A stretch of 63,910 nt of DNA, the filler included, from Polymyxa betae A26-41 (Eukaryota; Protista; Endomyxa: Phytomyxea), in the NCBI GenBank assembly GCA_003693705.1. It is 9 parts of 9 records of this genome, joined end to end, with 100 filler letters (N's around TTAATTAATTAA, not from the genome) between each part and the next. Parts side by side here need not be neighbours in the genome. Positions count along the whole stretch, not along the records: positions 1 to 12,991 come from RBZT01000477.1; 8 more parts are not named here. One strand, 5' to 3'. Both the position numbers and the translations under genes were made by a program. Below, one piece after another: positions 1 to 63,910 of the stretch (positions within the stretch are counted from its first letter, which is position 1; each line of letters begins with the position of its first letter). The notes under the pieces are model-generated. The model was not told the origin of the DNA, made no database searches, and saw nothing but the letters and a program-made list of their open reading frames with translations.

Positions 1-2
1 CG

Positions 3-368
3 ATTAATGGCAACGATGCGCCAGCTGCTGTACGCGGGCCAGGACGACCGGGTCGCGGCGCTGTTCGCGGATCGGACGGCAGCGCGGACGATGCTCGCGG
101 ACGCCGCGTTCCTGGTCGCGACCTGCAGGATGCGATTCGCGATGGTCGTCTGGACGTACTGGAATGCCTGGTCCGGCAGCCCTATAGTGGATATTGGATC
201 AATAGAGATGGGGCGATGGGGTTACCCCCAGCTGTACGATATCGATCAATAGAAGCCGTTCGCATTCTGCTCCAGGTCCCCGGAATCGATCGAACGGGCC
301 GCGATCTGTACAGCGAGCTGCCCTGGCAGTATGCGGACGGGAATGACGAGATGCGACGCCTTCTTTGA
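3..368 (+). CDS. 3' end of an ankyrin-repeat protein gene (5'-truncated by window edge; not in ORF track)
   Basis: Frame 3 is open from 3 to TGA 366-368 and reads ...LQDAIRDGRLDVLECLVRQPYSGYWINRDGAMGLPPAVRYRSIEAVRILLQVPGIDRTGRDLYSELPWQYADGNDEMRRLL*, two ankyrin-like helix-turn-helix units. The upstream part may lie in frame 1 (RLMATMRQLLYAGQDD...). Confidence 0.6.
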   Translation: MNGNDAPAAVRGPGRPGRGAVRGSDGSADDARGRRVPGRDLQDAIRDGRLDVLECLVRQPYSGYWINRDGAMGLPPAVRYRSIEAVRILLQVPGIDRTGRDLYSELPWQYADGNDEMRRLL

Positions 369-1269
369 TGGTTGCGAGGACAGGACCATCTCTGTAGTGT
401 TTAAATCATGATGGATTAATTGATCATTCAGCTAATTAATGCTGATTATTGTTAGATAGATGGAGGTGCAGGTTTTATGTTTAAGTAAACGGTCTCTATA
501 TCGTAATATGTGATATTGTGTTGGAGTTGAACTATTGGAGGAGTCTCATAGCTGTCCAGAGAGGTCTAGACGCTTGATGGGCTCATTGACAAAGGGCCAT
601 AGAGAAACTTGCAAGCTGTCGTAACGGATTAGCAGGGTTTGATTTGAGTGGGCCTCGTCAGTTGTCAAGCAATAGGAAAGCGAGCGCCATTGGTTCCAGT
701 AATGACATTGAGGATGTTTAGCAGCATAGAAAGGCATGGTACATGTCATGGGTAAGATCTGTTGCAAATGATAGAAGATTGAGGAGTATGAAAGGGGAAC
801 AGCTATCCCATACTGTACCAATCTTAGACAAATGAGAAAGTCGCACTAGATTCCACATATTCGCTATTACTATGTGGCTTTTCCAACTGATTAATTGACT
901 TTTAGTTGCAGATGGATTGGATCAATGCCAAGATATATCAGATATCCTTATAGACGTTCTTCATCTGTTCATAGATCAGCAGCTGCAATTCCCTATTGGA
1001 TTCTTGCGGTAACAACGATATAATGCCATAAGACGACGTAACTGGATGTATTGCTGTAGATATTTGATCGTGTTATACAAGGTCATGAACTGTGACAAAG
1101 TCCAAGTTCGGAGCATGCAATCACAACATGATCGTTAATAGTGGATGTCGGGAGATGCCAGCAAGGTCGCCCTCCTATCAGCAATCCATCGTATCGAAGA
1201 GAGACAAAGTCCGCTTCGACTAATCCCTCATGATCATACATTGACCATTTGTCTATCGTTCACATTATC

Positions 1270-2817
1270 ATGATCTCGTTCGTCATCTTATCTATAGCAC
1301 TATACGTTGCGGCGGCCGCCTCGCCTGTCGATGACCTTCGGGAAGCCTTACAAAAGGACCCGCTGGATCCTGCCAAGATCGAGGCGATTCTCAACGCCAA
1401 CCAGGACCTGGTTAACGCCCCTGTAATCGCTGGTCAGACACCTCTCACATACATCTGCCAATCTCCAGGCTATCAATCCAGATATCTGGCAGAGTATCTC
1501 CTGAATCGTGCTGAGGCCGATATCAACGCCGGCAATAAAGACACGAACCCGCTGGCCATGGCCGTGATGGTCCAGCTCGATCCGGATCTGGTGCAGTTCC
1601 TGCTGCGTCATAATCCCAATCCGGATGTCGTCTGGAACGCGTTCGATCTCGCCAGTCGCCGTGCCAACCATGATGTGTTCAACGCCGTACTGGACCATGT
1701 CCTGCAGTATGATGATAAAGCGAAGTTGAAGGACGCCTTGATGGATGCGTACTTGGCAGCGGCCACCCAATCGTACCTATCACGAATGAAGCGGTTGGTG
1801 CTGGAAGGACACGTTGAGATCGACGCCGTTCTGGAGGCCGACGGCAGCAACGCCGCCCATTTGATCGCCCGAAAGCACATGGACCGTCTCTATGAGCCAT
1901 TGGCATGGTTGGCGTCCCAGAATCCGGACATGATGAAGGCTGTCAACAATGCCAATCAAAGTCCCATGGACCTGCTGAGGCAATCGATAACCTGCACGAA
2001 ACCGTTCATGAAGTATATTAAGGACGTGACTAATGGTGTTCGTGTTCCTAACAAAACTGATGAGATGAAGAGATTGCTGGAACACGAAGATGTCAATCCA
2101 AATGCGATTAAAGATCTGCTGGAGTCGGACCCAACAATTGCTTTTACCGAGCTTGATCAAGATGGCAGCAACGCTCTCATGTTCGTGGCCAAGATCAAGT
2201 CGAATTCTGTCCTTAAAGTGGCCCAGATCTTGATCGAGAATGGCGCTGATGTCAATTATATGACATCCGATGGACGAACCGTTTTTGGCATTGCCGCTAA
2301 AGCCGAGAACATCGCTCTTATGCATTATCTTCTTGACAATTGCAAGATCGACGTTCTGGTTATCTGCAGGACTGTCTTTGATTGCATTGGGTCCAATTAC
2401 CCGAAGGCGTTCGACGTGATCGTCGACTACATGGAGAGAGAGGTTCGCGTACATTTTGATCGAGACTGGGATGGTAAAACGGCTTTCTTATTGGCGGCAT
2501 CTAAAGGCAATCGCCAATTCTTAAAGCGTCTATACAAGACCGGGTTGGTTAATGCCAATTATGCCGATAAAGACCTCGACAATGCTGCACATCTGGCAGC
2601 GAAATCCGACGACCCGACCAAGGCTATCTTGTGGTTATGGAGGAATGTCCCGGAGCTGTTCACCAACAAAAATCTGGATGAAAAGACTCCCATCGACATA
2701 CTTGAAGAGAAGAGTCAACAGAATCCCGAATTGGCTGATCTGATCAGTTACCTGCAATCGAACCCGAGATTATCCTGGTTCAAGCGTCTGAAGTTTTCTG
2801 CTCTTGATATCATGTAA
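1270..2817 (+). CDS. Secreted ankyrin-repeat protein (candidate effector)
   Basis: ATG at 1270 gives a signal peptide MISFVILSIALYVAAAA. Many ANK motifs follow (GQTPLTYIC, TNPLAMAV, DGSNAAHLIA, DGKTAFLLAASKGN, DNAAHLAA). The protein has two similar halves and no introns. Confidence 0.85.
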   Translation: MISFVILSIALYVAAAASPVDDLREALQKDPLDPAKIEAILNANQDLVNAPVIAGQTPLTYICQSPGYQSRYLAEYLLNRAEADINAGNKDTNPLAMAVMVQLDPDLVQFLLRHNPNPDVVWNAFDLASRRANHDVFNAVLDHVLQYDDKAKLKDALMDAYLAAATQSYLSRMKRLVLEGHVEIDAVLEADGSNAAHLIARKHMDRLYEPLAWLASQNPDMMKAVNNANQSPMDLLRQSITCTKPFMKYIKDVTNGVRVPNKTDEMKRLLEHEDVNPNAIKDLLESDPTIAFTELDQDGSNALMFVAKIKSNSVLKVAQILIENGADVNYMTSDGRTVFGIAAKAENIALMHYLLDNCKIDVLVICRTVFDCIGSNYPKAFDVIVDYMEREVRVHFDRDWDGKTAFLLAASKGNRQFLKRLYKTGLVNANYADKDLDNAAHLAAKSDDPTKAILWLWRNVPELFTNKNLDEKTPIDILEEKSQQNPELADLISYLQSNPRLSWFKRLKFSALDIM

Positions 2818-3475
2818 TAGAACGCCTCACCATTGCTAATGCATTTCACGTCCATTCTGTAGCCCTATTTGCGAGCAGATCAATGCTATCAATGTATCTA
2901 ATATCACTGCTCTTAATAATGAACGACTTCCATGTATAAGCAATTCAGTGTCGTTATTGTGTCCTTGATGATGAACTTGGGTCACGCCTCATGAGAATCT
3001 GCAAGCTTTACCTTGGTTGTGATGTGATCATGTAGACCAGACTTCCAGCATCTTGATGAAAGTCCTTTGGTTTATCGCTATCGATAGACCAGCGTCCGAT
3101 TGAGGTACTGAACGAACGACAATCTAGCCAGCTACCTGCGATCTAACTTGAAACCGTCCTGGCTCAAGCATGGTAAACTGGCAGCCCAGAAGCCCAACCA
3201 TATCAAACTGATACATCGTTTCAAAGATTCTGTCTGATGCAGAAACGAGCAGATCAGCACGGTTGACTGTGTATAGCCAGGTCGCTGACATCGGCCTTTG
3301 ATTGAGCGGATTATCGCATTGAGTAACGCGCTGAAAAACAACCTGTTATCGTTTGCGAGAAGTGAAGGAAAAAACGTCGGCAATATGGAGCGTGGGTCAT
3401 GCCTCGGGCGCATGCCTGCGTCATGGTCCAACATGATCATGTTGGATTCTGGTCACAGAGATAAATGTCGAATCG

Positions 3476-4720
3476 ATGTTGCCTGACCTAATCTCTGGAT
3501 CATACGATTTCGTATCGTATCTAGATCTGGCCGAGATCTGGGCCTTGCTGAACATCAGCCTTGATGGAGTCGGGACCGAACATCTCAGGCATTGTGGCCG
3601 ATTAATGGCAACGATGCGCCAACTGGCTGCCTCTGTATTTGAGCTATCGCCCGATCAAATCTACTGGATCATGTGCGATGTGATCCAGCCGCATCTGAAC
3701 CCCAAAACCCGCTCCGTCCTACGAACACGTTTATCATTGTTGCAGCAGCGGGAGATGCGATGCCTCATTACGAAGCTCTGCCAATTACCTGACGATCACG
3801 ACGAGAGTATCGATGAGCAATCGGTCATTTACTTGCTCGAGTTAATCACCGCCCATCAGCGCCCTCGCTTACAGATTGTCTATGGCGCCGCCGTTCGGTT
3901 TCAGAAGGCGATGATCTTCCAATGGGCGATCAGTCAGCTGAAACATGTCGATCATCATTTCCCAGAGCTCAACGTACCTTCCAACGATTGCGAACGAATC
4001 CATCAGGCTTTAGCGAGCCTCGAACCCAGCCAGAACTGGAGCGCTGAACAGATTGTAGCGCTGATCGACACTGGCTACGAGCCGAGCAAATTCTGTCGCG
4101 TTTTCTATTCGATGGTGGAATCACAGAGTCACCAAGCGATCAAAGCCCTTCTCGATTGCGTTTTCACGGTCGAATTATTACAACAAACGAACCAAGATTC
4201 GATGAATCCGGTGGGTTATGCAGCAGACCTAAACGATCAGCAGCTCTTGAAAATCTGCCTCAATTTTCTCTCGCGATTCGAAAAGCGACAGATTTGGCAG
4301 ATCGCCCTTGCGGGAGAGCTTCGACAAATGACGCCGTTGATATTGGCAACATATCGGGGACATGTTGAATCCGTCCAGATCTTGCTGGATTTCATTCCGA
4401 GCATCCTTCGTGAATACGCTATGACGCAGGTCGACTTTCGTGGCCGGACAGCAATCCATTGGGCGGCGTATAACGGTCATGAGCGGGTACTCAGGATGCT
4501 GTTAGAAGGATGCGAAACTTGTCGTGTTCAGCTAAAGGTGATGGCCATGGTCGATATAGTCGTGGGTGGTCATCGTCCTGACCAATATCGACATCTTACA
4601 GCCAAAATTCGACACATCTTTCACGAGATACAGGAGCAAGGTGACAACGATGCGATCGGATTGGATTCCACCGGCCCGCTGCAATCCACATTGGAACAAT
4701 TCCCGCTCACAGCAACTTAA
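3476..4720 (+). CDS. Protein with C-terminal ankyrin repeats
   Basis: 414-aa ORF with MNPVGYAAD, MTPLILATYRGHVESVQILL and GRTAIHWAAYNGHERVLRMLL ankyrin repeats. Confidence 0.8.
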   Translation: MLPDLISGSYDFVSYLDLAEIWALLNISLDGVGTEHLRHCGRLMATMRQLAASVFELSPDQIYWIMCDVIQPHLNPKTRSVLRTRLSLLQQREMRCLITKLCQLPDDHDESIDEQSVIYLLELITAHQRPRLQIVYGAAVRFQKAMIFQWAISQLKHVDHHFPELNVPSNDCERIHQALASLEPSQNWSAEQIVALIDTGYEPSKFCRVFYSMVESQSHQAIKALLDCVFTVELLQQTNQDSMNPVGYAADLNDQQLLKICLNFLSRFEKRQIWQIALAGELRQMTPLILATYRGHVESVQILLDFIPSILREYAMTQVDFRGRTAIHWAAYNGHERVLRMLLEGCETCRVQLKVMAMVDIVVGGHRPDQYRHLTAKIRHIFHEIQEQGDNDAIGLDSTGPLQSTLEQFPLTAT

Positions 4721-5140
4721 TAAGATCCGACCCACCTAAAGTCCAAACAACAGCAGCACGCCCAACAAAATCCCTTTTACATGATGTAATATATAAGTAA
4801 CGAGAAGCGAGAGACGGCCGGGTTGACCCCGTCGAATCTTGGCACAAATCAACTCCATCTAGAGCAGAAGCTTTGTCACGCTTCTCCACGAGCGACGACG
4901 AGCCAAACGGTGCCAATGCGCCTAGAGCTCGTTAGTTTAACGAAATGCATAAAACTCTGTTTGTAGGTAATGAAGCTCTACATACAAGTACAGGAGTAGC
5001 GTTAAAATGTTATGTTACACTTACAGGGCTGCCTGCCACAATTGATTTTTCACAAATTTTTTAAAAAAATTGTGAGCGCATTTCGGCGGCTTTTCTGTGC
5101 CATGTTGGATTGTACCTTCCGTCGTATCAAACCAGAGGGC

Positions 5141-6944
5141 ATGGCGATGATCTCTGGACCCATTATCGATGGCCATACACTGGCAGAATTTCGCTCCTGG
5201 ATACAGAATAGCGATGCGATCGTCATGACGGCCGTCTACTCGGGTCGGGCACCGAAACCGACTACCCGATTCGAGACGCCAGCGTCGGCTGTGGCTCGAA
5301 TCGCTCCGGCCGCCCGCCGATTTCAACTGATGCAGCTCGGTGTCTGTCTCCTGAACGAATCTGAAGGCACCTGGATTGCTCGACCTTTCACGATCGACGT
5401 GTTTCCTGCAGTCATCACTTATAGAAGAGATTTGCTTTTGAAGACGCTCTTTGATTGTGATGCCGACCATATGAAGGCTCTTTCAGACGCCAACTTCGAT
5501 TTCAACCGAGTGTTCCACTCGGGGCTCAACTGGTTTAGCCCAGTTGATGAGGTGCTCGTATACCTCCTTATATCTTTTGGCTTTTACTGAGGTCTGTTTG
5601 CAGGAGTACATTCTAGAAAAGATGAAGAAGAAGCGCGCTGCTGAAGAGGCATCCATTAATGATCAGCGATCAAGCATGAAGATCACTGAACAGAAAGACA
5701 GGGTTAGTGTGTTCATAGATCGCAAATCACTGCTGGTAATATCACAGGTATTCATTGAAATCGCCGAAGTGATCTTGAACAAGTTCTGCGAGACAGGAGG
5801 AGATGTTCAGGCGACCATCGCTGCCGGTCGTCCCCTGCTCGATAAAAGTTTACCAATCTGCAGCGCTATGCATCATCATCTGATTGTTTTCAGTTCCAGT
5901 CTCCGAAAACCTGATTGCGATGTCGATATCAAGTGAAGGCACTCTCATTCTGACAGTTGGAAATGGCTTCTTACGTCGTCTATTGTCTCAAATGATCAGC
6001 AGTAGTTTGCTTGCGATATTGTGCATTCGTCAAGCTGATCTTTGTACAGAACGGACTGAATTGATGTCGCAACGTGTACCGAGTTCAGATATTCGACGGC
6101 CAGCTGTGGCCGTATTGATGTCAGCCACGAGGGACTCCGATCGTACTCTAGTTCCTAGCGAGGTGCTACGCAGGAAAATGATGCAAGAGCTTGATGCTGC
6201 AGAAACCGCAGCTGTCGTCTCTATGCATGAGCAGATCGGTTTCAGATATATATTAGAAGCTATCGTCAAAGCTGGAAAACCTGTATGAATGGATTATTCA
6301 GCCTTCATTCTTGATTACTGATATCTTGATAGATTTTCGCTGATGATCTGTTAGAATTGCTCTTGCATTTTGAATGCATCTTGATGGGTGACATCGGAAC
6401 TACTTACGTTGACGTCAAAAGCTCTTTTGTGAATCACTGGACAGCCTCTTCATTGTATGATATGACTTTGGACTCGGGGATCACTACGAATTTGCTCAAG
6501 ATTGCTAATGGGTTTGAAAAATATTCACACGAACCAGACACGTTGGAAGCCGGAGCATTGGCCTTGAGGCGCGCCTCGGAAATCAGCTTTGAGCGTTTAC
6601 ATGAACCTTGCTGTAGAATAGCTATACCAGGGACCATCTCTGAGATTTGCTTGGAAGATGAGTTTGACACGTTTTCCCTGGACATCAGAAGACTTGTCGT
6701 GCTGAAATCCGAATCAGCAACTGCAATTGTTGATCAATACGTCAGACAAAATCGAATTGAAGTCAAGCATTCAGACTCGGATCAAACCATTATCGAGGCA
6801 AAAAGTGATGCCTTCTCACTTATTTCTGAGATCAATTCAATGTTGAAAGAACAGGTTGCTATCCACTATCGGGATTTCGTCTTCGAGTCGGAGCGCCAGA
6901 CCGACTCTTTGAAACGTCAACAATCACAACCTGGGAATAAATAA
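5141..6944 (+). CDS. PARN/CAF1-family (DEDD) ribonuclease-like protein, predicted catalytically inactive; multi-exon
   Basis: PARN-like blocks FQLMQLGVCLL..PFTIDVFP, LSDANFDFNRVFHSGLNW, R3H-like GNGFLRRLLSQMI and IGFRYILEAIVKAGKP. Short GT-AG introns are present (e.g. 5552-5603). The exon structure is only partly resolved. Confidence 0.7.
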
Positions 6945-7230
6945 TTTAACGTTAATACTTACTCTTTCGACCTAAACGCAAATATACCTATATCAGGCAG
7001 CTTTGATGCAATCACTTTGAGCTAGTCATTTACTTTTCAGTAGCACACAGAAGTTTCTGAGAGAGCGATGTGAGAATTGCTTTCTGAAATAAAATACTTT
7101 GTAAGGCAAATTGCAACGTATCAACTGGGAAATTTATTTGGTTAAAATACAATAAATACGGGGTTTGTTCTAATAAGATAATATATGCCACCCAGCTCGC
7201 TGCAGTTTGTCAATAAATAAATAAAGTAAA

Positions 7231-8336
7231 TCAGGTTACGAATTTTGACAGAATTTGATTGAAAGGGTCGACCTTATTTTCCCTAATGATCTCAGCAGCA
7301 ACTTTGAAGGAACGGCGAAGTCGAATAATGCCAATATCATCAACGGTCCTTCCCACATTGACATATTCATACGGATCCAGAATAAATAACCTGGGACATA
7401 TCAGCTAGGATCCGATGAATAGCCAACATCACAATACCTCGAGCCATAGCCGGTATTAGGGTTGCAATATCGCGCGATTAAATCTTGAATCATATTCAGC
7501 TCCTGCCCTTGGGCGGCCAATCCTTGAGGCCCAGATTTAGAGTAGAACAGGCGGATGCTGAAATCCATATCTTCTAAAAGAGTGAAAAATAGATACAGAA
7601 GTTGTGCAGTTTGTCGACTGCTGTCGCTCTCGCCCTCTTCATAAATCGGAAGATTGTTTTCGACAAGGCTGACAAGCATAATGATGAAGGCCAACGAGCT
7701 TAGACTACCCCGACCCGAAGATGAAAGATACTGACGCTGAGCCCAGCCTTTAACATACAGAATAGCATCACGTAGGCCAGGATAAAGTTGTAGCTGGTTG
7801 GAAACCCATTGAGCTATATCACAGTGATGTTGGTAATATGCATTGCCCGTGGCATCGAAAGAAATGTTCCGATAGCGAAATTTGACAACAGGAACGGTGG
7901 AGTTAGCCAACACGCGAATATCGGTAGCAGCTCGAAGTTTTTGCTGTAAAATCGGAGCGAAAGCTTTGACGTCATCAAAGTTGCAGCAAATGTCGATATC
8001 AGAGCCAGGAATCGTCAGACCTTGTTGATACGAGCCAACCGGCTTCGGATCGCAATCAGCCAGCGCATTCTTCACCTCCGACACGACCGAAGAGCGGTTC
8101 CGCCGGATTTCATCAGATTCGAATACCTTCAGAGACCATTCCGATCCCGAGTCACGAAACCGGACCCAGGCCTGGGTCAGAGCATCGAGATACCCTTCAT
8201 CGTTCTCCGCCGAACTCACATTTTGCCGCCTGATCATTGTCGACCGCATCTGGATGTGGGTAGGTCTATGGTGACCCTGCATAATAGCAAGACCCAGCGA
8301 CACCGCCGGTGGAAGCGGCGGCGGCGGCATGATCAA
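7231..8336 (-). CDS. Non-canonical poly(A)/terminal nucleotidyltransferase (Cid1/GLD-2/Trf4 family)
   Basis: NTase motif GSYQQGLTIPGSDIDIC, then VPVVKF and VKGWAQRQYL..GSLSSLAFIIMLV. Intron 7391-7437 joins a last exon LFILDPYEYVNVGRTV...KFVT* (PAP-associated domain). Extra 5' exons are possible. Confidence 0.8.
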
Positions 8337-9460
8337 TGTCTGGAGACCAGAAGAGGGTAGCTAATGGCACGAGTGGAGGCTGCGCAAATCAGACAAGCCA
8401 GAGGCTGCGCCACTGTCCCGCTTGGAATCCGATTGATAACACTATGAAGGTTCTGGGTCGATCTCGAACACTGTCCAGTGACAGCCGACCTCTCACACTT
8501 GACATCGACGTCTTCATCATACGTCTTTGGTCAGTGTCTCGATGATGTCGCTGAGTGACTGGATCACAGACACGCAGTGCACCTATTCAGATAGATGCTG
8601 GATGACAGAGTCGACGTCCTTCGTCGTTGATTCTGTCCAAACCCATTTTCAGATACTGTCCATCCTGCGTCTGTGCTCAACAAGAATCGGATTCCCAGTG
8701 TCTGCACAATGATAGCCTTCTTTTCGTTGTAGATAGGTTGCGATGCCGATGCAAATTCTCTATTTATTCGAAAATGAAATACTCACTTGAGCCAAGTCTT
8801 TTTAGCCATGCACTTTATAGCTCAAGTGCATTAACTGATCATACACCGCCATGTCTTTCTGGTACAGGCATGTTTGTTTGCGATCAGTGTCCATGAATGT
8901 TTTTTATATCGCAAAGTCTGGGGCTTCCTTCAACATCACAATCTGATACATTTCAGTTTCGTCAGCATTGATCAGAAAGCAGATAGTTTGATATTGCTTT
9001 TCTCTGATCCTACGTTTCGATTTTTCAGCTCGTTGGTGTACGAAAAGGGGTTGATTCGTATCCCAGGACGTTCTGGAACCGCTACATAACGTTGCCCAAC
9101 ATTCACCCGCTGTCATAATGCATTTGTTGAGTTAGCGAGAAGTTGTTAAGCTTAGGAGTAAAACCGAAATTCGGGAGAAATGCAGAGGCAGGAAATCTAA
9201 TCGAAAACTGCGAACAAGCGAAATTACAAAGCCAAAACCAGCGAAGTCACGTATATATTTCGATCGAGAAATTTGGCGGCGAACTCAGATTGCAAAGACA
9301 GTAGTGTTATTATAGCAATGTTCAATTGGAACACTTGCATGGTAGATCTCCGCCCAGTTCCAAAGATCAAGGAGAGACATGCAAGTATCATTTGACATCA
9401 GATCAGAATTGTAGATAAAGCAGGGCAGTTGAGTGTATTTCATTGATTTCCTTCTGCAGT

Positions 9461-10750
9461 TTAGAGCAAGCCATTAACAATGGAGAGCTCCGCATTCAAA
9501 ATTGAGCCACCAGCAGCTCCTAGAACAGTATTGTGGCTTAGGCAGACGAATTTTACATCCAGCAAGCTGCAGGAACGAATACGTCCAACAGTCACCGAGA
9601 ATCCATCACCAGCATCACGATCTAATAGCGGCTACGAAATACCGTGTATCATAACAGTGATTGCAACTAGAAAAGTGATTACCTGAGGCCTATCGGGCGA
9701 CGAGGCAACAATAATAGGCCGTTCAGGTGCAGAAGGAAGTCCCAATTTCCCGACTGGCGATTGAAAGTCTCTGAAGACCCGCTCAACTTGCTCAGCGGAA
9801 GCCGACTGTCGCAGACGAACGCTGACACAGGCTGTATGCCCATCTCGTACAGCAACGCGATTGCAATGCGCACTGATATGGATTTGGACTGGAACAAACT
9901 GGCCCGATGCTGCTGAGTCCCATTGGCCCAGGATCTTCTGTGGCTCCGTCTCGAGCTTGTCCTCTTCCCCTCTGATCAAAGGGATCACATTGTCAACGAT
10001 ATCCATCGATGACACTCTGAAACAACACTAAGAATTTTCAGTAGGCAGAATTGCGATATCCGAACCCTGGATATCCTGCACCCGAAACCGCCTGAGAGAA
10101 CCGCAATCAATAAAAATATAATTCGACCAAAATAGCAACATCTACCTGTAAAGTGGTGACGAACACGGATTCAATACCGAATGCGTCTTCCAAGGGCCTG
10201 ATCGGCTCTGGTGAATCCAAAGTCAAAAGTCCCAATATCTTTCTTACTTTAAAGCAACGGCAAGTCCTGTGCTTGAACAATTGGCATTCGCGACGATAAA
10301 GCCAGATGTTTTGCTGGTTGATCGTTGCATGCTAACAGCCTCAAGATGGGACGGGTTCACAAACGGGACCAGAATCGGGACGTGATTATCCATGCGATGA
10401 TTCGCAGCGTTAGTGAAGACGGCGAACCCGGCCTGGGCGAATTCATCCTCGATATGACCAGCCACAGACGAGTCCAGCGCCGAGAAGACGATCTCAACGC
10501 CTTGGAATAATGCCGGGTCGCAAGCGACGACGACCATGTCGGCGACTTCGTCGGGCATTGGTGTGGATAGACGCCAATTGCATGCATGCCGATAGGTGAG
10601 TTCGGCGGAGCGAGCAGAGGCGCCCAACACAGTGATACGGAGCCAAGGATGGGCATGAAGACGCTGGATGAAACGCTGTCCAACGAGCCCAGTGGCGCCG
10701 AGGACCGCGACCGAACGACGATGTCCAGGGCGACTATCACGAGCCTCCAT
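9461..10750 (-). CDS. asd: Aspartate-semialdehyde dehydrogenase, multi-exon
   Basis: VLGATGLVGQRF, NAANHRMD, catalytic ANANCSST, SAHCNRVAVRDGH and C-terminal HNTVLGAAGGSILNAEL. Exons are separated by short introns; stop TAA at 9461-9463. Confidence 0.93.
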
Positions 10751-11525
10751 TGTTTGAAATGACGAAATGACATGGACACATGGTGGTCATTTCTACTATG
10801 TAGGAGCGACTGAGGGAGATGGCCACGCGGAAACCTTAACCTGCTGACTTCAGAGACGATATTTATAGACTCACGGAGTCATTCGGTAGTGATGGTTGCT
10901 GAAGTCGTCGGATAGAGCGATGAGCAGCAGCGAACATGCAGACTCGCAAGGATGAACTCATTGTGGTGATGGAAACATTGTAGCGTTTGACGACTTGCGG
11001 TTTCTCTGCATGCTGCGATATGCTGAGCTGTCTCCAAACACACAATAAACTCAACTATAAATAACCGGTCATGTTCAAAAACGATTGTGTATGGTCAATC
11101 TTGAACTTTCAGCGTGGGAGGTGAACGGTACCCAAATAATCTTTCAAAAATACCATCATCATGACGATCTTCACCGAACATCGAGACTGTCCAATTCATG
11201 AAAAATGAAAACTCTCTTGTATTTGAAGTAAAGCTGTACATATGATGAGGTGCGAAAAGGGGAAGGGTCAGTTATAGGACTCAGTGAGACTGATACTATC
11301 GTTAGGATTGCCAAGTCAATTATATACATTTTGATTTTTAAAAAACAAAAACAGCAGGGATTTCCCCAATCTGTAAAAGTGAAAAAATACAAATGGGCAC
11401 ATATACGCAGTGCCCAATAATATTCTTGACCTTGACGACCATAATCACGAACATTTTCGCCATGATGACTCAATAATGAGTCAGCATCATTAGTTTGTAA
11501 TGAACATAGAAACTCCACTTTAAAA

Positions 11526-12478
11526 ATGAACTCTAACTCTAACATCTCTGCTTCCTCAAATGTCAATGAAAGCGCTGAAGGAATTAAAAGCGTAAAAATA
11601 TCTATCTCTAATGTAATGAAGAAGACATCGTATCTGGATAAAGCAAAAATCAACTACCAGAAAGGGAAAAAACCTAACGTCAAGCGAATTATAGATGAAA
11701 TTATGAAACTCAACATCAGCAACAAAAGCAAAGTGGCATATATGAGCAAGTTCAAAGCAGAACTCAAGGCAATGCGAAAATAACCCGTTCTCGAAAGACT
11801 GAAACTACCCGCCGATGTTGCTCAAGAAGTATGGGACAGACAAAGAAAAAGCATTGAAGAGAAAGAGAATATCGAAATCAACAGAAAAGATATAGAGAAA
11901 ATTATGACCTTCAAATCTTCTAACGATTTCTTCGAGCTCGCCATTCTTCTTCTTCTCGTAAGCGGACGGAGGGAGAACGAGCTCCTTAATCTCCAACCGA
12001 AAGCGTCTGACAACCCTAACGCATTCCTGTTCAATCAACAACGGTAAAAAAGGTGAGCTCGCCATTCTTCTTCTTCTCGTAAGCGGACGGAGGGAGAATG
12101 AGCTCCTTAATCTCCAACCGAAAGCGTCTGACAACCCTAACGCATTCCTGTTCAATCAACAACGGTAAAAAAGGTGATTACAGAATATGAAGTGCCTATA
12201 TATGGCACTTCATTCGACGAGTTCATGATGCTCTTTGGCTGAATGAAGGATGTGAAACCGAAACTCCATCCTGACACTTTGTTAAGAAAGTTGAGGACGA
12301 GATAAGGTTTATCCTTGGTAATCAGAAGCTGGTCATTCATAATCTTCGCATGGTCTATGTTCATTTAATGTATGAAGAGAGCGATAGAATTACACCTATC
12401 GCTACCTTCATACAGCGCCTCCTTGGACATGAAGATCCGCAGACATCAATACATTATAACAGATTAAATATCGTATGA
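11526..12478 (+). pseudogene. Degenerate protelomerase/telomere-resolvase-like tyrosine recombinase
   Basis: Reading through stops and frameshifts gives ELAILLLLVSGRRENELL...AFLFNQQR-KK..ITEYEVPIYG...KLVIHNLRMVYVHLMYE...ATFIQRLLGHEDPQTSIHYNRLNIV*, i.e. an R-K-(H)xxR-H-Y catalytic set. It is intronless and AT-rich. Confidence 0.75.
11934..12175 (+). repeat. 121-bp tandem duplication inside the resolvase pseudogene
   Basis: 11934-12054 and 12055-12175 are identical except for one C/T difference (GAGAACGAG vs GAGAATGAG). Confidence 0.95.
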
Positions 12479-12582
12479 AAACAGAAAACATAAATATATC
12501 TATAAAATTCTATTCAAATTTTTACCTTGTCTGTCTATCCATCGTAGATCGCTCAGTTTGTTGTCTCTGCAATCACAATTTA

Positions 12583-12991
12583 TGTGATCCGCCTCCTTCA
12601 ATCGCAGTGGGTTCGGCAACCACTGCTTACAATATAAACGAGACTGTGAGGACTGGGATAGGGCGAGGAAGAATAAGTGAAGGCTACGAAGAAGCAGGCG
12701 AACAAGAGTTACAAGAATCGAATAGATTCGAGAATGATTGTATTTCGATAAACAGAGAAAGCAAAGGTTCGAAGTTGTGAGTCACGATACTTGAGTCAAC
12801 AGGAACTTGGAATTGATGGTAGATGACTCATGAGGTAGCTCGGAAGCTGAACGGAAGTAGTGAATCATGACATTACCCCCCTTCTAGACGAGCGGGTACC
12901 AGACGCTCGAGAGGGTTGTGAGGCAGTGAAGGCTGGACCGGGAAGATCGGGGTGGAGACGATGGAATTCGGCGACAAGGCCAGGAACGTCT
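12583..12991 (-). mobile_element. 3' end of a Ty3/gypsy (chromovirus-type) LTR retrotransposon: pol C-terminus, PPT, 3' LTR
   Basis: The minus strand reads DVPGLVAEFHRLHPDLPGP (post-chromodomain tail), then PPT AGAAGGGGGGTAA and TGTCATG at 12872. The probable LTR end is ...ATCACA at 12583. Confidence 0.65.
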
Positions 12992-13091
12992 NNNNNNNNN
13001 NNNNNNNNNNNNNNNNNNNNNNNNNNNNNNNNNNNTTAATTAATTAANNNNNNNNNNNNNNNNNNNNNNNNNNNNNNNNNNNNNNNNNNNN
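12992..13091. other. Artificial contig linker
   Basis: N44-TTAATTAATTAA-N44 (stops in all six frames). Confidence 0.97.
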
Positions 13092-14435
13092 TCAGAGCCA
13101 GCCTCAACGACGCCAGAGTCAGTCTTGGCGACGTCAGTGTCGATCCTCGAACAATGTCGAGCTCCCAGGTCTATGGTTGACACTTGGAATGTGAATTATA
13201 CAACGGACGGATGGAGCTAAGAACGAATTCAGAAGGGAACTGGCACAGTTTGCGACTTCGTGCGCCGTCAACTCGATCTGATCGCCAACCAAGTCGATCA
13301 ACTCGGCCTCATTCTGAACATTTTACAGACGAGGAAACGAAATCGTTTCGGATAGCTCGCTCAGTATAGCCTCAGACTGATCGCTACTACATTCCTGGTT
13401 AAAAATTAATTCATACGTTGAAGAGTTCGTTTTAAAGCGCATCTGACTTACATGTCAAAATTTGACGTGGCCGATTCGTGCAAAATCTCCTTCTGAATTG
13501 AAATATTGACAAATTCCTATGTAGCCATATTATAAACGAATGCAATGTTCGAATCTGAGCCAAACCTGATCTGCCTCAATGTCAGTCCGAAGGCGGTATT
13601 TCGTCAAGGCAGATTTTGACATCAACTCGAAAACAAATTCCGAGTAATGGATTTCATTCTGCACGTTCATGATTAACGGCAACAAGACGAGGATGCGGTT
13701 TCAGTTTCGAAAATGGATGACTGTTACATGCCACAAAAAAGCCAGAAGATTTCGCGAATTGCCGAGCCTTTTCCAGAAAGCTGGAGCCATTACTATGATG
13801 CTGATCCACCGCGAAAGGGGTCAAAACTTCATCAAACAAAATGTATTCTGCGGAACGACTGTCCGGAGTCGGCGTTTCAGGAGAATCTGGCGTCGTTAAA
13901 TGTAAGGTGGAAGGAGTCGACTTCGGGTTTAACGGAAAAGGTTTTAATGGCGAAGTAGGCGATGCTGATGCCGATGGTGATAAAGGGAAAACAGCAGGCT
14001 TAGTTGGCGAAAGCCAAGACTGGGGCGCAGGGGGGAATCCGGTGCAGGCCTGCAATTCGATTGTTTAAGTGAGGTCCCAAGAATCAACTTCGAAAACCAA
14101 GACATTACGAACTAAGACATTGTATCCCACTGTAGAACGAGTGTCCCCCTACACATTTTCATGGACAGCGCAGCCATCGTCCACGGGTGGACGCACTGTC
14201 GCAGATTTGTCCACGGGTGGACAGCGCAGCCTCTTTCCACGGGTGTTGAAAAGGCACCACCGCACTTTAAAGACCCTTTAAGAGCCTGGTTGAAGTGCGT
14301 GGCCTCTACTTTTTGGCCGTCTCCTTATTTAGTCCCTCTGACTGCGGAGCGCATTTTTGATCTCCTTATATTTTCAGGAGGTCGCCGACCTCCTAAAAGA
14401 GATAAAACGCTGTCAATCCGGAACGCAAAAAGGAT

Positions 14436-15732
14436 ATGGATCTCTTTGAAGAAGTAGACAATGAGCTATCAACGGATTCAGAAGATGACCTTGCCGTTGT
14501 CCAAGCTGTTGCTGTCTGCCTTCATACTACAATAAGCCTGCTCCTAGCAGATGGCAGAAGGTCGAAACGGGCGAAAATGGAGCAGTATACTTTTCCGAAT
14601 GAAACTTGGGAGCAAGCTTATGCTAGTGATTCGAACGGATGGTTCCATTCGAATTTGCGATTGAATCGTAACTCGTTTGAGTACATAGCACAACGGATAG
14701 AGCAAGCAGCATCTGACCTTGGCCTCAACTTGTTCCCTGCTGCGAACGCTCGCATAGACTACAAAATGAAGCTTGCCATGACCATGACCTATCTCGCTCA
14801 ATCATCCGGCTTTCAGGCGACGGCTAGTCTGTTTGGAGTGGCCAAAGCCTCGGCTATTGTCTTGATCAACAGTATGGTGGATATCCTCCATCAAATTTCC
14901 TCATTGGTTATTAAAGTCGGGATCCTTCACGAATACTCGGAAATTAATGGACAAATAAATGATCAGATGCCTGAAACTTTTAATGAATGGACTGCCGTAG
15001 CTGATTTATTCGAGAAACTTCGTGGTTATCCCGACGTTGCAGGCGCCGTTGATGGGACTTTAATAGAGGTCGAGCGTCCCAAAGAGCATGAAGGTACGTT
15101 TGTATCAGTGAAGCATTCAAGGTGTTAATGCTATGCTGAATGAATACAGATGGTATTGTAGAAAAAACTTTCCTGCAATTAATATGCAGGCAATCGTTGA
15201 TAGCCAAGCCAGATTTATGGATTACTCAATGCGTCCTGGCTCCTGTGGTGACAAGAATCTTTGGACCATGTCAATACTCGGTCAAAACTTTGTACAAATA
15301 ATACCACGAGGGATGCACCTAGTTGGGGACGCAGGCTATACTCTAACAAATGTAATGATGATTCCTTATAACATTACAGAAGACATGGCAAGGGAGGAAT
15401 CCACATTTAACTACCTTCATTCTTGTACAAGGATCTGTGTGGAACGAGCATTCGGCTTGTTGAAAGGCAGATGGAGAATATTGAAGCACGCCCTAAATAT
15501 GAAATCCTCTGAGAGCATTGGACGTACTATCGTCTCCTGCATGGTCTTACACAATTTGACGATTGAAGCCAAGGATTCTTTCACAATTCCAAGCGAAGAT
15601 CGTGTAGACCCATTCCGAGGGCAGCATTCAAGGTGGATAGAATCCCGGCCGGGGGATAGGGAACATGCCCTATTGAAAAGAGAGCAAATTAAGCAGTACT
15701 TGTTGGACATTCAGACCACTGAATGTAGCTAG
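14436..15732 (+). CDS. Harbinger (HARBI1-like, DDE_Tnp_4) transposase
   Basis: VAGAVDGTLIEVERP, WYCRKNFPAINMQAIVD, LVGDAGY and RICVERAFGLLKGRWRIL. Introns lie at about 14916-14966 and 15098-15149; the second junction is uncertain. Confidence 0.9.
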
Positions 15733-15765
15733 TCATGTTGCTATCAAATCTTTTAAACGAAAATC

Positions 15766-16793
15766 TTAGGCATTTGGTTTACCAAGGTTTTCTGCAATCT
15801 TGTTAAGCGTAGCCAACATCGATTGCAGAACAGCAGTTTGCTGTATGGTTGTGGCCTGCTGTTCGACCTGCATGGATTCTAACTTGGCGATGATCTTTCC
15901 TTCGGACGACGCCACAGTGGATTTGGCCGAACGCGCTGATGCAAGTTCAGATATGGAAGCAGCAACGCTGGCAAACGCAGATTCGACGAATTCACCCATA
16001 TTTTTAGGGCCAGTTTTACGCTCTGTGTCCTTAGCACAAGGCTTGGTCTGCGGTTGGGGTTCCTGAGAACGCTCTTCAGAGTAGACTGCCGATTTTATAT
16101 TCAGATTTGGCGTCTGTGAGCCTGACAGTGGCTGTGATTCAGCAATCGCCTTTGGCTGCATTCCTGAGACGTCCTGGAACAGCTGTCAGCAAATCGTTTA
16201 TAGCCCATACAATTTACCAAACCTTCAAATGGGAACATAGAGTATCCCAGTATGGTGGATAGCTAACATTGGCTGAATTGCCTGTCGCTTTGAATGCTCC
16301 CAGAACTTGTTTGTATTCTGTCTTCAATGCATCAATCCGGTTTTTATCTGCCTTGGATCGAAAGATGAATTGCCTCTGATATTAAACCGCTGAGTGAGCC
16401 ACGCCCAGAACTGGGATTTCTGCACATTCGTCTTTGCATCAGAAAATTTACTTCTTGCAATCTCAGACCAGCGAGTTTCGATAAGAAGCTCGACGAGATC
16501 GCTCGACCACGATGCCCGGTTACCAGAGCCGGAAGAAGGGGTTCCATTTGGCGTTTTTCTTTTAGGTTTTTTGGCTGGTGTGGTCTTCAGGGCAGCCGGT
16601 TTGCGCTTCGAAGTTACACGACTTTCAACGCCTGGGGTCTCAGGATTGACCACAGTAGCCTTATAAACAACACGCTCAGAAGGTACCAACAAAGGCAAAC
16701 CAAGCGAAGTTTTGTCTGTCAAAGGCGGACAAGGGCTTGAATGTTGTCGGAATCATCAGAGGACAATGAAAGATCAAGGTCTTCGTAATTCAT
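15766..16793 (-). CDS. Harbinger Myb/SANT (MADF-like) DNA-binding partner, with frameshifts
   Basis: RASWSSDLVELLIETRWS...QKSQFWAWLTQRFNIRG..FDPRQIK continues as NRIDALKTEYKQV..ATGN if one A is added to an A5 run at about 16341-16345. The C-terminus is coiled-coil-like. Confidence 0.75.
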
Positions 16794-17673
16794 GATAATA
16801 CAATTGTTCCCGGAATAAGGAGTTTATTTCAACCAAGTATCTACTTAATGCTCACCCAAAAAGGAGATGCGCAAAAAGTAGATCTCCCGCACTTCAACCA
16901 GGCTCTAAAGCATGCGCGCAGGTTTGATACCACCTACCGATAGTAAAGTGTTTTCCTACAATAACGTTCAAGAAAGCAGTGTAATTGGAAGAAGAAACAC
17001 ATTTTTCAAAAAGGTCTGTTGGATTGTGGCCAATCCAAATTGAAAGATTGTGACTGTTTTGACTTGAACTACACCCTAGACTGTACACTTTTTATTGATA
17101 CAGATATATGGTCGGTGGACAGAGCTAGTGTTGCAGATACTGATGCGACAACGGTCGCTTGCTGACTCCACCATGGATGAGCAGGCATGAATCACGACGA
17201 CCTATGTGATGAAGTTTTTGTGAATCAATACAACTCACTCCTTTATCTGAAAATTAACGTCTACGATTTAGTTACGAAACGCACGATCGCGTATAGCATA
17301 TAATGTCTAGGAATAAGAGCAAGAGCGTGAGCAGGAGATCGACTCGCGCTAACAATGAGTTGGGATCTAACGTGGAGAACCCTAACCCTAATGCTCCTCG
17401 AGACGGTCAGGTTTTGGAGTCTTCACAGCTAGTATCAGTTTTAGGTGAGAAACGATTTTGAAACATTGGCAGTGGCAAGCAGTTTGTTATTCAGTTCAAT
17501 TGCCTGCTAGAAACGACCAGCACACTCGACCTTGCTGTCGATTCCAACCCTAATCCGGGAATGCAATCGATCTCAATACATCCATCGTATCATATTCCAC
17601 CAGAAAAAAGAATCGTTTTTATTTAGAATGAGAAATGAAAACGACAAGAAGATCGTGTCTGAATGCGATTGAA

Positions 17674-18627
17674 TTAGAGCGTTGATGTTTGTCCAGCTGG
17701 ACCATCTGTATCACCACCCATCGCGGTATTCTTATTACCCATGAATGACGTTGATACATTTCGCTTCGTTTTCGTAAATGTTTGATCCCGTGGATTCTTT
17801 TGTCCTTGATCACCACTTCTGCTCGATAAATACCCGAATAGTTCAATATAATATAAGCTGGCAATAATCATATCCGTATTATCCTGGAACATGATCAATG
17901 CATGATTCTTGGTTCGAACTGTGAGAATGAGAACATTGAGGATAATCTCAGCAGCAATAATCGTGATCAATCTCCATCCGGATGTCTTCATCATACGTTT
18001 TAGTATAGAAATTGTCCTCATAGTACCGAGTTCATTGACTTTTCTATTAACAGAACTGTATATAGCGGAGAAAACAGCTAGATGATATATCAATGATGAT
18101 ATACGACCAACATAATTGATCTTTGGCCATACAATCCATATCCCAGCTATTAAGATATTCTCATTGGGATATCGGCATGATACATTACTATAGATAACAA
18201 TATCCTTGATGGTTTCAGCAACAATGAGAATGATCAGAATATTACGTAGTAGAATGTTCTTGCCGGATATATAATATGCACGAATCATTAAGACAATATC
18301 GAAGAATCGCCATCCCATTAGATAGAATACAGCAGGTACATAACAGTAATTCAGCCATGAGATTGGTGTTAGACGTGAAGCTAATAATAATGACCAGAAT
18401 GCACAAAAGCAGATATTCGCAAGCAGATAGAAGAAATGGAGCGATTTTTGATAGTTGAATTTGCCAGTAGCAATAGGTAGTAAGATATAGATCAGATAGA
18501 TATTCGCACCACATAATGTTGGAAGGGCATCCGTTATCACTCCTAATTTACATTAAGTAAAAAATGGGTAGAAATACCATGTCGTACCTTCGAGCATTTC
18601 AGTACTACATGATGTGTCGGAGGACAT
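17674..18627 (-). CDS. Multi-pass (about 7 TM) membrane protein, GPCR-like topology
   Basis: Exon 1 MSSDTSCSTEMLE (18627-18588) splices via a 45-nt GT-AG intron (18543-18587) into the 288-aa hydrophobic ORF, which has 6-7 hydrophobic segments and a polar C-tail. Confidence 0.65.
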
Positions 18628-19593
18628 TCAATCAGTAAGTTGGCAGTAGATCTGATCAGCTGTTTTTCAAACGGTTTCTTGCTCAATGAGAAGGTGGTTA
18701 CAAGAATGGGGATGAGCAAGAGAAACTGATACAATAGGTCGATCTCGTACCAATCGATACAAGATCGATTCATTGTACTAAAGGTGAGGGCGGCTCAAAA
18801 GGGTACCCAGATCTATCTAGGGGGATCATTAAAGAGGGAATTTAATCGTCTTCAAACCAGGACTCATTACCTATCATGAGATGAGGGTCTCTATACAGTA
18901 CTTTAAAGCTCCTCACTTATAGCCTCAGAAAGTCATTGATATCATCATGATACCAACAAGGTGTCATTATACAGCTAAACGTCGTCGCCGAATCCTCATA
19001 TCATATTGGTATCAGAGCGTCTATGTAAGTCTTGACAGGAAAAGAGAGGATTGTTCGTTATTAGCCCTACCGCTTGTCTCCCTCTCTTAGCACATCTGCT
19101 GTATATTTGAAGGAGACGGAACTGTAAATAAAACGATAGTGATAATGCGACCCTGTTATATTAATGACAGCCAGCGGAAATATTGTAAACAATCTGTCGT
19201 CATTACGTCACCAACCTCGAATCATTTTTGCTCTTTTACAGTCCAAACGCTTTCGTTTCCCAGACTCTGCTACTTTCATCCTCTCATATTGTGCAATGAC
19301 ATTATAGCAATCTATCAAACGCGATCTATGCTGAGGAGATGCTGAAAAGCCCGAAATCGTAGTACTGTAATCAATAACACATTGGTAATGTAGCAACATA
19401 AGACGGCGTTGCTATCCTGACTCGAACTTCACTTCATTAGCAGCAGGGCCGAATTCGGCTGAATCGCTGGCAACTGAGCTAGCATTTGTATCTGCATTGA
19501 TCAACACTCGGTGGGCGCTGTTAACGACAATGCCGCAAACGTCACGGATTACAGGTCAAACGGGTCAAAGCGGCTCTCAAATTCCGCATCCAA

Positions 19594-20376
19594 ATGTCTT
19601 TCAGAGCCCTTCGACGCTTGGCCGTGCTGGCCCCGGACGCCGCGATCTGGAACATGCTGGATCTGTCGGACTCCGCCTCGGAATGGGATCGGGAGCCCGC
19701 CACGTGCTTGCCAGTAACCGATCCCGAGGGCTTCCTCCAGCGGCTGTGCTCGGACGCCGCTGCGCGTCCGAAACGACCGCGGTCGACGTCCACGGCCGCC
19801 CCGCGGCCTCGCCGCACTGTATCGGCGGTACGATCGCGAACCCAGGCAGCACGACCGACGCCGGCGCAACTCTGGTTGAATGCCGCGCGGCAGCCGGCTC
19901 GTCGAGTGACGCGGCAATCGGCGAAGGCCGCCACCCTGCTGGGGCCAGTACGCCGGCCGGGTTCGGATGTGGCCCTGGAGCGTCCCGTGCTCGTGCGACG
20001 GATCTCGTCGTTGAAGGAGTCCAGGCCGAATAGGCCAGTACGCCCACCGGGCTCCATCGTTGCCTCGAATCGTTCCGCGAGACGGTCGAAATCGTCGGCG
20101 GCCTCCAAGCCGGGTCCAGTACGACCCGATGATGTTGACGACGATTACATCGTCGTCCATCTGATGGGATGCAATCAGGACGATAAGATCGCATCGGTGC
20201 GCGTGTCCCGATCGCAATCGGTCGCCGACCTGCAAGGGATGGTACGACGTCATCGTGGTGAACATCTGTTGCAGTATGACGGAAGGTTATTAAAGGGTAC
20301 AGAGACACTGGCGGATGTGGGCCTCAAAGATGGATGTCAAGTTGCGTGTTATCCAGCCGAAGTGATTCGGGAATAA
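19594..20376 (+). CDS. Protein with basic disordered N-terminus and C-terminal ubiquitin/SUMO-like domain
   Basis: The C-terminus IVVHLMG...SVRVSRSQSVADLQGMV...LLQYDGRLLKGTETLADVGLKDGCQV fits a beta-grasp Ubl fold and has no di-Gly end. GC-rich coding composition. Confidence 0.65.
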   Translation: MSFRALRRLAVLAPDAAIWNMLDLSDSASEWDREPATCLPVTDPEGFLQRLCSDAAARPKRPRSTSTAAPRPRRTVSAVRSRTQAARPTPAQLWLNAARQPARRVTRQSAKAATLLGPVRRPGSDVALERPVLVRRISSLKESRPNRPVRPPGSIVASNRSARRSKSSAASKPGPVRPDDVDDDYIVVHLMGCNQDDKIASVRVSRSQSVADLQGMVRRHRGEHLLQYDGRLLKGTETLADVGLKDGCQVACYPAEVIRE

Positions 20377-22303
20377 GTCATGCAAAAACCCTAACCCTAA
20401 GGTGAAGGTCGCCACGCTAGCAATTGTCCTGCTGTGTGATTGTTGGCCAATAACAAACCCTAATTAATACACGGCTGATTATGCGGCTGAATCTTCAGTA
20501 TGGCATAACAAAGAAATTAGCCAAGACAAGCGCCTTCGACTACGACTGGCTACTTTTGATATTTGGGTTTAGGGATTTAGGGTTTTGCGATAATCTGAAC
20601 TGTTTAATGCAAGTAGATTCCAATCAAGGCCCATTTCCGAGAGCTTAATCTTCTTGATATTACGCTCCCAAAATGTCCTTTTAAAAATATTCTGTCCATT
20701 GTATGTATTGGTCTGTTAATATGCATGAATGTTAAACCCTACCTAGTCAAAATGGCTTCGCACGTCTTTTCACTCCCATCCATACACCAGACAGTTGGCC
20801 AATACTGCCTGATAGCGGGTGCTCCAGATTCAAAATGCATCCTCGATACTTCTGATACCTACTATAGTCATTGAGGAAGAGATTTTTATCTACAGAATTC
20901 AACATACCATCAAAGCCGTTGTGTCTTTCCATCGCCTTCACCAACCTCTTTATCCCTTTCTATAGTCTCGCCCGTTCCTTGCCATAAACGGTAAACCCCA
21001 AACAGCCCAGATATCGTTCTGCATGATGTATGGCTGTGCACAAATGCTTCCATGCAAAGGTGCTCAAGCAAAAAAAGCTCTGGTTTTATAACTCGTAGAC
21101 CCTCTTGTACTATTTTAGAGAGAAGTTATTGTCAAAGGATCATTAATTCCGTCTATCACTACATGGAGTCACGAACTGTGCGCTGGTCAGCGGAGATACA
21201 GTCCCATTGCAGGAGGGCGTACAAGCCCGCGTCATGATGACCAACGATTCGGCCGACGACTCGGCTGAGGAGGCAATCGAATCGGGTTCCGAGGAGGAGG
21301 CGTCCAACAGCAGCGGCAATGTACGACCATTAGCGTGTCCGCGTCGAGCATGATTGAAGGATATTTGGGGAATACCGATGAGAGTCCTGGGGTGCATTTG
21401 GTGGGCTTTGGTATCTTCGTGGTTTTCGTAGTCCGGAGCTGCGGATTGCTCGCAGAGGGGGGCCAATCGCAAGTGCATGCGTGTTCTGTTCGATCTTCTT
21501 GAAATAATGAAGTTTATGGATTCTCATCTTAATGTAATGATGTGTCGATCACAGCCCTAATCAAAATTTCCTTTTCAGCATAATGACAAAAAGTTGACAT
21601 GATGCGATCTGGTTGTGCCGCTGTCAGTGATAAATACGATTCGCGGTTTGAGTGTTGCTCGAAAGGCGGCCACATCTGAGTTTTTTCCGGCATTGATCTT
21701 TGAAAGATTTCGGCTCTGATGACGCCGATACAAGAGCTTTGCTTACAAGGGCTTCGCACCAATAGTGAGTTTTAAGCGCCTTGACGTTGTCTGATATTGC
21801 TGGGTCGCCACATATTAATAGACATGGCTTCCTTAATTCTCAAGTTGCTTTAATAGAGCAGGTTGGGGTGTCTTTTATGGATATCCTGCTATGGCGCTCT
21901 TGCTGGCTTCTGAAATTAACTGTAAAGAGCACAGTTCCGAAATCCCATTGATTCGCATTCATAATGTGTTTTTTTGGTCGACGACCAACAAGATCAGAAG
22001 CAAGACAATGGTCAGGGTATCATGGCAAGCGACCATGGTATGTGTGGTGCATAAAGCCGAATACGCCGTCCTTTGTCGAGTTTGTGTTTTCTATTGAATG
22101 CAGGGCTGATCTGGTCTCCGGAGCTCGCACTGAGATTCTGAAGAGATGATATCAATTTTGCTCAGCAGCAAAGAGACAAAATTATATGAGCAATTTTTTC
22201 CAGCTGATTGTCAATTTAACGCAATTTTTATTGCTCGGATGCAGTCTACAAACGACGACAGATAGATCATACTCACATACTGGGAGTGGTGTCGAAAAAT
22301 AAT

Positions 22304-22377
22304 TGGAGCGTGCGGTATTCGAAACCGCGACCTCATGCTTGCAAAGCATGCGTGATAACCAACTACACTAACGCCCC
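22304..22377 (-). tRNA. tRNA-Ala (TGC)
   Basis: GGGGCGTTAGTGTAGTTGGTTATCACGCATGCTTTGCAAGCATGAGGTCGCGGTTTCGAATACCGCACGCTCCA folds as a full cloverleaf with the G3:U70 Ala identity pair. A T5 terminator follows. Confidence 0.93.
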
Positions 22378-22457
22378 ATTTGATGTATTTGTTGACAAAC
22401 CTGCTCTTCCAGAATAAGTGCGTGACCCTGTGCACCAAGTACTACTGTACTCTACAC

Positions 22458-22557
22458 NNNNNNNNNNNNNNNNNNNNNNNNNNNNNNNNNNNNNNNNNNN
22501 NTTAATTAATTAANNNNNNNNNNNNNNNNNNNNNNNNNNNNNNNNNNNNNNNNNNNN
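22458..22557. other. Artificial contig linker
   Basis: N44-TTAATTAATTAA-N44. Confidence 0.97.
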
Positions 22558-23380
22558 CTGCTGTCTGATTATTCCATCTTCTGTATCTAGACCTAACGCT
22601 GACTTTCTTTAGACTATAGATGTTGATGTCAGGGAATTGTTTGCCTACGTTCAATATCGATTTCCTCATCTATTCTACTTGTTGGCGATAGAAGAATTTC
22701 ATTTATTTCTGGACAATGACTATTGTTAGTTAGTTGCAAAAGACCGAGTTGATACTTGTGGTGAAAAAGCAAAGGTTGATGTAATTGTTTTTATTGAATG
22801 CAATTACTATCATAACACAAGGTCTGGGGAAACGATATTCAAACGTAGCGAATAAATCTCATCACATTGAAGACAAGAAAAATACCAAACAATTTGACAT
22901 GCATCTTACCTTCATCATCTGAACCGCTTTCTGGCTCACTGAAGAACCAAGATGTCTGCTCGTTGGCAGCCGGCTGGAAACGAGATTGGACGGACGGTAA
23001 CTGGAGCTCCTCAGACAAGGTGTCGCTTTGGGCAGCATCGCCCAACGATGAATCATATTCAGACTCAACATCTTCCTCGTTTTGAGCTTGTTGCTCTTCA
23101 AGCAATAAAACACGATCAACTTCTATGTCGAGTTAACCCAAGGGACCAAATTTTGAAAATTTGAATTATTGCAAAAGCAGATAAAACTTACCTTCAGGAT
23201 CAGGGCCTGCCAAAAATGAAGGAGATTGAGAGCGTGAAGGATCCTCTTGTATCACAAAGGTTTGAGCTGTACTAAACCCTAACATTTTCAGCCTCAGTCG
23301 CATGAAAAATTCTATACCATATTCCAGTACCTTGTTCACAAATCTCGGCAATATCGGTACGATATTGGTTGTCACTATGG

Positions 23381-25018
23381 TCAGCAATAGACCGTATTAC
23401 AACCGCTGGAAGAGCTGTTGAGAACGACTCTAACAAGAATAGTCAGAAAAGTAAACAAAACGGGGAATATACCATGGCGCGGGTTGGACTGGTCGATACC
23501 CAATGATAGATTTCTTGAACGAAATGCACGATAATCGTCCGTTAAAATGCCAGAATCAGGGATAAACGCCGGCTCATGTCTAGGTGGTTCCACACGACCA
23601 GCTTGGCAATCCTGGTATCTATTGAAGCACTCTTCAATATCATTACGAAGCCGTTCAACAAAATCCAATATATTTGGATGTCCATTTCCGGTAAAAAGCG
23701 AACAGAAACGCCTGTGGTAACTTTCCAGGGCGTTGTTGGTTCGATTGGCGATTTCCTGGCTGTTGATGCTGTTATAAATATTCCAATCATATGGAGAATA
23801 TTGTCGCATCCATGTCACACGTATATAATTGAAGAAAGTGTCCAGCTTGGCCATTTCCTCATCGTTGGTAAGCTGCAGTTTCTGGCGAAGATACTCAAAC
23901 CCTAAGATGCAAATTTCGTGATGAGGGATGACAGTGAGCACATCAAGAACGCCTGGGCGCATAAGCCTGGCAATGATATCATCTGAAACATGCAGATCTT
24001 TTAGCTGTCTACGATTGGCTTGCTTCCAATGAAACAAGCAGCCAATAACCATTACGTCGTTGCCGAATACACCTAAGATTGATATCAGGAATTTCCCGCT
24101 ATGGAATGCCGAAAATATAAACCTTTGATCCCTTTGATTAAGGCCTTTTCAAAGTCGCAGGTGACCGTGGCGACCCGGATCTTACATCCAATAACAGCAA
24201 CACACATATTCAATGCAAACTGGTAAAGGTAGGTGGATTTACCTGTCATCAAAATATGAAATACTGGTATATACATATCGGTCCCAGCGTCTTTCGCCAT
24301 TATAACTAGGAGCTGATGGAACTTGTCTGGAACCACCTTGAATGTGCTATCAATAAATAGCTGAACTCCTTCGTAACGAAGTATTCTTCGCAAACCCGAA
24401 TTAAACCATCCCACAAGGCGATGTTGCACTGTGGGTGAGGATGGGTCGTACACAGGAGTATTGAAGCAAAGAAATGGCAGCATTCCATCCACAGACAGAG
24501 CCAAGTTGGGGTTTTCAATATCCTGAAGCCTATCGGCTCGCCGACCGCCATGGCGCCTGTTCTCTATACGAGAAATAACCTCGCTCTTGGTCATCATATG
24601 TATTGGTTGGCCAGCATACTTCGTGGTGATGAGATTTCTGACGTCAACCCATAAAGATTCGGCAGTTTTTGAACGTTGAGAAACTGCAAGGTCGTCAATC
24701 ATATCCTTCATCTGAACGAGTATATTGAATCAATTAATACAAATATCCAATATTTTTGGAAACGTACCTCTTCAACAGCATCGACAACAAGAATTGTCTC
24801 AGTGCTGGAATTAAGGCAACAAGTGTGCTCTTTCGAGCTGAATCCTTGGTCAATTGTTCCTTCTGGATCGACAACAATAGCTGCCGGGCATGGATTCGGC
24901 CGTTTCTTTGATTTACGGTAATGACTGCATCTATAGTAATGCTGGCCATTTTTGTACAGTACAGAAATTTTAATCCATCAACGTAGATGGGCGGATGACG
25001 AGGATTGGTCGCAGGCAT
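23381..25018 (-). mobile_element. MULE (Mutator-like) transposase gene with N-terminal FLYWCH-like finger, multi-exon
   Basis: QLFIDSTFKVVP, VTCDFEKALIKG, GCLFHWKQA and RTNNALESYHRRF. It is colinear with the copy at 62676-63910. Confidence 0.85.
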
Positions 25019-25940
25019 GTTAATTGCAGATCAGGAATTTAACTCAAAAGAATTTGCAGATTTAACTACGTTATTACTCACTGTGTACGCATATTTTACG
25101 GACTTGAACATTTAATTGAACATTGAACGAAAAATTGGTCATTTTAAGGAATCCGCCATTTCGGGTCTTCGGGACAGTTTAAACTTGTCACTGTGGACGA
25201 CGAAGACGCAGCTCTATTCTGCGCAACCTCCAGATTTGACTTGTCACCTTTTGCTCTCCTGACACATTTGTTTGTAGATCATGGCGCCGGCAACTGATAC
25301 TAACGATACTGAGTGCCTTTCTAGGCGACATTAATCGCTAGTGTCTGGCTGCGATAATCCAGATCGGACGTTTTTGCTTCCATTCGTACCAGTCAAAAAC
25401 TGCAGGGCACCATAACTAGAGATCTAGATACCATTTCAGCATAATTCTCACTTAATCTGCCACAATCTGATCATCGTCAAACAATATCACACCGGGAGAA
25501 GCTACGAATGACTGAAGCCTTTCCCAACCGGTTTGGAAAAAACGCCGAGCTTGATCGGCTTCTGTATGATTTCCGCCGTGCTGCGCTCTGAGCTGTTCGG
25601 TGCATCCGCGACCATCACTCATCCGATCCGGACGCATTCTTTTCGACCTGGGGCCCTTCATTCGCATATTCCAATTGGGCCGAAAAAATGATTCGCATCG
25701 GCTGCAGTTTATAATCGACGACATCCGAGCCAGCTGCACGGATGAAGTTCTGCTGGAGTAGATCTCATCTCCGGATTTCATTACGTTCCTGCTGACCGAT
25801 ACAGGGGGGGGGAGACAGGCTATCTTTGGCAATATACCAAGGACTCCGAATTTGCAAAAATGCTGCGCCAGATAAAAACATAATTGGTATTGTCCGAATA
25901 TAAATATAGAACATCTGTGCTCAAATAAATGTGAGATGCC

Positions 25941-28441
25941 CAGGCCTCTACATATAAGGTAAATGCCGAATATGCCGATTTTCGGTAAAAAACGGCATCG
26001 GATAGGATCAATATAAGGCATATAAGGCAAAATTACATAAACTCCAACAATGCGGGGCTTTTATTTTGAATTGGCAACGAATTGACGACAGTGAAGGATT
26101 CCTTCGAGCGAAAACTTGCTCAGGGCACTTCGATGAGCATCCTTTTCCCATTTCAAGACCGAGAAGTCCGATTCGACTGTTGCAGTGTTCGGAAACGGAC
26201 AAGCCAAGCGTCCAAAGAACTCAACTAACTCCGGGAAACGATCTTTCAGTCCAGGAATAGCCCAAGCTTCCTGAAAGTCGGAGTTTGCACCAAGTTTCGC
26301 AAGTGCACCGGGCAGACGAGGTTCCAGTCTGTTGGCCTCTATGAGCAATTTATGCTGCTCAACAATCCGATCGATCTTGGAGGCGTCCCAAGAATGCATA
26401 AGTCGAGAGTGGTACGACATGACGAGTTCAGTCACATCGCGAGGCTTTAGTGCAACAATCTCTTGAGGTAACGTTGGCGGATGAATGTAATCAGCGGCTT
26501 CTCCTCGAACTGCAGATACTTTTACCAGCCCTTCCAGAATGAACGAAAGGAATTCTGCCATTAACTGGCACACGTTGACCGCATCCAAATTGCCCAACTG
26601 TTGAAGTGACTGAAACACAAAGATTCCTTGGTCTTTGAGAAATCCAGAAAGCTCCTCTTTCGAGAATCCCCAACAGCCAATTATGAAATCAAATGCCCGC
26701 TCATTTGTTTCAAACTCCGGACTGTTCAAGGGCCCTTCAACAAAGGCGCATCTTTTCAGGTTAGCAATCAACTGATCGACTTCATGCGTTTGGGTTGAAA
26801 GCGTCACTGTTTTGCCTTGAAGCTTCTGCACGACAAGATTGACCTGAGTGGAGATATCGGCAACCGCAGCGAGAAGAATCCACCATTTTGCGTCGGGTCT
26901 AAAACGTATTGAATCACCTCCTTCTTCCTCAATCCTGTCAAAATGGTCGAAGATATCTGCTCGATGTTCAAGAAAAAAACGGGAAACACGGCTCATTGAC
27001 ACCCAACGGGTGGCAGATAACAGGGGACACACCGCCTGGATTTTATCGCAGAAAAGCTTCTGCTTCCGACGATGCGAGACCAGGCTGGTTAGGGTCTTCA
27101 AATATCGGCCCTCATCGATAGACTTGAATGCCTTCTGCGAGACAATGTCAATTTGATGTAATAGGCATCAGACCCGGATGAAGCCTGTATTCGTGATTTC
27201 CTGCTGGATGCGTGTAACGACACCAGAAATGCTACCAGTCATGTTCGCAGCACCATCTGTTGAACAGGCAATGAGTTTGCTAGGCCAATCCGGACAAAAC
27301 GCCTGAAACAGTTTGGTGAACATCTCGAACATTGCCGCCCCACTATGACGTCCTTCAAAAGGAACTGCAATCACATGAAGATTATGAATCTTAGCGGCTT
27401 GAAAGAACCGAACCCTAACATCGATGAACGAGGTCCCGTGAATATCTGTGGAGCCGTCAAGTGCAACAGAAAACGCCCAGCATGTAGTTAAAGCGTCCAT
27501 AATTGCTTGAAACGAGGCGGCGTAAGCAATGCGGACATATTTCGCAACATGGAGCTCGTTGCAAAAGCCCAGCTTAGGACAGTAAGTATTTGCTTGGCGT
27601 CTTGGATTGCTGCGGCGGCCATTCTGAAAGACATTCCATGCCCAACAAAACGCACAGCAAGCTCGAATTGTTTGACTTGGTTCACTTTTACAGTATATAC
27701 TTCGTGGTCGGCATCAAAAACAAAAAATGACGTAGATTCCTGAGCGTTTGGCGGTAAAAGCATGTCCGAAATGATCACATCGACAATTTTCTTGTTGAAT
27801 TGGAATCGCAGCGTGGAAGATCATGGCTCCAAATACGCCTCGAGTTTGTTCGCATGCTTTTCGCTTTCAGAAACGTCAAAGAATGATTCCATTTCTTCCT
27901 TTGAACTCGACTTGTACTCCTTCCATTTGGTTGGGAGGTCCTTCAAGTGGTGTTGACGATAGTTCTCCGGCCGGAAGGGCGGACCTTCAAAGGTCCAACA
28001 GCTGGATGTACTCTTGGAGTTCGCTTCTCGCCCAAACGATATACAAAATCGGCAACGCACAGCAACGACAGCAGATGACAAAGGATCTCTCGCTGAAATA
28101 GCTAATCCATACTCTACCAAGTGTGTTTTCTGAAAAGGAGTTAACCGCGATCCAGCAGAACCTTTACGAGCCCTTTTTGCAGCAGGTTCTTGAAAGCCGG
28201 CTTCTGTTCCTGCCTCAGGATTTTCATGAAGGGAAGGCATAGATCGTCGATGTCAGCAAATTCCAGGTCGATTTGAGCTGCAGTTCTACAGAGAGGGATC
28301 TACGGACTGCAGAACAGCGAAAATTTCTCATATCAATTCAAAAAACTGATAAAAATATTTTTTTAAAAACGGCATCCCATCGAAGTGAAAAAACGGCATT
28401 TAAGGCATCTATAAATAGATTGCCTTATATGTAGAGGCCTG
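25941..28441 (-). mobile_element. Complete-ended hAT DNA transposon (2.5 kb)
   Basis: 19-bp TIR CAGGCCTCTACATATAAGG (25941-25959 / 28423-28441) and 8-bp TSD GAGATGCC (25933-25940, 28442-28449). Confidence 0.93.
26061..28240 (-). pseudogene. hAT transposase, disrupted
   Basis: FSVALDGSTD, ACSTDGAANMTG, RV*CLLHQ, TRWVSM and PNTATVESDFSVLKWEK. In-frame TGA at 27821 and 27168 plus a frameshift near 27580. Confidence 0.85.
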
Positions 28442-28722
28442 GAGATGCCCATAGTGAGAAATTTTTCTATCCGCAAGAGGATAGATGGGCTGCGTTTCCG
28501 CCAGATTCTTGGCGGATGGAAAACTGCGCCTTCCGCCAACCACCCCAGCTTTCTTTCCTTTCAATGGCGATAAGACGATAGATAACTCGCTTGTAACATG
28601 TCTTCTCGGATGGTGTTTCAAGTACAGTATGATACAATTTTTTTTATAGATTTCTTGGGATTTCGCGTGTTTCTAGCATTATACTACTGAATAACGATAA
28701 AATGGGGATGGAAGAGAGATAA

Positions 28723-29011
28723 GAGCCTGTTCCAAGTGAAAAAATGCGGAAAATAAATGAGCAACCCTCCAATCAGATTTGCGATCTATTTCTAGCATCG
28801 CATTTATTGAAAATGAGCTCCGCAACCTGATTTTCAATTAAATGTGATATAATAACAATCCCTAGAAACATCGCAGTGGTTGGCGCCACGCAATTCGCAG
28901 AACTCACGATCTCATTTATTACCTTATTTAAATACAGTCATTTTCAGCATTTTTCGGATGTCATACCTGGACCGCATTTTTTTATCGCATTTTTTCACTT
29001 GGAACAGGCTC
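28723..29011. mobile_element. Tourist-type (Harbinger) MITE, 289 bp
   Basis: Perfect 26-bp TIR GAGCCTGTTCCAAGTGAAAAAATGCG with a TAA TSD on both sides. Confidence 0.9.
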
Positions 29012-29459
29012 TAAATATATTCACGGAATAGCCCAATGTCTACCACGAGCGATGACGACTCGTTTTCGCTTCGAGCATCTAAAGCAGTCAGGATACCATA
29101 CTACATGACAGGATTCGTCAGATTGGCCAAAGCGGATTGACTGCGCCCAATTGTAAATCGCATTGAAGGAGGCCCGCGAAAGGACCTATTATCGATCTGC
29201 ATTCCTTTTGTTAGTAAAAAGACAGAGCAGACGATGGCCTCTACAGAACTTTGGACGGCCACCGATACCGATGCGATTAGAGCCCCAACCTGTCAGTGAT
29301 CCATATTACAGCGATAAAAATCGAATTATAGACCACGGGAAGGTCAATAACACTTATAGAAATAACTATCGAGAAACTCGCAATTTTATTGGTGGGGACT
29401 CTATAATTTTATCGCGATATTCTGCTTGAAACAGCCTCTTTGATGAAACGAATCACAGC

Positions 29460-29723
29460 CGTATATTATTTTCGTCGCAATAGAATTTTTAGGTGCTGGC
29501 ATTAAACAGGCATTTTCCTCCCTTTCTGTGATCAATCGCGATCACGTCTTTCGACCATCCGCCAACAGACTGGCGGATGCGCTCCTATCTATCCACTGGT
29601 TGATAGAAAAATGTTCTCAGTGCCCTGTCGAATGGTGTCATAGCGATTGATCACAGGAACCTCGAAAGATGCCCGTTTAATGCCAGCAGATAAATATTCT
29701 ATTATCGACGAAATGAATATACG
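29460..29723. repeat. Foldback/MITE-like element with about 80-bp imperfect inverted arms
   Basis: CGTATATT..TTTCGTCG..ATAGAAT..TGCTGGCATTAAAC..CTGTGATCAATCGC at 29460-29540 is mirrored at 29643-29723. Confidence 0.65.
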
Positions 29724-29906
29724 ATAGTTTTACAGTTTTAGAGATGTTCTTTGATAAAGGGAAGAACTTTGAGCTGGAGGAAGGCGCAGTTTTCCATCCT
29801 CCAACAGGCTGGCGGATGAGCAGCCCATCTATCCACTTGCGGATAGAAAAATTTCCCGCATAGTATCGTAGAGTAATGTCGGAGTGAACATTATCTCAGA
29901 AAAACG

Positions 29907-29978
29907 TCCGATATAGTACAGGGGTTAGTATATCAGTCTTTCACATTGAAGACCGGGGTTCGAGTCCCCGTATCGGAA
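29907..29978 (+). tRNA. tRNA-Glu (TTC)
   Basis: TCCGATATAGTACAGGGGTTAGTATATCAGTCTTTCACATTGAAGACCGGGGTTCGAGTCCCCGTATCGGAA forms a cloverleaf with anticodon loop CTTTCAC. A T7 terminator follows. Confidence 0.93.
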
Positions 29979-30159
29979 TCATTTTTTTCGACTTGCAAGA
30001 CTCTGTTACGTTCAATATCGATCAAGGCCAACAGAGAAACTTGATTCAAGAAAGAATGGTAGAAATTCTGCTTGAAAAAGACATGTCAGCACGTGAGCCA
30101 ACCAATGAGTAGTGAGTAATGACTAAAGCCAATATTTGGGTTGATACTGAAACGTTAAG

Positions 30160-30259
30160 NNNNNNNNNNNNNNNNNNNNNNNNNNNNNNNNNNNNNNNNN
30201 NNNTTAATTAATTAANNNNNNNNNNNNNNNNNNNNNNNNNNNNNNNNNNNNNNNNNNNN
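30160..30259. other. Artificial contig linker
   Basis: N44-TTAATTAATTAA-N44. Confidence 0.97.
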
Positions 30260-30740
30260 TGTCCACAGTAATGTTACGTGCAAAATTCCAAATCGTTTTC
30301 GGAGCGCGTCTTGAGAAGATCATCATCCATCCAACTCGTGTTTTCTCCCACAAAGTGTATTTGAAGCTATTAATTGACGACCTCTGTGAGTTCGAACCGA
30401 GCACTTCTCTCACAATCACGGAATCAAATGCTGAGGCATTCCTACGAAAGCCATCGGCGGGAAATTATGACGAAATTTGGCAATCGTCGTCATTCTCCAG
30501 AAGCACAGACGTGCTTGGATTAGTTCAGTCCAGAAATACGAATCAGTTGCAATTTCCATCTTCGTTCAAAAATCCTTCAAAACATCCTTTTGACTCGCTT
30601 AAAACTCCTTCCAAAGATCCTGTTGATAACTTCAAATCTAACCTGGAAGCCCTGGATTTAGCCTCGAATATGATTTCTAGTAACACAAAGACAGGATATA
30701 ACGAGAAACGAACTACACATAAGTCTAACAGTCATCTTCA

Positions 30741-30996
30741 TTCATCTCGTCCATCTGGTGAGACCAGGAAGCGGAATGCCGTTGAATGCTTTTAAATCGT
30801 TTACACAGGAAACACATATAATGGAAAGCGAATCCCATTGAAGTCGCATTCTCAACTCCCTTCATCTCGTCCATCTGGTTGGAAGTGTCAGCGGATTTTT
30901 GTCGAATATTTTTAAGTCGTTTAAACAGGGAAACCATATCATGGAGAGCGAACCCCATTAAAGTCGCATTCTCAGCTTCATTTATCTTCTCCATCT
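30741..30996 (-). repeat. 120-bp (40-codon) tandem repeat, about 2.1 units
   Basis: CATCTCGTCCATCTGG at 30743 and 30863. Minus-strand translation repeats ENATxMGFAxHxMxxLxKRxKxI...QMDEM. Confidence 0.7.
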
Positions 30997-31756
30997 TCTA
31001 GGTCTGGTCGGACCAGTAAGCGGGATTATATCGAATGATTTTTTTTGAGCAGCTTCTTGGCATTTCATTTATTCCATTCATAACTTTTTCTTCGGTCCGT
31101 GTTGTGCTTGAAGTTCAATTTTTGCAAAAGCTGTCCAATTCTGTTATCGAACATTGTACCAACATGTTGATCGACCCAGCAATATATTCGCTGTTAATCC
31201 TTTCCATGTTGTTGAGCGTTCTCTGTAGGTTGGACTCGGCGAACCACTGTCTGGGGGTCCGCTGGTATCGGAGGAGTCGCTGGCTTTGCCGCAATTGCAA
31301 AAATATTCAGTGGCTGCCGCCGTCGATCTAATCACAATGAATCCGTCTCTGAATATGACCCTGCTTCTATGGAATATGACACTAATTAACTACTTGAGAT
31401 TGTCGAATAATATCGTCAGATGAATGTATGGAGGTGAAATAAATTCCCAGTTGTGCTTTGCAGTCCTTGAAAGCGATGTTCTGAATTTAGAGCAACAATG
31501 GTAGCTTTAAACGATAATCGACCTTCTAGGCCGAAGTCGAGTAGCATAGGCTTTTCATACGAGCTAATCCGGCCTAATGCAGCCTTCATCTGCAGCATTC
31601 AAACCTCCCTTCGCCAGGCAAAATGTTGTGACAGAGTAGCAAGCGATTTTCGAAGTTAATTCAATTGCAGAGTCCTGATATGATGCTTGCTAAACATGGC
31701 TATCAGATGGAATATCTTTTCAAAAAGCACATAGTACCGATAAGACAAGCAGGGCA

Positions 31757-33875
31757 TGTTAAGACAGCGAACACGACGGGAACTGCACTGGGCTGCGCCG
31801 AGGGCGCTGACCACCTGGTGCTGGACTAGGTAACTGGCTGCTGGCCACGTGCGCCGGCAGCCGGACTTGTTACGACCCATCTTCTGTCCTAAATAAATTG
31901 AGCACTTGATTCTGGATACTAATACGTCTGCATCTGAACGTAGATAGTATGGCATCATCAGACGCTGAGTCCAGACCCGGATCATCTTCGTCCAGACCCG
32001 GATTATCTGCTCAACAGATTATGGGCCCAGACACTATCCGAGCTTACACCGGGGAAAAGCTAAATGGAAAGAACTGGGGCGCGTTCGAGTTCGGGTTTAC
32101 GGCTTACCTAATTGGTTACGATTTAGTCGGCTCCCTGAACTCGGACATCGCGAATAAAGCGATGCAAAACAAGATTTTCTCAGTGCTGATCGCTGCGCTG
32201 GAGTCAAGTCAGTACGTCTTAGTGAATAAGACGAAAACGCCGAGCGAGGCGTGGCCCGCTTTGAAGTCGTTCTACAGGAAGCGGAGTGGACAGTCGATTC
32301 TCATCCTAACGCAAAAGTTCCGTCATGCAAAGTTGACGGAATCAGGAGATCTATACGCTCATCTGGCGATGATGTCGAGTTTGGCCGACGAACTGGACGA
32401 GGTAACGGGGTCTAAGATTAGGGATGAAGATTTTATGACGACTGTATGCTTTTCAATAATGGGCGCACAGCGGTACGCCAACGTAATTGAAATTATCATG
32501 AACGGGCCGGTACTGCAGAGGACCGAGCTCACAAACAAGCTAATGGCCACGGAACAGCGATTCAAGACGGTTGAAGAGCAGAAGACCGAGCCCGAGACCG
32601 CTTTGAAAGCGACATCGGGGAAAAAGAACAAAACGAAGAAGAAGGGGACGTGTTACAATTGTGGGAAGAGCGGTCACTTTGCAAGAGACTGCAGGTCCAA
32701 GACGAAGACTTCAAGTCTAGAATCAGCGAACAAGGCGACTGCCGACACCGAGTTCCTGTTTGCAGCACAATTGGGCGGGAGCGACGCGACTAACGGAATG
32801 TCTGGCTCTTGGATCCTCGGCAGTGGAGCATCTGCACATATGGTTGCTTCGATGGGACTGCTCATGAACCCGGAGCCTGTCAACAGTACAATCAAGGTCG
32901 TGATCTGTGACGGAAGTACACTTACAGCGACGCATAAGGGCCAGGCCATCATTCCGCCGGACGTGAAGTTGAGGGATGTTCTTTATGTTCCTGGACTTAA
33001 AGAGAATCTGTTCTCAGTGAGCGCGGCGTCCACAATCACAGGAGTGAAGGTCATGATTGAGAAAGGGCTTTGCAAGGTAATGCAGAATGGTCGAATTGCA
33101 CTGACCGCGGGGAAGCACGGTGGCGTATTCCGAGTCATGGCAGCGACTGCAACCGAAGAGCAGAAAGAAGGAGATATCATCGATTATCATCGCCGGTGCG
33201 GACATACCAACTTCAAGACCATCACGCTGATGAGCAAAACTGGAATATTGCCGCCAATAAGAGATCAAGAAGGCGTCAAAGACGATTCGTGTCAAACCTG
33301 TATGAAGGGAAAGATGACGAGAGCTCCGATACCGAAAGCTGCGACGAACCGAAGACGAACGACTGGCGAATTGATTCATAGTGACCTATGCGGCCCAATG
33401 AGGACAAGATCGTTGCAAGGGAGCATCTATATGGTCACTTACCTGGACGACAGTACCGGATGGATCCACCTGAATTTCTTAAAGGAGAAGTCAAAACAGC
33501 TGAAAGCGTTCAAAGCGTTCCAATCAGCATTTGAGAATCAGACTGAGGTGAAGATCAAGTGTTTGAGAAGTGATGGAGGAGGTGAATATTCGGGCGAGAT
33601 CGTGCACGACTACCTTAAAGATAACGGCATCAAATGGGAACGATCTGCACATAGGACGCCTCAACAAAATGGGCGTGCAGAACGACTGAACCGGACCATA
33701 ATGGAAATGGCACGCTGCCTGTTGATCGACGCCGGACTGGGGCACGAATACTGGCAATATGCCGCTGCGATGGCAGCATATATCCGAAATCGCACGCCGA
33801 CCTCAAGCAATCCCAACATGGAGTCACCGTACGAAATGCTGTGGGGATCTAAACCAGATCTAAGTAATCTTCCAC
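31757..33875 (+). mobile_element. 5' part of a Ty1/copia LTR retrotransposon (LTR 31757-32016, PBS, gag-PR-IN), 3'-truncated
   Basis: TGTTAAG...CTCAACA LTR with AATAAA, followed by a copia-type PBS GATTATGGGCCCAG (32017-32030). Homology stops at a TAGGGTTAGGGTT motif. Confidence 0.85.
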
Positions 33876-33916
33876 TAGGGTTAGGGTTGCTACACGTGTT
33901 TTTTTTTACTTTCTAG
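32021..33916 (+). CDS. Copia gag-pol (zinc knuckle, protease, integrase; RT missing)
   Basis: CYNCGKSGHFARDC; protease site WILGSGAS (catalytic D replaced by G); HRRCGH..CQTC; IHSDLCGP, LRSDGGGEY, QQNGRAERLNRT. Confidence 0.9.
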   Translation: MGPDTIRAYTGEKLNGKNWGAFEFGFTAYLIGYDLVGSLNSDIANKAMQNKIFSVLIAALESSQYVLVNKTKTPSEAWPALKSFYRKRSGQSILILTQKFRHAKLTESGDLYAHLAMMSSLADELDEVTGSKIRDEDFMTTVCFSIMGAQRYANVIEIIMNGPVLQRTELTNKLMATEQRFKTVEEQKTEPETALKATSGKKNKTKKKGTCYNCGKSGHFARDCRSKTKTSSLESANKATADTEFLFAAQLGGSDATNGMSGSWILGSGASAHMVASMGLLMNPEPVNSTIKVVICDGSTLTATHKGQAIIPPDVKLRDVLYVPGLKENLFSVSAASTITGVKVMIEKGLCKVMQNGRIALTAGKHGGVFRVMAATATEEQKEGDIIDYHRRCGHTNFKTITLMSKTGILPPIRDQEGVKDDSCQTCMKGKMTRAPIPKAATNRRRTTGELIHSDLCGPMRTRSLQGSIYMVTYLDDSTGWIHLNFLKEKSKQLKAFKAFQSAFENQTEVKIKCLRSDGGGEYSGEIVHDYLKDNGIKWERSAHRTPQQNGRAERLNRTIMEMARCLLIDAGLGHEYWQYAAAMAAYIRNRTPTSSNPNMESPYEMLWGSKPDLSNLPLGLGLLHVFFFTF

Positions 33917-33971
33917 GAACTTTTTTCCAGCTATCCGTTTATCTGGTGTCCCGACACCTCCTTACCAATTT

Positions 33972-34071
33972 NNNNNNNNNNNNNNNNNNNNNNNNNNNNN
34001 NNNNNNNNNNNNNNNTTAATTAATTAANNNNNNNNNNNNNNNNNNNNNNNNNNNNNNNNNNNNNNNNNNNN
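33972..34071. other. Artificial contig linker
   Basis: N44-TTAATTAATTAA-N44. Confidence 0.97.
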
Positions 34072-35158
34072 TCCAATCGCGATACGCTACTAAAATGACA
34101 CACACGAATTACAGCTCGTTATCAACTCTGATTTATTCCAGCTCGAATCCCAGGACCCAAATCCAGCTCGGTCCGTACGGATGCCGTACGGACCTCTCGG
34201 GGGTCGAGCCTATTAATATTAAGGTACGTCGTCATACTTTCATCAGGTTCGCATCTTTGTTATGCATCAGATTTATGCGTCCGTCATCAGGAGCCATTGC
34301 GTGCGCAGTTCGTCAAACTGCGTACGCTGTTTTTTTGGGAATTCAGAATTTTATATTATTATTTTAATAAATCTGATACAGAGTTTAGGAATCTGAGCTT
34401 TCGCCTGAGAAATTGAATTATAGTACGAGAATCTTAAAATGAGGCCAAACTTTACAAACGGACAAGATAAAATCTGGATGGAACCTGCATGTAGATTTCG
34501 GAAGTTGCTCGTTGGGAATTCAGATCTACAGGAGCCCTACGCTGCTGCAACACTCTTTTCACAACTTCAAAAAACTTCTTCCAATTCAAGTTGAATTTCA
34601 TATTCTGATGATGTCTTTATAATCGTCATTAGATTCATCAATGAGATAAAAGTCAAAGATGAAGAAAAAAACTCCAACATTTTAACGGTATTTTGGATTA
34701 TGAGGCATGTTGCGACCATGTTTGAGACCGCTCAGGGGATCATCTTCGATAGTACCGTGATACATGAAGTGATCAGATGTCATGCCCATTGAGCATGACA
34801 GTACTCGCAGCCGCCCAGCCGACCACCAGGCAGTCGTACTGGCAACGAAATCTGGTGCAGGACGCCCTTCGTTGGCCTTGAGCATCACAGAATGCTGAGC
34901 AAACAAAAAGCGGAATGATTCGTAATAATTTGATGTTGGGAAGAACGCCGTCTGGGCATAACTTTTTGTAATGAAGTAGCCTTGAGGTAGTTGATCAGAC
35001 CAAGCTGAAAATACGGTTGATGCAGCGGTCGGTGAGCTGGACTCCGTTTCTCAGGTGGGTTTTAACAAAATCTTCAAGAGTTTTGTTCATGATGATCTTC
35101 TATCATCCAGATGAAACTGACGGCTGAAAAATAGAAATGATCTGATATCGAATCAAGA

Positions 35159-35683
35159 GCCGCTACGCGGCTGGTGTAGTTGGTTCATATGAGCGCAGCC
35201 ACCGTGAGGTGCTGGGTTCGAATCAAGGTCAAGAATGGTTTTTTTTATCATTATACAGCATCCCAAAGCGGTACCAATTTGTGAAGCTAGTGGGGTACGG
35301 GGTGCGACTCCCTGTATGGATTGGTCCAGTGACTACCCTATTCACCATGGCAGGTCATTACTCACTTCTACAAGTGCTCTTAGCGGCCGTTGGACATTGG
35401 CAAACCCTTCATAAAAGTTGCCAGCATTTGGGCGAAAAGCAAGTGTCGAGCAAGCTCCCCTGATGGTTGAACTGCATTTCGACATGGTCAGGCGCCCCAG
35501 TGACTGAGTCCCATCAAGGTCACCGTATCCAAGAAAGGCGTAATCTCTATGTTATGTTACTGCAAAAACATATGAACTCGACAATTCCGTGAGGGGTCGG
35601 GCCCAGCGCAAGGGTTAATGCGTCGCCTACCTCACTCATATCTATATATGGGTGTAATAAATAGATAAATCCAATCCAATCCA
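35159..35683 (+). mobile_element. tRNA-derived SINE, full length (525 bp)
   Basis: A-box TGGTGTAGTTGG and B-box GGTTCGAATC in the head, a (AATCC)n tail, and a perfect 16-bp TSD TGATATCGAATCAAGA at 35143-35158 and 35684-35699. Confidence 0.88.
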
Positions 35684-37379
35684 TGATATCGAATCAAGAA
35701 ACCGCCCGATGGAAGTCCGAATGATAGCTATCAATGTCCATTTGATCTATTATGAAGGAATTCTAGAGAGCAGCCATCATGTGGCGGATGAATACCATAA
35801 ACCAATCTCCAACGTTTCTCGAAGTCAGAACATCGCCTGCTCTCTCCGAATATAATCCCGCCGGAACCTTAACCTCTGGCAGTTAAACCACGACCACCAG
35901 ATTCGATTTCGCATCCACGACAATATTTTCAAATTCCGTTTGATGTAATTGGTCATATAGTCGCTGGCAGGGCCCAGCATGCCCCAATGACTGTAAAACC
36001 GCGTCTTTTGGGACACTTAGGGTTAAGTCACTGAAGCGGCCCAATGGCAGACGGGCTGCTGCTCTTGCAAATGGCTGAAAGTGGGCTTATCTATCATGAT
36101 GGAACGGCGGACCATTGCTATAACCGCATCCTACACAACTGAATCGACAAACTGAGCGGCAGCGGCCTGCCATGATTGACACAGAGCTCCAGCTTGTTCC
36201 AACTTGCACAATTTGGTTCCAGATCTGGATAATTCCGTCGTCCTGGCCTGGGATGCCACTTTTGGTTTGCATGTAGACTTTAATCCTGCTGAGGACGTAC
36301 AGGCCGTCTGCCTCGGGCCCCTTGAGTCTAGCAAGCTCGCATTCAATCAATATGTGGATCGAACTCTCTTTGGCCGGATTGAGTTCTTAAAGTCGCGATT
36401 TGAAATCCCCGTACCTGTAAAGCAAAGCCTTTGGACAGATTATCCAGGGCTGATTGGCCAAATTAAAGTGTCCATGCTCAAGAATATGGTGAGCCAGAGC
36501 GACGTCGAAACAGATGTAAATGCTGAAATTCATTGTCAGCTCTGCTGTCTTCAATTCTTCATTACTCTCTCACGGCGTTACAGAAAGTCAGACCATGGAT
36601 GAAGTCGATAAGTATCTGAGCTTGCATTACCCAACGGTAGATTCACAAGATTACAGGCGAGCCCATTGGAGGAAACAGTTTCATCGCCTACGTCGCCATG
36701 GATGTTATTTTTTATTCCGAAACATCTTGAGCTGTGACTAGAATATTGAATTATGGCCGGGATGTGATCGGGGTTTGCCGAAACTCTTTGAGTCCAGTTA
36801 ATATTTCTATCCGCCGGCGGATGCATCGCAAATTAACTGCTTTAAGTCAGATACTCTCAGTGCGTTGAAGTGTTCCAATTGCCGTTAAAAAGTTTCTGAT
36901 AGCCGATCCCGGTAGTAAGGCTGTATCCGACACGTGAGTATCGCCTCGGAGCCCTAGACTATTCTGGATAAGGCGCGGAGCTTCGTCTAAAATATTCACT
37001 GCCAAAGGCATTTGCGTCAGCTAAGATATCCAATGAGCGCGCATGCCCAATTTCAACGAATTGCGTCGCTATCATCAGCTCGATTACATTGATCAGGAAA
37101 ATTGACTGATCCCCTTCAAACTTGGACATTTTGAAATGTTCTTGCCTATGCATCTCGTGAGGTTCCCGAAGACGACTTTGTTCCTGCTGACGAACTCAAT
37201 AATCATGATTCGGAAACGGTGGTCGAATTTCTTCAAAACTGCCGTACAGGCCTCAGCCTACGATAAAATATTGGAGCTTCGCTGATTTTATGATGGACGA
37301 TCTACGAATATGAGGCACCGACATGTGCGATTATGAACCGTTCAAACACCCAGCAAACTGAATTCTGTATTTGATTTTG

Positions 37380-38126
37380 TTATTTAGGCAAATTTGAAGA
37401 AATTGATAATTTGACAGCTTCTGTAAGCTTAGAAACATTCTTGCTAAGCTCAGCCAGTTTTCCGTCAAGCTTGACCACCTTTTCGTCAATCTCGTTCAGT
37501 TTGACATTGATGTGCCTAAGTTCAAGAAAGGGATTGACTGTTGGTATGTGGATTATATAGAGGTTGTTTTGGAAGATTTTGAGGTTTGGGTAAATTTGCC
37601 TCTTCGCTTTGTAGTCTACGAAAGCACGTACGACCTTTGCGATGGCTTCATCGAAATTTACTAAATCCCCGTCGACAAATAACCCAATAGCAACCGGGTC
37701 TTTATCGACGGGGATCAGATCCCGTATACACAGGAAATGTTCCAGTTGGAACAGTTTTCGTGCGAAATACGACGGCTGCGCTGTGACTTCAAAATGAATC
37801 CAATCGCCGGGATTAACTTGAAGACGTTCAAGAGGCGGCCCGACTGGATGAATGTAATTAGCAACCCCTTCTTTGCCACCGAATATTTCATAGAGAGATC
37901 GGGTTTCACTGCCATTCAGTTGCAGACAAATATCAAATTCATATTGATGCCCTTTCGAGAACCGCTGGCCAGCGTCTGAGACACCTTGGCCGGCTTCAAC
38001 CGCGAACAGCTCATTCCAAAAGTCGCAAAACGATTTTGACCCAGAAATTGTCTGTGCAAGAACGGTCTCTTTAAATCGGTGCTGCATTCGAGCATCATAG
38101 CGTATTTTTATCACCTCCTCTCCCAA
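37380..38126 (-). CDS. Hypothetical protein with C-terminal coiled coil; possible PD-(D/E)xK-like fold
   Basis: 248-aa ORF with YEFDIC...HFEVT...KLFQLE spacing and a heptad-like tail INVKLNEIDEKVVKLDGKLAELSKNVSKL. Upstream exons near 38150-38344 are likely. Confidence 0.5.
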   Translation of the reverse strand: MGEEVIKIRYDARMQHRFKETVLAQTISGSKSFCDFWNELFAVEAGQGVSDAGQRFSKGHQYEFDICLQLNGSETRSLYEIFGGKEGVANYIHPVGPPLERLQVNPGDWIHFEVTAQPSYFARKLFQLEHFLCIRDLIPVDKDPVAIGLFVDGDLVNFDEAIAKVVRAFVDYKAKRQIYPNLKIFQNNLYIIHIPTVNPFLELRHINVKLNEIDEKVVKLDGKLAELSKNVSKLTEAVKLSISSNLPK

Positions 38127-40266
38127 GGGGATCGGTTGAAATCTCGAATGAACAATTTGCTCAAACGTTTCATTAACACGCCTGCTGCACAGCGTGCCAA
38201 ACAGATTAATACTGAAAGAAGATAAGAAAAATAAAGAAAATGAATATGGACTTGTACAAAGTTATACCTGGGCAGTTTCAGCGCACTTTGCGAAACAAAC
38301 CTTCCGAGCGACATCGACATGACCTTCGGAGAAGCGAACGACATAGCGCAGCAACAGGGATGCAAGCGAGCGACGAAGCCAGAGCGAGACTATTGACTGA
38401 CAGAGAGGCAACCCGAACGTGCTGTCCCACGATAAAAAGAGCGGAAAGCCGTGAGGCGGGCTGCGCACTTGAAGTGTCTTTTTTTTAATGAAATTTTATG
38501 AGATTTCAGTGATGCTCTTACTAATCACTGACGATTCCAAAATTTCGGGCTGAAAGAGAAATCAATCGGTCAATGATTGATCAATTCTTGTTACCAGGCA
38601 TTCCCAGACAAGACTTCGACGATGGATCTGAAAACAGAATCGATGCTAAAATAGAATTAAGAATTTCCGCCGGGAAATTGTTGAAAAGGAATTTTGTGTT
38701 AAATAGAAGCTATGAAGCGACGTATCGACGAGACAAGGGGAAGGGAGACGGCTTGTTATCGTCAAACAAAAACAGTGTATTTACCGTGGACGTGTCCGAT
38801 TTGCCCTTCATTCGTCGGGGACATCGCCCAACGACTTCATTGAACAGCACGAGCGATTTCACGTTCTGCAAAATGCTGATCTCTTGATGATCGAAAGCCG
38901 TCCATTGTCTTACCACAGGCAACTAGGTATAGAGGGCCTTCATACTTCCGGCTGGCTTTGGAGCCCTTTTCGTATTTTTCGTTGTATTATGCAATCGCTC
39001 TGGCCACAAAAGATTGCGATATGTTTTGTTGATAATTTTAACAGCACAATCAGCCTCTATCATTAATGACACCAAGATCGTTGTACCTCATGGTGTGAGC
39101 TGAACCTGGCGAATAACTTCCAGCTCAGCTGCTTCTTTGTCTGGTGCCTCATACGGCAATATATCGTTTTTGGTCCATATGAATGATATGATCATTAATA
39201 GAGAAATAGAAGAACCCAAGAATTACAGCATAGCCAAATTCGAAACCGGAATTCGATCACACATATTGAACCGCAGCCTTATGGATAATATTAATTCTAA
39301 AATATTCAATGTTTAAATGCGGAAAAAAATCTCCCAAGATTAAGCTGTGACTCAATAGCTATTTTATATCCGGCCTGTTTCAGGCGTTCATTTTGACCAG
39401 AACGCCGTCCGTTGACCTCAATGCATCGATCAATGCCTTCTATACGACTAACGAGACGACCTTGGTATTAAACGTGCCATAATATCTGTTCGACTTTCAA
39501 ACCTGAATACCTTCAATGCTGCCTGTTATGCCAAAGGTCGAAATATGACCGGATCGGGCTGAAAATCTCGGCTTGGATCCTGCTCATCATCGGCTCTGCC
39601 TATGTTGTCCACGATTCCAACACTTCATCATATTCGACATTCTCAATTATCGGGTGAACGGCAGCGGATGTATATACTTCGTCGTACTGGCCCCGTGCCG
39701 CCCTTGGACGCTGAGATCGATGCATTACGCGAACAAAGCGAAAACTGTCGCCTACTTGATATGCGGTTTAACCTTTGGACAGTCACATTCCTGCCGGCAG
39801 CTGATTACGCTGAAAAGGCGTGACAAACGACAGGCCGTTGGTTGTACTGGCTCCCAGGGAACGCAACGACCCGGTTCTGCCATCTAATGCCACAATACAG
39901 AACAGCCCTGCGGCAGAAATCGTTTTCATGCCGTTTATCTAATCTGAGCAACTTTTTTACTAACGATCGCCCTTCAAATTTCATCAAGCGTGCTTTAGCC
40001 AACGCCTTATTAGATTGGTTGCCTGCTGATCTCGTTCCGTGATGCATCTAACTGCAGATGCTGTTACATAATGTGCGATGTATGCAGTCAGGATTGAAAC
40101 ACGACGATCACCTGCCATCAATCAAGACCTCACGATGTTATTGGCTTCCAGCACAGGGTTGCCAAGACGGATCACGCCGTGCTGCTACAGAAGACTGGTC
40201 CCCGTTAGCTGACTGATTCTGTTCCATGTTCATGCCTCGTCCAAAAACAAGTGTCAAAACACCGAG

Positions 40267-40366
40267 NNNNNNNNNNNNNNNNNNNNNNNNNNNNNNNNNN
40301 NNNNNNNNNNTTAATTAATTAANNNNNNNNNNNNNNNNNNNNNNNNNNNNNNNNNNNNNNNNNNNN
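40267..40366. other. Artificial contig linker
   Basis: N44-TTAATTAATTAA-N44. Confidence 0.97.
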
Positions 40367-41047
40367 TTTCTCCAAGATGAGTCCCAGAGGGCTTCTCACC
40401 CGAATATCAGGACGATTTTCATTTGGGACCGGAGCTTCCACATACATATTGAACATGCGTAATCCCAATAGGAATTCAGTGAGGCCGCCATTAAAAGCAA
40501 CAATAGCAGCGTTCATAACGTGATTATCAATCTTCAGCATATTGATGACATTCTTCATTTCGACTTTATCGAGATGTTGTTGCATCTTGAAGAGATAGAG
40601 AGCGGTGTGGTATGGATTGCTCTTTATGAAAGCGAAGAAGTGCGGAATCTGCATTAACTGTTCGTGATATTGCAGAGGCACGATGTCAATTCGTTTCAAC
40701 AAATCCAGGAAATCGTGTTTGCGTAAGAACGGATACAACTCCGGCAGCGATTCCACCGGAATCGGGACCTTCACTAGAAACTTGGGCAGATCGAATCGCA
40801 TTCCGAACTTTGCCAGTTCCAACAGCCCATCTCGGGTAGAGAGAAACTCCGAGTTCTCAGGATCAAATAAAACGCGATCCTCAATCGGACTGTGAAGCGC
40901 CCAGATCTGATTAAACGGCGCTGGAAATCTTCGCACAAACTGCCCCGAAATGGGGTGTTGGGGCCAGTCGGCCCAAACCTGGTACGACCCTGCTTCGTGT
41001 GCGACCCCTCGCACGAATAAGCCCGTGTGCGACTGTATGTCGCACAA
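40367..41047 (-). CDS. Hypothetical protein fragment running into the gap
   Basis: More than 225 codons open with protein-like composition; no family recognised. Confidence 0.4.
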
Positions 41048-41229
41048 TCCTTATCTGTGCGACCCCCTCGATACTATGGAGAATACATTCAATACAATCA
41101 AACAGTTAATCTGTTTTTTATGAAATCGTATTCGGCGGAATCTTACGCTACTTGGACATGTTACCTTTTTGGGTCTGGGATGTCTTTCCCTTCTTCCGCT
41201 GATGCTGATTTTTGGTGCAGCTCTGCTCG

Positions 41230-41526
41230 GCTGACATATCGATTCAGGAAAGTGTTCCCGTTCAAATAACACCAGAATCTGCGAGCAGGTCAATACACCA
41301 TGTTCATTTAACTCAAGCATCTTCTCTCGACATCTTCAGGAATAAATCGATTTTGAAGAAGGGCTTCCAACTCGGCTTCGTTGAACAGCTCATGGTTGTG
41401 TTCATTGGATATCTCGTACATCCTGATTTTTTCGCTATTTCCGTCGTCGAGGCAACGCAATCGGATAAAGAACTGGCAGCCGCACTTCAAAGACTTTTTC
41501 GAACGCTGAAACTCTTCTGCAACCAT
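41230..41526 (-). pseudogene. FAR1/WRKY-like zinc-finger fragment of a MULE transposase
   Basis: RSKKSLKCGCQFFIRL...ISNEHNHEL, followed by a frameshift. Confidence 0.6.
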
Positions 41527-43377
41527 TGAATCATTTTTCTCATGAAAACCGTTACGAAAGCAAAGGAAAGTCTGTTTCAGAGGGCACTTAGCGATAGATA
41601 CTCAATGCTGGCGAGCCTCATTCAAGGATTCAAATACTCGGTCGATTGTCATGGACTCGACTTCACAAAAGTTTGGATAGTTTTGCTTCCATTCAATTGC
41701 AATTCGCCTTCTTTATTGATAAATATCGGCGTATAATCGTCTTCGATTTCTTCGTGGAAATTATGCAGATTAGAGTTATCTCCATTGTCGGTGGGCTTTC
41801 GGGGTGGCCATGGACGCTCGCATTCCAATGGAGCTGTGGGTGTAGGCGAAGTAGAAGCAGAGCAGCCGAGAGTGGTGCCTGAAACATGGGACTTACATCG
41901 GCCCAGCCGGAGAAGTTTGCCCAGACCTGAGAGCATTTGTAGGCGCTACGACTGTTTAGATCGTAAGAGAGAGGTTGAGAGGGGGTCGCACACGAAGCAT
42001 GGTCGAACCTGGTATCTGGCAATAGCGGCCTCCACGGACTTGATCACCGGGCTGGGAATACTGGTCCCGGCGTCTAGCTAAACTCTCATGATCGCCGCGC
42101 GCAGATATTTCAGATTCTCCGTATCAAAAAATGCGTTCCTATACAAAACGTATGTCACTGCGGCTGTGCCTTTGTTTGTCTATATTTCTATGAAAAAATT
42201 GCACGGTCAATGCCGGATTGCGGAATCCAAATCCCTCTTTGTTTGATATACAATCTCCTTTTGAATATACAATCTCCTTTTCGATTGCTCTTTCTCCGTT
42301 GGATTGTGAATCGGGCAATATCGGTTTTGTCCGGATGAGATTCAACATCTCCGACTTCAGAATTGTTTCGAAGCCAAATCACTACGCAATAGTTGAACCG
42401 TGTCGAAGAGAAGTCTAATGTTTGCTCTATTAATCTTTCTTTGAAAATCCGGAACTCTTGCGATGATTATATTGCGGTAACACAATATATGATATCTGAA
42501 ACTACATTTTCTAACCATTTAACAGAATGTTCCCGTAACGAGTTCAAAACTATCAAGGATGTACGAAATCACAAGGCTCGGATGGAAGGTCGTGAAAATG
42601 ATGCAATCCGAACGGATATTTATATTATGGCTTTACTAGAAGAAAAATAGGATTTTATTCTTTCATATAAGCGAAAAATTTGAGAGGCAATTCAGATATT
42701 GCTGAACTGAAAACTGTAATAATTCGCGTCCGGAGTTGAGGATGCGACTGAGTTTGGATTCAAGCGCAACGAATTTTTCCTCATAATTCAGACGGAGTTT
42801 ATGCGGGACATGATGCTTGAAGTATTTTCATTTTGATAACTGCCAATTTTTTCAGAGAATTTGCCACCAACCGCTCTCTTGAGTTAGTCACCAGAGAAAT
42901 CGCGCGACAGCAGTGCAATTTCTGAACATACGCGAAAGCGAGACTGCGATTTTGTGCAAGTTTTGTTTATTATTTTTTAGAATTTCAAATTCTCATGCAA
43001 CGATTCGTCTTCAAAAATGGCCAAAGGGAGCTGGTAATTGATTAAACACATAATACAAATTGAAACGATGTAAACTTTGAACTCATCACGATATCTGTGG
43101 TAGATCCCACAATAACTGACTATATCCGGCAGTCTTCTGTATTAGTTCGCGCGAAAATTCCAAAGCATGAGCTGCTTTATGGAAAACACTACAGGTAAAC
43201 GCACGAGTCTGATATAATCTATTGTCGACTCTGAGCACAGTATAATTAATAATGCCAAACATAAACCATATTTAGTTAGACTGTTTTAGTGTTGACATCG
43301 CAGATACTCCTATTGTATAGGAGCGCACTTTTCGATACGGAGAATCTGAAATATCTGCGCTCGGCGATCATGAGAGT

Positions 43378-43962
43378 TTAGCTAGACGCGGGCGTGATTG
43401 CGGGTATGGGCAGCTCCAGCAGCTGCTGGATGAATCGTTCTCGGATCGATCTGGGGTTGGAAACGCGCCCGCTGAAATACGTTTCGCTGCCATTGGGATG
43501 GACGGTAATACTGCTCCTCGACATTGGCAGCGACCAGGCGATATCCGAGAACCCCTTCACGGAATCGATCAGCAGCTGCATCAGCTTGAGCTTGATGGCA
43601 TACTGCAGACGCGATCCCTCCAGGCGGTCGTACACGACCAGGCATTGTTCGGGCGTGAGCTGATCGAGGTATTCCTCTTGAGAAACAAAGGTGCGAATTC
43701 GGCGATTGAGTTGGGGCTCCGGCAGGGCAGGATGACAGAGGGCGTTGAAGGTGATGACAGAATCGCAGATCTTCATCATGGATTTAGATGTTGCAGCCAT
43801 CTCCGCCGCTGATTAAAGATCCAGCAGATCAATAATACTGCTGAGGATCGCATCGGGGATGCTGGCGAAATCTCGGTCGTCGGATCGGGCGTTTTCCTGG
43901 CCGGGTTGGGCCTGGGCCAGGGCGGCGCACAGCAGGGTGGAGACGACGATGAATCGAAACAT
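43378..43962 (-). pseudogene. Signal peptide + F-box-like protein, disrupted
   Basis: ATG 43962 gives MFRFIVVSTLLCAALAQA, then DFASIPDAILSSI/YDLLDL*SAAEMAATSKSM (F-box pattern) across a 1-nt frameshift and a TAA. It joins ORF 43378-43800. Confidence 0.55.
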
Positions 43963-44356
43963 GGGTTGCTGTATGGACGGGAAGAAGGCTGTGAATTCGC
44001 AAAGAGACTATCGACTAGTATAGCGTGGATTAGTCATGAGAGGACAAAAATGCGAATGCTTATGTTATTTTTTCAAAAAATTTGGTGCTTTTTGGACACT
44101 TTTCGTTACCTGAATATGAATTTGTTGCCATTCTACTGGACGATCTGTGGCATTGATACCAAACCCTAAGCAAAACCGTTTAGACGAAGATTGTCTTGAC
44201 AGACTCTACAAGTCGGAGTGCTCAATGTAGGCTAGTTAACAGAGTGAATTGTATATTAGGTAACATAGGACAGATCATGTAGGACACGAGTCCGGTGCAA
44301 GGATCTAGTACACGGCACGGGACTGGAATGTTGCTGTTGCTAGATATGGTACGGTC

Positions 44357-44456
44357 NNNNNNNNNNNNNNNNNNNNNNNNNNNNNNNNNNNNNNNNNNNN
44401 TTAATTAATTAANNNNNNNNNNNNNNNNNNNNNNNNNNNNNNNNNNNNNNNNNNNN
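44357..44456. other. Artificial contig linker
   Basis: N44-TTAATTAATTAA-N44. Confidence 0.97.
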
Positions 44457-44855
44457 AACTTTCGTCGGATTCTTGAATTCCTGATATTCGCGAAGGCATT
44501 TCTTATCGTTGGTCATGCTTATATTTGCTCCACTGTCGATAATCACTGCGTCTTCGGAGGATTTTTCTCCAGATCCTGTGTGGAATCCGGTAAATTCATC
44601 TTCCTCTTCAGTTTTACCTTCTTCGTTTGTGCTGCAATTTGCCTGGTTTTTCTTTTTGCTCTTTCGAAGCTCGGGATGCTCTATCCAGCATTGTTCCACT
44701 GTGTGGTTGGTCTTCTTGCATCTTTTGCAACCTGGCTTTTTGTTTTTCAGCTTCTTGATTTCTGTATTAAGAGATTTGATCTCGTTGTTTAGCTCCTTCT
44801 CTCGTTGCGTCTCAGTGTTCGTCGAAGCGAGTTTCTCATCGCGTTCACTTGACAT
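44457..44855 (-). mobile_element. Copia gag-protease fragment
   Basis: CKRCKKTNHTVEQC zinc knuckle and IIDSGANISM protease motif. Confidence 0.75.
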
Positions 44856-44907
44856 TAAGAGATTTGGTCTTGGAGACAAGGCGCGGGTTCAAATCCCGTC
44901 GACTGCA
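44855..44907 (+). pseudogene. 3' half of a type-II tRNA (Leu/Ser-like)
   Basis: Variable arm CTTG-GAGA-CAAG, T-arm GCGGG-TTCAAAT-CCCGT, acceptor 3' strand CGACTGCA and T8 terminator. The 5' half is replaced by copia sequence. Confidence 0.6.
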
Positions 44908-45337
44908 TATCTTTTTTTTGTCGAGCACGGCACTCTGCAACTCTATGTAGTTTTGCCTTGCCAAATAACAGACCTCAAGTCTTCGTTCCAAGTATAATAA
45001 TTCACCCTTTAAAGGGCCCTACGTAAGGAGAACCTTGAATAATCGTTTCCCGCAACAGATGAAAACATCCATGATGATTTCTACGAACAAGCGAAACTGA
45101 ATATTGCCGATGTCTGCATGAAAGAAACTCACGGGAAAATCTCCCTTGTGGCCGAAATTCGCCCTAAGCCAATAGCCTAAACGGGAAATTTTTCTTCCCC
45201 ACCGAAAGCCAGGGCTTAAGGGCTGCAAGTAAGGACAGGTCATATGAGAAAGGTAGTTTGATTGGGCTGCTTAGATAATGGCATTCAATTGGCCCAATAT
45301 TGGCCTTATTTAAAGCAACGGTACTAATCACACAGCT

Positions 45338-46760
45338 CCGTCCGGCGCAAACTGCTGTATTATCATGTAAACATAAATGTGACTTCTATTGATGAAAAAT
45401 TCAAAAATCATTATCCTGTTAGAAGACGATGAATCGTGACATGGACACAGGCTGAAGCTGTATATTCTTCTTTGGGGAAACGTTTCCATGTGTGTCTGAC
45501 AGGTGGATAAAAAATGCGAAAGAATATGTTTGCTCGATTAGAATCCAGAAAATGAGACACTACAGAACTGTCTCCGATGAGAAAAAAGCGTGCAAGGTCA
45601 GAGCAGAGGGCCTAGGTAATGGAGAGGAAAGAGAATGGTCTGAAAGAATGCTGCTATAAGAAATGTCAAGATAATGTGGTGAAATGATGTCTGTCCAATT
45701 CCATTTTTATAAATCCGATATTGAAGTGGGAAACAATATCCGGTTGAGAACCAGAATCACTCAGATTCCGATTTCTTATTCCGGTTGTAGTCTCATCCAG
45801 CGTCTTATCTAGTGATCTGAAATTTCTATCGAAAGCGTTGTGCCAGCCGCTAACAAGAATCAGAAATGACCCTCGAAGTCCGGATGCAGTAAGATGTTGG
45901 TTTTGTGCAATATGTTGGTTGGAGGCTGATCTGCTTGATCCGTCTCTCTCGTCGGTCATGTCTCACAAACGATGGACACAGACAATTAGAACACAATATA
46001 AGAGTTTTTTATATATTAGGTCGCAAAACATCACGACAGGTAAATATGAACTCTCCTAGCCTTCACAGTTAAAAGAACTGCGAAAGAAAGTTCCAGCAAC
46101 TACAGAGCCAACCATAGCCAACTGACTCGCTATCGCGATACTGGTGGCACTGGAAGATGAATCGGACACCAAACCATTCGCACATTCAACACAATATTTC
46201 TTAGAACGCTACGCAAATCGATAAGAATAGTGGGCGGTGTGTTACAAGAAACGCTCCATTCCTGAAACTATAACATACGTCAAGGCTTTTAATAATCTGT
46301 TGAAAAGAGTTGAGTCAAAATCGCTCAATCGACAAATGCGCAGTTTGTTGGAAAAAATTGATGCAAACTGAGGAAGACTATTTCACCACATATATACGGT
46401 AACGACGAAATTACATTTAAAAATACTCCAACATGATTTTTGGACGGCAGGTATGATTTAGTGCATTTCTGAGGAGATTGAAGTAGCTTTCAAATGAGAA
46501 CGGACTCCTTATCGCCTCTTTCTTCTGATGCTGAGGCGGAATAAATAATCGATGTTGAAGGACAACGAAAATATGTTCTTAAGCGGAGTTATCGACGACA
46601 TTGGTCCTGTTGAACACCTTTATCAACTGAAGGAGGAGGATAGCAATGATGAGGCTTGAATAGCCTAAGACATGTACCATGAGTGTCACCTCACATGTAC
46701 TTGTGAATGTGCGGATTACGAAAGTGTCAATGAATGCGAATTCATCATGTTAAGTTGAAG
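45338..46760 (+). mobile_element. Heavily degenerate MULE-like remnant
   Basis: Its start CCGTCCGGCGCAAACTGCT..ATGTAAACATAAAT matches 62558-62600, upstream of the MULE transposase. A SWIM-like TCTCECADY lies near 46700 and there are many stops. Confidence 0.4.
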
Positions 46761-46905
46761 AACTTTCTTCCAAATCAGCGAGGTAAAACAAAATATGAAC
46801 AACCGTTCTGATATCCGGAAACTGGAGCCTTTTAACCATTAATACTGGTAACTTTATGACAGAAAAAGATGTGGACAGACAGAAGATAACATCTCAATCG
46901 CACGA

Positions 46906-47135
46906 TTGGATTTGGATTGGATGGGATTTCAGGATTTATGAAGATGAAAGTATTAAATAACTACACCCATGGCAAGGCCCGACCTCTCACGGAATTGTCG
47001 AGTTCGTATATTTTTGATGTACGGTAACATAGGAATCACGCGTTCAAAAACATGGAGCGTGCGGTATTCGAAACCGCGACCTCATGCTTGCAAAGCATGC
47101 GTGATAACCAACTACACTAACACCCCCATTATATA
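46906..47135 (-). mobile_element. Retroposed unit: intact tRNA-Ala plus SINE 3' tail
   Basis: Flanked by ATCTCAATCGCACGA (46891-46905) and ATCTTAATCGCACGA (47136-47150). It shares GAACTCGACAATTCCGTGAGRGGTCGGGCC and an ATCCA tail with the SINE at 35159. Confidence 0.75.
47053..47126 (-). tRNA. tRNA-Ala (TGC)
   Basis: Identical to 22304-22377 except C5>T (G:U pair in the acceptor stem). A T5 terminator follows. Confidence 0.9.
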
Positions 47136-47701
47136 ATCTTAATCGCACGAGAAAGGCATTCGCGTTCGAAGAACCAGCGAAAACGTACTGGCAGAAGAAT
47201 TCCGAATCGTCAATAATAAAACAAGATGTATTTTAACATAAGTCCGTTGTCTGCTTCAAACGCCGCCGAGACAGGAAACGCGGCCTTTTATAAGATCCCA
47301 ATACCTTGTCCGTTATAATTTATTTTCAAATACCGGAATGAGCATCAAAAACCCGAGCAAATTGTTTTGGAGCCGTTTTAAGGCCACTCGAAGGATTTGA
47401 AATCCCCATAAAATATATCTGGGGCGACAGTGACAATGAACATCACTACGGGGGGGAATTTCCCTTCGTGCTGTTGATAACACCCGATTCCTTTGAAGGA
47501 CGCATTTTTTGAAAGCATCACTGAGATAGAAATTTTCCTGTTTATTTTCCTTCACAGAATTGCAGGGTTGATCTTGACTTGGGGCATGATACATCGTTAA
47601 TCATGGCACTGGGTTGAATATAGAAATCTGGGTCGATCATTTTGTGGTAGGCTTAACAATCCAGCTCTGCGATTAGCAGAGACTGCCGCGGTTATGGAGT
47701 A

Positions 47702-47909
47702 CCGTATTCTGCGGAACTTTGTACCCACCAAAAGATCCTGAAAATTGCGTTTACGCACATTTTTTCCTGAGCGGGATTTTTAGATTTCAGCACATTTGAA
47801 ATTTACAGTAGAAAGCCGTCATCCGTTTCTGCCAAAATGAGATTTTCAGTTTCATAGAAAAGTCCGAGGGTACAAAGTTCCGGCGGGTATAAAGTTCCGC
47901 AGAATACGG
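47702..47909. mobile_element. Tc1/mariner-pogo type MITE (208 bp)
   Basis: 25-bp TIR CCGTATTCTGCGGAACTTTRTACCC (1 mismatch) with a TA TSD at 47700-47701 and 47910-47911. Confidence 0.85.
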
Positions 47910-48296
47910 TAGTTTGCGGTAACATTCAAGTACACAGTTTCTCGCGTTCATCTGTCCATCACACTCTATAGAAATGTCTCATGTCAAATTGAAACGCATT
48001 TTTACGAACCCGAATAAAGGTGTTTTGATCTGTAGCATTCGTGTCCTTTTTCATCTCCTCGACATGAATCTCGCTTACGATTTCATACCGTAGACATCAC
48101 AATATCAACACAACTTTAATAGCAACACTTGGGGGTCAGAGAACATAAGTCGCTACACATCCCTAAAAAAAATGTGTTTATATCTACACTTACAGATCCT
48201 GTCCCAGTGACAGGGCTGCGCTTGTGCAGCCAAAAATGGCAAATTTTAAAAATTCCCATGAGCTAGAACGACGTAACTGCGCTCCCGGACTATTTT

Positions 48297-50125
48297 ATGC
48301 GCAGTCGTTCACTTTCTCGTGCCCTCCTCGTCCCTCGTTCTTGCTTTATCTCGTCTGTCTCCTCATTTTCCATGTCGCAGTGGTCCGACTTTAGATCGCA
48401 CCTATACCAAGGCCGTTCTTACATCCCGGAGGACGTTCCTGGAGATGGCAATTGTTTTTATCTTTGCGTAGTTCGTTCTGGCACCGTTCCGAATGTTAAC
48501 GCTGATGCGTTGCGCCGGGATGTATGCATGTATGCTCTGTGGCAGGGCCGTTCGGCAGCAGAGCGTGTCGTGGAGCTGTTGCATGAAGTCCGTCCAGGCT
48601 CACCTTCTTCATTCGCAGAAGTGATCTTTCGAATGAGCCGCCCTGGAGTGTATACTTCGACCATTGAGATGGTATTGGTTCGCCTCTTGTTTAATGTGAA
48701 TATCGTCGCAATATCTTCCTACACTACCGGACTTCAGGAATTTTCTGCAGATTCGTTCTGTGCTAGTCACATGCAAGAGTATGTTCTGCTTGGGCCCGCG
48801 CCTCTCAGCATTGTCGTATATCACCATATTTTTCTTCAACCATTGACCCCCGCTCTTCCCTCTAACCATTCAATGCTAAATCATTTCGCCTTGCTGAAGC
48901 CAGCTGCTGTCTTGTCTTTGCCGAACACTTCACCTCTCCCGGTTTCCCCCGCTGCAACAGCTCCGGTCAATAAGAAGGCCATCATGGTGCAGTCGACAAT
49001 GCTTCGTTGGTTCGAAAAACCGGTATCTGCTGCAGCAGGTCCCCTCTGACTGGCTCGCTATTGCCCGTCAGACGGCTAGACAAATTCGGCAAACAGCCTG
49101 TCGTGACACAACGGTCGATATTGCAGGAGATCGTGACACGACTGGCGATCACAGTGCTGCCCAGTGAAAGATGAGCAGCAGATACGTCATGGCGGCCACG
49201 CTCGTCCTCCAGCTTCTGATATGATCGTTATTTATTCTTATAAAACATCAATTTAGCTAATTCACTCTAATTCCATACTACTCAAAACCAATTCCTTCTA
49301 AACAGCCATCGAACTCAATGTCGATGACGTCCTCAATGCTGATGAAACGTTTGTACAGTTCTATCGTGAGGATCGCTTGCTTGTTCCGAGCGGACCAAGC
49401 TGGTTGATACTCTGGTACCTGTCGAAAACGACAAAAAGGCGTCACAGTAATGGTCACGGCGTCCTTAGTCTCATCCAGCCTTCTACCTCCATTTGTGATC
49501 GATACCGGAACATTTGGCAGCAGATCTCATGCTTCAGTGGCGTCATTACACAAAAAGCACGGTGCTGTTCAACAAAACTCACTGGAGGACGCAATACATG
49601 TTTGTCCTGTACCTGACCTGGGTACACAAAATGTTCCCCGATAAGCGCATCTTGCTTGTTGTCGATCGGTCAACGGCGCACTTCGGGGAACTTATTTCTG
49701 ACTGGCTTTCTGCGAACCATGCGTCGAAGTCCACTGGAAAGGTATTCCTTGAATACATTCAAGAGGGTATGACTTCGGTGCACCAGGTTTGTGACATTTC
49801 GATCAACAAGCCTCTCAAAGAGCATATCAAGAAGGAGTACATGAATTTTCGATACGCATCGCTTCAGGGAAAAAGCGCCAATGAACTCTCCGGGTGCGTG
49901 TTAACAGTACCGCGCGAAGATTTAGTTCCCATGATCGAGAGCGCATTCGACGCTATTAATGGCGAGAACAAACGGCGTCGTTGGATTGCCAACACGTTCG
50001 AAATATGCGGGCAGAATCATTGGGCTGAAAACGACAATGCCTTTGAGCAGCATTTAACATCCTTGGATGAGAATTCCGTGTATGGACACATGGTCAAAGG
50101 GAATAAACAGATAAATCTCGTTTAA
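48297..50125 (+). pseudogene. OTU-like protease domain plus pogo/DDE_1 transposase, disrupted
   Basis: N-part DVPGDGNCFY...NHFALL (OTU Cys/His). C-part VLNADET, GVTVMVT, PPFVI, LLVVDRSTAH, GMTSVHQVCDISINKPLK (pogo DDD). Frameshifts lie between 49050 and 49520. Confidence 0.7.
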
Positions 50126-50680
50126 TAAATTTTCATTATTTGCTCTTTAGAACACGTCACCCAGTCACAGAGTGGAGACATACTGGAGACATCCAGTCAC
50201 ACTGGCATCACGTTTCTACACATTCCGAAAATTTGACATCATAATTGGGTGCTACACATTGGGGGAATTTTTGTGTAGATATTATTTTGTCTACGGTATT
50301 CAATGGCGCAATATCTTCATCTCCATTTCAGGCAACCATCAGGAGCGCGGCCTCGAAGTACCGAAAATAGTATTTCTCTCCTTTATCCCTATTTTATTGC
50401 CATAAATCCTAATCCCACAGATTTTGAATATCTAAATAAACATTTGTACTCATCCAAGCAAGCTACCGCTATCGGCAATAAAGTAAAGAATGCTACCGGT
50501 AGTCGGTGGTTGACGGAAGGCGCAGTTTTGCATCCTGTTTTGGATGCGCAGCCCATCAATCCACTGGCGGATAGAAAAAATTTAACGCAGGCAGTCACGA
50601 TGATTGCTTTGCGCCCAGAGGTTTCGAGGGTAGAAGACGCGTCTGATCTTGAGTGGCATTCTGATAGCCCTGACAAAACC

Positions 50681-51515
50681 ATGAAACTGTTGACAGTGTT
50701 GTTCCTGTCCCTAACGGTCGGCTTAACAGCAGCAGCGAATGATCTCGAAGCTCGTCAACAGCCATTACCTGTGAAGATGCTGCTGCCGACTGCCGATGCT
50801 GACCTCGAGGCGATCCAGCTCGAAATCCTTCAGGATTCTGCATTCGATTTGACCACGAATGAATTGGAGATATTGGGTCTAGTTAGGACCTCCAATATTA
50901 GTAATGATGCGGATATGGAGTTATTGAACTCTCAACCTGAAACCGAACACTCTCATGAGCTTCCTATGAACAATGAAACAGCTTACGAAGAAGGCGGCGC
51001 CAGCGATGCTGTGCCTTCCATTAATGATAATCGCGCGTTTGCTGCAGAATGTTCCCGTCTGTCTGATGGTATGAAACTATCATAATCCGCCTTAGGATAA
51101 TATTGAAGCATGGTCAGAATTGGAGCCTTCCGAGAAGGAAATTTCGGACTTTGTCGAATGTATTAAAGTTCATTGTGCAGGTCTTTTTTGGTGTTCGGAA
51201 TCGAAAGGTTTATTCGAGAAGATTGAGGATTTAGAAGTGAAACCCCGCATGCTTAATCTCCTCAATATTAACGAGCGCAAGATCAGGCTGATTCGCAAAC
51301 TTTACGAACGTTTCCGGCGATATCGAAAACCGCCCACCTCAAATTCCAGGAAACTGTACGAAGTGAAATTATATTTAACTGCAATGCTGCAATGTTACAA
51401 CATGCATTGTGACAAGAATGTGGCCGTGTTCGCAGAGAAACACAAAACCCTGCCTGTAAAGACCTTCCACAGGAGTCGCTGTAATGGAAATGACGTCTGT
51501 GGGATAATGAAATAA
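50681..51515 (+). CDS. Secreted protein with acidic linker and Cys-rich C-terminal domain (candidate effector), 2 exons
   Basis: Signal peptide MKLLTVLFLSLTVGLTAAA. A 49-nt GT-AG intron (51069-51117) joins the two ORFs in frame. CxxxHC motifs occur twice. Confidence 0.7.
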
Positions 51516-52220
51516 TGAAAAAAGGAGAGTCTGAATGACACGGAAAACATTGTCTCTTCCAGCATAAACTGAGTCCTTTTCATTGTGCCGTATCATGGTG
51601 TTGGCTCATACAAAACCAATAGACTTTCTGCCGGCCTTCATGGCCTGAATCGGCGAGCTCATAACACAGCATCGGGTGCAGATTCTGAATTGGAAACATA
51701 ATGTTACATGTGGTCACTCTGACTGGGGACAGAAGCTATCAAGTGTAACGGTTAGGGTTTGCATACGATGCCATTTTTTGCAGCTCCTCGACCTCGTTTT
51801 CCAGCTCGTTGGCTTGCCCCATGATCGTATCAATTAACCGTCCACGATAACAGAATCTGGTTTGTGTATCGAACTCGAACTGGGGTAAAGAGCTGTTTTA
51901 GCTCGATACGAATCTACTGAAAAATAGAACCGAATTGATGTTTAAAAACCCGATTCTATAAAATAAATCAGAGTCATGAAGGCCGTCCGCTGGATCAATC
52001 ACTGTAGCCACCACAGTCGCTTCCATAATTTTCGTAGAAGATTTTGCTAATCACTTCTTATTCAAAGGTTGTTGATTGGATCCCAAAAGGAGGTGCTTTA
52101 CTAGTAGCAATTTCCAAAGACATAACCTCATTTAACATAAACAGTTTATTGAAAGATGATTTGTATTGCTGATACAAGTTTAGAAGCTTACAGATGGAGT
52201 AGTTGGGTAGAATTTAATGT

Positions 52221-52370
52221 AGATAGAGCAGGACATTGTCCAGTATGCCCAGAACAGTAGCTGAGTTGAAATTGATAATTATCTATCGAATGTCCAAATA
52301 GGTATATAAGAGAAATAATTGACATCATTATTACAATGATGTTCAAGACAGTATAATATTGGATTTAGAG
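52221..52370 (-). repeat. Dispersed duplicate of the last exon of the 53175-54510 gene
   Basis: About 150 bp nearly identical to 53193-53338 (LNPILYCLEHHCNNDVNYFS). Confidence 0.85.
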
Positions 52371-52647
52371 GAGGAACATGGTATATCTCCGTTTCGGACT
52401 CCGTACACGACTCCATGGGCCACAATTTTGCGCCATTTTGGATTCCAGTCACAAAGCGCAAGCTTTGAACTTGGAAAACTCTATCATGTGAAATTTATAC
52501 AATCTAAAAGATTGAGTATCTCAAATTTGAATCTGGTGAAACATTCAGATGGCGGGAATTCCCGCATCCCCCAACTTGGCTGTGGGAGAATAATGCAAGT
52601 ATTTCTACTGCCATGAGAACATGTTGTCGTTGGGGGACAAACATGAC

Positions 52648-52918
52648 TGTTTTAGTAACATCAACGTAACATAAACTAGAGACGTTGCCACGCGTCCTGT
52701 GGCACGCGACTGTCAGAGTTCGCCTGGTTTTCGATGGCAGATGACGGCCGCGTCGGGTCGGAGCCTGCTCGAGGTCAAGGCAATACAGTCGGCTGCAAGT
52801 TTAAGGTGCTCGAGAGACCTGTCGAGCTTGTTACTAAAGAGCTTTAGGAATATAAATAAACTTTCACTTTTCTGTTACCGCATTCGCTTCGTCTTCGGGG
52901 ATTCTATCAGTTCTAACA
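52648..52918 (+). mobile_element. Possible solo LTR
   Basis: TGTT...AACA termini, internal TATAAATAAA, and 5-bp flanks ATGAC/CTGAC (1 mismatch). Confidence 0.4.
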
Positions 52919-53174
52919 CTGACAAGGTTGCATGACGCACCTCATTTTTGGACGACATGCATAAATTTTAGGTACGACCATCTGGCAATGGAGCGATCTG
53001 TACATAGAACGCGGACAACCGAGTTCAATTTCCCATACAGACTTGCAAACAAATTCTCATAGTGTAACGAAACGTTCTTACGACGAATTTGATTAATTTC
53101 ACTCATGTCCTATAACACTGATGGATCCATCTCTCAATTTCAAAAACATTATAAAAATGTTTACTGATCATTAC

Positions 53175-54510
53175 TCATGAAACATTTACTGCAGATAGAG
53201 CGGGACATTGTCCAGTATGTCCAGGACAGTAATTGTGTTGAAATTGATAATGATCTATAGAATGTCCAAATATATGAGAGAAATAATTGACATCATTATT
53301 ACAATGATGTTCAAGACAGTATAATATTGGATTTAGAGAATCTCGGAGATATTCGCTCAGATCAGATGAATGATTCGAATCCTGCTTCTTCAAGTAATCA
53401 TTCATTCGCTGAATAAACTCCAACATGAGTTTCTGTGATATAATCAGAAAATACAAATAAACCTGATCGCAGTACTACCGTCTCAAATCCTTTCATAGAA
53501 TACATCAATACACAATGCGAAAGTCCTCCACAATCAAGTAATCCACACTGTTTACTCTTTCCTTATGGTGCCTAGGACAGAGGTTGTCAAACCAACTGTG
53601 CGGAAACGGATCTCCCCATCGAGATTGAAAAATCCGAAGATCATTCTGACAGCATATTTTAACACATGAAAATACTGAGTAGCATGTTTTCGCAGAAAAA
53701 CACCACATCGTTGACGTTCCAGGTTCAATTTCGGATCGGCAATCTTGGCCCGAACTAATTTTTGAAATAAACTGGACCAATATCAACTTCTGTAAAGTGG
53801 TCTTCGAAGTCGATAATTGCGAGGGCTCGGTCAATAAGAGCTGATCATCGAGATATTTGATATTATTGGGGTCTTTTGCAACTTTTGCAACTTTTGTAAC
53901 TTGTTTTGTACTCGTCATCATCAGGCTGCTTTTCTGAATTTCAATCTCAAAAAAAAGATTCCGCATTCAATATGAATAAATCTCACCAGAAAAGCTCACA
54001 GCATAGAGTAGTCTGTGATCTTCTAGACATCAAAATCAAACAATTGCAGAAAATCATGCAGAACGCTATTCAAAGGCAGAGTGAGTTCCTTTGTGGGGAA
54101 CAATTTTCATCCATTTCTAGGACGGTTTGTTGCCAGTCTGTGACCAGATTGATCAACTGATCGGCAGATGAGAGTTTAGATTGGCATTTATCTCGGGAGT
54201 AATTTTGCAGGACTTTCGAAGGACTGAAGGGATTCCTCCAGAGCGTCTGAAAATTTCGGAGATCATTCTGACAGCATCGCTTGACACATCGGAGAACAGG
54301 ACGACACGCAGCAAACATCCATTTCCGCGTGTTCCAACCGATCTTCTTCCGAGACCATTCACAATTCCGAGAGGCCCAGATTAATTTCCGATACAGATTC
54401 GCAATCAGAATCAGCTTTGTAATGTGCTGCGAGCAGAACTGATTTTGAAGCCTTTCAATCATATCCAGTTCATCTCCTTTCACATTCACTGCTAATGAAG
54501 AGTTGTTCAT
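53175..54510 (-). CDS. Multi-exon or disrupted gene with three Cys-rich repeats
   Basis: Repeated module VLRCVKRCCQNDLRNF / VFSCVKICCQNDLRIF / ILYCLEHHCNNDVNYF in three consecutive ORFs. Confidence 0.55.
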
Positions 54511-55808
54511 GGAGCATCGACCTGCATCACCAGAAGTTGAAGACAGAAATTATAGTTCTTCATCATTCGGCTCTTTGATCTAATCTACAGTCAATATACA
54601 GCCGGATAAAAATGATCCTGAAACACCCAATGTGGTGATTCTAATAGTGATCATGAGAGGGACGGAGAGAGCAGCCCGCCCATCAGTTGGCGCAACCCTT
54701 CGGTAGACGCTCAAGCCAACAACACGAACGGCATTGCTGTCATCGGTCATGCTATCAACGTTCTCAATCAACATTATAAGAGCATTCTCGAGCCTGAGCA
54801 GATGGCGATAACATTCGACGTCTTGTCAAAGCTCAATATGGAGTTTTGTTTTGTTGGAATCGGGCCTAGCACGCGATGCCTGGATTCGTCGTCAGATGAA
54901 CCTGCTGCAAGTAGTGAACAGCCCTGCCGCCGGGCCTCTTTTGAAAATGTAATTACTTGTCAGCGAATTTTACAATAAATAATCACAGTACTTTAGAAAG
55001 TAAGCTGCGATATTCTACTGTGATGTTGTGTGTGAATGCGCGGTAGTCGTACTAACCCGGAACGCTTTGCTAGAAGGTTGCATGTAGGGTCGTTTGTTGG
55101 CATTCCAGACTTGAAGCATCTGGTGATCTCCAGTGATAATGTGATATTCCAATTGAGGGTTGCGCTCACAGTCTTGCATCTACTCGGTGTCGATGAGTCT
55201 CTTCTGTTACATGGCCGTCCTGGCTAACACAGCTCCGTAACGAAGATCTTGCTGACACTACATTGGATTCAGTGAAGGATCAAGTTACCTGTGAACATAG
55301 CCCATGTCCGATCCGGCTTTTTATGAATAGATTGACGTTACCGGGAGCTACATTATCAGGCAAACCCGCCACCTTATATAGCTACATTATCGGATTGTCT
55401 GTCGGATATTCTATCTGTATATTGCAGATGCTCCAGGCCGGGTCGAATGGGCCACGTTACATGGCAACGATGCAGCAAGTCACGTTAGTTGCAGGCTGTG
55501 TACACATATAGCGTTATCGTCATGTCTCTGTTATTGCAAGTTTCTTTCTAGATGTGTTTTCCGAATTCTATTGGAGTCGAGCATGAATTCACGTTACACA
55601 GGCTCGGCTACCAGTATCACTGAAACTATCACAAAATGCCAACAAAGTTAGAAAAAAGTTCCCAAAAGTTGCGACAGCGTTGCACTCTGTCGAGGCCGCA
55701 CTCTGCTGCCAGGCAGACAGCGTCTCGGCTGCTAAACAGGCGCAGCCCTGGTGCGGATATGGTGCGGCGGCCATCGCCAGCCAAATCTTCACACCTCGAC
55801 CGCCGCGC

Positions 55809-56471
55809 ATGCCGTCCGGTGTCGTCGTACGGGCCGTCGTCGTCGCTGTCTGTCTGATTGGGGCCGGTCATGGATCCCAAGGCTGGTCCGAACCTCTTCT
55901 GTCGTCCTCGTCAGAGCGGAAATTGGATGCCATCACGGTAGTCGTACCGGACCACAATTCGGGCCTTGTTGGTGATGCCCCGGCGGACGCTGAGATCGCT
56001 GTTCCGGTGCTTGGCCTTCAGCAGGAATCCCGTCACGGATGTCTGCAGTCATCGCTGCTAGGCGTCACGACCCTGCTCATGTCTGCATGCGGACTCGTCA
56101 CCGCATTCGTCCCGACCGAGATCTGTGTCCTTAATTGGAGAGCGTGATATTAGATCATGGTCTTTGAAGGCCACGCCACTGATTTACGTTATAGATTGGC
56201 TCATGCTGCCTTCCCATTCCTGACCCTGATGGCTGCCTCTGCATACACATTTTCTGTACGTCAGACCATGTTAAGTGGTGGGAGGCCGCTCCGAGTCTGT
56301 ACGGGGGTGATGCTGGTGATGATTTGCGTAATGAATCTATTGATGGGTCTGTTACAAGTAACAAATGGAATGTGGAAATGTGGGATGCAGGAGGCCGCAG
56401 CCTGGATGCTATCGTTACTTTTTGCCCTCAGTACTGTTATGGAATCTGTCGCTGCTTTCAGGTTTACGTGA
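55809..56471 (+). CDS. Membrane protein with signal peptide and about 4 TM segments
   Basis: MPSGVVVRAVVVAVCLIGAGHG followed by hydrophobic segments. Two same-frame ORFs are separated by stops (intron or decay). Confidence 0.45.
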
Positions 56472-57522
56472 CCCAACCCATAGGTCACGGTTCATATTGT
56501 AATATATCTGTCTCTGTATACTGTATTGAACTCAGTGCGTATCGTCTTTGGTTACTGCTCATCAGAAATGTATCATTCTGATAGCTCACGGTTTACGTTA
56601 GGTATCTTGTGAGCTGTCTGAAGCCCTAGGCGATTGGAGTCGTCAGAGATGGTTTAGAGGTACGCCCTCTCCCGACCGACGCTGCCTGCCGCAGCAGAGT
56701 GGGCTCTAGGAGCCCCCGCGGTGATGTGGTCAACGACATTGCGTGCTTAAGCCACCAATTCGTATTTAAACAGGCTTAGTCGGGGGGTGGGACATGCATT
56801 ATACTTTCCCGCCTTCATCTTATACAAATTCACGTTGAGTTCTTTTTCATGGCTCAGGTCACTGGCAGTAGCTGTATGCTGCTCCTACCAGATGCAATTA
56901 ATCTCTCTAAAAACAAACATCTCACAGACCAAAACACAGCAAACTAAATAAACACGACGAATAAAAAGTTGCAAAATCAAATACTCTACAAATATTTTGT
57001 TTCGAAAAGAGGTGAATTATGATTTTGGACTATCAGTCTATCTCACGACGATATTCTTGCTTTCAGACATTCATGGAGTGGAAATTGGGGAAAATGCGAT
57101 AAAGATTTACGTCTGAATCGCCATACCCATATCATAGGTAGACAAAAAAACAAATAAAATCCTTGATGCGCACTTTTTAGCTACCCCGCAGTTTTCTGTA
57201 TTTTTGCGACTGGCTGTGGACAAGCAGGGTCGTTCTGCTAATGCACAGTACCGGTACCAACATTGGGTCGTCAGACCCCTTAGGTAGTCGATGCATCGGC
57301 CGAGGACGTGGACGGGCACGCTGTGGCGCCTCCGATTGCTGCCTTGGTGTGGTGTGCATGAACTGGCTGGCGTGTGGTGACAAGCTTATCGGAGGATCGG
57401 TCGAATCGGATCAATGTAAGACGGTGATGAAGAACGGGTATAAGATAGAACATGAAGTGTGGCATATTTGAAGGAGTAATAAATTCGAGTTACAAAAGAG
57501 AGATCTGATCCAGATTACAAAA

Positions 57523-58063
57523 TTGGACGACGCGAATCTCGTGGCGACGGTGGCGGAAACTCAAGCAAGGAAGCGGGTCCGCTCCGCCAATCCAGCGTCT
57601 GTGACGGACGCCGAGATTACGTCTTCCCTGGTCCAACAGCACGCGGTCACCAACAAGGTCAGAGCTCCGGTTTGGTTCGGACCTGCAATTGCTGCTGCGA
57701 TTGCCCCGATGTTAGTAAAAAGGAATTCGGATGATGGTTATTGATGTTTCGCTGTAAAGGGAGTCGCGCTGTATTGCGTGAAATATCAATGCGTTTCTGA
57801 TTAAGGATCATTTCCGCATTGAGCCGCTCTTGGACAACAACGGCCGTGTTCCTGCTGGGTTTCCCGCAACAACAGCGGCCTTAAAACGGCTGAGAGGTAT
57901 GAACCTGTATTCGCTGTTAGGGTTTAATCTTACGATTGTCACAGGAACCCAGCTCAATGCTCTGCTGCAGGCCTACAGTTTGCCTATTGATGGTACGGTG
58001 GACCAGCGTAAGAAACGCCTCGGCGTTTTTTTCGGGCGAGTTTATATTCAGTTGTTGAGTTAA
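57523..58063 (+). pseudogene. Mug135-like (DUF1773) protein, intron-containing, with in-frame TGA
   Basis: APVWFGPAIAAAIAP ... GRVPAGFPATTAALKRL..TQLNALLQAYSLPIDGTVDQRKKRLGVFFG matches the Mug135 C-terminal pattern. TGA at about 57779. Confidence 0.55.
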
Positions 58064-58388
58064 TCATGTGCATGATTCAAATTCCTTAAATAAACGAAGA
58101 TGTCTTGAAGATGATGAAATTCCTATTTTTGGCGCGACTTCACTGATAAAAATAGAATTTGTTGACACACAACGATGATACAGTCATACAGCAGAGTAAT
58201 GTAACGAGGCATCTTGATTATGGATTTATTTGGGATCTGGGAATATTATTTGGGATGGGGACATGGGGTTGTGGGGTCTCATAACGTGATAAATATGAAG
58301 CGCAATATGGCATTTTTTGTTTTGGGTTTTGGAAAATGACGGTTATCGGATTGGTGGTTTACTTAGGATGGGTGGATTTGTCATTTTT

Positions 58389-59323
58389 TGTTGGAATGAA
58401 AATTAGGGTTTTACGGTTTGACCGGAAGGTGACTCAGGATCGATCCCGCAGTCCGACAAGTCAAGACTTCCCTTTCCGGTCAAGACTGCCCTTTCCGGTC
58501 CCGATCGGACCTTCCGTCGTGAATGAATAGAAATAAATGGACACACTTGATTTCTCTTACATTGTGATACTTCTCGTTTATTAGAACTTTTACTATCAGC
58601 ACCACTTCCAAGAGGTTATGGGCTCCCTCAACGCTAACATTTCTGCAAACCAAGCTGCTGCCTCTCCCAACCCAGCAGCCCCAGAAATACCGAGGCAGAA
58701 ACCAATCGACGGGACTCCGACGTTCCGTTCAACTCCAGGAGGCACTGGCTACGTCATGCCTCTACGGCTCTTCTCAACTCCCGCCCTGTCAACCATCACG
58801 CCAACCCCCCCAAGGAACCGCATCTTCGTCGTCCTCCGCGAACGGCACGTCAACAGATCGACCTTCGTGGCTTCCAATGCTGATGGCCTCGTTAAACGGC
58901 ATCAACCACTCTCTTACACAGCTCGCGCAACTTAATGCGCAGTCCTCCCTGCCGACTCCCACCGAACCACGAGCAGAAGAGGCCACGCCCGCTCCGCCGG
59001 CTCCAGAAGCTGAGAGGACCACGCCTGGTTCGAGATCCCCGCCTGATCCGGAGGCTAGAGCCGATTTCGACGCTATAACAGTTCCGACGGACAATGCCCC
59101 GACGGTGCGGGCAGCTACTCAAACCACCACGTCCACTCTGGCACACACGCCAGCCACGACCCCCATGCCCACGTCTGAGACTGGCGCACAGCCACCTTCC
59201 ATCATCGCCGTGAATTCGGTGATCCCCACCCAGCCCACGGCTTCCGCGGCCACGGTCACGGCGCAGCCCACCGTGTCCACGCCAACCACCTCCTGGCACC
59301 AAATCTGGTGCCCGCCTCAGTAG
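58389..59323 (+). mobile_element. Copia 5' LTR (58389-58613), PBS and degenerate Pro/Thr-rich gag start
   Basis: TGTTGGAA...TTCCAAGA inverted termini, internal AATAAA, and PBS GGTTATGGGC at 58614 overlapping the ATG. Confidence 0.7.
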
Positions 59324-59571
59324 ATTGGTAATCCGTTAGTAAATCGTGGCTGATTTACCACGATAATTTTTCGTCATTTCCACCCATACCACAGATTAAA
59401 CCATAAAATCAGTTCGTCATTTTTCGAAAACCAATTTCAAAAATATCATTCAATCCCTCATTATATTTTTATTCTTTAAAGTCAAAACAATTTAAACGTA
59501 AAAAAGTAGTGGCTGTTAATGGAGGCAAACAAAAAATATAATAGAGATAGACGGCAAAAATACCAATTTTA

Positions 59572-59601
59572 GAAGAAGAAGAAGAAGAAGAAGAAGAAGA
59601 A
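59572..59601 (+). repeat. (GAA)10 microsatellite (poly-Glu in a frameshifted ORF)
   Basis: Ten consecutive GAA. Confidence 0.9.
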
Positions 59602-59706
59602 GATATAAAAAGTGTTTTGAAACAGAAAAAACAAATATCAGAGAAACAAAAGGAACATTTAAAAAATGCGAGGGAGAAAATGAAGCAAAAAGAACGGGAA
59701 AAGAAG

Positions 59707-59806
59707 NNNNNNNNNNNNNNNNNNNNNNNNNNNNNNNNNNNNNNNNNNNNTTAATTAATTAANNNNNNNNNNNNNNNNNNNNNNNNNNNNNNNNNNNNNN
59801 NNNNNN
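59707..59806. other. Artificial contig linker
   Basis: N44-TTAATTAATTAA-N44. Confidence 0.97.
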
Positions 59807-60780
59807 AGGTTAGAGGTGGTACGCCAACTAAAGACGTCTTTGTGGCAATCTTTCGTTCAAGCCTGAGACGATTGTACGTAGAAATAGTGAAGATGAGTCT
59901 GTATTAATTATATGCGTATTCAAGCCCTTAGTAAGTCCAGAAATTCATCGGAGTTGATTGATAGCCAAAGTATGCGTACATTAGAGCCATACAATATCCA
60001 ATATTGTTACACTCCCCTCCTTCTGTTAAATCAATCTCCGAGAACAAGAAGCAGCTGGGACATTACAGTAAGCATCGGCATTAAAAACCATCAGGGCTCT
60101 AATGGAAAAGCATGCCACTTAAAGCAAAGTCCACTTCTTAATACTCTCTAGGACCATGTCTGCCAAAGGGTGGCGAGACAACTTTAAAGTCTTATGATAC
60201 TTCTGGTCTAAGACAGGAACGTCTTTCCAGAGATTCTGTAAGGGCTCCCAAGTGTTCGCTGTTTGGGGAAATCCCTTCCAATCTACAAGCAGCTCTATCT
60301 GATGACTCTCTGAGTCAAGTCGGCAATCTCTGAATTGCTCAACTTCATAGCTTGCATTATCATAAGCAAATTGGTCCTGAATCTCTTCAGTAATATTTAA
60401 TTTGTTATCCGCATAGTATTTCATTCGGTCCCCGTGAATAACCTTCTTGACGCCATCTATTATATTTTCAATTTCGAAGATATAATTATTCTTAACGTCA
60501 GTAATATGGAATGGACCTTTCCACATCAAGAACAATTTCCTGCCGGGTCTTCTTACAGGATCAGGATCCCCAACCAAGACAAAGTCCCCAACTATAAAAT
60601 TAGGTTCTCTTCTGAAGATTCGAGGTTGAGTGCGATTCTTTCGACGCTGATCCTCTCAAGTAATTACTATTCGTCTATGCATCTGTGGTAACGCGACTCT
60701 TGTAATTGCTTAACTTCCTGTAGAAGCTTATCTAGCGGAATTCTCTCATACTGAAGTGTATCATTTCTAACTCTGGCAAA
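59807..60780 (-). mobile_element. Ty3/gypsy chromovirus 3' end: integrase tail, chromodomain, PPT, LTR start
   Basis: KLFLMWKGPFHI (GPF motif), YEVEQF..LLVDWKGFPQTANTWEPLQNL (chromodomain), and PPT AGAAGGAGGGGAG followed by TGTAACA at 60011. Confidence 0.85.
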
Positions 60781-60791
60781 TACACTATCTA

Positions 60792-61338
60792 ATGGGTTGT
60801 CCGGACGCTCTCGTTGATATGCCAATGCCAAAGAAAGCTAGTGAGCTACAACAGTTATTGATGGCTACTCAATGGATGAGTAGATCAATTCCTCGTTATA
60901 ATCAGATTGTCGTAAAGTTGCAGCAGTTATTTGAAAATGCAATGAAAGGACAGACTAAGAGGACGAAAACTGTTGCTAAAAGGGTTGACTTGAATGAGTT
61001 TGGTTGGAATGCTGAGCATGAGCTAGCAGTTCATAAACTTAAATTAGCACTGATAGAGAATGTCAGGATTGCATTTCCTAGTGATGAGATGATACAGTGT
61101 GTCTTCTGTGATGCTAGCTATCAATATTGCTCAGGTATGGTTACACAGATTCCTGCTGAGGATGATTGTAAGCCATTTTGTGAACAAAGACATCAGCCAT
61201 TGGGGTTTGTTGGTCATCGATTTAAAGGCTCGGAATTGAATTGGGCAATTGTTGATAAAGAGGCGTTTGCAATCAAGGACACTTTGAAAAAGTTGTCATA
61301 CTTATTGCATAGGAAACGGCCATTTTTGCTGTTTACTA
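60792..61338 (+). mobile_element. Ty3/gypsy RT-connection/RNase H fragment (opposite orientation)
   Basis: CVFCDAS, PLGFVGHRFKGSELNWAIVDKEAFAI. Confidence 0.85.
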
Positions 61339-61463
61339 GACAAATCCGTAAATTAAAACTGAGTTTTAAGGTTTGGCTTTCAGTCACAGATCTCAAAGTC
61401 TGTTTAGAGATTGCTTTCCGTTATTTATTATAAACTCGTTTTGCCCAAACAGAGTTTCTAAAT

Positions 61464-61792
61464 ATGTCTGATTCTGATGATTTGTCTGAGTTCTCGTATG
61501 ACTCCGACGATTCCCTTTTCGAATCATATTCGTTTATGTACCAATCCGCTACTGCGTTGCTTGTCGCTTTGGACGAACTGGACGATGATGACCAAGATCT
61601 ATTTCAACAATCTGTCGACCCATCAGTAGGCGTTAGGGATGTTCTTTGGCAACTCTTATGATGCCCATCGATATTTAGAACGATGTCAAACTTTACTGTC
61701 GATGAATTTGAGGTGCTATGCCAGAAGGTGTGCTTCACTATCGCGACCACAGCTCGATCGACTGGCGAATGTGTCAATATTTGCAGAATACT
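61464..61792 (+). pseudogene. Probable Harbinger/ISL2EU transposase N-terminus
   Basis: Acidic start, then (through a stop) FRTMSNFTVDEFEVLCQKV, typical of the HTH preceding DDE_Tnp_4. Cut by the gap. Confidence 0.45.
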
Positions 61793-61892
61793 NNNNNNNN
61801 NNNNNNNNNNNNNNNNNNNNNNNNNNNNNNNNNNNNTTAATTAATTAANNNNNNNNNNNNNNNNNNNNNNNNNNNNNNNNNNNNNNNNNNNN
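61793..61892. other. Artificial contig linker
   Basis: N44-TTAATTAATTAA-N44. Confidence 0.97.
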
Positions 61893-61904
61893 AGTAGCGC
61901 AGAT

Positions 61905-62300
61905 TCATGACACTATAATGATATTTTGGTGAGGGTCTTCATCCGGTTCTGGATGATGTTGGCGATCGTGATCTTCAGGTGTCGTCGAAGGTTTTTGGTG
62001 CGGCATTGACATCTTCGCCGGCCGTTCTGGTTGATGATCGAGCTCGATTGACGGGGATCGTTTAAGATGCATGTCAAGCTCGGTAACTGTGGTGCATAGC
62101 TCTCCCTTGCCTCCAAGAGTGTCTCGCTGCTGTCTCGACTGCTTTTGAGGAAAGTGCAATTCGTCGAAGATGACATCTTTACAAGTGATGATGTTGCCGT
62201 TGCTTTGGTCCATGAGTACGTATCCCTTCTGATTCGTGGCATATCCTGAAAAAATGCATAAGTTAGTTTTGGCATCGAATTTTTGCCTTTTCTGATTTTG
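61905..62300 (-). mobile_element. Copia post-integrase (SH3-like) fragment
   Basis: RQKFDAKTNLCIFSGYATNQKGYVLMD..IITCKDVIFDE. Confidence 0.75.
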
Positions 62301-62318
62301 ATTGGGCTGCTTAGAAAA

Positions 62319-62442
62319 TGGCCTTCGATTGGCCGATGGCCTTCAATTGGCCGATGGCCTTCGATTGGCCTTCTTCTCGCCACGGACTTTTGCAAATTGG
62401 CCTTCTATTAGCCCAAACCCTAACCCTAACGGCCTTCGATTG
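62319..62442 (+). repeat. 18-bp tandem repeat (TGGCCTTCGATTGGCCGA) with embedded CCCTAACCCTAA
   Basis: Three tandem units plus two dispersed GGCCTTC.ATT units around AAACCCTAACCCTAAC. Confidence 0.75.
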
Positions 62443-62675
62443 ACCTTCACACAACGCTATTTTCCCTGCTCGCCTTCGTTTATCTTTTAGTTTCTTGATT
62501 ATGCTCAGGGATTGTTGTTATTTTGTGCTTTTTTTTAGCTGTACACTACTGATAGCCCCGTCCGGCGCAAACTGCTTTATTAATGTAAACATAAATATGA
62601 CTTGTACTCATAAAAACATCAAGATATTTCGGCAGTAGGCTTTTTGATCGCTACATTTTTTCTGTCATTCAGATC

Positions 62676-63910
62676 ATGAGAAACCCATCTAATCCTGCCG
62701 TTTCCATTGACGGGTTTACCTACGTCTACAACAAAACTGGGTCAACCGGCTCAAAATTTTGTCGTTGCAGCAAACGAAGGCCGACACAAAATCGGCCTGA
62801 AACCTGTTCCGCCAGTTTCACATTCAATGCCGATGGCACATTGAAAAAGGGCTGTACTGCTGATGATCATGCTTGCACCCCGTGCACGCCCGCAAATATT
62901 GTTGACATTCAGGAAGAGGTACTGTAATACGGTTCTTGATGGCAAATATAGATAGATGGCAATTCAGATGAAAACCCTTGTTGATACAATGGCTACATCA
63001 GAAAGACATCTCACTGCAACGGAAATATGGGTACGAGTATGGAGCAATGTCACATCGAAATACTCAGGAACCCCAATACGAACTCTGAAAAAGCAAGAAG
63101 TTATGTCCCGTGTTCAGTACGTCAGGAATGGCGGTCGCAGAGCAAACAATATGCGTGACATCGAAGAACGCGAAATGGCCTTATTTCCGGATGAACGGGC
63201 CCCATTTCTGATGATGAATACACCAGTCTACGAAGGAACGACACAGCATCGGATAAACGGATGGGGACATCCCGGTTTATACAAGCTGTTGAAAAGTCCA
63301 AACGTCCACATATTTATTGATGGGACATTCCGCATAGTCCCCAATCCCTATTCGCAACTTCTGATCATTATGATCAGAGATTGTCCAACTGATCTCTATA
63401 TTCCGGTTTTGTATATTTTAATGACTGGCAAATCAGCTTTCTTGTATAGGTTTGCGTTAAACATGATCACAAACGTTATTGGTTCAGCTGTTCGACCTGC
63501 ACAGATATACTGTGATTTTGAAAAAGCCCTAATAAGTGCAGTTAGAGGTAACAGTCAATTAGAGGAACATTACATGGGCTGTTGACTTGGAATCGCTTTT
63601 CTAGATGTTATGGGACCTAATTCTTCGATCATCGGATGCCTTTTCCACTGGAAGCAGGCCATTCGCCGGAAGCTTGTCAAACTCAAAGTTGATGATGGCA
63701 TTATTGGTCGACTGATGAGACGAGATATGATTGACGTTCTCACGGTTGTTCCTGAAAATGAAATCGAGACAATTGGTCTGAAATATCTGGAACACCAGCT
63801 TCAACTTTCAGAAGAAGACAGCACGAAAATGGAAACGTTTTGAGAATATTTTAAGCGGACATGGATGAACAAGTTCTCTCCAAGAGACTGGAATCTGAGC
63901 AGGATTCTGG
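62676..63910 (+). mobile_element. MULE transposase gene (FLYWCH-like + DDE), runs off window end
   Basis: IDGFTYVYN..FCRCSKR..CSAS; HIFIDGTFRIVP; IYCDFEKALISAV; GCLFHWKQA. Same exon layout as 23381-25018. Confidence 0.85.

Follow-up and report, generated by a model that had tools for sequence, protein, structure and literature searches.

What enzyme did the broken gene at 11526-12478 of this DNA encode, how did the gene reach its present site, and did its product fold DNA ends into hairpins or join an element to its host? The window, by which we mean the whole stretch analyzed (63,910 nucleotides from Polymyxa betae A26-41, GCA_003693705.1), consists of contigs joined by N44-linker-N44 spacers and is not one chromosome; the gene lies on the first contig, which ends 513 bp beyond it. 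A sequence-only reading had proposed a hidden gene of the hairpin-telomere resolvase type in a eukaryotic chromosome, left behind by a hairpin-ended virus, plasmid, or mobile element.

The locus holds, on the plus strand, a decayed recombinase gene with two in-frame stops, two frameshifts, and a 121-bp tandem duplication (Table 1). These lesions, and the motifs quoted in the sequence-only reading, are all present in the translations. The frame of piece 1 runs past its TAA at 11781-11783 up to the TAA at 12045-12047, a further TAA lies at 12166-12168, and we placed the first frameshift at 12045/12166. Setting X at the four breaks and keeping one copy of the duplication yields a read-through of 277 aa. 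This read-through scores 235.5 bits over positions 5-250, without large gaps, against a 251-position family profile built from 28 relatives (unnamed proteins of ~260 aa) with the window sequence excluded, while the best of 200 shuffles reached 7.4 bits. Because the relatives were retrieved with the N-terminal half, the C-terminal half is the independent part of the score. The family alignment of the P. betae gene begins near Met31 (11616), and its GC content is 0.39, compared to 0.50-0.57 in two host exons.

When piece 4 was searched against the PDB, the sole match was TelK (2v6e, E 0.015); against Pfam, it matched ResT-TelK_cat (E 0.0024, 17.9 bits) ahead of Phage_integrase (E 0.0096, 16.2 bits), with both scores below cut-off. 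Used as a query for longer proteins, this piece gave 0 of 4 candidates, and a viral scan with it returned 10 loci in which the match was limited to 20-22 residues around LGH. The N-terminal half had no useful match in the PDB or PHROGs, and an Rfam search gave no match.

Table 1. Features of the locus and its flanks, in window coordinates.
Feature	Coordinates	Strand	Remarks
asd, aspartate-semialdehyde dehydrogenase gene	9350..10750	-	Host gene with introns, left flank; 3′ end unmapped; Pfam Semialdhyde_dh and _dhC above cut-off
Upstream segment common to other copies (to ~11454)	11296..11525	+	Repeated unit likely has its left end at the segment's start, from depth step and piece starts
Dyad	11462..11487	.	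10-bp arms (one mismatch), 6-bp spacer; weak candidate binding site
Piece 1	11526..11783	+	ATG 11526 to TAA 11781-11783; N-terminal helical DNA-binding region
Piece 2	11784..12047	+	Linker helix and start of catalytic domain, GRRxxE; to first frameshift
Tandem duplication	11934..12175	+	11934-12054 / 12055-12175; 121 bp, 1 mismatch
Piece 3	12168..12302	+	YEVPIY strand region; in-frame TGA 12240-12242; to second frameshift near 12303
Piece 4	12275..12478	+	HxxR and LGH...Y catalytic motifs; natural stop TGA 12476-12478
Likely 3′ LTR of an LTR retrotransposon	12528..12872	-	TGT start at 12872; far end uncertain, 12500-12645
Polypurine tract and end of pol-like frame	12873..12991	-	Cut by contig end

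To place the gene in its genome, we compared the contigs of four sequencing runs from four studies (X2, X3, X4, and X11) with it and its flanks. The stretch occurs in 20 of 24 listed runs, and in 12 of these with half or more of its words. The left flank is asd, whose best match is Plasmodiophora brassicae (63%, 36 bits ahead of the next) and whose introns are skipped as CT..AC joints in X4 and X11, indicating that these two are likely RNA runs. Single contigs span asd and the gene in three of the four runs (X3 record 13, X4 record 21, X11 record 2). Substitutions and a 19-base insertion set X3 and X11 apart from the window, making them independent alleles; X2 is identical to the window and may be its own source. 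The gene is thus chromosomal, joined to a spliced plasmodiophorid asd in independent alleles, and contigs of X3, X4, and X11 running from asd into the gene rule out contaminant DNA, which the sequence-only reading had listed as a possible refutation. The insertion in X3 and X11 adds 19 bases at 11287, just left of the apparent left end of the repeated unit, and includes a perfect 10-bp palindrome.

The X11 allele also orders the lesions. It lacks the 121-bp duplication, is elsewhere gap-free in 11704-12689, and has 11797 as its single difference in 11704-11933. Since the first frameshift occurs in both duplicate copies, the duplication is the younger lesion; together with the otherwise gap-free X11 allele, this makes the first stop and both frameshifts older than the duplication. 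An assembly artefact was ruled out as the source of the duplication: contigs break around it in X2, X3, and X4, and the X11 allele is without it.

The sequence-only reading had suggested looking for paralogs, and these exist. Summed contig depth is neither copy number nor expression level, and we used it only for the existence of several related copies, their common left end, and their presence in probable RNA. It is flat over asd in the DNA-type runs X2 and X3 (181 and 17), climbs 5-10-fold in the bin starting at 11278, and over the gene lies at 415-2520 and 40-136. Related pieces in the runs start at 11296-11302, 230-320 bp upstream of the gene start. The ~85% alike contigs of X4 and X11 are confined to the coding part (about 11540-12490). 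At the frameshift sites within their span, two of them (X11 record 4 and X4 record 26) have one extra base, which is what an open frame requires. Several related copies with a common left end therefore exist and occur in probable RNA, some ~85% alike and without the frameshifts. From the depth step, rather than from read flanks, we infer that the copies were inserted at dispersed sites.

As seen, the repeated unit measures ~1.2 kb, from 11296 to at least 12516, and other copies diverge from the window after 11454. The dyad at 11462 sits in a stretch absent from other copies; such a dyad arises in 52 of 2000 shuffles of the 326-bp region and 11 occur in the window, and on these weak statistics we did not accept it as a resolvase target. 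No terminal inverted repeat was found in 10800-12990. To the right lies the likely LTR, where depth rises to ~190x (X2) and ~80x (X3) the asd level, beginning at about 12530-12620; loose contig ends with mixed flanks occur at 12872. Read on the minus strand, a purine run (12885-12873) precedes TGT, the layout of a 3′ LTR. The pol-like frame beyond it has no Pfam match, and its end resembles a chromodomain tail. With the LTR and the contig end on this side, the right end of the element and any cargo are hidden; capsid, ATPase, and protease genes are absent from the window, in which the locus is cut on the right by these same features.

Other contigs of the window carry many transposon remnants (14406-15732, 24085-24729, 26061-28252, 31910-33916, and 60119-61433), including a Harbinger-type DDE, a copia gag-pol, and a chromodomain pol tail; some of these frames we take to be MULE- and hAT-like. 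Two ankyrin-repeat genes lie at 1234-2817 and 3437-4720, the first with a signal-peptide-like hydrophobic N-terminus. Secreted ankyrin proteins are typical of plasmodiophorids.

The N-terminal half, used as a query, retrieved 31 relatives among 1.84 billion proteins, and further ones came from a profile search. Most full-length members measure 241-275 aa, and they are unnamed. PF16684 is matched (E<=0.1) by 25 of 28 members and PF00589 (Phage_integrase) by 9 of 28; the intact relatives P0004 and P0037 score 59.2 and 73.7 bits with the former versus 32.3 and 32.4 with the latter (cut-off 27). Against the PDB, the family profile ranks TelA (7e-14), ResT (2e-13), and TelK (6e-11) above XerA (7e-6). 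We then turned to an AlphaFold model of P0004 (pLDDT 95.8), which is 35% identical to the read-through. It superposes on TelA with Z 21 and an rmsd of 2.5-2.7 Å over 247-248 of 250 residues (TM 0.77-0.80), covering TelA 108-411, compared to Z 18.5 for TelK, Z 11.5 and TM 0.47-0.49 for XerA, and Z about 9 for Cre; Cre-like folds rank far below TelA. On this relative, the family is predicted to have a TelA-type two-domain core with a linker helix. The assignment to telomere resolvases thus stands, with TelA, ResT, and TelK ahead of Xer, lambda, and Cre in both profile and fold searches, and the check set beforehand, for a better generic XerC-like match, came out in favor of the resolvases. No reverse transcriptase, as a DIRS-type neighbor would be, lies next to the P. 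betae gene.

The four closest relatives of the P. betae gene (P0001-P0003 and P0008) are 44-58% identical and all truncated. The gene falls in a 14-row clade with 98% SH-aLRT in one of two quick trees, which excluded 11 rows (duplicates, short fragments, and the two-domain P0009) and had two bacterial protelomerase-like loci from the genome scan as outgroup. P0009 (434 aa) carries two resolvase domains in tandem, of which the first is degenerate and the second has the catalytic set. With P0005, P0037, A3, A5, and A8 as queries, viral scans gave no match, a scan with A4 returned only the phage-type protelomerase L012, and the phage collection yielded three weak integrase matches. L014 (9368-10825), a protelomerase-like gene closely related to the phage-type L012, lies in the genome of an insect symbiont, on a 705-kb contig. 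The metagenome scan found one distant, long-branched locus, L011, an AT-rich 3.2-kb contig on which a telomere-resolvase gene (3-914) and the gene of a family A DNA polymerase (962-3079; PolA) are arranged tail to tail.

Relative to the characterized enzymes TelA of Agrobacterium tumefaciens (PDB 4e10, 4dwp, 4e0p, and 4f41), TelK (2v6e), and ResT (8vs5), the family shares the helical N-terminal domain, linker helix, and catalytic domain, as well as GRRxxE, FxxQxK, Y-x-hydrophobic-P, and the R-H-Y catalytic set. It differs from TelA in its length of only ~250-270 aa, without the N-terminal regulatory domain or C-terminal tail and at ~20% identity, and from TelK in having no stirrup.

At the catalytic positions (TelA R255, K286, R366, H394, and Y405), the family has R in 39/41, K in 40/40, R in 34/34, H in 25/33 (Q in 8), and Y in 33/33 rows. 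The P. betae copy retains R, R, H, and Y, and its Lys position falls on the first frameshift. Since Arg, Lys, Arg, and Tyr hardly vary, intact members are likely to be active phosphotyrosine enzymes. A subclade (P0011, P0017, P0024, P0032-P0034, P0038, and P0009) has Gln in place of the catalytic His while keeping the other four residues.

Two further positions bear on whether the enzymes make hairpins or recombine. At TelA position 363, TelA and ResT have Tyr where generic tyrosine recombinases have His, as described in sections of PMC3558466; the P. betae copy and 29 of 34 family rows have His, and TelK has Lys. The His of HxxR, which the sequence-only reading counted toward a resolvase signature, is thus a generic tyrosine-recombinase residue. 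An Asp at TelA D398 promotes hairpin formation, and the D202R/D398A double mutant turns TelA into a Cre-like recombinase, according to the portion of PMC13221069 available. The equivalent position (ResT D328), which we set as seven before the catalytic Tyr, is Asp in 2 of 33 family rows. This test is weak because the P. betae copy has the Asp, as does TelK, and the presumed phage-type protelomerases L012 and L014 also lack it. We found no long palindrome in 10750-12990, nor in the 12.8 of 19.6 kb of L013 (described below) that we covered; the longest arms are 11 bp. With the recombinase-type His and the rare Asp, this leaves the hairpin ends and the hairpin-forming role hypothetical.

One intact member was found within a carrier, L013. 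This record of 19,612 bp has direct terminal repeats, and CheckV rates it as complete (100%). Neighbors of its intact 270-aa relative include a Sputnik-type minor capsid (E 5e-11) as well as a cysteine protease and a primase-helicase; the 12.8 kb covered also encodes a P-loop ATPase and a histone-fold protein. Penton and protease are above cut-off and the ATPase is weak (Pox_A32, E 0.07); no major capsid was seen in the covered part, and Pfam searches with rve and Phage_integrase gave no match in the record. By its gene content, L013 appears to be a virophage-like genome. It falls in the other half of the family from the P. betae gene, for whose 14-row clade the viral, metagenome, and genome scans found no carrier; a complete virophage-like genome without another detectable integrase is known for one distant member only. 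The nearest Atlas cluster of P0037 (261 aa) is 45% PF16684 and 90% viral, with Preplasmiviricota the commonest phylum (10 with known phylum). These two observations uphold the proposed origin from a virus-type mobile element. We conclude that 11526-12478 is a chromosomal pseudogene that derives from a virus and belongs to a compact, unnamed family with the telomere-resolvase fold.

L013 has two other features. An 18-22-bp palindrome (TGACGT, six A/T, ACGTCA) lies between genes at 802, 2603, 4401, 5984, 8608, 9894, and 10811, often within 25 bp of a stop codon, with 11-12 matches in the whole 19.6-kb record and 0 in a reversed control. These are likely terminator or promoter elements and may be a recombinase site; as resolvase targets we did not accept the 18-20-bp repeats, which have too many copies, mostly directly after stop codons. 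The protein at 3094-4389 has two apparent histone folds (Pfam Histone, E 1.5e-4, below cut-off); the word 'Histone' is absent from the searched main text of two virophage surveys.

Virophages as well as polinton-like viruses (PLVs) carry tyrosine recombinases and integrate in protists, according to portions of PMC10120064, PMC6905037, PMC8547959, and bioRxiv 10.64898/2026.06.19.733378. In the passages available, their OLV11-like, Sputnik-type, and EMALE recombinases (PMC4642659, PMC6905037, PMC8547959) resemble our family in being stand-alone genes of virophage- or PLV-sized genomes, located near the end of the integrated element and proposed as integrases; in integrated PLVs the gene adjoins the junction (PMC4642659, in part), as in the P. 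betae copy. Two OLV11-like sequences in a supplement lack GRRxxE and FxxQxK by eye. Telomere resolvases are not named in the searched main-text passages of these three papers, and PMC9952930 and PMC11464507 gave no match to the terms searched in the parts covered. In the literature searched, we found no description of a TelA-type enzyme in virophages, PLVs, or plasmodiophorids, with the proviso that supplement annotations may have been missed, and no described DNA virus of plasmodiophorids. A telomere resolvase in a eukaryotic chromosome is itself not new: portions of PMC13236599 describe one in endogenous phaeoviruses of Ectocarpus. As in the P. betae copy, phaeoviruses (EsV-1, FsV-158, and the Ectocarpus elements) and EhV-86 (Q4A292) supply a telomere-resolvase-family gene of a eukaryotic DNA virus within a eukaryotic chromosome. 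They differ, in the same portions, as giant viruses that possess a separate integrase and in which a telRL-like site has been mapped, while the P. betae copy is a pseudogene whose relatives indicate small viruses.

We tentatively favor, at somewhat below even chances, the explanation that the locus holds a chromosomal copy, now broken, of a repeated gene whose intact relatives have a TelA-like predicted fold. Its likely source is a small DNA virus of protists, virophage or polinton-like, which likely used the enzyme as an integrating recombinase. A dimer or tetramer would bind an inverted-repeat site near the gene, cleave through the catalytic Tyr, and join element to host DNA by strand exchange, the cut strands not being folded back. 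The element would have inserted upstream of asd and acquired its stops and frameshifts; an LTR retrotransposon would then have inserted 50-150 bp downstream, and the 121-bp duplication would have arisen last, in some isolates. The recombinase-type His, the rarity of the D398-type Asp, the common left end of the copies, and the L013 context speak for it. Against it stand the Asp of the P. betae copy, the position of L013 in the other family half, the lack of a capsid, ATPase, or protease gene in the window, and the whole-length TelA geometry with its linker helix, which is what hairpin makers use.

The main rival is a less probable account with the same virus-type origin, in which the enzyme was a true telomere resolvase, its carrier was linear with hairpin ends, and another enzyme or host repair brought it into the chromosome. 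The full-length TelA fold and the Asp of the P. betae copy agree with it, and phaeoviruses provide a precedent, as parts of PMC13236599 report a resolvase coexisting with a separate integrase and fold-back reads at a telRL-like site. The absence of TelA Y201/R205 says little here, since these residues are not conserved among protelomerases (sections of PMC3558466). However, no long palindrome appears in the regions searched, the His is of recombinase type, and L013 assembles with direct terminal repeats and shows no second integrase in two Pfam searches. We place integration above hairpin formation because of the repeated chromosomal copies, the gene adjoining the junction, and a carrier without another integrase, and a capsid-less version of integration adds to that side. 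This version, improbable by itself, takes the element for a small virus-derived DNA transposon of little more than this gene, with a Crypton-like layout and a telomere-resolvase-type enzyme. The visible shared unit is indeed only ~1.2 kb, published screens give 0-1 capsid genes per plasmodiophorid assembly (rows of PMC10120064 Tables S1 and S4: one capsid match for Polymyxa betae, a mark for P. brassicae rows, none for Spongospora), and the closest relatives are all truncated, as expected of decaying genomic copies. Yet cargo may follow behind the LTR and contig break, short-read assemblies lose repeats and divergent capsids, and the truncations may be contig ends. We think it similarly improbable, if anything slightly more so, that the locus is a scrap of an endogenous giant virus (Nucleocytoviricota) duplicated later. 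The best viral fold match of the P0004 model is the telomere-resolvase-domain protein of EhV-86 (Q4A292, E 4e-10), but that protein is only 20% identical and 378 aa long, no giant-virus gene lies near the P. betae gene, and the Atlas cluster and L013 indicate Preplasmiviricota.

A bolder form of the favored integration reading, which we consider rather doubtful, is that a compact telomere-resolvase branch switched in nature to integration and serves as the integrase of virophage-type viruses. In a plasmodiophorid it would drive a multi-copy element that is still transcribed and possibly lacks a capsid, be a natural counterpart of the TelA-to-Cre switch, and be a sign of virophages, and so of giant viruses, in plasmodiophorids. 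The surprise is limited in that the P. betae copy is dead and algal giant viruses are already known to have enzymes of this family. Should the enzyme integrate, the family would be a natural telomere-resolvase fold acting as a recombinase, with a bearing on the interconversion of the two reactions, and would offer a minimal scaffold of ~260 aa. If it makes hairpins, some virophages or PLVs would have N15-like linear genomes, undescribed in the searched portions of the virophage and PLV papers. Either outcome would be new for small eukaryotic viruses, and the finding marks plasmodiophorids as likely hosts of such small DNA viruses.

Follow-up and report, generated by a model that had tools for sequence, protein, structure and literature searches.

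How does a complete tRNA gene come to stand in front of a SINE tail, with one pair of direct repeats enclosing both? The question is raised by positions 46891 to 47150 of a 63,910-nucleotide stretch of DNA from the plant-parasitic protist Polymyxa betae A26-41 (GenBank assembly GCA_003693705.1; hereafter, the window). The original prediction had seen there an intact tRNA-Ala gene retroposed with a SINE tail, a possible nascent SINE. On the minus strand, the element reads as a 15-bp repeat, a 9-nt leader, tRNA-Ala(TGC), TG followed by T5, a 140-nt tail (47045-46906), and the repeat again, which is the anatomy that had been predicted. Its parts, and the two loci in the window with which it was compared, are as follows.

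47136 to 47150, minus strand: 5′ copy of the target site duplication (TSD), 15 bp, TCGTGCGATTAAGAT at 47150-47136
47127 to 47135, minus strand: 9-nt leader, which differs from the upstream flank of the tRNA-Ala copy at 22304
47053 to 47126, minus strand: complete tRNA-Ala(TGC) with G3:U70 and discriminator A73, without added CCA (ARAGORN, Rfam)
47046 to 47052, minus strand: trailer, TG and T5 (47050-47046), a run of the Pol III terminator type
46976 to 47045, minus strand: SINE-derived 3′ domain, with 69 nt at 82.6% identity to 35535-35603
46970 to 47021, minus strand: tail core, common to a multicopy family, within the SINE-derived domain
46942 to 46975, minus strand: tail middle, with no significant alignment to the SINE at 35159-35683
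46906 to 46941, minus strand: tail 3′ end, which aligns to the end of that SINE and terminates in ATCCA(A) repeats
46891 to 46905, minus strand: 3′ copy of the TSD, 1 mismatch, TCGTGCGATTGAGAT at 46905-46891
35143 to 35699, plus strand: full-length SINE used for comparison (35159-35683, hereafter the 35k SINE) with its TSD; it has a body and the same tail core
22304 to 22377, minus strand: tRNA-Ala(TGC) used for comparison, without tail or TSD (Rfam, 66.9 bits)

The two copies of the TSD match at 14 of 15 positions. With one end fixed, such a direct repeat is expected by chance within 500 offsets at a probability of 3.6e-5; in the whole window, repeats of this type 100 to 600 nt apart form eight clusters, two of which correspond to the TSD of the present element and that of the 35k SINE. 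The TSD brackets the tRNA-Ala and the SINE tail together, its 5′ copy lying 9 nt upstream of the tRNA, and the tRNA is placed 5′ of, and in the same orientation as, a 5′-truncated SINE 3′ end. This single TSD, together with SINE homology that begins at T5, supports the proposal that tRNA and tail arrived as one retroposition-type insertion. The junction to SINE-derived sequence lies at the end of T5 or just beyond it. A leader, a tRNA without CCA, and a T-run trailer together correspond to what a Pol III primary transcript covers; the 9-nt leader (47127-47135) is likely the 5′ leader of the pre-tRNA, and part of it could be untemplated. Scaffold joins (44 N, a 12-base spacer, 44 N) occur at eight places from 12992 to 61892 of the window; one of them is 80 nt upstream of the 22304 tRNA, and none touches the element.

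To characterize the origin of the tail, we aligned it to the 35k SINE, which has a perfect 16-bp TSD. For this SINE, we found no published description in literature searches, which miss most subscription papers. The best match (47044-46976 against 35535-35603) covers 69 nt at 82.6% identity, with an E value of 1e-14. The stretch of the tail directly behind T5 is significantly similar to the SINE when taken alone (score reached in 0 of 2000 shuffles), and the same holds for the stretch with the 3′ end (9 of 2000 shuffles), while the middle (46975-46930) shows no significant similarity to it (421 of 2000). The two sequences are roughly collinear (140 versus about 150 nt), with a middle that cannot be aligned. 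The ~130 nt of homology originally proposed is thus an overstatement: ~69 and 29 nt of the tail align to the 35k SINE, and ~35 to 45 nt do not. The core motif occurs only twice in the window. A hairpin can be drawn for the core in both copies, but it folds no better than shuffled sequences (z of −0.60 and −0.72), and folding of the tail RNA gave no signal above shuffles either.

The head of the 35k SINE is a decayed tRNA-like sequence. An Rfam search with it returned no tRNA match at E values up to 10; in direct comparison, it scored 47 against tRNA-Ala (0 of 2000 shuffles) and 31.5 against tRNA-Glu (33 of 2000). Behind the head of the element, and likewise behind that of the 35k SINE, come ATG(G) and a T run. 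The B box is the canonical GGTTCGAATC in the 35k SINE head, whereas the element’s tRNA has U53:A61, and the SINE head may therefore come from another tRNA. It had been suggested that different tRNA heads are being coupled to one tail. The suggestion is a weak one: it draws on two elements, and the 35k head is closer to tRNA-Ala than to tRNA-Glu and so may not be a different head at all. Nor is the idea of head exchange by a template switch onto a tRNA new, being already set out in the parts of PMC5729268 that we covered. Directly behind the 35k SINE head, the T run is a T8, at which Pol III should terminate; in this family, then, T runs may not be a stop in every case.

The tRNA-Ala at 47053-47126 scores 64.7 bits against Rfam RF00005, compared to 66.9 bits for the copy at 22377-22304. 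As had been noted, the two differ by one base, a C-to-T change at position 5, which turns C5:G68 into U5:G68 and so retains a wobble pair. The flanks of the 22304 copy have neither the tail, as had also been noted, nor the repeat, and they share nothing with those of the element. The element’s tRNA has an intact cloverleaf, anticodon, and G3:U70 pair, the identity pair of tRNA-Ala, and its A and B boxes are present. In run X2, one of the public runs considered below, the depth of 564 over 47053-47104 indicates that this segment is identical in about three tRNA genes.

Several features of the tRNA genes were observed in passing. There are three in the whole window. In both tRNA-Ala(TGC) genes (47053-47126 and 22304-22377), U53:A61 closes the T stem where the Rfam consensus line has the usual G53:C61, and the B box is altered as a result; the D arm of both has what we take to be a tRNA-Val-like look. 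Contigs over 47052-47121 from runs X1, X2, and X3 contain a single-copy, nearly identical tRNA with a changed middle anticodon base (TAC, Val) and a 3-nt gap, possibly a case of Ala/Val remolding and possibly a pseudogene. Lasting alloacceptor remolding is called rare among nuclear tRNAs in the portion of PMC4981973 that we covered. Loose ends of contigs over 47052-47126 (X1 to X4 and X9; judged by eye) suggest tRNA-Ala(CGC) genes with the same 3′ half, as well as a variant of tRNA-Ala in which a T-stem change is compensated and 13 nt appear to be deleted. The trailers of tRNA-Ala (22295-22303, minus strand) and tRNA-Glu (29979-29992, plus strand) both consist of a T run followed by CGAC, perhaps a terminator context common to the two.

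To estimate how widespread the element and its tail are, we mapped assembled contigs of six public runs (X1 to X4, X8, and X9) to the window. In X2, summed depth rises to as much as 3439 over the tail core compared to 167 to 174 on the flanks. We read this as a family with a copy number between several and about 20, the latter being an upper bound since overlapping contigs count twice and summed depth is not a copy number. By eye, loose ends of single contigs from X4, X8, and X9 run into sequence of the 35k SINE type on both sides of the core. Outside the core, depth in X2 equals the flank value exactly (46850-46969 and 47030-47041), and an unbroken contig spans 46300-47082 in both X1 and X2. 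(The X2 loose ends and contigs used here are among those listed, 8 of 24 records; the depth table takes in all records.) No sister copy sharing the tRNA-tail junction or the non-core tail was seen at ≥80% identity among X2 contigs, and below 46970, no other X2 contig matches the tail. The tail middle likewise has no match among family members in the contigs, and no donor subfamily was found. No contig in the six runs joins a tRNA to the tail core elsewhere. At this sensitivity, the element is single-copy. The prediction of a nascent SINE is thus unsupported, given the T5 ahead of the tail and the absence, among the mapped contigs, of any further copy with this junction or with the rest of the tail. 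The core motif was also scanned against other collections. Viral contigs and genome contigs gave no match, and the sole match among metagenome contigs (L001) was rejected as due to chance, as only the 20-mer matches, without SINE context.

The same runs were inspected for the state of the insertion site. Both junctions can be found in X1 and in X2 (studies P1 and P2, one of which may be the source of the window), and the 3′ one in X3, X4, and X9 (studies P3, P1, and P5). The element is therefore found in all five runs, from four studies, that cover the site; X8 does not cover it. Neither an empty site nor a joint skipping the element was detected in the six runs, and an allele with the tRNA and both 15-mers but no tail, which would have pointed to a SINE landing behind a resident tRNA, appeared in none of the five covering runs. 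With no empty-site allele found, it is the TSD by itself that indicates co-insertion. In X3, one contig stops at 47045, immediately past T5; we draw no conclusion on read-through from this since the X4 and X9 contigs end elsewhere and contigs show neither strand nor transcript ends. A 9-letter loose end in X9 recurs on two unrelated contigs and is likely a library adapter. Contigs from X3 and X4 also show GT..AG intron-like skips near the element, at 46399-46450 (plus strand) and 46664-46718 (minus strand), in a region that is riddled with stops and encodes no identified protein. Lying on both strands, the skips would correspond to overlapping spliced transcripts. A reading of the plus-strand flank (45950-46650) as a MULE relic was dropped, as it had no tblastn match, and the flank thus supplied no paralogous empty site.

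We next compared divergence in the parts of the element. The tRNA differs from its paralogue at 1 of 74 positions, while the tail differs from the 35k SINE at 12 of 69 (Fisher P = 0.0008); this tail divergence is no clock, however, since the tail may derive from an unseen subfamily. Against the tail core (3 of 41) or the TSD (1 of 15), the excess is not significant (P = 0.13 and 0.31). Correspondingly, the probability of at most one change in 74 positions is 0.29 by the TSD clock, 0.24 or 0.025 by the core, and ≤0.01 on the 69-nt tail match. It is plausible, though less likely than not, that the tRNA is a working gene born on a SINE tail and kept by selection while the tail decayed. If so, the locus would be a preserved intermediate of SINE birth and direct evidence that retroposition makes dispersed functional tRNA genes.

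Overall, the element is probably a one-off chimeric retrocopy, likely produced by a LINE reverse transcriptase that began on SINE RNA and then changed template to a tRNA-Ala not yet processed. In the proposed sequence of events, the LINE enzyme would bind the conserved core of the SINE RNA, prime on the ATCCA repeats, and copy about 140 nt; it would then jump to the U-rich 3′ end of the pre-tRNA and copy it to its start. Alternatively, the SINE RNA and the pre-tRNA may have been ligated before reverse transcription; both template switching and RNA ligation are named for same-orientation chimeras in the covered parts of PMC13174262. The resulting tRNA copy, with internal A and B boxes and a terminator, would likely give rise to a normal pre-tRNA transcript ending ahead of the tail. 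Since its transcript would stop at its own terminator, the element would be a dead end as a SINE and possibly a working tRNA gene, and the lack of daughter copies fits a T5 terminator brought along by the pre-tRNA. As for the enzyme, no partner LINE, with which SINE2 elements share their 3′ end, was seen: none of the 156 window open reading frames (ORFs) searched (18 of 42 long and 138 of 185 short ones) matched a non-LTR reverse transcriptase or endonuclease family.

The position of the junction bears on the choice between this chimeric retrocopy and a two-step route, in which a truncated SINE inserted behind a tRNA-Ala gene elsewhere, T5 was read through, and that RNA was retroposed to the present site. 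A loose end before 47053 is the consensus of two contigs. By eye, one agrees with the 22304 copy, while the other can be matched to the trailer of the element over ~14 nt with a shift of two (chance ~1e-3, a post hoc hand estimate). This is a weak hint, from sequence matching, that another tRNA-Ala gene may share the element’s trailer past T5 and may be the parent gene. A shared trailer, if real, would place the junction ~7 nt past T5, where the sequence has a short match to the SINE (GCG). Such a position is compatible with template switching onto a pre-tRNA produced by read-through, and with the two-step route as well. The latter also accounts for the same anatomy and the single TSD. It requires passage through T5, however, and no remnant of a first TSD is seen between T5 and the tail; with no joint of tRNA and tail core elsewhere in the six runs, its source would have to be lost or too diverged. 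We consider it unlikely, if still worth keeping in mind. A similarly low probability attaches to the insertion of a whole SINE that later lost its body and had its head converted by a tRNA-Ala gene, or to an old founder-type copy with its head intact. The resemblance of the 35k head to tRNA-Ala, the ATG(G) and T run behind both heads, and the contrast between a diverged tail and a nearly unchanged tRNA all speak for such a history, and conversion or rearrangement is given among the alternatives for PittSINE in the covered part of PMC5729268. But two extra events are required, one of them ending exactly at the T run, the canonical GGTTCGAATC B box of the SINE head contrasts with U53:A61 in the element, and the TSD has diverged at only 1 of 15 positions.

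Two further readings fare worse. If the element belonged to a young SINE family, still active and newly headed by tRNA-Ala, it would show the SINE2 layout of tRNA head, LINE-type tail, and TSD, as seen here, but the single-copy state outside the core at ≥80% identity and the T5 directly behind the head argue against it, and the TSD mismatch and outlier tail fit an older copy; we regard this reading as very improbable. Least credible is a truncated SINE that landed behind a tRNA gene resident at this site, with the upstream 15-mer arising by chance. It would explain an intact tRNA without any special argument from selection; yet the 5′ repeat lies upstream of the tRNA rather than between tRNA and tail, a coincidence with the probability of 3.6e-5 given above, and no covering run has the tRNA without the tail. 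Elements that target tRNA genes, such as the Dictyostelium TRE, insert next to them. With such an element, the TSD would flank only the element and leave the tRNA outside, and the TSD here encloses the tRNA.

The window contains other mobile sequences and genes. Copia-type and chromodomain LTR relics and DDE transposases are present, as is an aspartate-semialdehyde dehydrogenase whose best relative is from Plasmodiophora brassicae (63% identity), pointing to another plasmodiophorid as the likely host. Elements with terminal inverted repeats lie at 14278-16909, 42067-43392, and 28722-29012. The first, with a DDE_Tnp_4 transposase and a Myb-like ORF, is presumably PIF/Harbinger-like, and the last, whose ends are similar, resembles a short non-autonomous copy. 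Two MULE-like transposase relics (23381-24729, minus strand, and 62956-63897, plus strand) are ~50% identical. A short repeat family has four copies (28455-28572, 29555-29619, 29775-29855, and 50470-50582), one of which is ~50 nt upstream of the tRNA-Glu gene. Ankyrin-repeat ORFs occupy 1234-2817 and 3437-4720; the first has a signal-peptide-like start and, we assume, resembles candidate secreted proteins of plasmodiophorids.

Models of how SINEs arise and exchange heads infer a TSD-flanked chimera of tRNA and tail; the element shows such a chimera directly and suggests why most of them fail to spread: the pre-tRNA carries its own terminator along. It also extends the chimera class, and a describable SINE family, to plasmodiophorids. 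SINEs and LINEs are mentioned, without detail in the parts covered, among the repeats of P. brassicae (bioRxiv 10.1101/2024.04.03.587992); for plasmodiophorid SINEs in general, our literature searches, which miss most subscription papers, returned only genome papers with a passing mention. Although tRNA genes have been described as behaving like mobile elements (PMC4981973, in part), the same searches, with the same limit, returned no published functional tRNA gene delivered on a SINE tail. If this copy is expressed, it would be a clear example of how retroposition can create a dispersed tRNA gene.

Two known classes can be compared with the element. Members of tRNA-derived SINE families (SINE2) have a head with A and B boxes, which is present here, and many copies with the same head-tail structure, whereas the mapped contigs contain a single such junction. 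SINE2 elements have no Pol III terminator ahead of the tail, whereas the element has T5 at 47050-47046; this rule may be looser in this organism, the 35k SINE having T8 at the same place. Chimeras of the U6/L1 type have a single TSD, a small RNA placed 5′ of a truncated retroposon on the same strand, and a unique junction, all of which are found in the element, the last among the mapped contigs. In this class, the junction lies at an oligo(U) end. The homology here starts at T5, with the by-eye hint of a junction ~7 nt further on. The best reading of 46891-47150 is therefore a chimera of known class, consisting of a retroposed pre-tRNA and a 5′-truncated SINE.

Among the closest published counterparts, U6-Mon-1 and U6-L2 of platypus and U6-AnolisSINE2 of Anolis are attributed to a switch of template, a mechanism invoked for stringent LINE systems as well, in the covered part of PMC4476161. 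Like the element, these U6/SINE and U6/LINE chimeras have a Pol III RNA 5′ of a SINE or LINE segment, with TSDs in platypus. Unlike them, the element contains a complete pre-tRNA with internal promoter and terminator and comes from a rhizarian protist; in addition, the platypus U6-L2 copies mostly have a 5′-truncated U6 and TSDs of 1 to 9 bp, compared to 15 bp here. Human tRNA/LINE-1 chimeras, of which 21 are known, are mostly antisense tRNA halves ascribed to twin priming (Law and Burns 2026, PMC13174262, in part). They, too, combine a tRNA and a 5′-truncated retroposon within one TSD, and 3 of the 20 loci listed (20 of 21) have a nearly full tRNA. By our reading of the coordinates, a same-strand chimera on chr6 (tRNA-Glu 1-72/L1MC1; its TSD cells are printed one row higher in the source table) has an 8-nt leader and an 11-nt spacer, close to the layout of the element. 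The partner in the human cases is L1 rather than a SINE, and the parts of that paper that we covered make no claim of a working tRNA gene.

A switch from SINE RNA to a tRNA during target-primed reverse transcription was proposed for the origin of PittSINE from TguSINE1 (Suh et al. 2017, PMC5729268, in part), and similar switches were invoked for SINEU (PMC4494074, in part). The PittSINE model, like the element, involves a TSD-flanked tRNA-tail chimera; but the founder in that model is inferred and gave rise to a family, whereas the element is a directly observed candidate for a founder-type chimera, whose head is intact and which did not spread. Retrocopies of snoRNAs resemble the element in combining a small RNA gene with TSDs and can remain functional, but their tails are short and A-rich and they depend on a host intron, as described in the covered part of Weber (2006, PMC1687206), whereas the element contains a putative tRNA gene. 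The retropseudogenes of Schmitz et al. (2004, as cited in the covered part of PMC4476161) also point to pre-tRNA as a template for LINE reverse transcriptase; those copies are 3′-truncated and tailless, in contrast to the full-length tRNA with a SINE tail found here. What distinguishes the element from these known systems is its intact, promoter-bearing tRNA and the lineage in which it occurs.
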